Numbered from the stretch's first letter, positions 1 to 64,000 are shown. The stretch is 64,000 nt of DNA from Haliotis rubra (GCF_003918875.1 NW_025766984.1:930001-994000); one strand, 5' to 3'. Made by a program: numbers and translations. The notes: generated by a model from the letters alone, not told the origin.

Positions 1-1067
1 ATTTTCGTTGGATGTTAATTTTCTATGGGTCCTGGGTCCCGATCCACAAACGGTTCGTAACGTTACGTCATATCGTAACTCCATACTTTATAATAGGCTT
101 ACGTATGACATATGTTTATTATCTGTCATTTGCATTTGAATAATATACATTACACATTTGGTTCCCGCTTAAGAAATCTTGTTTGAAGTCATGTCCCGTT
201 TCCTGCATATTCCTCAGGTAGAGTCTCTCAGCGGTTGCTCACTACCGCTGTCTACACGTGCTGTTTGTGTGTGACATGGTCACGTGGCTGTGTGTCCTGC
301 GTGAGACATTGTTTTCTTTGCGCACGATTCCTGCTTGCTGCCCTGTGCGTTACTTAGTGGGTTTCCAACAAGATCAAATGGGATACACAACGAAATGTGC
401 TTATCACGTCCTTCGCAAGTTCCAATCTGGTTTTACAACATGACGTTAAGTAAATGTGTCGATTAACGCCCACTCAGCAATATTTCAGCTATAAGGGAAC
501 GGTTGGTAAAAAGGTCGACAACCCAGTGGTCGACATCAAAGCGGCGTAAAACTAAACTCACTTGCACACTATGAACACAAAGAAATGTAAATGATATGAT
601 GGAGAGGATCGGAAGAAAGGGAAAAACGTGTTTCTGGGCGACAGAGGAGCTTTGTGACCGAGGGTGAGGTCACCTGTAGAGCACATACGTTACGATAATG
701 ACGTTTCTTAAAGACTAACATCGTCGTATTTCAAACACTCGGGGTGACTGCGCGCTGACTTGACCACGTGTAGTCTTTTTGAGGGTTTTCTTCAGAGACA
801 TGGTGAACATATCAAGTAAAGGTTACACACGGCGAAATACCAAGATACCTGTTTGATAACTACACTGACAGAAGTTGTAAGAATCCATGTGTGACGATGT
901 GGCATCAGTGTGTACTACAGAACTCCCTTGAACAACACGTGTAACTGTACCTATCAATGTCGAATTGTTACGGAGACGCGTGCGTGATTGGTCATTAAAC
1001 AAGATAATATGACACTCGTTTCGACAAGTGTTCAGTCGTTAAATACGATGGTTTCAAGGCTGTATTA

Positions 1068-1230
1068 GGGGCGGTGGGGTAGCCTTGTGGTTAAAGCGTT
1101 CGCTCGTCACGCCGAAGACCCGGGTTCGATTCCCCACATGGGTACAGTGTGTAAAGCCCATTTCAGGTGTCTCCCGCCGTGATATTGCTGGATATTGCCG
1201 TGATATTGCTGGAATATTGCTAAACTCACT
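1068..1230 (+). mobile_element. tRNA-derived SINE family A
   Basis: Head GGGGCGGTGGGGTAGCC..GTGGTTAAAGCG..GTCACGCCGAAGACCCGGGTTCGATTCCC (A/B boxes, tRNA-Asp-like), body AAGCCCATTT, tail AAACTCAC. Confidence 0.85.
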
Positions 1231-2595
1231 TCCATACTTAGAGATAGTTTGCCATGGATGCAGTTCTTTGATTTGATCAGTGAACTATGAGACTTTCAAT
1301 ATAGATTAGTCTTGATTTGAGAAGCCGCGAAAATCCGAACTCACTCACTCAAGACTGCATTAAAGTATTTATCTATCTCATTTTTGAGTGTTACCTAGGA
1401 ATATACTAGTTTTTCCTTAAACTACTGACAATATTTTTCATCCTTAGCGTGGGTAAGTGGGTGAGTAGGACGGACTTCAAGAAATGGCTTCACGCAATGT
1501 GGTTACTCGGAGGACCGAGTGGGCGGGTTGGTGGCTGGATGTGATGAGTGAGTGGAAATGGCATCACGCAATGTGGTTACTCGGAGGACCGAGTGTGTGG
1601 GTTGGTGGCTGGATGTGATGAGTGAGTGAGTGAGTGGATGGAACATCTACATCCCGGGGGTCTGTAAATAACCGACTCAAGACAAGATAACCCCTAAGTC
1701 AGTATCATGAGCAACACCAACACTGTCGACAACGACGACAACACGTAGTATCCCTGTCACCCTGTCCACCAATCCACTTTAATTACCTTCCACGAAAAGC
1801 ACCAGACAGCAAGTAACTTACAGTAACCCAAGTTAGCTTGACACGCGCACGTTGTAACCGCTCAACAATTCACACGACTCGGTCGAGACCGCCAGTTTAA
1901 TACCACGTCCTTTATAACAGAAACACATGTCTTGCCAGGTTACTGCAACAGGTGGGTTGATAAAGACGAAGCAAAGATGAAATAATCCCCGCACAATCTC
2001 TTGAGGCGATCAGAGCAAGCGAAGTGAGGAATGGCATTTGTTGTTATTAGGTCAACATTGTTTTTCATTTTTGAAACCAACAGTGTCTGTATTATCAACA
2101 CAAAATAAACAGAGTTAATAAATTTTGTTATCGGTGGTACATACATTTTAGATTTATAATCAGCGATGTGTTACCATAAATATCACAACTATCTGAGAAG
2201 ACAGGGAGTTCATGCCTTGACGTTGTCTGTTTAGCTATGGCGACTGATGCAGTAGACAGTAGTTGGCTGTTCTCTTTAGTTGGGGGAAAGTATCTTTATC
2301 GCAGACAACAGACAAGCCTTGCATTTTATTTGTAAAGCAATACTCTTAAGTTCTTAACTTGTCCCAGAGCCAGACTGATTAGAAAGGAAGCCCTGACCTC
2401 AGCAATTCTACTCTCTCTTGAGAGGCTGAGTGAGTGAGTGCCGCATGGAACATTATTTCAGTTTTATCACGGTGAGTCACCTTGACGTTGAGATGAGGAG
2501 CCCGGAGTGATGGCGACATCTGCTAGCACGGACAAAATGTTGGCCAACCTAGAAAAGTAATCAAGGTTTATATTTTCTCTAAAATCAGAACCAGA

Positions 2596-2601
2596 GTAGT
2601 G

Positions 2602-2647
<46 letters not shown>

Positions 2648-3208
2648 CAGTAGTAGTAGTGGTGTTAGTAGCAGTGGTAGCGGTAGAAGTGGTAGAAGTG
2701 GCAGTGGACAGTGGTAGCAGTAGTTGTAGTAGTAGTAGTAGTAATGGTAGTGGCGGTGGTAGCGGAAGTAGTAGTAGTAGTAGTAGTATGGTAGTGGCGG
2801 TGGTAGTGGAAGAAGTAGTAGTAGTAGCAGTAGAAGAAGTAGGATAAAAAAGTAGCAGTGTCAGTTGTAGCGTTAGTAGTAGTAGTAGTAGCGGCTGTTG
2901 CAGTTGCAGTGGTAGTGGTAGTAGTACTAGTAGTGGTAGTAGTAGGATACTAGTAAAAGTAGTGGTGGTGATAGTGGCANNNNNNNNNNNNNNNNNNNNN
3001 NNNNNNNNNNNNNNNNNNNNNNNNNNNNNNNNNNNNNNNNNNNNNNNNNNNNNNNNNNNNNNNNNNNNNNNNNNNNNNNNNNNNNNNNNNNNNNNNNNNN
3101 NNNNNNNNNNNNNNNNNNNNNNNNNNNNNNNNNNNGATATAGAGACTGGCAAATCGGTAGTAGTAGTAGTAATCCCACTCTCCTACCCAGAGTTCCAGTA
3201 GTAGTAGC
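2596..3208. repeat. (GTA)n/(GTR)n compound microsatellite containing an assembly gap (N 2980-3135)
   Basis: Direct inspection. Confidence 0.95.
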
Positions 3209-4944
3209 AATGTCCATTCAATATAATGTACGCGCCACTCTAACATTAAGATGGGTTATGCCGGTTGTAGGATCCTTTGTTAGGAGTACGTCAGGTATGT
3301 CAAGACGTTCCCGTATAGAGACTGGCAAATCGGTAAATGTTGTCAGTCTCATCTGTTTATCACATGGTGAATCCATGGAGCGTGTGGCTGGTACGGTAAG
3401 GGACACTACTCTAGGCCCCTGTACCACCCCTGTCGGTAGTGGTACTTGTAAAACAAAGTAGGTTGTTTGTTCTTTAAAGTCACATTCAAGTCGACATTCA
3501 TGGCAGCAGCAATAGGCCAGCAATAGGTCAGCAATAGTGAGGCTGCATGGCAGCAGCAATGGTCTAGCTCTATGCAGCAACAAAAGGTAGAAGTGCAACT
3601 ATGTGGAGTCAGAGTTAATACAGGCCCCTAGAAACCGTTGTCAGTCATACGATCTGGGCTCAAAGTCGGGAGTGGTGTGGTGGAGTAATTTACGGAGACG
3701 TGGTGAGACGTTGCTCATAACATCAGCCATTCGTTTTTGTCGGGTCTAATTTAGGTCTGCCGTCATCTAGCTGGAATACTGCTGAACAACAAACATGATA
3801 ATTATCAATTGATGATACGAGTGCTTGAACACTGTGGCAAATGATATTCGGACTAAGTATAGCCTGAGGGTCAGGGTTAGAACTAGTCCCAGTAACACTA
3901 TGATGCTATCGTAAGAGGCAACCAGATGGATCGGGTGGTCAGGCTCGGGGACCTGGCTGATAGGATTCCATCATATCTTAACTGCGTGGAGATACTCATG
4001 ATATCGATCACTAAATAAACACCAAATAAACTGACGTACAAATTTGCAAATCAAATTAGGTTGTTCCGGGTATTTAGGCTCAGGTCGTCGTGTAGGTTTA
4101 TTTGCTGTGTTTTAAGATGGATGTGCCTGGTGCATGTTAAAGTTGACTATTATATCACTTTCCAGTACATATTTTTCATTTAACATTTAATATTTATACA
4201 TAATGGAGGCCGGTTCAGAAATATATCACTAAAGATTGAGCAAGTGATTCTTGACGGAAGTTCTATGTTGGAGAAAATGTTGATGTTCATTAAAAATGGT
4301 ATAAACAAATCGTGTTAATTCTGAGGCCTCTGGGATCAGGATATTTCGCAACTACTTATTTCCTGGTAAAATATACAAAACTGTCGTTATAGGAGACAGT
4401 TGATGTATTATCGGATTAATTTATTTTTTCATAATAATGACTAGTTGACTGAATTGACATGAATCTGTGGCTTTTCAATTTTCATTTTTATGTACTTCAT
4501 GTACATTTTGTCATGTAACGTCGAATACCGTCACTGCGATCTGTTATGTGTAGCACTTGAACAACACAAGCCAGTGATTGTTATTGTAAGCAACGATTAT
4601 GACATGACATGATATCGGCCAAGACAATATGTATGTACATGTATATTGTATTGTACATTATCCTGCCTCAATTATATCTCTCCGATGCCTTCTTGGTGTA
4701 TATGTGTATATAATGTTTTTCCAGTTCACTCATGTACCACCGTTGGTGGAAGTTGAGAAAATAAAAACCTTCGAACCTTCGAACAATGATCCATTAAGTT
4801 GTCTTACAGCACAGATTGGTGAGGAGCTCGTGAGAGGCAACTAACGGTATCGGTGTGAGCTCGCTGACTTGGCTTATGCATGCCATGTTTCCCAGTTGAG
4901 TAGATCGATGGTGTCAATAAACAAAAGTTCACCGTTGGAGTGTG

Positions 4945-5060
4945 TGAGTGAGTGAGTTTCCAGCAATATCACGGCAGGGACCACCAGAAAGGGGCTTCAC
5001 ACAATGCACTCATGTGGGGAGTCGAACTCGGGTCTTTGGTGTAACCACTTGGCTACCTTG
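4945..5060 (-). mobile_element. SINE family A, degenerate copy
   Basis: CAGCAATATCACGGC..ACCAGAAAGGGGCTTCACACAATG core. Confidence 0.7.
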
Positions 5061-6329
5061 GCGACCTCACCGAGGGAAGAATAGCCTACGGTTTGTCGAC
5101 TCATGCTACAGAGTAGCCAAACAGCAACGTCCTGGCCACTGATGGCAACATGGGACGCCACAGACAAATAATGTAGAAACATGTTGTTATTATGAATAAA
5201 AACAATCGGAGAAATGTAAATTCCTGATTGGCTTTAAAACATGAAACGACTAAAATGTATGATAGACAACTTTCCATCATCCCGATGGTTATCCGTGTAT
5301 ATAGTAGATAAAGAATATCCGTGAGTGATACGATCGATTGAACGGTGATTCTGATCGAACGAATCTGAAATAATTTGTGTTGCCACATTCACCTATATTT
5401 CAGCAATATCACGGCAGCCTTATAAAATACCGAGTCTGGACCAGGCAATCCAGTGATTGGCAATCACCAATAATCGAGCCTGTGTATAATAAAGACTGGG
5501 TTGAACAAACCAATGGTTGATACCATAAGCATGTCGATGTACTGTGCCACACAAACAGGTCACAGGGAGACTGACCATTAGACATCTATTTCAATCGACT
5601 GTTACAAGCATATTTACTGCGAACCTACTCTGGCCTGCGCCGGGAAGTCACGATCTTAATCTGGATACGCTGATGTTGTTTTGGTAATATACTGTAAACG
5701 TGTACACAAAAACAGTGGATGCTGGAGCACAGGTGTGGTTGCAGCTCTGTGGTCATGGTCGGGGAAGAAAGTGCACCTGGAGACGAGAGTAACATGAAAG
5801 GGCTTCAAAGCAGCTTCAAAGGGGTTGTAGGCACGGCCTATACCGTATTGGAAAGGGGGTAATGAATTAATGATGTGAAGTAAAGTTGTAAATCTAGTTT
5901 TGATACGGAAATGTCAACAACCTGTCCAATGCCTGGGTCTTCCATCACCAAGTGCGCGGTTTGGAAAGCGTTCGAGCTTAACGGAGATTAGCTTAACAGG
6001 TTGATTGAGGGGATGGAGAGCGGACATTTAGAGTTAAATGGCATTCTATGGATGAAACAACGAGGGGAATTCTATGGATGTACAAGTTGGTGTGATTAAA
6101 CGGTCCCCGAAGTTGTATATCCATATATCCATATATTACTCTCCTCGTTGTTTTATCAGAGAATACTAAAAATATTGGGGGGTTCCATAGGGGTGAAAGC
6201 ATATCTAGTATATTTTACGACGCTTCTTTCTCGATGTTAGCGTATCGCTCTCTCGCACGAACGTAGGCACTAACAAACAAATAAACAAAGCCACGATTGA
6301 CTTGCATCGAGTAAGTACACTAAGTTATC

Positions 6330-9080
6330 CCGTACCGCACGTCTTCAAGGTTTCAACAATTTCCCTAAAACCATATTGGAAAACAGAAAAACTAAATCAA
6401 ACTGCAAAGATGATATTTAAATGTATAGTCGAAAACTCTGGGTCACAATGTGGGTTGAGAATGGGACAGTACGTGACAGAAAATAATGTGTTTTATGCTA
6501 ACATACTATAGAAGCTAAACGTATCTTTAGAAAAAAGACACCGTCAATGTAAGCAAAGTCTCATAGATGATAGACTGAAAGAAATCCATCAGGCAGCGGA
6601 AATAGACGTACATGAATATTTTAAGCTTACAAATAGGTATAAACGAGCAGCAGGTCTAGTAACCAGTATAGTATACAAATATCATGCAGGCAATAATGCA
6701 GAAAATATCTGTAACACTTTTGGTCAATACTTCAAGGATCTATCTGTACCAAACTTGGAAAGTAGCTTTGATAATCACTTTGCTGGAGAAATTGAGCGCT
6801 GAATACCAAATATTGAATGTCTTGAGAAAAGTACAAATATATGTGAAGGAGACATGTATTCACCGCTGAATGAACTATTCACTCTCAGCGAGATTATAGC
6901 CGTCCTCTAAAGGCTACAAAATAACAAAGCCCCAGGGCCCGATGGACTCGCTAATGAACATGTCAAGTTGGCAGGTAGTTCCCTCATAAAGCATATCATG
7001 ATATTGTTCAACAATATCATCACATACGAGTACATTCCACTAGCTTTTAATGTTGGCCACATTCTGTCCCTGCATAAAGGCCACTGTAAAAGTAAAGCTG
7101 ACCTCTCCAACTACAGGGGAATAACATTAACGTCGATTCTCAGTAAACTGTTTGAAAGATTGCTCCTTAACAGAATTGAAAAGTGGACAGCTGAAAATAT
7201 AACGTTTCTCACACAACTTCCAAGTTGGCTTTAGAAATGACATCAGTGCTGAGACAGCAGCTCTCACACTTGTAGAAAGTATTGCATACTATGACGAAAA
7301 AGATTCACCTGTCTACTGTGCTTTCCTTGATAACGAGAAAGCATTTGACCGTGTTTGGCTTGACTGTTTATTCTACAAACTCTACAATCTTGGAATTACT
7401 GGAAAACTCTGGCGGATACTACGCCTATCTTATAGTTCAATGCATTCATGTGTAAGTTTCGCTGGTTTTAAGTCCGATCTATTTCACATTAGACAAAGTG
7501 TGGGCCAAGGTCGTGTTTTGTCTGCCTGGCTATTTTCTCTCTATATATATAAATGATCTACTACATGAACTAAATGATACTGGCTGCGGTCTGTGTCTCC
7601 CTTGGGGGAAATGCCCAGGAATACTGCTAGCCGATGACACAACGTTGCTCACCAATAATCCAACAGATCTCCAAAGACTGTTGAAGGTGACTGAACTATA
7701 TTCAAATAAGTGGCAGCTAAAATACAATGTTGGTGAAAGCGCTACTGTAACCTTTGGACGTAGCAATGCATCCCTACCTGCTAACCTGTATCTTGGAGAA
7801 ACTAATCTCCCTATTAAATGGTCTGGAGTTTATGCTGGATCATTACTACTAAGTGTTCTATGGAGAGAACAAAACTTGTTTGTGAATAGCTACGAAAATT
7901 GATAAATGTGAACTATGACTCTGGCCTCTACTTTGGCGGTTTGAATCCTCTAGTGGCTGTACGTATTTGGAATCGAGTGATTCTACCTTGCGGTTTGTAT
8001 GGATGTACAGTTTGGGGCAAATTGTCCCTTAAAGAATATGAAATGCTAGAAATCATCCAGCGCTACTTCTGTAAGAAATTCCAAGGAGATACAGTCGGGA
8101 TAACATCCTAACAAGGATATATAGATCAACAAAGCCTCTTACTCCTTGGTAAACTCTGTAATGCTAATACAAGATACAGCTTTAAACAAATGTTTTTAGC
8201 CCGCCTTGGCCAATACCACTGCAAAGAATCACTGATATACAAGAATAAGTTTAATATGATATCACCTGTTTTAACATGTTACGGCTTGTTTCCAAACACA
8301 ATCTGCTTAGTAAAATCCATAACTACATTTGTGATTCTAAGTTTATGAAGAAAAATGCTTGGTCGCAACTAGTCAAATATAAGGTAACTACATATGATCA
8401 AATGCAGTTGGTAAATGTACTGCAGACAAGGTGTCTCTCTCCAGATATCTAACAATAAGATCAGGACGAGAATATAGACTATGGATACTCGCTTTAGAGC
8501 GACCTCAGAACTTCACTGACATTGCGAGAATGATAAGGCTTGGTGCAACTCCAATAGAATCAAAGGAATGTCTATGCGGAACAGTTGCTCACGACATTAT
8601 GAAACATGTTTTGTCATGCCAGTATAACCCATTCTCTTCCCACAGAGGTTACTCCTGTCATATCTTCCTACGTAACGTAAGATATGACAAGTAACCTCTG
8701 TGGGAAGAGAATGGTATAACTTAGTAGAAAGGAATTCTCTATTTGAAAGAATCTGTGACATTCTTGACATAGACATTTTTGTTAAAATGTGGATGGAAGA
8801 GGATGATGTATTCCTGTCATTCCTCCTCGGAGGTATACCTGACCACTGTAAAGATGTACTGGACTATAATGTTTGGTCAGAACTGATGGTAATGATTAGT
8901 TTCTCTGTTCGCAGTTGTAGAGGATACTCCGGCAATGTTCATAAATACCTTCAGTTCTTTCACAATTGAATATTACTGTATAATATAAGTACTAATAGTT
9001 AGAACCTTTTCTGTACTGTTGTTTATCACACAAATGTAATCTTCATTTTATGGAGGAAATAAAGAATATCTATCTATCTG
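6330..9080 (+). mobile_element. 5'-truncated, decayed non-LTR retrotransposon (LINE ORF2 reverse transcriptase; RTEX/CR1-like group)
   Basis: Frameshifted pieces with RT motifs KAPGPDGL, YRGITLTSILSKLFE, LDNEKAFDRVW, VGQG..LS..LF, LADD and a C-terminal Cys/His stretch (CLCG..HVLSC). Ends in AATAAA followed by a (TATC)n tail at ~9058-9079. Confidence 0.88.
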
Positions 9081-10626
9081 TACATTACTTACTGATAAGT
9101 CATAGCTAAAATAGGCCAGTTACAATCTATCTTTGCAGATTTGTATCCAACAAAAACATAACAAAAGACATTGTTCCATTTGAAAATACTATTTATTATC
9201 AACACAGACTTTATATACACATGGTAAATAAATAGTATACATGTACAACATGAGTTATCACACAATGATGATGAAGATGATGATGACAATAATGACGATC
9301 CTGACTTTGATTTCATTCGGTGGGACTAAATCAAAACTTCTTCAAAGAAATGTTGAATTGAGTCTATTCAACGGAAACATTCCCTCCCATTCAAGATCAT
9401 CCCTGACTGATGCCCAAATCAAATTCACACTTCTTGGGTCCCTGAAAGGGAAATTTCTGAGATCCAATTTACACATAAAATCAGTCGTTCTGATAAATGT
9501 CACATGTAAATGCTAGTAATGTCCATAACATATCTTGAATGATTCCCGAAACAACAACAACAAATACTATGACATCCTTCTGATCTTGGCATAAAATAGT
9601 ACAATGTATCTCTGAGACTAGTCAAAATCTACAATACATCTGTAGATTTATGAAGCCACATGAACCAGATAGATCAACTCCTTGACTGGGGTCACCATAA
9701 CATCACATCTGAATTATATTCTTAACTAACAACATATTCCACATACAGAGAGCACCTGTAACAGTGTGAACCTCAACATCCACTTGTTAAATGTTGACAT
9801 CATTACAAATTGTTTAACCCAGTAACTCTGCCAGTCTAGAAACATGTACCAGGATTCACAACCTGACTCACAGAAAGTGTACATGAAAATGTACATGTTT
9901 CATATTAATCTTGCTATATTTAACCTGACTGACAAAGCAAGTAACTGAAATGCCCAGTATGTTTCAGTCAACTTTATACCTCACTTTTGTTTTTTGATAG
10001 AAATAACAAGCATCTCAGTTAAATGTTTTATTTAAGAGTTTTAGCAATCACAGCATTCATAACTGTACTGAGTACATGGAATACACCATTAACACTGATC
10101 CAGCCAGTAACATGTAACATTGTTACATAGTGTGTAACCAGTGCACTGCATATGTATCAGTTCCACAAAACAATAAGAAGGTAAATGAGACAAGCATCAC
10201 TTCAAAGCAAATTACAACCAAATGCTGATCTTTGCATAAGCTTAAAATATTTAATATATCTTATCCACTCAACTTTTGACAGGGATGTTATAATATTTTT
10301 CTTGATTTCATTTCTCGTAATATGTATATAGAAATATGAAGTTTATCCCCATCGAAAGTTGAGGAGTATATATGATGCTCTGCAGGTACTAGTGGTGGCG
10401 AGACACACCTATCTTCTAAAACCAATGACCTCTTTCACTGAACCATCTCATCACTATGGTTTAATTTCTAAATACTTATGATAGCTGAAGCATTAAGATC
10501 ACTTTGTGGCCAGGATCAGCCAGAATCAGCTGGGATCAGACAGGCTCCACTGCCAGATGATAATCACGGGTCCATGCAACGTCCTGTTGATCAGACACAA
10601 CACATCTCTGGCAGCAGCTGGAACAT

Positions 10627-13600
10627 CTACTGCAACTTCTTCTTGCCCTCCTGTTTGGCACAGTATTCCTTGTACTGTGAGTCAGTGCCGAAAATCTTGT
10701 CCCACCACGTAAACGTTGAGCCGTAGTTACCGACGAAGTTCTTATGGTGGAAGTCGTGAAACTTGGCACCTGACAAAAAGGCAAAGTAATTCTGTAAGCT
10801 GCTTGTGAGGGGAAGATTACTACCTATAGTCTGTTTGCATTGAAAAAGTACCGATTAAAGTCAATTTAAACAAAAAAGTAAATTGAATAAGATGAAATTA
10901 AGATTGCGAATCCTCATAATTTTACCTTGCCAAATGAACATTTAAATCTAAAAGTTGTTTAACAAACGATCATAGTTTCAAAATCGCTATTATTGGTTTG
11001 TATGACAAGGTTGTATGCACATCAAATGAAACACCGAGAACAAGTAGAGTTGGTCTAAGTTAACGTTCATCACGAACCGCACATGCATTTGTTTCACTGT
11101 TCCATCTACTGCGCTCACTGAGATTTAAATGTTCAGTTGGCAAGGCAAATTTATGAGGATTCGCAGTCTTAATTTCACTTTATTTGATTTACTTTTTTGT
11201 TTAAAGTGAAATTCATCGGTACGTTTTCACTGCAAACAGACTATAACACACCATTAACACTTGATGCAATCTGCAGAAAATCACAATGTGTATGCATGCA
11301 TGTGCATGTTGTGTTACACCACACTCAGTAATAATTAAGCTATAGCCAAGATGGCTGAACCACTCAATCTAGTGACTGATAGCATGAGCAATAATCCAAG
11401 GTACTGTCCCATGCAATGAAACATGTCACCAAACCTGTCCTCCCAGTCCATATCATCACCACTTATGACCATCCTTGGCTGCATGAACCAATTCTACCCA
11501 GAATCCCCACCAGTTGGTTGTGATGAGTTTATTCTTAATGCCTCCCACAAACCCTTGTTAACTATGTTCGAAGTCTCACTTTCTTCACAGATACTACTGA
11601 TGTTTGCTCACCTGCGTAGAAGGGGAAGAGGTGGAAGGGGTTGAGGTAGGGGAGGTAGTAGCCACTGTGGACGTCGATGGTCTCCATCAGCCTGACTGTC
11701 ACCCACGCCCACATAAACACCATATGGTTGGTGAAGGTCAAGACTCCAATGAAGAACCCAAATCCAAGAACTGAAATGTGACATAAATTCTATCTTTTAT
11801 TCCTTTCACGATTCAGCAATGGCTGAAATCCCATGATGAAGTGTGGATGAAACAGAAGAGCAACACACAGCACTTCATCAGTGTAATGTCAGGTTTGGTT
11901 TGTTTGCACTCAGCAATATTCCAGCTATATGGCGGCGGTCTGTCGAGTCAGGACCAGAGAATCACATGATCAACAACATCAGCATCAATTTCCGCTGTTG
12001 GGATACAATAACATGTGTCAACCAAGTCAGCAGGCCTGACCACCCGATCCCGTTAGTTGCCTCTTTTGCTAAGCATGGGTTGCTGAAGATGAATTCTAAC
12101 CTGGATCTTCAAGGATCAGAGATATTTCTTCACTCTCTAAGTACATTACAAAGAAAGAACAGTTATCAGCAAGATCTGTTCACCTCTTAATGATGAGTTA
12201 GTAAATATTTCAGGCCTTATATATTTTAGTGGTTTCTGCGACCCATCAAAAACAAATGTATAGTCCTGGTCGGCAATTACATTACTGACGCTTGATAACC
12301 AACGAAGTCTTACAAGATACAGTGTCAGAATCCAGCACTATTCCAGTTGTGTACTTACTTATTGTCTCCAGTGGGTGTGCGTATTCAGCAGTCATTCCAA
12401 ACGGAGTCTGGGGACAGACAGGACATTCTCATGACGTCTATAGGAACTGTGGTATTAGTCAGGCTTTACAATTATGTTGTCAGAAAATAACAAGCATATT
12501 TATGTGCACTTGTTCCTTCAATGGCACTCTCTTTGAATTGACATATAATTATGATGGCGGTGTGTGAATATTCAAGTCTGCACAATGCAATCCAATGACT
12601 GATGTACGTGTCGATCCACACAATTAAATTCAATAAAATTCATCCATGATCAGTGGATGACTAACCATAGCCAAATAATCCTGAACCAATTACAGAAAAT
12701 ATGATTCATTTGGAGAACAATCTTGACAAAGTCATCTCCATATAAGTTACCATATTCCCCACAATAAACACCCTGGGATTTTAGAAAATTTCCAGATCTT
12801 AGATCTAGCTCTGTCTCTTTCATGTTTGCAAGGAGCACTGTGTTAATTACCAGTCTCACCTGGAAGTAATGATGAACTTTGTGGATGTACTTGTACACCC
12901 TTCTGTCATGGAGGGCCCAGTGAAGGAAGAAGTGCCAGGTGTCCTCAATGACAGCGCAGCCGAAACAACGCAGCGCCAGATTCCACCTGAAGCATCAAGT
13001 TCAACTCACTGCTCATTTCTGCCATCCTGGGTAAAAAATATGCCCCAGTCCTCCACAACTGGAGTGTAATAACACACTACCAACCGACTATGACCAACTA
13101 TGTCATACTAACTACATAGTTAATACTATTTTCTTTCAAGATGATTGCCCTCCCAAATACAGCTCTTCCAAGACTATGAAAAGTGAGTTATCAATAATAT
13201 CGCATATTAACTTTTCCGACAGAAACACGTGTAAATTTTCTCACACAACATACAAATTTAGGACTTTATTCATGGTCTGCTTCGAAATTATGTTCAGCAA
13301 AGCTCCAGATAAGATTTAGCTCATGTGGGTACTGTACCCACAGTATTTTTTTTGAGTGGGTATTATGAATGTTGAGTGGGTATTTCATTTTCCGTTACCC
13401 ACTGCTTTCAAATATGTGCGTATTTCAGTCATTTTACTCACCTAAGGTATGTTCTGCCTTATGTCATACCTAATCAAAACCAACTTAAATATAATGGAAA
13501 TGATTTCATAAAAAATCACTCATCCTATACTGACAGTACAACATTTGTCCAATACTAACAGTACAACTTGATAGCAATCGATGTCTTTTTCATTACGCAA

Positions 13601-16351
13601 GCGATTTTTATAAATATATTTCGTATGCATTTGTTTTAAACTTTTTTCGTATCTAACATTTTTAATGCGTAATTGGTACGCAACAATTATTTTTCAATGT
13701 GTAATTGGAAATTTTCTATGCGTATTTTACCTGGATACGCAGCTTATCTGGGCCTCTGGTTCAGGATGCTGTTTTGTTAGTAATCAATGCAAAATATGTT
13801 ACCAATCAAGTAATGTGATAAATATTATATTTCTTTCAGACTTTTTTGCTCAAAGTTTCGTCTCCGGTATTTATCGATAATCAATCGATATTTAGTTAAC
13901 GATGATTGATCTCTATGATATATATCAATAACCAGCCCTAATTGTGACCAAGTGAGTGAGTGAGTATGGTTCTACGCCGCTTTTAGCAATATTCCATCAA
14001 TATCACAGCAGGGGACACCAGAAATGGGCTTCACACATTATACCCATGTGGGGAATCGAACCTGGGTCTTCGGCGTGACGAGCGAACGCTTTAACCACTA
14101 GGCTACCCCACCGCCCCAATTGTGACCAAGTGTATCTGTACCTACCATGGAGGCATGCTGTCCCAGTCATACGGAATGTTGAAATATTCAGTGAAGAAAT
14201 ACGTCCCACTCATCATGGGCAGCTGAAAGCAATACATACAGTGCTATACTGGTACAAAACAATTGACCTAAGAACAACACTATTCTACATAGTTTTTCAG
14301 TTAACATACAAGTGTATGATGAATGTGCTTTTCAAACAAATAAATCAGCATTAAACAGATGAATGTGTCTTACTGATTTCAAACACCTGGTGTAAACTAA
14401 TCACATAAAAGGTTGTGCACTTTTTCTTCTCAAATTCTGTCTTGTTCTGACTATGATATAATATATCATATATTATAATATATTTTGTCTTGTTCTAACT
14501 GTGATCTTTGCTGAGGGGCATGATAGGACTTTCAACACAAGCGGCTTTACGATTCACTGAAGTATTTGGTGAATCGAATCATATCCCTTCGTGAATTCAA
14601 TTCATTAATCACAGTCACTAGAATCAAATATGCATGATTTTATATCCTTAAAGGTGTGCTTTACTTGAATTGGAATGTTATTTACCAAAATAAGATAGAA
14701 TATTTCCATGCCAGGCAGGATAATAGTCAACACTAATATATATTTAATTTGACAGTAATGGTCAAATTTCGGAACTAATTTATGCTGTCAGCATGGTTAA
14801 AACCATGTAAAAAATTTACTTTGTTATTGTTTCACTGAATAATATATCAACTGGAAACTTATTATTGTATTCATTAGCCAATATCTTTATTCGTTACCTC
14901 CTGTTCGTGATATGTATCATATTTGTATAAATATCCAACATATATACTAAAAGAATCAATCACAGAACTATAAAGTATATATATATATAGCGGAGTAGTA
15001 CCATAAAGACCCCTTGCAGTATCTGCCCAGTTGAAGTCACTTTATTTGAAGTTTCATTACTATTGGTCATTCACTGTGACTAGTGAGGTACAGAACACTC
15101 ACCTGTATACAAAAATGACTGAACAGAATAAGCTTTAGACATGTCCACTGCTTGTCAAATGTATCTGGTTTGTCCTGGTGAAGAGAATAAAACAGTATGA
15201 CAGAAGGATATTTGAGAATAACAGTGTTACCACGATTATTCCAACAGAGAGTTATCATACAGAGGATGTTGTTTATTTGTTATTCACACAAATGATGGTA
15301 ATATTGCAACTATGTTATGTTTTGTTTCACAATCCAGTAAATGTGATCAAGGATTCACACTGTAAGGGTACATATTGACCATGAACCAAGTCACGGTGTC
15401 TGACAGCATGTTTTGAGTGAGTGAGTGAGTGAGTGAGTGAGTGGGGGGATGGAGGAGTGAGTGAGTGAGTGAGTGAGTGAGTGAGTGAGTGAGCATGGAT
15501 ATGGTGTTGACAACCATAATCACGCTGGACAGGATGAAGCCATACAGCCTTCAGCCTTATACAAACATGATGAACCAGATACAGCGATGTATGGGAGGCA
15601 CTTACTGACTGGATCTTGTATCTGTTCATGAAGGGAATAAACTGGAAGATAAATGCAGGTAGACACAAGCCAAAGTACACCACCTGAAAGAGACCATATA
15701 AAGTGGATGTTAACATAGATCTAACCAGACAATGCTAATCTAAGCCTTGAGCCAACACTCAATTGGAGATACCTCACAGAGACTTATTATTTGCATCTGA
15801 ATCAAAACCTAATATTTGAAACATAAATCTTAACAGTTATGACGAGGAGCTTCTACAGAAATCTAAAACGTTTAGATTTCTGTGGAGGGTTTTCGTCATT
15901 AAGTATAGAGATTTAAGTTGCTAATAATTTAAAGTATACAGATTTATATTACTACATATAAATATCTTTTAGTATAAGGTATATTTATGCACCTCTATTT
16001 GAGACAAATTATCTTTGCTATTTTTGATAATGACTGTTTATCTGTCAGTATGTGATCAGCTCGTGATACCGTTACATCTGCTTTAAGCCAACTCAACCAA
16101 GACCGTGCTATCAAAATGACATTCTGTTTCTAATATAGAGAATTATCAGCACATGGTTTCAAAGAGTAACACTGAAGAAAAACACAATCATATGATGTCA
16201 TTACCTCGTGGACAAGCAGAGATCCCCATGTCGCGATTTGAAACTTCGTGTAGTTGTCAGTCATATGCACCCATGCCGTTCTGAAGGGGTCACGGAGAGG
16301 ATTATTCGGCAAGTAATCCAAATATTCGCTTCCCAAAGTCTCGTTTAACAT
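10627..16351 (-). CDS. MSMO1: Methylsterol monooxygenase 1 (C-4 methylsterol oxidase, ERG25 family), 283 aa. Coding exons 16351-16205, 15683-15606, 15174-15103, 14222-14146, 12986-12860, 12407-12359, 11770-11612, 10769-10627
   Basis: All introns GT-AG with matching phases; CDS 852 nt ending TAG. Translation includes [56 protein letters not shown] and [27 protein letters not shown], i.e. the three His boxes of the sterol desaturase/hydroxylase family, closely matching human MSMO1. Confidence 0.96.
10827..11243. mobile_element. MITE with ~120-bp imperfect TIRs and TA TSD, in MSMO1 last intron
   Basis: TAGTCTGTTTGCA..GAAAA.GTACCGAT...GCGAATCCTCATAA...ACATTTAAATCT is mirrored at 11121-11243; TA on both flanks. 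Confidence 0.85.
11890..12114 (-). mobile_element. Short retroposon family B
   Basis: Aligns along its length with 42870-43117. Confidence 0.82.
13955..14117 (-). mobile_element. SINE family A, 15-bp TSD AATTGTGACCAAGTG
   Basis: Full-length copy; TSD at 13940-13954 and 14118-14132. Confidence 0.9.
15415..15493. repeat. (GAGT)n tetranucleotide microsatellite in MSMO1 intron 2
   Basis: Direct inspection; same unit as the SINE tails. Confidence 0.9.
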
Positions 16352-16554
16352 TTTAGAAGTGTAGTTAGCCGACTGAGATGAAGTGTCAGTGTACCGATTG
16401 TCCACGATCGCTATAAACTGTCAATGAGTTGTATAAGTGGTCTGTATCTCTATATTTATCATGGTTGTCAGCTGATCTAGCAGCAGACAAGTGCGTAAAC
16501 ATAACGGACACTGTGATTAGCTCGTCCTTATGGCATGAATATACAACGCTCTCT

Positions 16555-16581
16555 CTGATTGGTTGATTTCCGTGGTGCGAT
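16555..16581 (-). promoter_or_regulatory. SRE-like element plus CCAAT (NF-Y) box upstream of MSMO1
   Basis: Minus strand reads ATCGCACCAC (16581-16572) then AACCAATCAG (16564-16555), about 210 bp upstream of the ATG. Confidence 0.55.
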
Positions 16582-17404
16582 TTACTATCAGACTGCTGTT
16601 CGCAAACCGAAGAAGACTTTGTGAGGGGTGGCCTGTGTTGATGCGTTATCGTGAATGTTTTACGTGACGAATGTTGGAAACAATATGGTGACAATTCACG
16701 AATATTCAACAAGCATGACAGGATTTCCTTGACATATTTTGATGCCACATCTGGAGTTACTGTTTTGGAATAAGCAATTCATTTCTTCAAGGATAAGCAC
16801 ATAAATTTCTGAATGTTTCTTTAAAACATTATTGCACGTTATGATTTCATGTCAACGACAAATTACACCCAAAATCCGCGTAACAGTGTGAAAGTTAGAA
16901 TGTCTTTCATTACGTTGAGAAAGCGCATGCTTATTGTTATTAATTATGTTTATCTTGAACTAGTTTTCAGCGCGATGTTAAACAGTGAAACTCGGTAACA
17001 TATCTCTTTTTAATCATTAACTTCCCTGTTTATATTTAAAGATAGCCTATTGGTATTAATGTTGTAAAATACTAGTTTTATTTGTATAGATTTATCTTAA
17101 AATTATTGGTAATTAAATGGTGTATTTTATACAAAAAGTATAAAAGTAAAATAGGGATAAAAATAAATGAAAGTCATAAAGTGATCACTATATATATTAA
17201 TAATAACTGATTGCAGTATTAAAAGTTTTGGGTTTTAGACGTATCTCATTAATTTACACTGACATTTGGTTATATTTGTCTATGATTTCAAATTATTGTA
17301 ATTCATCTGAAAGGTTATTTCGTAATGTGTATGGTTTACTATAAAGCTGAATCAAGAGTATATTGTCATATTCTAGAACCAAATCCTAATTCTTAACCTC
17401 TCGA

Positions 17405-17553
17405 GGGGCGGTGGGGTAGCCTACTGGGTAAGGGGTTTGCTCGTCACGCCTAAGATCCGGGTTAGATTCCCCATATGAAGCCCATTTCGGGTGTCCCCCG
17501 CAGTGATATTGCTGGAATATTGCTAAAGGCGGCGTAAAACCAAACTCACTCAC
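17405..17553 (+). mobile_element. SINE family A (small internal deletion)
   Basis: Head and ACTCACTCAC tail present. Confidence 0.85.
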
Positions 17554-17919
17554 TTAACTTCCCGCTGCCTAATTTTAAAACCCAAACACATCACAGCTTA
17601 TGAAGAGGCCAAATGTAAGATGGTAGCATGGTCTACATTTGGGGATGGAGTCGTGGTCATAATGTTATACTACTCACACTTTGCTAAGGATCACAAACAT
17701 TCCCAATTTTACTTAAACATAGATTTATAATTTGAAATTGTATCCATTTAAAACTGGATAAATAATAATATACATGTAGTAAACTTTCTTTAGGCAAACA
17801 CCCACTTTAATCTAACGTAAAGTTATGCATGAGTAACCATAAAAAATGGTTTTCATGGCACCAATCAACCATTTTGCAAATCATGGAACGAGTCATTTAC
17901 GAGTCATTCTCTGAACTCA

Positions 17920-18261
17920 GCCGTGGCCAGCTATGAGTCCAGGGCCTCCTTTCACAAAGCACTAAGGTGATCGCAAGTCACTAAGGTAACCTTAGTGCAG
18001 TGTTAAAGAATGGGAGTTAAGGTTAACCTTAGTAAAGTTTGTTTCGTGAAAGGAGCCCCAGATCTCAATCCCACAGAGCATGTTTCGGACTTTATCGGTA
18101 GCAGAATACGACAGAGAGATACGAAATCTTGGTTATTGGGACAAGCTCTCCATCAAGAATGGAACCCAATACGTCAACGTCACATTCAACGTTTGATACA
18201 GTCAATGAGGAGAAGGGTCAGGAGTGTTAATGCAGTTGGCGGAGGTTACACCAGGTATTGA
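17920..18261 (+). pseudogene. Tc1 transposase C-terminal remnant, interrupted by a MITE
   Basis: WPAMSP|DLNPTEHV...LHQEWNPI...LIQSMRRRV..V..GGGYTRY; the frame is restored by removing the insert at 17943-18061. Confidence 0.8.
17943..18058. mobile_element. Small MITE (Harbinger-like, CAG target duplication); related degenerate copies near 37-110 and 49640-49750
   Basis: TIR GG(C/G)CTCCTTTCAC, flanked by CAG on both sides, inserted in the Tc1 remnant. Confidence 0.7.
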
Positions 18262-18369
18262 CATTTTATGCCAGAATCTTGAAAATGACCACATTTATTA
18301 TCGTCCTACGATCATAGTTATGAGCACTACAAAGTGAGTCAGGATCAGTTTATTCAGATATATAGTAAG

Positions 18370-18551
18370 TGAGTGAGTTAGGTTTTATGCCGCACTCAGC
18401 ACTATTCCAGCTATATGGCGGCGGTCTGTAAATAATCGAGTCTGGACCAGACAATCCAGTGATCAACAGCATGAGCAGCGATCTGCGCAATTGGGAACCG
18501 ATGACATGTGTCAACCACGTCAGCAAACCTGACCACCCGATCCCGTTAGTT
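18370..18551 (-). mobile_element. Short retroposon family B, 5'-truncated, TSD ATATAGTAA
   Basis: High identity to the 3' three-quarters of the family. Confidence 0.85.
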
Positions 18552-18927
18552 AATATAGTAAATACATTGAAATCTGGATAAGTCCCTTTGATGTGATTAA
18601 TGGTAACATTGATACTACGAAAAACACGGGATGTTGCGGTACAATATATATATATTTTCCATATGTATAAATATGGTAGGACAGTTATGGCATAATAACA
18701 TTTCAGTACATCCTGTCCACACTTTGAGATAGCATGTCACAGATGTAGTCAGAGAACATTTCACGAAGAAACGTTCATACGATTCTAATGGGGAGATGAG
18801 GTCCCTGTCGATGTGTAACCTTGTGCATAGTGCTGTATATTAACGGCACGACTCGGTGTTTGTTCTGGTATGTCATCCGTATTTGTACGGCGGTACGGTG
18901 GTAAATGAAATAGTTTCTGCCTCATGC

Positions 18928-19134
18928 TGTGTTGTGTTTGTTTAACGCAGCACTCGGCAATATTCCATCTACATGGCGGCGGTCTGGACCAGACAATCCA
19001 GTGATCATCAGCAGCAGCATGAACACCGATCTACGCGTTTGGGATACGATCACATGCGTCAACCAAGACAGCGAGCCTAAACGTTTAGACGCCTTTTTGC
19101 TGAAGAACAATTCTAACCTGTATCTTCAAGGGTC
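18928..19134 (-). mobile_element. Short retroposon family B (internal deletion); further degenerate copies at ~3862-4010(+), 5390-5660(-), 11320-11510(-), 29290-29460(+), 43150-43290(+)
   Basis: Shared blocks TGGACCAGACAATCCAGTGATCA and TTCTAACC.G.ATCTTCA. Confidence 0.75.
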
Positions 19135-20144
19135 TCATAGACTGTCCTTTGAGTACTGTGAGGTTTCTACACGTGTATGAAGGGCAATTATTTCTTGAAA
19201 GACACGATACCAAGACACTGGCTGTTACCTCATTTCTTTGTCGAGAGATGGACTATATAGAATCTTGACTTTCCTCAAGGTCATCTGAATGCCATCTCTC
19301 TGGGCTTCATTTTCACCGGCAAACTGCAACTGTAACATGAACTCGGGCCGTTGAACTGGGTTCGGTTTGGCTTTAAGGAATCTGGACGCTTCCGCCTCTT
19401 AGCGTACCGGGTAGGTTTATGTATACGACTGTGTTTATGGTACACTTCTGTATACAGAAACGTACCTATCTGTAACCCGTCCCAACAACGACCCCTTCAG
19501 CGCTACTTGTACCCCACTTTTGGTTAATCGTATACCAGGGCTGTAGCTACCATTAATAAAAAAAGCCCGGGCTTACACATGATTTTGAAAATGAAAGTTG
19601 GGCAGGCCCTCAATACTAACTAAATATATAGCTTAGCAACCTATCGGGCTAACACGAAAAAATTGGATTGGTACGCGCCTGTATACTATACCTTGAATTG
19701 AGTGAAAAAAGAAAGAATTATGTTGTTTAGTATTATTCAATACCCCAAATCAAAAAGAGGCACCATTTAGACCGATCTGTACTGCAGTACAGCCTTTCAT
19801 TAAGATCTGTTCCACGGCTCCGGAAACTAGCATGACTCTCATTTTCAGATGCACTCATAATCTGCGACAAAGCTGTCGGGCAACGATTGATACACCAGTC
19901 AGGTCCCAGGTGTCGTATTAACAACGCAGCTAATGCCCCCTGAGTATTAATTCTTGAATAAACCGTTGCCAATAGACGAAAACAGATCTAAATGTCCTCT
20001 TTTAATCAGCTTAAACCGGAAATACTACAGCCACATTAAGGTTTGCATGGTGTTACCTAACGTCATGTCTCCATGATCTACCGATTTTTATGGAAGCCTT
20101 TTAAACTAACTTTTATAGGTGCCCATGCTCGATTTGGTTTGGGA

Positions 20145-20301
20145 GTGAGTGAGTGAGTTTAGTTTTACGCCGCTTTTAGCAATATTCCAGCAATATCACG
20201 GCGGGGGACACCAGAAATGGGCTTCACACATTGTACCCATGTGGGGAATCGAACCCGGGTCTTCGGCGCACGCTTTAACCACTAGGCTACCCCTATGCCC
20301 C
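20145..20301 (-). mobile_element. SINE family A, TSD TGGTTTGGGA
   Basis: Near full-length copy with a 10-bp TSD. Confidence 0.88.
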
Positions 20302-21171
20302 TGGTTTGGGAATAATTACAATCACTACAATATATATTTCAAGTATTTGAGTTTCCTGTCTCACTTTTTATGAAGTTATATAATATTCAACATGTTTTAT
20401 TTGTGTAAAAGGCGTTGGTACTACAAGCAGTCTATGTGAGAAGTAAAACTGTGTTTAAGGTCCTGTTCACGATTATTTATTTATTGCACGTGTAGAGCGA
20501 CGTGCGGCGAATGTGCAAGCCCACTGAGATACCATGCTGCAGGTTAACAAGGGCAAAGGTCTATCCACTAGGGAGACTAGAAGTCTCCTGACAGATAAAC
20601 GCAAAAAGGAACAGACCATTTGATCTTGCCTAGGGTTTCTTTTCAATTTAATAAAACATATTGTTTCAGAAAAAAGTCTTTTTTCTTGTTTCCAGCATTT
20701 GCCATAATATGATGAAGATGGTAAAGTAGTCAGTTCGAACCTAACAAACTATCAGTGTAGTGTTGCTTCTAACAGAATTTACACACAAAAATATATAACA
20801 GTCAAGAAATATGATTTAATAATTCTGTGTAAACAGTTTCAGTTCAGCTGTTAATCAATATAAACCAGCTGTGGTTGTATCACCTTGGAATAAACTGCTG
20901 CAGTGTCAATAACCCAGTGCTCTCAGTTCATCTCATGAGAACAGGCTGTCATCTCACCGGCTGATGAACAAACCTTGAAAACAAACCGAGCTTCTAAAAA
21001 ATCATTTTTGTGGTTACAAACGTCCTCAGACTCAATAAAACATGCCTTGACAGCAAGGAGGTCTGTCCCTATGTTGAAGGTGGCACTGGTGGCAAGCTAC
21101 TAAGCCTGAGAGACCTTGGGTCCCCTGAGTGGTCGTATCACCTCATGGAGTTAACAGCCCCCAGACGACCA

Positions 21172-24100
21172 TTATTCTGTTGGCTTGTCAGTGGACTTCT
21201 GTTCCTGTGGTACAAGTCCTCGAATTGTCAAGTCATAAACTACTTCCTCAGATTTCTTCAAATCATATTTCAGGGCATCAAATCTTTTACGTAAACTATC
21301 ATTTTTCAAGTTCAAAAGTCTAAATCCTGAATCGAGTTCTCCCACAAATCTGGCAATTCTGACAGGCCTCCCATAATCTCCTGCAGTCACAGAGTTCACT
21401 GCTAGTCGAGACTGAAAGAGAGGAATGAGTGTATGATGTAAAGCAATGTATGAAGTGGGAGGGAGTATGTTCTCCAACACTTCAATCAGCAATATTCCAG
21501 CAGTATCACAATGCCCATTACAAAGCACACCTGTCTCACCTCAAAGAGACACTACCCCGCGTCACGTATATGCTATGTCTCAGTTTCAGTTTCAGAAGCC
21601 CTTACCCACTTCCCCCACCCTAGAAACTCACCAGTTCACTGGCCAGCTGTAACAAGCCAAAGGTCAATATGGAACTCCAGAGGCCATTACCCCCTCCCCA
21701 CCCCAGGGACTCACCAGTTCACTGGCCAGCTGTAACAAGGCAATGGTCAATATGGAACTCCAGAGGCCATTACCCCCTTCCCCCACCCCAGGAGCTCAAC
21801 AGTTCACTGGCCAGCTGTAATAAGCCAAAGGTCAATATGGAGCCCCAGAGGCCATTACCCCCTTCCCCCACCCCAGGAACTCACCGGGTCAATGGCCAGC
21901 TGTAACAAGCCAAAGGTCAATATGGAACTCCAGAGGCCATTACCCCCTTCCCCCGACCCAGGGACTCACCAGTTCACTGGCCAGCTGTAACAAGGCAATG
22001 GTCAATATGGAACTCCAGAGGCCATTACCCCCTTCCCCCACCCCAGGAGCTCAACAGTTCACTGGCCAGCTGTAATAAGCAAAAGGTCAATATGGAACCC
22101 CAGAGGCCATTACCCCCTTCCCCCACCCCAGGAACTCACCGGGTCACTGGACAGCTGTAACAAGCCAAAGGTCAATATGGAACTCCAGAGGCCATTACCC
22201 ACTTCCCCCACCCTAGAAACTCACCAGTTCACTGGCCAGCTGTAACAAGCCAAAGGTCAATATGGAACTCCAGAGGCCATTACCTCCTTCCCCCATCCCA
22301 AGAGCTCACCAGTTCACTGGCCAGCTGTAACAAGCCAAAGGTCAATATGGAACTCCAGAGGCCATTACCCCCTTCCCCCACCCCAGGAGCTCAACAGTTC
22401 ACTGGCCAGCTGTAATAAGCCAAAGGTCAATATGGAACCCCAGAGGCCATTACCCCTTTCCCCCACCCCAGGAACTCACCAGGTCACTGGACAGCTGTAA
22501 CAAGCCAAAGGTCAATATGGAACTCCAGAGGCCATTACCCACTTTCCCCACCCTAGAAACTCACCAGTTCACTGGCCAGCTGTAACAAGCCAAAGGTCAA
22601 TATGGAGCTCCAGAGGCCATTACCTCCTTCCCCCATCCCAAGAGCTCACCAGTTCACTGGCCAGCTGTAACAAGCCAAAGGTCAATATGGAGCTCCAGAG
22701 GCCATTACCCCATTCCCCCACCCAAGAAACTCACCAGTTCACTGGCCAGCTGTAATAAGCCAAAGGTCAATATGGAGCTCCAGAGGCCATTACCCCTTCC
22801 CCACCCCAGGAGCTCACCAGTTCACTGGCCAGCTGTAATAAGCCAAAGGTCAATATGGAACCCCAGAGGCCATTGTTCCCCACCCCAGGAGCTCACCGGG
22901 TCACTGGACAGCTGTAACAAGCCAAAGGTCAATATGGAGCTCCAGAGGCCATTACCCCCTTCCCCCACCCTAGGAGCTCACCAGTTCACTGGCCAGCTGT
23001 AATAAGCCAAAGGTCAATATGGAACCCCAGAGGCCATTACCCCTTCCCCACCCCAGGAGCTCACCGGGTCCTGGACAGCTGTAACCCAAAGGTCAATATG
23101 GAGCTCCAGAGGCCACCCCTTCCCTAACCCTAGAAACTCACCAGTTCACTGGCCAGCTGTAATAAGCCAAAGGTCAATATGGAACTCCAGAGGCCATTAC
23201 CCCCTTCCCCCACCCTAGAAACTCACCAGTTCACTGGCCAGCTGTAATAAGCCAAAGGTCAATATGGAACTCCAGAGGCCATTACCCCCTTCCCCCATCC
23301 CACTCACCAGTTCACTGGCCAGCCATTACAAGCCAAAGGTCAATATGGAGCCCCAGAGGCCATTACCCCCTTCCCCCACCCTAGGAACTCACCAGTTCAC
23401 TGGCCAACTGTAACAAGCCCATGAGGTAGTCGTCAAGGTCAATATGGAAACCATCACCTCGCTGCATTTTAACTGAAACAAGAATACTGAACTTACGACA
23501 CAAACAAATCTAATGCTTTGACCTGTCATTATGTTTACCTTTCTTTAATGTGCCAATAAGTACAAGCAGATAGAGAGCCAACAAACAAAACAATTGCAAT
23601 CTTATTTGAATTTGTTTCCATTAACTTAAAAACATAACAAAGTAGCCACAGAAGGACAACCGTTTCCTCATTGGCTGATAATTGAATGGGTGGGGCTTGT
23701 GTTGCATTATTGTGCAGAACAACCGCACTGATATGGTATTATAGCCTACTGTGTTTTTGTGTCAACTATAAAATAAGCAGCTATGAAGTCACTATTGTTG
23801 CTACATATATTTCTTGAGAACCAACATCAATCTTTGTTTTTGTTAAACAGGTATAAAAGTAAAAATGTACACACCTGTAGTAGATTTGCAAAAACGTGCA
23901 GTCTATATTCACCAACAAGCACACAATATTATGTTTATGTCTTCATCTATCAATGGATCCATGACTTCTATTATGACAGTGCTGTGAATAGCTGTAATAA
24001 TGCTGATCCGGACATATTTATTCATTATTATGACAATGACATGACCCACCTCCCAACATGGCTGCTGAGTCCTCCCTGGATATGAGAGCTTCCTTCTCCA

Positions 24101-26552
24101 GGTAGACGATGTACGCTGACAGACCAGTCAGTCTCTGACTCACAAATCTCCAGTGGTCATGAAATCTGAAACAGTCAGAAAAACATAGCTAGAAAACACA
24201 GCTTTGAGACCTAAGAAGAGATTGATTAATTGAATAAATTGAAGCTATCCGTGTAAGGGTTGGACACTAAATATGTCACTTACTACCAATAGTCTAGACA
24301 TCTAGCCCTTGATGTGACTAGTCTGATACGGCTAAAATAATACTGTGGCAACAACCTTTCTTGTGACAAACCAAACTCCAACTGATGGTGCATCTCATTA
24401 ATAGCTGGAATCATTTTGTACATATAGTATAGTAGTACAGTACTGTAATAAAGAGATGAGGGAGTTGGGTATAACACTGTTTGAACACTACTCAACCTTT
24501 ATAAAGCTTGTCACTTCGATATGGGACAAAACCTTGAAATGATGCAGGTCTGAAGAATTTACCACTTTGGTAAAATCCACAAGCAAGACAACCATATTGA
24601 CTTGGGATGCAACACTTTAAAGTATATTGTGAAGCTGAGATGATGAGGCCAACCATACACCAGGAACATGTTGGCATATGAGTATGATCAGCAACGAACA
24701 TTTGAGTATACTAACCGATAGTACTGATCTTGAGGCACCTTCTGGGACAGCTTACTGAACTGTTCTCGTACTCTTCCAAACCGCTCCCTTGCTTTTTCAC
24801 ACAATGTTGAGACTACATGGCAACAGATACATGAGAATTACTGACCGAAACATGAACATATGAGACAAATTCCAAGTTTAGGTTTGCGAAGCATAAAAAC
24901 AAACACTTTTCAAATTCAAATAAGTAAAATAATATACAAAAGGCATATTGAAATAGAAATAATAAAAATTACATTAACTTATCTCATTCTTAGGCTTCAG
25001 TTTAAAGTGGGGTTATTACTAAACATTTTGTCTTTGTGACTTCAGGAATGGAAATTAACCCAAAAAAACAGACAGAACTAGAAGGATGCATTCCAATATT
25101 TAACACTCAGAAAAAGTCACTGTACTGGCTTTCTGATGAGTTTTCACAGCAAAGACAATTCACGACTGAAGTCAAAATACATACTAAGCCAAAAGGTAAA
25201 CTGAATTATAATTTTGTTAGCCCAAAGTAATTCCTACCTGCCTCGGACCTATTTGGTGTTATTTTCATCCACATGCTATCATCTACCAGTCTTGTTTAGT
25301 ATCATAACATTATTACACCAAATGATAGTCAGATCATGGCTTGTCGACACCAAATAATCAAGATATGTGATCCACACACACCTTGTTGATTTATTACACT
25401 TCTAGTCTGCAGTATTATTACAACTGCACAGTACAGCACGTCAGATAAACAGAGGAATTTATTGTCAGTTTTCTTCTGATCACAACACTTACTGCTTTTG
25501 ATGCCATCTTGTTGATGGACAGATTGTAACAAAGTCTGAATTTCTCTGGCTGTTTGTTCAATATCCTTTACTTGAGACCTTATGTCCTGAAAACAAACAC
25601 ATTTATCAGTACCTAAGATGTGGGGCTTGTAGACATTGATTAATTGTGAACAATTCATATTAGTAAGTATACCCAAACCTACCATGAAATTGACATTGCA
25701 TGAACATGATGACCTAACAATACAAGTTTTTTTTAAATTTTAACCACAGTGGGAGCTAGGATTGACATCCAAACCAAAACAGAACAAGTTACAGTAAATT
25801 ATGTTTATAACGGACAGACAGATATAATAACCTGTGTTTTTTTCTGCCCCATATAATTCAGTAAATGTTCATAACGAACGGGTAACAATGCATCCTAAAT
25901 ATAGATTTTTTAAGCGTCCATGCACTAACAATCTATAATTAGTGGTTCCTTTGCAATTTGGTATAACCAGTGTCTGAAATAAGGCCCGAGACGGTCTAAA
26001 TTTCTGACGGACGGTCTAAATTTACAGCCAGCCAGCCCGATGGTCTGGTAAAAATTTGAGATGTTCCATGCATCTGTGTAAATTCACCATATTTGGTCTG
26101 GTTAAATCCATTTTGGGTTGGTAACATTTTGAAGTTACCAGCCCTGATGTCTGGCTGGATTTTTGGCTTGTTTCATACACTGATCAGATAGGTCACACTT
26201 ATAAGTTGTCCCTCCAGATGACCAACCGTTTAAGTTTTCTATTCATAGTCAACAGCTATTATCACCATCCACTACTCTATACTGTTACATAAGTGTCATT
26301 CATTAAAGACCCAAATGACTGTTGCAACTGGATGGTACAGCCATGAAGCATTCGAAAGCCCGGAAAGGTGCATGTGCCTCTAAAATCATATTGCCAATTC
26401 ACACATACAATCTACTCAATAGATCGATTTGTCAGCTTTTTCAAACAATGAAACAATTCGTGTAATTTGTGTCATGCCTCGCGAATTTCTTGCTCTTCGT
26501 TTATGTAATCTTGAAATGAAGAAAATATCTGTGAAGTTGCATCTTGTGTCAT
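21172..26552 (-). CDS. TSN: Translin (C3PO subunit), 233 aa. Coding exons 26552-26478, 25586-25493, 24812-24716, 24165-24050, 23472-23393, 21411-21172
   Basis: Spliced CDS of 702 nt: MTQDATSQIFSSFQDYINEEQEIRE...QYYRFHDHWRFVSQRL...GFHIDLDDYLMGLLQLASELSRLAVNSVTAGDYGRP...GFRLLNLKNDSLRKRFDALKYDLKKSEEVVYDLTIRG, the characteristic translin sequence. Exon phases are consistent. The first donor is GC. Confidence 0.96.
21598..23420. repeat. 85-bp minisatellite, 21 copies plus the progenitor exon5/intron5 junction of translin
   Basis: Unit CCAGTTCACTGGCCAGCTGTAACAAGCCAAAGGTCAATATGGAACTCCAGAGGCCATTACCCCCTTCCCCCACCCCAGGAACTCA starts at 21631, 21714, 21799, 21884, 21969 ... 23226, 23307, 23392. Confidence 0.97.
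25969..26182. mobile_element. MITE, TIR CAGTGT(C/A)TGAAA(T/C)AAG, in translin intron 1
   Basis: Inverted termini; no clear TSD. Confidence 0.6.
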
Positions 26553-26840
26553 GATTCGCCAGTACAAGCCCTTTATAACAAACAACTAACAACGCTTTCA
26601 GAAACCGGAAGTACACTACATGTGCGTGACTGCTCACGAAGAAGAATATTTATGTTTCGCTATCGTCCTTATTATATGCATTTGTTGACTCAGATGTAAT
26701 CAAATCATATGTCCTGGAAAAAGAACAACAATGTATATTATTTACCATAAAAAAAATATAACTTGAAGGAGGATATTGAGTGCCGAACATTCATCTTTGA
26801 CTTCCGGTATGATGAGCTCCGGTATCAAAACACAGTAACA
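26553..26840. promoter_or_regulatory. Putative bidirectional promoter TSN/RNF32
   Basis: Only ~290 bp between divergent start codons (the RNF32 start is tentative); oppositely oriented ETS/GABP-type sites CCGGAAGT (26605-26612) and ACTTCCGG (26800-26807). Confidence 0.65.
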
Positions 26841-38058
<11,218 letters not shown>

Positions 38059-39642
38059 CAAAGTCAGGGGTGGACAACTTGAACTAAATCACTTTTCATT
38101 TCAGACTAGTTCATACAATTTTCCAGGAATATTTTTGCCACTGTTGCCGAAGCAGCTTAATATAAAAGATATATACACAGTTTACAGAACAGTCAATATT
38201 TAATGTGTGATATTTATTGTCATATGACCGATTGTCTTACGAACCTTTACCCAATCTACCTGTTGCCCGGACGGCTTTATATCGCATGAGACGAGAATAG
38301 TGTCCTGTGATCTTTGTACATGTTGATTATTGAATGTGTGATATTTATTGTAAGATGATGGGTTGCAAAACAAAGTCTGTGTTTGCCAAAATATGTCTTT
38401 CTTCCATTCCTGGATGCCAAAGATAGAGCAGTAAAAAGCTCAATATGTATGAACATGAACATAAATGAAAATGTCATTTTATGAATATAACTTCAGTGTT
38501 TGCTTTAATACATGAAAGGTTCAAATCTGTAAAATCATCGCACAGTGTCTGTTGCCCGTTATCCATCCAGCAAAGAGGTTGTGTGTTCCATTTCCCCTTA
38601 CAGGACAAAGTCTGTGAAATTGAAACTTTGTAGTGATGATCCCAGAATTTGTGTACCTGAAATATCTCTGTGGAAAACCGTTGTGCTTTTCTTCATTGCC
38701 ACCACAGGCGTCAAACATTAGTTCACCCGAATGAAATTTAAGTGACCTTATGTCAGTCTCATTGCATTTTTGGCATCCCCTAGAAGGCCTTCAAGGATTA
38801 AAGTGTGCATGACTGATCCAAGCTATGTTTGTAAAATAGTCACAGAATTAAAGGCATCCTTGATGAACTACGATCTTCACGGGTCAGGTAGGCAAGATGA
38901 GATGACATATTGCATGGATGGTAATTGCTCTTGTTAATGAGTTATTTTATGTATACTGAAATTATACAGCAACAATGCAAAAACTGTGTTCTGAATCTTT
39001 CATTACTTCCGTCATGAAAAACTACATGACTTGCAGATAGGGAACATAAGCATGGCCTGTGAGCATAGCAGGGATACTGTGAGCATAGCAGTGACATGAA
39101 ATCTATGTACCTGCCTTTAATTGGGTAGCAGCAGATGTATCATCAATACATAGTAACTGAAAGTTTAGTAGAACTGCATTTCACAAAACAGATGGCTGTC
39201 AAAGTAGTAAAAATGAAGTGCCTTTTTCCTCTCATTGCAATACATGAAGGACAAGAGACATTATTGTGATAATATCTGTTTATTATGTCTTGAAGATGCA
39301 TTAAATACATATTAAAATATCTTTGTTTTATTACAGATTTTACATCCGTTACTATCATCATTTGTATCACATTATACATCATATCCTTATTTGTAAATAT
39401 GTATGCTTTAGAAGATTCTTTACCAAACATAATCAAATAAACTGACATGGATACTGACTGGCACACACACCTTCCACACGCTGATCATATCAGCTTGACC
39501 ATTACAGGGAAGAGAGCATTGGTCATACCCAACAAGTCAGCAGCTCATTTAGGTTAGCGGTTCAGTAAAATAACTAGACTTTGGGAGAGAGCAGCTGGCT
39601 TGTCCAGACTTCACTATTCCTGGACTAACTATGGACAATTGG

Positions 39643-39754
39643 CTTCAGAGATGTCACTGATGCTTCACAACCATACCATACGTTGTTATGTTCAGAGATG
39701 TCACTGATACTTCACAACCATACCATACGTTGTTATGTTCAGAGATGTCACTGT
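39643..39754. repeat. 47-bp tandem repeat (~2.3 copies); other short tandem repeats at 1483-1625 (~70 bp x2) and 40749-40843 (~31 bp x3)
   Basis: TTCAGAGATGTCACTGAT(G/A)CTTCACAACCATACCATACGTTGTTATG repeated. Confidence 0.85.
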
Positions 39755-41073
39755 TGAAAGACCACAGAGAAACTAAACTGATCATGTCATGCATGCCTCT
39801 GAATTTGTCAACATCAGCCATATTTTCATACTTGTAAGTCAGTATTGACTCCAACAAACACATGGATGTGTGAATATTGTGATATGCCTCAGTCAGCAAG
39901 ATCCAAGCTACATCATGGAAACAAGTCCAGACCAGACAGACCAGGGACTGATGTCATCAGCGCCATAACCATTCACTCCTCAATCAACTCTAAACAGCCA
40001 GCATGGGGTACTGGGATCTGTGCCATACAAGAGTCCACAGGGGTGGAAATAACCCATTGCCCGACGTCCGACTCCAGTGTTTTTTTTCTGTCGGGCAAGC
40101 AAATTTGTTTATCACACTGTACCGGTGTCCAGTTGACTTTCCAATGCTAATTATGTTGTATATTAGTGGAAAGATTATCAGGGCAAGTGATTTTACATGT
40201 GACACTGTACTGTAGTAAGTTTAAAGTTATTTCCATCCCTGGTCCAGGGTCTGAATCTAAAGACTCTGTTGCTTATACAATACACGAAATAGCAGCTATG
40301 CTAACCTTAAGAAAAATATTATATTACTTGGCCTTTATTCCTTGTTATGGTTAACAAATGTGTCTTAAAACATGGCAGATCATCCATGGACCCGTGTTAT
40401 GGCAAGGGATGCCTGTATTTCAAAGAACCCATCTGAACATTGCAAGTAACACTTTCACAACCCATGACACACACAGCACTATACTATTACACCACTTCAT
40501 TGTCATACCATCAAATTAACCATAATCAACAACAGCATCATCTGAACTCATAAAGTAAACAAACAATACATAACTAAACACAAAAAGAATAAGCAACAAT
40601 GCTTGTAAACAACATAATGTTTATTGATATATTCCTCCACATTTTGAGGTTGTTTGTGAGTATTTAAGTACACTCATTCAAAGGACGGATAATTGATTAC
40701 TGAGTAGGCTCAGGCATCAGGAAGGTCTTTGTACAACTGCATCATAATTCATCTCTCATACAGGCAGAACATACATGTATCATCTCTCAGACAGGCAGAA
40801 CATACATGTATCATCACTCAAGACTGGCAGGACATACATGTATCGTTGTCAGACTGTACACAAGGTTGAGTACAAACAATTGTGCCCTTTGTCTATCTAA
40901 TGAAGAACTTTGACATTCAGTAAACATTGAATTTTATATGCAAAAAATTAAGTTAACACCAAAACAAAAAGAACTCTTTCCTATATTTCTAACTGGAAAT
41001 ATACTTGAATTTAGAGTGTAAAGGCTTATTGGATTATATCTCCATCAGATAAGTGGCTGTTCAACAGTTTAAC

Positions 41074-41240
41074 GGGGGCGGTGGGGTAGCCTAATGGTTA
41101 AAGCGTTGGCTCGTCACGCTGAAGATCCGGGTTCGAATCCCCACATGGGCACAATGTGTGAAGCCCATTTCTGGTGTCCCCCGCCGTGATGTTGCTGGAA
41201 TATTGCTAAAAGCGGCGTAAAACCAAACTCAGTCAGTCAG
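41074..41240 (+). mobile_element. SINE family A, (CAGT)n-tailed subfamily, 13-bp TSD TCAACAGTTTAAC
   Basis: Full-length copy with a perfect TSD. Confidence 0.92.
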
Positions 41241-42577
41241 TCAACAGTTTAACATGCAAATTGTATTCATATCTTAGACATCAGGTTTATTCAAAGTATT
41301 TTCTCTCAAAGTATACAAAACTACAGGGTACCAATAGGATCCGGTCAATGCTATTCTGAATTCTGATCCCCATTGCAAAGAACCTTCGTCATCCCTGCAC
41401 AGGTCGAGCAATATGTATGTAGAAATGGCAGCAACACAACCAAATTGTAAAACTCAAAACAATTGTACACTATCACAGGAAACTTAGATACTAGACTTAT
41501 ACAAAACTGCAACTACAAAAGTACAAACAAACTCAAATATCAAAGCTACTACTAAAAAAAACCCAAAGGACCAAATACACTCTACAGTAGAACAACTTAT
41601 GAAGTATTCTTCAAGAATATGATTTGAAGATATTGCGCTTTTTTTAAAACCACTGAACTTTCAGGGCAACATTGCTAATTATATGGAGTAGGTGATGAAA
41701 TATTACAAATAACAATCACAAAAATTGGACCCTTGGATAAGTTTTAACACATCATGCCTAATGCAAGGTTACAGAGTTCCAACATGCAACCAAATACCAT
41801 GCATATTTGATGCCACTTTTCATTCTTGTTGTGCATGAGCAGTCCAAATCAAGATCATAAAGGTTTTAGTGTAACTTGCCAAAATTTGACAAGGAATGTC
41901 AAAATTAGACTTCATGTGTTGTGTGTGGGAATTACACTGTATACACAGACTTCATCTTTGGCCAACAAGTTCTCCTATTTACATGGAAGATTGAAGAAGC
42001 TGAGAAAGACAAAAGCACCTTTTTGATGTTAATTCAATGTCAGTAAGAGGCACTTTGAAATGGATATTGACTGCACCTTAAAAACTATTGATGTCATTTT
42101 GAAATTTCTTTTCAAGTATTGTATGAACATACCATCTCAGGACTTATGTAGTGGTAATCTCATCAATGTGAGGGACGGGAGACTCCTTGTATCATGGTAT
42201 TCCACTACAGTAACACATTGATAATAGTTCTTGCTGCTTTTAGGGGCAGACCATTTGATATTCTGGGGGTGGGGTGCACTTGATACAGGGTTGGAAAAGG
42301 TGAAAAAAAACTAATTTGTTCAAAATGATACTGAAAAGAGAAACAAAATGTTTACTGGATAAGCTGTGTCCTGAAAAAAAATGAATTGTAAAACTGATTC
42401 TATGACTCCTCCTTCCGGAGAATTGTATGTATAGAAGTGATTAAAATAAATCCTTTCTCAAAACATATCCCCTGGCCTCCCTCCAGAATATTACATGGTT
42501 CAATCCTTATATTAATTCCATTTGCACATATTGAGGCTCCTGTTCTGTAGTTGGAAAATGTTGGTGTGCTGTGATTT

Positions 42578-45500
42578 TCATAATGCTTCCATCCGTGTTT
42601 TGATTGCAGAGTGTACAACCTCAAGGCTGTCCCTGTCGAGTTCCCGGACCAGTAACAGGACAGACTGCAGGATGTTAGCATTCTGCAACACGTCACCAAA
42701 AACAATGATAGCATAGCTCACAATGATGATTAAAACAATTTGTTAAATCAATGGCCTGGCTTAAATTCTGTGTATAACCTGAAGAAATAACAAATCACTT
42801 TGATGTTTTACAAATTCATTTTTATCCTGCTTTACTCTGTACAATCCCTAGGAGATTCTGGGACATAGAGTGAGTGAGTGAGTTTAGTTTTACACCACAC
42901 TCAGCAATATTCAAGCTATATGGCGGCGGTCTGTAAATGATCGAGTCTGAACCAGACAATCCAGAGATCAACAACATGAGCATCGATCTGCGCAATTGGG
43001 AACCGATGACATGTGTCAACCAAGTCAGCGAGCCTGACCACCCGATCATGTTAGTCGCCTCTTGCGACGAGCATGGGTTACTGACGATCAATTTTCTAAC
43101 CCGGACCTTCACGGGTATCTGGGACACAGAATCTCAGCAACATATAGATTGAGTGGTCAAGCTCAGGGACTTGATTGACTGTTTCCAATCATATCCAGAG
43201 GACTGGATTGTTACTCAATATATCAATCACTGGATCATCTGGTGAAAACTTGATTATTTACCTGATGCCATCATATAAACACACAAGCCAATTAAATGTG
43301 TCAAATGTAACATACATTGTATTTGGATTACACTTTCTTAGTACAGATTCTAGTGCTTTGAGTTGTGTCCCATCCTGAATTCGAGTCCATACATTCAGGG
43401 TCAGACACCTAATCACCAGCAAACAAAGTCAGCCGTCTAACCCACTCCGCCACCACCACAAGATATGTAAGTCTGACCACTGGTAGTCTAGATTACATAC
43501 TTTGTGTACCCCCTCTGACTAGTACATATTGGCATATAGCTGTAATATGCGCTGAGTGACATTCAGGTTCAAGGTTTTACAGCAGCCCCCAGAGGAAGGG
43601 CCCCATGTGATGGAAAATATCACTTTGCAAACACAAGCTGACATACTCAAGAAGGTTGTGATTATACTTGACAAATACGTGTTGTTGTTACTTAGTGCCT
43701 CTTCACACTCACGATACCAACACAATAGATGTACATAGTAAGGCATAATTCTGACAAACAACAAGCCCTGAGAAGAATACTCACTCTGGATTTGGTGAGA
43801 CTTGTAGAGGATGATCTTGGTGTGATTATCTTAGCTTTTGGTAATGGCTTCAGGCCTAGTTGCTCCCGAATTCGACTGAAAAACAGGAAACAAAATCCTG
43901 CATCTGAAGTGCATATAGCAGACACACAGCTAGTCTGTCTAACACACAATTCTTACTGACAATGTGATTACAAACCAGCGCGCAAACAAACCTAACTACT
44001 GACTGAGTGAATGAGGTTTTACGCTGCCTTTAGCATTATTCCAGAAATATCACGGCGGGACTCCAGAAATGGGCTTCACACATTGTACCCATTTGGAGAA
44101 TCGAACCTGGGTCTTCAGCATGATGAACCAACCCTTTAACTACTAGGTAGACTAATGTTTAGTCTCTGAATATATATAAATTTGATAGTAACAAACAAGC
44201 CCATTTAAATTGAAAAGGAGCCCCAGAGAGACCAGAGATTCAGAGCGTGAGGAAATCTAGACTTGCTTTATTAGGGCTTTAGCACTGCAGAGAGGGCTAG
44301 GCAGTAGGGAAAATAATGTGGTTCAGGGACTGTGAGACAGACTAACTACTAGGCTATCCCTAGGCTTTCGCCCCTATTCAATGTTATTACTTGCAGAGAT
44401 GAGAGGTCACTGATAGATAAAGGGCCTATCCACACTAGATCACCCCAGCAACGCTGCTGGATACTGATGTCACAGCATTCCATCCCTATGTATCTGACAA
44501 CAAAATTCATATTAAGTTTGTGGTACTGAATTGTAAATGCTGTCCACATTTTGTATAGATCTGGATAGCTACAACAGAATACTTAGAATTAAGAAAACAT
44601 GTAAGCCTTGGACTCTCCATTCTCTAGTTCTGAGTATTCAACTACTGTTAGGTTCTGATCTTTGATTTTGAGTTATGTACCCTACTAGGTAGGGCTGAAA
44701 AAATAGGTCTATAGACTCATTGAGTTGTTCCTCCCCACGGAAATCTTTAGTAAAAGGCGAAAGATTTATGCGAAGTGAAGAGAAACCAGAGTATCCTTCA
44801 CTTGAATTAGTAAACAATATGTATAACAATATTTATCACGTTATGCTGGTTCACTGAATTTGCATATAAAAAGTAACTGTGTTAAATAAATTTCATTTAA
44901 CATTTAATCTTCAAATGTTCATAATGATCATATTGACAGATATTATGTGACAAATGTGAAATAATTATCTTATGTATTTATACAGTCATAGGGCAAGCAT
45001 GCTGCATAACTTCATTGTTTGACCTCCTTTTAAACCCTGCCAGACCAGGACCAGTACAACTTTGTGTGACTTCTGCTCACCCACGTGTGACCTACTTCTG
45101 CTCTCACACTGAGACTCCAGACAAGAGAGGTCATTCAGTGAAATGATTTTAAGGCTGCATCCATGACTTGACGATACATGTCCTATATTTGATATTTTAT
45201 ACAAATACTGAAATTCCTCCAGAATATGTTGGTAATTGTTCAATGTGTCTGCTAATCACAAAAAGTGCAACATTACATGTACATGCGGAGCCATGCCAGT
45301 TTCACCATGCCAATAGCCCGAACACATCTGCAAGTTGCAGATTATCATGCTGCATCATCCCAGTCCATACACAACCCAAAAATATTCAAGTAAATCACAA
45401 CTGCATGATGAGCAGAATCAACAAGACTGACAGAAATAATGTTCCAGAGAGATAAATCATGCTTCCTTGAAAGTGTCAAAATCATAAATGACAATCCAGA

Positions 45501-48500
45501 CGTGTGCAGCACAAGCAGAGTTATCACTAAAGTACTGTCGGAAATGCTAGAAAAATGCTTTTTGACTTATATTTAAAATTCAGAGGTATTACAGTTACTT
45601 AAATAACAAATATCACTTTAAGAAACATCTACCTAATGTAGACCGAGGGAATAAATTTTGAGACATGCCCTAAAATGTGTTTTTACTGATGAAAATACCA
45701 AAAACTTAGAAAAATAACGGGTAGTAAGACGTTATTTGATACAAACATTAACTGCCTGTGTTACGTCATCAGCATGCACGGTATCGACAGGTGAAATTGA
45801 CACCTAAGCACACGCTCGGAGGAGGGGTCATCTCAATAGTTTTCTTCAAAATGTTGAATATGTGTACGTATAGTATACGTATTGGTTATGTAGGAGATCA
45901 TTTGTGCATTTGTGTATGTGTGTTTGTTTTGAAATACACATACGAATTACTGTACATTGGAAAGAATCCTATCACTTGTGTTATCTTATCGATTGATTGT
46001 AGAAATGTGCAACGTTTTAATAAGTGTTTTGCATGTCAACAGTATATTTCATTGCAAAAATATGGATGTAATTCGGTCAGTTTAATCTAGTTGTGAACAT
46101 TGGCCAAAGATTGAACGAAGTCACTGGTGTAGCTTCTTTAGAATATATATATTCTTCTTCTCCTAAAGTTTGTAGACCGCCCGTCTAAGTACTCCCTTGT
46201 CAAAGTTGTCAAGGATGGTTTTACGTCCCGGTTTTGGTTTTGAGATGGTCCCTGTCTTGTCTGATTTGTTTACAATATTGTAAACTTGTTGGTAAGACAT
46301 ACCAACAGCTCTACAAGTTCTGTAATAAACCCTTTCTAAACTAATGAAAGGTTTACCTCTGTCTTTTTCAAGCACAAAAAACTTATAAACCTTTGCAACA
46401 ATTGTCTGCAAATAGTTGGCCATAGTGGACTCTGTGATAAAGATATGCATGCATGACGGGAAGCTTATTTATCAAGACTTAACATTTATATGAATATTTC
46501 TTCAATAAAGAAACGATAATTAAGTAAAGTAACACAGACATTCAACATTTATTTGTTAAAGAAAAACGTTGATTCATATTTTTACACCACCTGTATTATT
46601 AGCATAAATGTAAAGACTATTTCAGATTTCTGTTGTTGAACTCTGAAAAAATCTTAAGTTGTTGTTTTGGTACCATATTCTCTCCTGTAAACTGCCCTTT
46701 AAATGCATGGGAATGTTAAATCGATTGAAAAAAAAATTAGGTACACTATAGGCGAGTTGATATATTGACAACATAGTACATTTATCACCTTTATAAAGAT
46801 ATAAGGCTGAAAAGCATTTTTCTAGCATTTCCGACAGTACTTTAGTTGTTAGTCTAAGTTATCACAAGCGATTCAGACAAATGTTCTTGCTTAGCATGTT
46901 TGTCTTCAACACTTTGTTCTAAAACTTAGTATAAACATTTATCTTTCTATAAGAGTGAGTGAATTTGGTTTTATGCCACTTTTAGCAATATTCCAGCAAT
47001 ATCACTGTGGGGGACACCAGAAATGGGCTTCACAGATTGTACCCTGTGGGGAATCAAACCTGGGTCTTCAGCGTGACGAGCGAACACTTTAACCACTAGG
47101 TTACCCCACCGCCCCACACAACCAATGAATGAAATCATGTAAATCACATCTGTATGATGAGCAAAATCAACAAGATGGACAGAAATAATGTTCCAGAGAG
47201 ATTAATCTTTCTATCCTGAAAGTGTCAAAGTCTGAAATGACACCCAACACACGTGTGGCACTACTGTGTGCAGCACAAGCGGACTATCACAGCCTTTCAG
47301 TTCTAGCTTAGGGTATTTGTCTTCAACACTTATCTTTCTAATACTTAGCATCAACATTTATCTTTCTACAAGAGTATCTACTCACTTAGTTTCTTCCCAG
47401 CTGAGTGTGACTGCCTCCTCCTTGACCTTGTCTCTTGATGATTCCACACACTGAGTATCCCCTTGTGACGCTGCAGTGTTGACACTGTCTCGGGGTGAAT
47501 CTGTCTCCTGGACGTCCTGCCTTGTTGTGGTCACTCGGTCAAGGGGCTTATCTGCATCATTATAATCACCAGACTCTGTCTGTTGTGTGACTGTCCCTGC
47601 AGCAGCAACCTCATCGACATGTGCTGCATCTCCACGTGCATCACCATTCTCCAACTGTGAGTCAGTATGAACAGGTTCAGTTGGTTTTGATGCAGGTTGG
47701 TTTACTTCTACTACTTCTAGTTTCTGCAGAGGTTGATCTGATAGAAGTGATTTGATTGGTTGTGTTGCAGGAGGGGTCAAAGGTAAGGTGTGCAGATCCT
47801 CTCCTTCATCCAGTGCCAGGTTAATTTCCTCTTCTGTCACAGCTACATCACACATATGAACATGCAATTTGAAACAATTAAGATATATTCAATAGCAAAA
47901 ATAAGTAACATACCCGCACATTTTCATATGGTTACTGAAAGGGAACATGTATTAAGACTTGGTTCTTTTTCTCTAATGTTTCATAGCAACAGCTTGCTTC
48001 TGTATCCTGTACTGATTAATGTGTGAATTATACACTATTTTCTACATTTTCTTGTCACATCGAAACACTGTATCACACTGTGTTCCTGTCAATATTCTAA
48101 TCATTTTAGCAACAATACTCCTGTCTTGAAGTATGAATAATTCAAATTTACAAGGTTTCTCTGTGATATCAGCAGCCTGTGACTTCATCTACTAATCCAA
48201 CTGAGCTTGTAAACTGTCATTTGGTCTTAGCTTAGTTGGTTAAAGTTCCTACCTCATGTGCTCTAACAAACACCACTTGACAACTTTCTTGACCTACACA
48301 CAGTGTTCACGAATGGTGTTTCAAAGTCACAGGACATTGGGTCCTGTAAGTTTCAGATGTCTGTCTGACCCATTGAAAATGCACAGGACCCATTGAATAA
48401 AATTAAACACACATTTCAGATTTAATATTTCTTATAATTGACATTGAAATTATTAACAAACATAAGATTTATAAACAGCAAACAAGTGTCACATGTCACA

Positions 48501-51500
48501 TAAAACAACTTCAGTCAAAGTCATTGTGAAATATACAGTCAGACACTGGGAACGGCGGGTTGTAGACTTCTGTCTGACCGTTAGACAAATCTGCCGGATT
48601 TGTCAGAGGGTCAGACACTATTCGTGAACACTGTACACAACCTTTAAAGGTGCCCTGTACACGACTAAAAATTTACGCGACAGTCCATCTTTAATTGGAA
48701 AAAGTATTGTCAAAAAAGTTTTACTTTCATCATTTTTATAACAAAATTTGATTACAACTACCTGATATCTGAAAATATATTTGAACTGTGTATGGTTTTA
48801 ATAAGTACTCAACTTCATCCAATTCATCAAAGTACAAAGGTGAAAACAGAATATTAATAATAACAAAATCAACTTTGTCCACAGGAAATAATGTCAAGTG
48901 ACCAGTTTTGCTTTGCATAATCAACAGAAATTGGCACACACTGTATCAATGATGAGAGGTACATCATTCTTGCCAGTCTTGTGACTATCTCACTTTATTA
49001 CCAGTACCAAGGGTTCACATCTCATTAGTGATCTCTGGCTTTCACGATAACATGCCCCTGAATGATGGTCTGTATACAAATAAAATGCCCCCATCCTGAC
49101 TTTAGAGACACTAAATATTTGTAATTAGTTGAGTCTTCTGTCAGTCAGTTGCTTATTGTGAATAACAACATTAACTTAAATAAGTGTTTGTTTGCAGTTA
49201 AAATACCTACCTTTGTTATCAAGTTTCTGTAAGTTTGGCAGAGTTTTCAAGACAGTCATGCGGTAGTTTTCTCCTGCTGCACATGGATTCTCAGACAGCC
49301 ATAACACTCGCAGTTTGGGTAACTTCTTTAAATATTGGATGTCTGTTAGACATTTTACATTATTTTTTCTAATGTACAATTCTTGAAGGTTTGGGCAATG
49401 TGCAAAATCCCTCAAAGTGTCGACTTCATTGACACTGAAAAGTAAAAATACACTGTATAAACCTTATAGAAGGTTGATTTGTGTGGGGAAAATAAAATGT
49501 AATATATAGCATATTTACAAGTAAAACAGGAAAATATAATTCCTTAGCTACCTTCTCATCTGTAACAATAATTTAAGGTGGAATCCCATGACCATATAAC
49601 CTCACTCATTTAACAACAAATGATAAAACTCAATTACATGAACCTTATTTCACAAAGCGATCAAAGCACTAGTAATACTTGAAGCCCATGTCAAAGTTTG
49701 GGAGTTACGGTAACCTTTGTACTAAGACAGATTTGTGGAGCAAGACCAGTATTCAAAACATCATGAACATGATGAAAGAGCCATGTATATGTATTAAGAA
49801 CTAGTATGTGTATTCAAATCAGGAAATAGAAGCACCTTAAGCTGCAGACTTCCAGACTTGGCATCTGGCGGACAATACTGACATCTTTGATGCTGGAACC
49901 CCTACAACAGAATAAGAAACATATCACAGAGTGAATGAATCGGAGCTCAATCATGGTGATGAGCAATATCATAACATGGTGTGCGTCCTCAATGTAATCT
50001 TGTAGTTACAGCTGTTACAACTGTCAGTAATTCTCCAAACCTTGCTTCACATCTGTCTTGTAACTTATTTTTAATGCTATATTTGATGTAATGCCACAGA
50101 ATAAGCCCAATAATGTAGAAATTTTCAATACCTATTTACTAAATATCAGCTATGCATTTTATGTCAGGTGCCATATTATGGGAGTCTTAGACAGCCACTC
50201 ATGCAAATAAAAACACATGTTGGGTATTCTTATATACTTTACTGTTCTCACATTTCCAGTTGCATTTATTCTTAACTTTCTCTCAAAAATAGTGAGTTGG
50301 ATGAACTTGTTTCATGTCAAATTTTTGGTCACAGGAATTGAAAACCAAACCACTTTTACTCACTACACTTCATCAGTAATGATTTAAAAGCCAACTAGAG
50401 ATGGAGCGATTGATTGATTAATTGATGGGATCAGGAGACTAATCAAAATGTTTACAAAATGACACATTAAATTAAACTTTAGAAGGTATGTTTCTTAATG
50501 CTATCTTTGTAGGGGTGAAACGGTCATTGTATTAAACATTTTAAACCTCTCCTAAAATGTCTAGAAATCGAATCAATTGGTCAAAATCTATGCATTTCTT
50601 TGTTTGACGGATGCTATTTTCCTGGAAGTAAGTTAGAGATCGCCTCAAGTCGTCTACTTACAAAGTCAGCAAGACAGCAACTGCAGATACCAGATCAGTA
50701 GCTGGGTTCTGTTTCTTTTTCAGTTATTTCAAATAAGATGAACAATGGAACATCGTAATAACTTATTGAAGTCAACTTTATCATAAAAACACGCAATCAG
50801 CCGGGTACTTATGATGTTTGCTGTGATGCAACACACGGTGAGTCAATACTTCTGCACCATCGGAAAACGTATGATGTCAGAAAACTCATAATAAAACAAT
50901 CTTCCACGATTTCATTTTATTTGATTAAATTTAATCCCATTTTCATTCATTAAAACTGTTTACAGTAACAGCGGAGAAAACTTGTGTGAAATGACATCAC
51001 CCCATTCTATAAGCGGACCACAGCCGCTTACCTTCTTCATATGGGTCCCGCTTTTCGCCCCTACCACGATAGCACCAATTTCACATTATTCTCAGTAATC
51101 ACGAACAGACTACCTCCTCGTCATCCATGGACCCCAAGACCCGCGTTATTGACTTATTGAAGTCATATTTCACAATTAATTGCCAACATTTTGTTTTTAC
51201 AATCAAAGTGGTAGGAACCGCGGGAAGTCAACAGTGACTTGTCAAACTGTCTCATACGTAAAATGTATCCTGCCACCTAACCCAAAGTGCTGGACCTACT
51301 GGCAGTATGTTAATTATTATGTTAAATATGTTCGTAGAAAACATGCATATTACTAATACCATATACGATATATATTATCTCTGTTATAATAACTGTTTGA
51401 GATATAACTAATCTGATAATGGAATAGAAATTCTTTGATGTTATATTTTCAGATCGTTTTTAAAAATATCCCCGGTATATTGGAGCAAAAATTGAGTACT

Positions 51501-54500
51501 CAGGTTATTTCCAGCTTAGTTGAATAACAGGTAGCATAACAGGAACGACAACTGAATTATCATGTCTAGTGATGTTTAATTTGATTGCAGGTTTCCAATA
51601 CACATATTTATTTTCATTTAAAAAGTTTGTTTTTCACCTCCGACGATTTTGACTGGGCACAATACATGAAATAGCAGTTCTGTTATGTCCATGGAAAATA
51701 CAATTTTACATGGCCTTTATTCCGGTTATGTATAACGCGGGTGTCTCTCATAACTCCGGGGGTCATCCATGGACCTCAAGACCAGTGTTATGGGGAGGGA
51801 TGACTGTAATTATGGGTATGGATTTTGTGGCTTTCCAATCACATTTCTGAAGTATTATGTTTGTTTGTTGTTGCTACCATCTCATTACAAGCTATATCAG
51901 AACAATGAACATTTAACGACCATTAAAAAGAGAAATGCTCAGCATTCTCAAGGTAAACATATTTCTTTCAGAAAGGAGAAATACATTTCTGAGTGAAACT
52001 TAAAAGATATTTTGACTTAATTTGAAAACAGAATAAAACAAAATTCTGGAATGTGCCAAGATTGTGTAGCAATACTTCCCAAGGACTGTGGAAAGTCTCT
52101 AAATGCTTAACCGACTGAAACGACAGAAATTGATTTAGAGCAAGGACAATGATCTGTCACACAAACTGTAACTGTTTTATGACAACTGGGTTGTGCTAAT
52201 TTGTTTAATTTATTTATCTGTGATATGTCATCAACAGAGTCACATTCGACAAGATCTGATTTGTCTATTGTTTTGTGTTGTTATTTTAACATTAACATTT
52301 CTGGTGATTTCACTGCAGAAAATGCTGATGTGATGTTAGTGACTTTTAATCATACTTGGCTACTTGCTATTTTTCAGCACAGCTGTGAGCTTCAAGGTTC
52401 CAGTGATACTTTAGTTCTTCTATCTTGTCATGAAATGACAGTTTTATTCATTCAAAATAACAAAGATGATGGTTATTTTTTTCCATGTTATTAAACAATG
52501 AAAGGTTCGGCTCTTGTTGTCAATTTTCTGCATTATGATCATATCTCATTTACCGAACCGAAACGGACCGAACCGAAGACCTTGTATCGCAATACATACT
52601 GTACCGTGGTAAGAAAAGAAGAAAGAAGTTGGGGAATGGAAGGAACTCTTTCCTTTTGTCTGTTTGTTCAGATTGAAGAAATTAATTAATGGTCACATGC
52701 AACCAAAAAATCAAACATAATTAAAACACAATTATCACTTATTCATGACATATAATATACATTGCTGATGATGAAAAAACATAAACAAAAATTTTAAGCC
52801 TACAATCGCAAATCAAAAGTGCAATATTTTGTACTTGGGTTTACTTCCCTCAAAACAAAGCACCCGGGATACTGAACCCAGTCAAAGCGGGTGGTTGTGC
52901 ACTCAAGTGTAACGTCTGGTTCATTTGCAGATGCCCTCACGGCTCATTGCGTGTGTATATTTAGAAATGTTGGATTTTGTAAATACATGCTCATTTTTTG
53001 TGTATAACATTTTGCAATCAACAGACATCATAACATATCATGTGTACAAGTATCACACCTGCCTGTCTGTGTAATTACATAATGTGACAGAGACCGAACT
53101 CGGGCCATAAATTAATGCGTTTTGTTTATGGTGTATAGCCTGATAGGTGTTAAGTTCAAATTGCATGTGATCAGTGATCGAAGTTGTGTATTGAATATTG
53201 TCATTAGCAGACAGGCAGGTAGACACATAGGTGTCAATTAAACAGACATTGAGTTTTGTCTGTGACGACATATCTATATCACAGTTAGAAATTCTGTCAA
53301 CGCTAAATAATGACATTGCTTTTAAGTATCGAACTGTGGTGAAATAGACAAATGAAATTATATAAACAGTTAAATCGGTAATCTACTGTTATAACATATA
53401 AAAAGCTCGCGCCTGTGAAATATCAACAAAACATTAGAAAAATAGCTCACATCAAAGCCTTCACCAAGTAACCACCGCCAGTGAAGGTTTTCCATCTTGA
53501 AATGTTTAACGCCTCACTGGTTGACACATAGCTGAGTAGATCTAGATCCTAACAAGGTTCTTTTATGTAATGAGTAGATTTTTTACTATTTGTTTTGATT
53601 AGACTACTCCTGCTCACGACCTTATAATCCGGACATCCCGCTTCCAAGCTGCGCAAACCTATTTCACTGCGAATGTGCTTTGAGCACAGCTCAGCACAGC
53701 TGTTGAAACCAATTTAGTGAATCGTTTGAACTCCGATTTCGCAGGGATTTTTTCATCCTTTATATATTTCAACTTTATAAGTTGAATTTGCATTTTTGAT
53801 GATTTGTATCAGTAAGTCCATACCAAAAGGTATCAGAATCTGCAAAGTTGTGTTTTACATTGCATGTGACCTTTAACATGCGCCCTTTGGTATGTATGTA
53901 ATACTGTAAAAACTGCTTCAAAATTTAGGTCTGCTGTCGTTACAAGTGACAGTTAATGAGTCCTACATGGTAGTGTTGGGAATTGGTTAAAATCTTATAA
54001 TTTATGATTGGTTCATTACAACCGATCAATCATCCAAAATAGTTGGTTAGCATTATTTATCAAATTGTCCTGGTTATGTTTGTTAATGTACACAAAAAAA
54101 CAAAAACATGTAGTTCTTTCGGTTGTTTTGGCAAATTTCATGTCTTTTAAGGATGACTAATATGTTAAGAACATAAATTTCCTGGAGTCTTCAAGATAAA
54201 TTTTAATCGTGACTTGGAACGAGCTTTTAGTGCTTATGAAATGCAACAAACAAAACCAACCTGGTGATAAATATTGTCAATGCAAACAAGTGTTCAAAAA
54301 TTGTTTGTGTTCGATTATGACAAAATGTGATCGATTGCTTGGTCGTTTAGTCATTACGACCAATCTTCGATTATTTCAATCAATTGGACCACCACTACTA
54401 CATGGAGATGTTAAAGAACTAAATAAAGGATCAGTACCTTTTAACATCCAATACTAGTTCAGGGTCTTCTTATACACGGTACATCATCACACCAATTCCG

Positions 54501-54867
54501 CCAAGTCTAATGATGGTAACTGTCTGTAGTGGATCTATCCTTTCCATACAATATAGACATTGTGGCCTCATGATGACCACTCTTTCGCCTAGAAACAAGG
54601 GCTGTGGATACCACATCACAACGATGCTGGACTCAAGACTGGCAGCTAGAGGTTCGTCGCCAGTTGTACTGTCAGTGACAGTAGTGACAGTGTCACTACT
54701 GTAGTGAGTAGTGTCAGAGGGTTGACATGAACGCATTTATAAAATTCGGAGCGACAGTCCACTTACCAACAGTTTAGTTTGCATACGCTGTCAAGATCTG
54801 TGGCCCGGGTTCTAGCTAATACCAATGCTTCAGTCAGTTTTCCTGTGTACTTTTCCGTAAGTGCCAT
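42578..54867 (-). CDS. CFAP410: Cilia- and flagella-associated protein 410 (C21orf2/LRRC76), 347 aa. Coding exons 54867-54767, 49901-49836, 49434-49211, 47842-47386, 43875-43785, 42682-42578
   Basis: GT-AG introns in consistent phase, 1044 nt. N-terminal LRR/LRRCT region KLTEALVLARTRATDLDSVCKLNCWGS...LQELYIRKN...LPKLRVLWLSENPC...YRMTVLKTLPNLQKLDN and conserved C-terminal helix NILQSVLLLVRELDRDSLEVV. Confidence 0.93.
42870..43117 (-). mobile_element. Short retroposon family B (no tRNA head, ~245 bp), TSD TCTGGGACA(T/C)AGA
   Basis: 5' ACCCGTGAAGGTCCGGGTTAGAA..AACCCATGCTCGTCGCAAGAGGCGACTAA; the 3' tail is shared with family A. Confidence 0.85.
43998..44147 (-). mobile_element. SINE family A, diverged copy
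   Basis: CCAGAAATGGGCTTCACACATTGTACCCAT core. Confidence 0.8.
45527..46845 (-). mobile_element. Non-autonomous DNA transposon (deletion derivative of a Sailor-like element) in CFAP410 intron 4
   Basis: About 35-bp perfect TIR CTAAAGTACTGTCGGAAATGCTAGAAAAATGCTTT at both ends. Internal ORF 46163-46450 (RTCRAVGMS...GRKTILDNFDKGVLRR) resembles the N-terminus of the 33.7-35.0 kb transposase. Confidence 0.8.
46953..47115 (-). mobile_element. SINE family A, sitting between two copies of a ~260-bp duplication
   Basis: Full-length copy. Confidence 0.88.
48301..48633. mobile_element. MITE family C, copy 1 (6-bp TSD TACACA)
   Basis: TIR CAGTGTTCACGAAT; highly similar over its full length to 58628-58963. 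Confidence 0.88.
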
Positions 54868-56315
54868 AATGAGTAGTGAAAGGCACTTCCAGACTTATCA
54901 AACGATAGACCGGAAGTTTACAATGTGTACCGCACCAATTTACGGGCCGAGGCAACGGCAAATGCTTAAAAATATTGATATTTTATTGTTAGCCTTTATT
55001 ACTATATGATACAGAATATGTACAATTTATTCCGTTCCCAAATAATAGTTTCATTATATTGCGTTCGATTCTATGCGTACGAATGTATGTTTATGAAAAA
55101 CCGGTGAAGAATTAATAAAATGCCCCATAAAATACTGACCCATTTTCCACGACGCCTGTCTTTCCCACCCTTATTGCAGATACTCGCTTTTAAGGAGTGA
55201 ATATTTGCCGCATAACACTGTACGACCTACTGTCCCAAACATTCACGAAAATACAAGAAAGAACGTAATCAAGATATGCATATGCAGGGTTTTACCTTGA
55301 CCAACAAAATTGGAGTCCGTACGTGAAATACGAGGGTCCTATAGAGTGATGAAATGATGTAGTAGTCTGTAGTGTAAGTTTTACTGATTTCTTTAATTAC
55401 AAGAACTTTATATTTCTTGTCACGAATATTAAACAGTAAGCATTTTGTGCATGCCAAGGGACACAGTATATGTAATTTTCTGTGTCCATTCTATACATTT
55501 ATGCGTATATTAAGGGGCACATTTCTGCGTCGCGTAAAACCCTACTGATAACCTGGCCTGTTCAGATAAAACCGATCGTGTATATGTAAAGACTTAAATT
55601 TACTCTTTGAAAGAAGAAACTGAAAAACATTTAATATCCATCTAAAAAGGTATGCATTCATACCGGGAGCATACATAACTCCTTCATATAGAACCCTTCA
55701 TTCGTGATTTCCTCGCACACTGAATTGATGTAGGCAGAGACCATATAATAGATCTATTATATGTTCTCTGATGTAGGGTGGTGGATGGTCCATGTTTGAA
55801 GGTACAGTTATTTTTTCATATCATTGAAAATTAAGCGTGCCATTTACTAATGGTTCATTTTTATTATTGGTTCATTTTTATTATTTAAAAAAAAAAAAAA
55901 AAAAGCTTTTTATTCAGGCAAAGGCGTCACGTGGATTATTTAGAATCTCTTTAATATATATCCTTTTTCGATTCTGTATCTCTCCGCCAATATTATTTCT
56001 TTGTTTGTTCTCGCATAATAAATACCATATAGAAATCGTTACCAAATCATTACACAGAATAAGTTAGTAGTTAATTCAACTTTTTTTCTGTACGGGATTA
56101 GCCAAGATGTGTCCGTTTGATTGCGTTTCAAATGGGATAATTTTGTACAAACTAGGTCAATGGTGGTGGATATATTTTCACTGTGGGTCGATTTCGGTTT
56201 ACACCGGTCAAGCGCGGCCATTTTAAACCTTCATGGCGGTACTTCTTGCTCCGTGTTTTGATTATTGTTGTCCCGCCGATGATTTCCTTTGATTTATGAG
56301 CGAAAAGTCTCAAGG

Positions 56316-59300
56316 ATGGCGAACAGCCAGTCGATATTAGAAAATATTACCAAAAGGAATTTTGATGGTATTCTTGAAGATACAAAGGTAATCTTGAGTA
56401 GATTTCTTATGCAATCAACCAGCGGCAGTGGGTTATCCCTTCAGCTTTCATATGGAAAAGCCGTCTGCCTATCACGATAGATCTATTTCCCCTATCAAAA
56501 TGGGCCCTCAAAATGAAAAACAACTGCGGCAGTTTGGAGGCTAGCTTCATGGGTGCTTCGATCTGAATGATAAAACATTCTGTATTGTATTGAATTAGAC
56601 TAGAGTATCACATATCACAACTGTCATGTATAACTATTCGATATAAAAGTTGGGAAACATTTCCTACGTTCAGTCATGATTTAATATGATAATGATGATA
56701 TCTACATTATCACGATCAGTTTTGATCCTTTTACCGATTCATGTTTCATCAGTGTAATCTTGAGCCAAGCGAATTTCTTAATACTTAGAGGTAAAGAAAA
56801 ACTGTTACTAGTTTACGAGGCATCACAATTCTTTTCAATGAACTATTCAGAAGAAATGAAACTTTACTATGTGACCAAGTTTGATTTTTTTAACAAATCA
56901 GCTTACATGAAACAGTCATGGCATAACCCTATGTCTTTCTAACATTATTGACATGGTTGAATCGGGATACCTTTCTGGTGTAGCCTATAATGGCTGCCGA
57001 ACAGTTGTCGCTGCATAACAGTTATCGCCAATACATCTGTATTGCGTGTGTACAGTTTTGGTCAATTACACTTTTGGTATTTTTCCCACAGTATTTGACA
57101 ACAATAAAGGACAGGAAAATATAATTTTTCATGGCAAGTAACATAAGAGATAAATTAAAGATACAGTTATGAACCGTATACAATTATTTAACTTAGTCGG
57201 GGGGTGGGAAGGGATGTCACACGATCTATATCAGTGTAGGAAAGATAGCCCGTCCCAACGTCCGAGACGGATGAATTTTGTGGAGGACGGGTTAAAAAAA
57301 TATCTAGTCCATCCTCATGTCGGGTCAATTTTAGCAAACCAATGACATATATATAATGATTATAACCTTTTTGAATATTTACTGCCGAAGGTGTTTTATT
57401 TATATTTGGAGAACAGGCTAGATTTTGGCAGGACTGGTAAAAAATTTGACCTGCCAGTCCTGTGGACAGGCTAGATTTTCTACATCTTTCCTACACTGTC
57501 TATATGATAGCAAGTTCAAGTTCACTAACATCATTATTTGTTTAATTCCCTACCAATCTACTGTTAAAAAACAATTCAACTAGTCACACAATTATTGAGG
57601 TTACTTTGTGATATAAATATATATTATTTCACGAATGTCATGAATTCTGGTGATAACTGTTACAGTTAATTGTGAGGAAACACCTATTTGTACTGCCATG
57701 ATTCCCTTCCACCGCATTATATAAAAACATGGTCTGCGGCATCAAATTATAATATAATGGCGATAACTGTTGGGCATCCAGTGTATTTGTTAACAAAATT
57801 TGTGCATACATTTGGAAAAAAGTTTCATTTTAATCATGCTCATGTTTACACGGAAAAGGTAAAAAAAGTCACTTGTGGGTATTGGCAATAATTGCTGATC
57901 ACTAATAACTCGTGACAAAATGTGTTGATTCATGTTGTGTTTTTCTGTATTGATTTATAAAATATAATGTATATTATGAGTGCAAGTCATGTAAGTCAAA
58001 CACAAATTGGTTGTTTATGGAACAATGAGAATTGTTGGCCTTTGATTAAAGACTTTTGTTTTGCAATCAGTAGTGATGACATTTGCTGACATTCAAGATG
58101 AATGTTTGCATATTTCTTGAAGGGTTTTCATTAAATCCATTAATAGTTGTGTCAACTTTTATGTTTGACGTGTTGATTATGTTTATGCATGTTGTACCCT
58201 TGCACAAAGGCTTACAGGTAGTAGTAATATTACTCATGATGTCACTTGCTTCTTTCTTATATATTGTTTGGTATGGCCAAACATTGAATCTATTTTTTCC
58301 CTACCACTTGTGCTATAGGAATACCTGTCAAGTATACTAACTGCAAAGGGCAAAGCAAAAAATGGTGACTTGAAAGAGAAAGGAATGTTTGCAGTTAAAT
58401 TTCTGCATTCCGCCGTTGCTGTTCTTGGAAATGATGTTCCCGAAAACCTCATCGCAGCAGTGCATGTTTGTTGTCACGGTTACCAGACTGCTAGGGACAG
58501 CATTAAATTACAAGATGAACTGACTGTACCAAAACTTGTGTACCATATCTTGAACAAGCTTGTGCAAGAGGTGAGCCAAAAGAAAACGTCTTACTGTGCA
58601 TACAAACAAAATTCTATATTACATTGCCAGTGTTCACGAATGGTGTTTCAAAGTAACAGGACATTGGGTCCTGTAAGTTTCAGATGTCTGTCTGACCCAT
58701 TCAAAATTCACAGGACCCATAGAATAAAATTAAAACACACATTTCATATTTAAAATTTCTTATAACTGGCATTGAAATTTTTAACAAACATAATAAGATT
58801 TATAAAGGGCAAACAAGTGTCACATGTCACATATAACAACTTCAGTGAAAGTCATTGTGAAATATACAGTCTGACACTGGGGCCGGCGGGTTGTAGACTT
58901 CTATCGGACCGTTGTTGGATCTGCCGGATTTGTCAGAGGGTCAGACGCTATTCGTGAACACTGCATTGCATGATTTTTTGTTTTCATTTTTATTCTGTGC
59001 CACTAAATGCAACTCAAGAATGCTCTATTTATATTATTTACATGAAACACTAGATAAAATGAGGTGTTGAGTTGTGGGTTTTGGCTAAAAGGTCTGCATC
59101 TATTATTTTTACAAGCAAGGTTAGATTGTAACAATCATTCACCATGGTAACAGTAACTCAGCTAAGAAAAATGTTTCCTGTTTCCATTACTGTAATCAGT
59201 ATGGTTCATTTGCAGTCAGTGATGGTAATGACACATTTTTAATATTTTTTAGTCATATCCTTGGCAAATGGTTGAAAAGTAACTCTTAACATAAGACTAA

Positions 59301-61454
59301 CACTAGGGACAGTTGTTTATCAACCAATTTTTTTTAATGACAGAGTCACATGGACAACCTGCATCAACTTGGAGTGTTCCTGTACAGCTGCCTCCATGGT
59401 GTGACAACTGAGACACCTGGTGTTAAACCCATTGTAATGAACACCTACAGTCGACTCTGGAACTCCTCAGTCAAACATGAAACTACCGGCAGCAATCCAG
59501 ACTCACTTCTTATCACAACCCAGTTGAGATTTCTTGCTATGAAATTCCTCTTTAAGAAGGAAGTAATTGAAGATTCTGATGTGGAAAAAATTGAAATAGC
59601 TCTTGGCAGGTACATCCATTTAGCAAACAAATTGAAATTGAAAAAGTCTGCAATTCAGACTGATTTGAGACAAGTTTTATGCATTTTTGTCTCCATGTTA
59701 GAAAATGTTTTAACTTTTAACAAGGAAAAGTTTGGTTTGATTGTTATCAAGTCGGTGATTCGAGCTGTGAAGTATCTTTCCCAAAATAAGCTGTTGGCAG
59801 ATGTGCATTGTCTCCTGGAGGTGGTCAGTGAATCAGGGGAAGACAATCACATGGCTGACACAAGCTTGATCCAAGTTGTGACCAGCATACTGACAGTAGT
59901 CAAACAGATGGACACCTTGCTACAAGAAGAATGCAGCGATGATGTCCGTTTTGATGAGGTAGCGTCTGTGTTGATGTCAGCCAATGAGGGTTTGATGACA
60001 GCCACTGATGAATGTCAGGAAGATGGTGGTCGACATTTGGTCGTCCTGGAGTTGTGTCAGGTGCTGATGATGCAGCTGAAGCCAGTGCCCCTGACTGTCA
60101 ATCTGTCTGTTGGTCTGATGGAGGCGGTCCGAATGACCATGACTTTGTATCTACACTTTCTCGAATCGGAGTGGCGATTGATTGGCGATGCAGGAACACC
60201 CTCGACTGGACTGAAACGAGATCAGATTGAGAGGAACATGCTGGATGCTTTTCATGTCAAGTTCCAGATGTTTTACAAGTTGTCTCAAGCTGTTACTGGT
60301 AAGAGTACTTGAGATTCACTTCTGTATTGAATCATGTTGTCTTTAACATGTTTATCGATAGTACTTCAAGTTGCAATTGTTTGATTGTTGCTTGATGCCA
60401 CAGTCAGAACTGCTCAAGCTGTAAGACAGTTGGCTACAAATTCAAGACAGTCCAGTGATTGACATCATGAGCATCTGTCATTGCCAACCTGTGAAGATCC
60501 GGTTTAGAATTGATTTTCAGTAACCCATGCTTGTCGTAAGAGGCGGCTAAGGGGATCAGGTGGTCAGACTCGCTGACTTGGTTAACACATGTCATCGGTT
60601 CCCAAATGCGTAGATCGATGCTTGTGCTGTTGATCACTGGATTGTCTGGACCAGACTCGATTAATTACAGATCACCGCCATATAGCTGGAATATTGCTGA
60701 GTGCGGCTTAAACTAAACTCACTCGCTGTCATTGCCATTGGGATTCAACACTAACCACCCCATCCCATTAGTTGCTCTCTTAAGAGATGCATGTGTTGTT
60801 GACGATCAATTCTAAACCAAATCTTCACAGGGGGGTTCAAACGAATTCTGTCCTGAGTGTCTGTGCACAAGATGATAGGATAATTGTCAACCCCTGTGTG
60901 TTTGTTGTTTTCAGACGATGAAGAACTGGAGGCTTTGTTGGATGAGTGTCTGGAAGCTGTTGTTCTCTATCTCAATGTGCTGGGTGTTGTGGAATCAGAT
61001 AAGACACACTTTGATGACAAATACTACTTTGGTATGTTGACACCATTTCAGAATTAAATTTATAATTCTTTAAACAAAAATGTATTGATTTTTGTTTACT
61101 TGTCAGGTGCACATCTTATGCAAGGCATATTTAATAATAACATGTTCGGAGTCCAGTTTCAAGTATTCAAAGGGCGTCATGAATACGATGTACATGGAGG
61201 AATGAAGTTTATACAGCCTATTACAAGTCACTGAAGAAGGACTTATGATGATTATGCTACGACTATTGTTACTCGCAGACATGTTACCATTATACATCTC
61301 GTGGGTTGCAGGCTACCTAATGGTGAAGTTTGGTCACTTCTGCTACAACCGCAGTCTGGACAAGCAAGCCACAGAGTTCTATCGCAATACTTGTCAGCAG
61401 CTCACGGAGTGGTGCTTCTCAGACGCTGACAAGAAACAGGCTCGCATTGAAGAG
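56316..61454 (+). CDS. ESPL1: Probable separase (separin) N-terminal helical region, 5' part only. Exons 56316-56387, 58319-58570, 59344-60298, 60915-61031, 61279-61454; gene continues beyond the window
   Basis: Five GT-AG exons join in frame (about 524 codons, no stop). The segment VHVCCHGYQ...TVPKLVYHILNKLVQESHMDNLHQLGVFLYSCL resembles the human separase N-terminus (AELACDGYL...LERILFVLLRN...LAQPLHACL). The catalytic C50 domain is not in the window, so the identity is moderate while the coding status is strong. Confidence 0.62.
57232..57498. mobile_element. MITE with TIR CAGTGTAGGAAAGAT and 7-bp TSD TCTATAT; a similar CAGTGT-ended element lies at 25969-26182
   Basis: The inverted termini and flanking direct repeat are visible in the sequence. 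Confidence 0.75.
58628..58963. mobile_element. MITE family C, copy 2 (6-bp TSD CATTGC)
   Basis: Same TIR and body as 48301-48633; CATTGC at 58622-58627 and 58964-58969. Confidence 0.88.
60487..60725 (+). mobile_element. Short retroposon family B, 12-bp TSD CTGTCATTGCCA, nested in an older antisense family-B copy (~60390-60830)
   Basis: Full-length copy with a perfect TSD; the flanks are the two halves of a degenerate opposite-strand copy. Confidence 0.88.
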
Positions 61455-61485
61455 GTTGGTTGGTAACTTGTAATCTATTCTAATA

Positions 61486-62917
61486 CAGTGGACTCTGTCA
61501 ATACCGGCCTCTCTTAACACCGGCACTCTGTCTACATCGGCACAAAGTTTCGGTCCCGGCAGAAATGCACGTTATTATCATTTAGAAACTTCTGTAAACA
61601 TCGGCATCTGTCTATTCAGGATATCGGCATTGTTTTTCAGTCCCAACGAACAAGTTGTTATGAAAACGAATCTGTAAAAACCGGCACATGAAAGACGGCG
61701 TAACCCTTTGATGCAATTAGGTCCAAATGATGTAACAACACAATTCGCTGTGACTCCCGAGATTATTCAGAAACGGGAAGTGTTAATCAGTATCTTGTTA
61801 ATCAGTGAGTGGTATGTAACACTTACAGAGTAATTAATACATGTAGTGGGCAGTTTGACTGTATAAACAAGCAAGTGTTTACATTTTGTTGATTCAGCGG
61901 GTATTGACTTCCGAGATTATTCAGAAGCGAAGTGTCAATCAGTTTCTTGTTAATTAGTGAGTGGCACGTGTCACTTACATAGAGGCGAATCGTTTGATGG
62001 CGGGTATCGTTCGAAAGCTCTGAACATCAACAATATCACTGTACTCTTGCCGAGTATTTTCACATTTGTAAGAAGCGATTTTATTGGATAAAGATTGGTT
62101 TCTAACGGCGCTTTTCACTACACTCTGCTTATAAGGGTCGGATTGGTCAAAATCGAACCGTGACCTAAGCAGCCAATCATATTATGGAAATGGATACCTT
62201 CTTCAGTAAGCGAAAACTTTTTAGATTAAGACGAAAGTTTTGGGTAAAATAATGCTATTCTGAACATATTAAGAAAGACATCGCTACCTATACGTAAATT
62301 ATGGAACGTATTGGACATATCGTGCTAGGTTATGGCCTATGACAAAAATGCTTCATGCATATATTTTCACATTAAGCATCGTGTGCGGGCGTCAAGACGG
62401 AGGCGGTGAAAGCGAGATGTAACTTGTCAGTGACTTGACTTACATTGCATGATCGCACAAAAGTATGGAAATAGTAATTTTATATGTAATGCTGGACAAC
62501 TTTTTATGAATGTTATTGTTGATTTCAATAAATTTAATGATTTCCTCGATGTTTGAAACATCGTTACTTTGCTCTTTGACAATGCTATTGTAGACCCGCT
62601 GCGAAGCATAAACAAGAATCGTTGTTTTCAATAACATTGCGAAAAATAGTTTATAATTTTAATTCTGCCGATAATATATGATCAGTTGAAATTTAATAAG
62701 AGATTTCAGACATTTTTATTTGATTTAAACAACATGAATGTGCATTCAGACACTGCCTTGTTTCTTATTCAAACATCTTGTTAATGCTAAAGTGACAGTA
62801 CGACAGCGAACTTCCGTGTGCGCAGGCGTCATAAGCGAACTTAGCTAAACCGGCACTCTGTCAAAACCGGCATTTTTATTTGGTCCCGACTGATGCCGGT
62901 ATTGACAGAGTACACTG
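61486..62917. mobile_element. Non-autonomous Tc1/pogo-type element, 1.43 kb
   Basis: TIR CAGTG(G/T)ACTCTGTCAATACCGGC at both ends, TA on each side, repeated subterminal ACCGGCA motifs and an internal ~75-bp duplication (61751/61906). No intact transposase. Confidence 0.85.
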
Positions 62918-64000
62918 TAGTTAAATAGTTGATGTAACATGATAAATGTACAAGTACAAGCTTGATAGTAGACAGATGAAACATGCATTTATGCAGAAGT
63001 AAAAGAAACTCATTCTTCTCCAAATACAGAGAGATGTCCTTACTTCTGAAACAAACCTATTTTTCCTTATCCTGACTCATGCTTATTATGCTTGTCTCCT
63101 CCTCCTTACGAATGATAGTGGAACACTTGAAATCCCTGTAGTTCCCTTTAAAGCAGATGTAAAAGTACACTCATCCACGAGTTGCCTCCCTTGCATAGTT
63201 TCCTGCCAAAACAGTCACATGACTAAGCATGCTTGTCACTCTCTCCTCCATCGCCCTGGTGGATGGTTGTGGCAACTTGGGAGTCCCTATACGGCACTAT
63301 ATCCTTTTATATTTTGACCCTTTAGCCCAAATTTAGCTGTATACAGTTTTCAGTCTGTATTATTATTCAGTGTACATAGGAATTATGCCCAAATTTACGT
63401 AAATATTGTTATCCCCCGCAAATCGTTTTGCTTGGGTATTAAAATGGACTCCGTCTGTCCGTGCACATTTTTATTTTCCGGAGCAGAACTCTAAAACCGT
63501 TTATTCTTTTTCAGAAGAAGTCCTCCTTGGGGTACATATAAGCATTTAAATGTCCATTTTAAATCCTACGACAGTTGTAACTATATTTTTCAATAAAATA
63601 TTGACAAAACAAAAAACTTGTTTTGTCTTGTGAGACCACCCCTACAGGGCCCCACCAGACCCCCTACAGCCAAGAGCAGGTAACTCTCGCTGTCTACCTC
63701 GTACCTCACTTTTCATGCTGTCGTTCTGTTGAATAGACGTGCATGGTGTTCGTTTCGAGTTTGCTCTCCTACCGATACGATGAGTGTAAAAGAGTCTCAA
63801 TCTGTATGTATGGTTCCTTTCTTTACGCACAGGCGTCAGATGGACTTCATATGTTGATATTCTCATTCATCTTTTGTTGTAACTTTGCCGTGGGTTCTCT
63901 GTTTTCCAGCCTTGTGGCTGGCAAAATGGCGGACAGCGCGATCATGGTTTCCTTGCTACATGTTCCTGGTAGAATGCAGTCACGACGAAGGATCACCAGC

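What the first reader, a model, noticed from the sequence alone, without database searches (positions are those of the whole stretch)
21598..23472. Translin last intron holds an amplified array of its own exon/intron junction: 21 potential in-frame 15-nt microexon cassettes
Seen: on the transcribed (-) strand each 85-bp unit reads ...GAG-TTCCATATTGACCTT-TGGCTTGTTACAG/CTGGCCAGTGAACTG/GTGAG(T/C)..GGGGTGGGGGAAGGGGGTAATGGCCTCTG. It copies the 3' part of exon 5 (FHIDL...GLLQLASEL) plus the donor and the start of the intron, but lacks the codons for DDYLM. That deletion places a branchpoint-like TTGAC and a T-rich tract directly before CAG, giving a plausible acceptor. Each unit therefore parses as a 70-nt GT-AG intron plus a 15-nt phase-0 exon encoding LASEL (LSSDP in some variants). 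18 of 21 copies keep GTGAG; three (21799, 22054, 22394) have TTGAG. Inference: the array could give frame-preserving isoforms with variable (LASEL)n inserted in a conserved translin helix, act as recursive/stepwise splicing points or U1 decoys, or be a snapshot of intron gain by tandem duplication. It could also be inert.
Basis: partly seen in the sequence, partly recalled or inferred. Interest (0 to 1): 0.82.

Follow-up and report, generated by a model that had tools for sequence, protein, structure and literature searches.

The report
Splice-junction minisatellite in abalone translin intron
The last intron of the blacklip abalone translin gene holds 21 tandem copies of its own exon end plus splice donor; this is a real but already known kind of repeat, and the little RNA evidence on hand shows it being spliced out whole.

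Summary
An 85-bp unit repeated 21.8 times (window 21593-23419, minus strand) copies the 3' end of translin exon 5, its donor and the first 57 bases of intron 5. All copies share a 14-nt deletion. Corrections: 16 of the 21 units, not 21, are intact CAG + 15 nt + GT cassettes, and 4 of those 16 encode LSSDP, LSSDL or LAIDP.

The array occurs only at this locus in the genome. Contigs of three coded organisms (A; B, about 3% diverged; C, about 7%) carry multi-copy tandem units. H. asinina has two decayed copies with the same deletion. H. rufescens and H. cracherodii have none.

The RefSeq H. rubra protein and one presumed RNA contig of organism B join 23393 to 21411 directly, with no insert. A 5-residue insert would fall mid-helix between invariant E153 and R156.

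Best reading: a neutral junction-spanning ("mirage", F7-type) minisatellite that evolves in concert and is removed from the first donor. The kind is known from human F7, CBS, 6-16 and LMNB2 and from amphioxus. This scan has already reported eight such arrays on other DNA of this genome. Rare cassette use is not excluded, because no RNA of the array-bearing species itself was laid. Interest is low to moderate.

The parts
23393..23472 (-). Translin exon 5 (80 nt; VKMQRGDGFHIDLDDYLMGLLQLASEL). Its last 42 nt are the exonic part of the founder unit.
   Evidence: Matches Pfam Translin PF01997. It is 100% identical to P0239 residues 128-154. The RNA contig of run X11 covers it and continues into exon 4. 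The acceptor is TTTCAG at 23473-23478.
23336..23392 (-). Authentic 5' splice site (CTG|GTGAGT) and G-rich intron start (GGGTGGGGGAAGGGGG). This is the intronic part of the founder unit (unit 0).
   Evidence: The joint 21411|23393 with GT..AG ends appears in RNA contig X11. Sequence.
21590..23350 (-). Units 1-21 of the 85-bp junction minisatellite. Minus-strand starts are 23350, 23269, 23184, 23103, 23024, 22939, 22860, 22777, 22692, 22607, 22522, 22437, 22352, 22267, 22182, 22097, 22012, 21927, 21842, 21757 and 21674. 16 units are intact CAG+15 nt+GT cassettes. There is a higher-order 4-unit pattern: units 9-12 match units 13-16.
   Evidence: The array is found only at this locus in the 1.38-Gb assembly.
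21412..21589 (-). Unique 3' tail of intron 5 with the strong acceptor CTCTCTTTCAG. It is orthologous to the intron tail of H. asinina (85% identity).
   Evidence: Positions 21465-21513 inside it are a fragment of a very abundant dispersed repeat (word depth about 13,000 against 139).
21172..21411 (-). Last coding exon of translin (SRLAVNSV...DKPTE, stop at 21172-21174).
   Evidence: Pfam Translin E=2.4e-24. 100% identical to P0239 residues 155-232. ORF end.

Best explanation
This is a junction-spanning ('mirage' or F7-type) intronic minisatellite.

Proposed history:
1. A roughly 99-bp piece spanning the end of exon 5 and the start of intron 5 of translin was duplicated in tandem.
2. The duplicate lost 14 nt.
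3. This happened before the H. rubra and H. asinina lineages split.
4. In the lineage of H. rubra and its close relatives, the 85-bp copy was amplified to about 21 units by unequal exchange or slippage, and it keeps being homogenised.

The pseudo-donors and pseudo-acceptors are by-products of the copied exon and intron sequence. The acceptor-like TTGAC...TTACAG is simply the codons for FHIDL and GLLQ brought together by the deletion.

During splicing, the first donor downstream of the well-defined 80-nt exon 5 pairs with the strong acceptor of the last exon. The whole 1.98-kb intron, array included, is removed. The 15-nt pseudo-exons are too short to be defined as exons and are skipped. The array has no function of its own.

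Shown: the anatomy, locus uniqueness, taxonomic spread, decay in H. asinina, and the direct exon 5-exon 6 joint in one presumed RNA contig and in the gene model. Inferred: the order of events, concerted evolution, and why the pseudo-sites stay silent.
For: - Array and unit structure.
- Only this locus matches in the own genome.
- All 21 rubra units and both extra H. asinina copies share the same 14-nt deletion plus a G>T change, so they have one origin.
- H. rufescens and H. cracherodii have introns of 887 and 931 bp with no copy.
- The rubra array consensus is 95.3% identical to the true junction. The asinina copies are only 73-74% identical to theirs.
- Rubra units show a higher-order pattern. 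Units 9/13, 12/16 and 12/19 differ by 1 base; units 10/14, 11/15 and 17/20 differ by 2. This is typical tandem-array turnover.
- Splice-like features are not protected: 1 acceptor is lost, 3 donors are lost, 1 unit is frameshifted, and 4 of the 16 intact cassettes have Ser/Asp/Pro-type replacements.
- RNA: a 1006-nt contig of run X11 (organism B, kind guessed as RNA) joins 21411|23393 with no letters between.
- DNA contigs of organism B and organism C break at the array edges. They include short unit-to-unit contigs at 2-6 times the flank depth.
- RefSeq XP_046575318.1 (P0239) reads LASEL|SRLAV, and no isoform is on record.
- The junction lies mid-helix (residues 140-163, high pLDDT) between invariant E153 and R156, so inclusion would probably be harmful.
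- Precedent: in human F7, LMNB2 and PDGF only the first of many identical donors is used (PMC1557585). Amphioxus 'mirages' do not disturb splicing and show concerted evolution with diverged edge units (PMC3087553).
Against: - No RNA run of H. rubra itself was on offer.
- The one RNA-like data set is assembled contigs, which drop rare isoforms. Its RNA nature is a guess by the tool.
- 18 pseudo-donors are identical to the true one from -6 to +5. 16 cassettes have a plausible branch point (TTGAC, A at -18), a moderate pyrimidine tract and CAG, so occasional use is mechanically possible.
- In human 6-16 and CBS, two pseudo-donors of such arrays are used (PMC1557585).
- The high similarity of the array to the true junction could in principle reflect selection rather than homogenisation.
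Confidence: 0.8

Rival explanations
1. The array is a low-level source of aberrant or regulatory splicing. Some transcripts use internal donors or cassettes. Most such products either carry a stop codon (GTG AGT TCC TAG follows LASEL when intron sequence is retained) or carry a disruptive insert. The array would then slightly lower or tune translin output, or act as a sink for U1 and for proteins that bind G-runs.
For: - 18 donors are identical to the authentic one, and 16 cassettes are intact.
- There are three G-runs per unit, with G skew +0.31 on the sense strand.
- Two pseudo-donors are used constitutively in human 6-16 and CBS (PMC1557585).
- The array has persisted in at least three related taxa.
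Against: - The only RNA-like contig and the gene model show the canonical joint alone.
- Contigs cannot show rare forms either way.
- Nothing shows an effect on expression.
- H. rufescens and H. cracherodii do without the array, and their translins are 97% identical to that of H. rubra.
Confidence: 0.13
2. The array is a functional microexon cassette that produces translin isoforms with (LASEL)n inserted in helix 140-163.
For: Phase 0, 15 nt, no stop codon, and 12 cassettes encoding exactly LASEL.
Against: - No such protein or isoform exists among the abalone translin cluster, whose 4 members are all 233 aa.
- The RNA contig has no insert.
- Variants encode proline or shift the frame.
- The copies decay in H. 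asinina and are absent in two other abalones.
- The insert would separate invariant E153 and R156 in mid-helix and turn the rest of the helix by about 140 degrees (geometry from general knowledge).
Confidence: 0.04
3. The array is an assembly artefact: a collapsed or inflated repeat.
For: Repeats of this size are error-prone in draft assemblies. No read or contig laid here spans the whole array.
Against: - Logan contigs of organism A reach into both edges with 0 mismatches. Short unit contigs match internal variants exactly, at raised depth.
- Organisms B and C, from other studies, have unit-to-unit contigs as well.
- H. asinina has relic copies in an independent chromosome-level assembly.
- The exact copy number remains unverified.
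Confidence: 0.03

Closest known systems
Human F7 intron 7 37-bp VNTR (Borensztajn et al. 2006, PMC1557585)
   Same: The first monomer of the minisatellite spans the exon/intron boundary, so the authentic donor is followed by identical pseudo-donors. Only the most upstream donor is used.
   Different: The F7 monomer holds 4 exonic nt, with 5-9 copies and no acceptor-like site. Here the unit holds 28 exonic nt, there are 21 copies, and a deletion created an acceptor-like CAG 15 nt before each donor. Silence of the pseudo-sites is shown experimentally for F7. Here it rests on one contig and a gene model.
Human LMNB2 (100 bp x 10-15) and PDGF intron 4 (81 bp x 16-18) junction repeats, as listed in PMC1557585
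   Same: Similar unit length and copy number. The repeat reiterates the exon/intron junction and fills most of an intron. Only the authentic donor is used.
   Different: Different genes and phylum. I read only the summary in PMC1557585, not the primary papers.
Human 6-16 (IFI6) 12-nt and CBS 31-bp junction minisatellites, as listed in PMC1557585
   Same: The exon/intron junction is amplified, giving many identical donors.
   Different: In those genes the two most proximal pseudo-donors are used, giving in-frame variants. No such use is seen here.
Amphioxus 'mirage' minisatellites (Adh3, globins; Ebner et al. 2010, PMC3087553)
   Same: [quoted passage not shown] Many units keep AG/GT signals, yet regular splicing is undisturbed. 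Evolution is concerted, with edge units left out. They have been discussed as raw material for intron gain.
   Different: Different phylum and genes. The amphioxus units are 10-160 bp, and length polymorphism and somatic instability have been shown. Polymorphism was not tested here.
Other junction minisatellites reported by this scan in the same abalone genome (sacsin-like, RyR, LRRK2-like, GALM, cellulase, CFAP47 and others)
   Same: Same genome and same kind: exon end plus donor amplified inside the following intron.
   Different: Those notes are unchecked by me. From their summaries, the translin array is unusual in pairing an acceptor-like site with each donor so that units parse as 15-nt in-frame cassettes.

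Membership tests
Junction-spanning ('mirage' / F7-type) minisatellite | Head-to-tail tandem array with a unit in the minisatellite range (10-100+ bp) | tested here: met
   85 bp x 21.8 copies, 88% matches.
Junction-spanning ('mirage' / F7-type) minisatellite | The first monomer is the authentic exon-intron boundary, so the splice site is reiterated in the intron | tested here: met
   Unit 0 is the end of exon 5 plus GTGAGT and the intron start. 18 of 21 units repeat CTG|GTGAG exactly. The boundary is fixed by the RNA contig joint and by P0239.
Junction-spanning ('mirage' / F7-type) minisatellite | Regular splicing uses the authentic site; the pseudo-sites stay silent | tested here: inconclusive
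   One presumed RNA contig of a related array-bearing organism and the RefSeq model show only 23393>21411. There were no raw RNA reads and no RNA of H. rubra itself.
Junction-spanning ('mirage' / F7-type) minisatellite | Array turnover: concerted evolution, diverged edge units, copy number differing between taxa | tested here: met
   Higher-order 4-unit pattern. Edge units 1 and 21 are among the most diverged. There are 21 units in H. rubra, 2 decayed units in H. asinina, and 0 in H. rufescens and H. cracherodii.
Junction-spanning ('mirage' / F7-type) minisatellite | Length polymorphism between individuals (VNTR) | not tested
   Only one run of organism A was laid, and contigs cannot size the array.
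Alternatively spliced microexon cassette | Inclusion of the exon in mature mRNA | tested here: not met
   The RNA contig has no insert (record positions 533/534 are contiguous). All four abalone translins on record are 233 aa. The data are weak for rare forms.
Alternatively spliced microexon cassette | Conservation of length, frame and coding sense across copies and species | tested here: not met
   14-nt variant, LSSDP/LSSDL/LAIDP variants, lost AG and GT. The asinina copies read CTAGCCAGAGAAATG without an AG, and CTGGCCAGAGAAGTG with a GTGGGT donor.
Recursive splice site (zero-length) | A 3' splice site directly followed by a regenerated 5' splice site (YAG|GTRAGT) | tested here: not met
   Acceptor and donor are 15 nt apart. 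Joining exon 5 (..GAACTG) to CTGGCC regenerates no GT.
Translin (PF01997), host gene | Pfam Translin domain and orthology to annotated translins | tested here: met
   The exons match PF01997. They are 100% identical to XP_046575318.1 of H. rubra.

The most novel reading that the evidence does not exclude
In some tissue or condition (for example testis or neurons, where translin acts and microexons are favoured), abalone spliceosomes might use the 70-nt mini-introns by intron definition. That would give translin variants with one or more LASEL inserts, or would route transcripts to decay. The array would then be a copy-number-dependent dial on translin output, kept similar to the true junction by selection rather than by homogenisation alone.
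Probability: 0.08. Interest if true: 0.7.

Novelty: new member of a known kind. Interest (0 to 1): 0.3.

Why it matters
The array is a clean natural test case for splice-site choice outside vertebrates. It places 18 donors identical to the real one, and 16 complete mini-exon cassettes, between a true donor and its acceptor, yet the mature message appears to ignore them. The other junction arrays this scan has reported in the same genome suggest that abalones, like amphioxus, are prone to amplifying splice junctions. That bears on how minisatellites are seeded and on the old idea that such repeats can give rise to new introns or exons. For translin itself nothing suggests a change of function. 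The array could also serve as a length-variable marker separating abalone lineages.

Tried and rejected
- Searching the last exon alone (121-aa open frame) in the protein word index found only 60-90% identical fragments and no abalone. I reached the abalone proteins instead through a Mytilus translin hit and its cluster.
- The look-up of encoding contigs holds no record for the H. rubra protein itself.
- The search for sequencing runs listed no run on record as RNA, and none of organism A guessed as RNA. Splicing in the array-bearing source species could therefore not be read. Only contigs, not raw reads, were laid.
- Rfam found no RNA family in 20500-27000.
- The ORF list over 21500-23500 shows only five + strand frames of 64-78 aa besides the exon 6 frame. 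The unit has stops in every minus-strand frame.
- G-quadruplex idea: only 1 strict and 6 relaxed G3 motifs in 1.8 kb. RNA folding of three units is about 1.8 SD below mononucleotide shuffles. This is not remarkable, so I dropped it as an explanation.
- Zero-length recursive splicing was rejected on sequence.
- Origin of the deletion by ACCT microhomology was rejected. It would remove 12 nt and leave ACCTCATGGG, which is not what is seen.
- Copy number from contig depth was not attempted, because the tool warns that depth is not a copy number.
The effect of an insert was judged only from the position of the junction in the model of the public protein P0239.
- Literature searches for abalone minisatellites and for the CBS VNTR gave nothing useful.

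Full report
**What is there**

On the minus strand of the window lies a translin gene. Its exons match Pfam Translin. They are 100% identical to the public protein XP_046575318.1, translin-like of Haliotis rubra (P0239). This also confirms the earlier notes that the genome is blacklip abalone.

- Exon 5 is 23393-23472 (80 nt).
- The last coding exon is 21175-21411, with the stop at 21172-21174.
- Intron 5 is 1981 nt.

Tandem Repeats Finder reports one array at 21593-23419: period 85, 21.8 copies, 88% matches, score 2842. It is by far the strongest repeat in the 64-kb window.

**Unit anatomy**

I split the array at the conserved CCATATTGACC motif and aligned the units.

- Unit 0 is the real thing: the last 42 nt of exon 5, the donor CTG|GTGAGT, and 57 nt of G-rich intron.
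- Units 1-21 repeat it, less 14 nt of the DDYLM codons and with one G>T change.
- 18 units carry a donor identical to the true one from -6 to +5.
- 20 units carry TTACAG 15 nt (14 nt in unit 4) upstream of the donor position. A TTGAC lies before it, with its A at -18.

The claim of 21 in-frame cassettes is too generous.

- Unit 1 has no AG.
- The 'exon' of unit 4 is 14 nt.
- Three units lack GT.
- That leaves 16 intact cassettes: 12 LASEL and 4 LSSDP, LSSDL or LAIDP.

**Is it real and where else is it?**

A search of the whole 1.38-Gb assembly with two units finds only this locus.

I laid Logan contigs of four public runs on 21100-23550.

- Organism A, the likely source species: flank contigs enter both array edges without mismatch. 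Short internal contigs match at raised depth.
- Organism B, about 3% diverged in the intron tail: flank contigs break at the array edges. Unit-to-unit contigs have 2.5-6 times the flank depth.
- Organism C, about 7% diverged: flank contigs also break at the edges. Unit-to-unit contigs have 2-2.7 times the flank depth.

So tandem units exist in at least three taxa from separate studies. The exact copy number in H. rubra remains unverified, because nothing laid spans the array.

Through the public abalone translin proteins I fetched three more genomic loci.

- H. rufescens: intron 5 is 887 bp, with no copy.
- H. cracherodii: intron 5 is 931 bp, with no copy.
- H. asinina: intron 5 is 457 bp, with two extra copies directly after the true junction (L012 10121-10205 and 10206-10290). 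Both carry the same 14-nt deletion and the same G>T change.

The founding duplication and the deletion therefore predate the rubra-asinina split.

**How it evolves**

- The rubra array consensus is 95.3% identical to the true rubra junction.
- The asinina copies are only 73-74% identical to theirs.
- The two true junctions are 87% identical to each other.

Rubra units fall into a few types arranged in a higher-order pattern.

- Units 9-12 recur as 13-16. Unit pairs 9/13 and 12/16 differ by 1 base; pairs 10/14 and 11/15 differ by 2.
- Further near-identical pairs are 12/19 (1 base) and 17/20 (2 bases).
- The edge units 1 and 21 are among the most diverged.

This is the usual signature of turnover by unequal exchange with homogenisation. 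Ebner et al. describe the same for amphioxus 'mirage' arrays (PMC3087553).

One detail fits an old origin. All array units keep CAG|CTGG, the state of the true exon in H. asinina and H. rufescens. The true exon of organisms A, B and C has the synonymous TTGG.

The splice-like features are not protected. There are lost AG and GT sites, a frameshifted unit and proline-bearing variants in H. rubra. In H. asinina one copy has lost its AG, and the other has its donor weakened to GTGGGT.

**Is it spliced?**

One 1006-nt contig of run X11 (organism B; the tool only guesses that the run is RNA) runs through the last exon. It jumps from 21411 to 23393, with GT..AG ends and no letters between. It then covers exon 5 and continues into the end of exon 4.

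The RefSeq model for H. rubra reads LASEL|SRLAV. The cluster of abalone translins has four members, all of 233 aa, and no longer form appeared in a further search.

These data show the main product. They cannot exclude rare products, because contigs drop minor variants and no RNA run of H. rubra was offered.

**Would an insert be tolerated?**

An AlphaFold model of P0239 built with 34 translins has mean pLDDT 92. It puts the L154|S155 junction in the middle of helix 140-163. E153 and R156 are invariant across the 34 sequences.

Five extra residues would lengthen the helix and turn everything after it by about 140 degrees (general helix geometry). That would probably be harmful.

**Mechanism**

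The best reading has the first donor after the well-defined 80-nt exon 5 pairing with the strong acceptor CTCTCTTTCAG of the last exon, so that the array leaves with the intron. This is what was shown by mutagenesis for human F7, where identical pseudo-donors in a 37-bp junction VNTR are functional but never compete with the most upstream site. It was also observed for LMNB2 and PDGF (PMC1557585).

Three further points are inference:

- A 15-nt pseudo-exon is too short for exon definition.
- The pseudo-acceptor tract (11 of 16 pyrimidines, interrupted by G) is weaker than the gene's real acceptors.
- Any use of an internal donor alone would retain intron sequence with a TAG three codons after LASEL.

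Zero-length recursive splicing is excluded on sequence.

G-quadruplex or RNA-structure explanations found little support. No Rfam family overlies the array. Apart from the exon 6 frame, the ORF list shows only five + strand frames of 64-78 aa.

**Comparison and novelty**

Minisatellites whose first monomer spans an exon-intron boundary are a described class.

- Human F7, CBS, 6-16, LMNB2 and PDGF (PMC1557585).
- Amphioxus 'mirages', which have also been discussed as a route to intron gain (PMC3087553).
- This scan has already reported eight such arrays on other DNA of this same abalone genome (those notes are unchecked by me).

The translin array is a new member of the class. Its one unusual trait is that a deletion created an acceptor-like site before each donor, so most units parse as in-frame 15-nt cassettes.

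**Verdict**

- The functional readings are not supported, though not fully excluded.
- The most likely state is a tolerated, concertedly evolving minisatellite.

Noticed in passing
window 26470-26480 (minus strand); L011, L012, L013 orthologous sites: Intron 1 of translin starts GAG|GCATGA, a GC-AG intron with a poor-looking donor. It is conserved letter for letter in H. rubra, H. rufescens, H. asinina and H. cracherodii.
   Followed up: partly
window 21465-21513: About 49 bases in the unique tail of intron 5 belong to a very abundant dispersed repeat. Word depth is about 13,000 against 139 for the flanks in organism A, and similarly high in organisms B and C. Loose ends run in many directions. 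Several open frames elsewhere in the window translate to similar peptides, for example [14 protein letters not shown] and [32 protein letters not shown], which points to a SINE-like element.
   Followed up: no
L011 13900-14100; L013 9950-10150: In H. rufescens and H. cracherodii, intron 5 diverges from the rubra/asinina sequence about 25 nt after the donor. It then runs into a repeat-like segment with a 22-bp x 2 tandem duplication. This may be an insertion that replaced or predates the G-rich start seen in H. rubra.
   Followed up: no
window 2595-2963 and 2980-3135: A 124-copy AGT microsatellite lies directly beside the masked N run.
   Followed up: no
window 15350-15550 (minus strand): Open frames here read (THSL)n repeats such as [13 protein letters not shown]. 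It is a short tetrapeptide-like tandem DNA repeat of unknown context.
   Followed up: no
L011/L012/L013 flanks: Gene order is conserved in three abalone genomes: RING-finger gene (minus strand), translin, fatty-acid hydroxylase (PF04116). The window shows a matching hydroxylase-like frame near 12653-12994.
   Followed up: no
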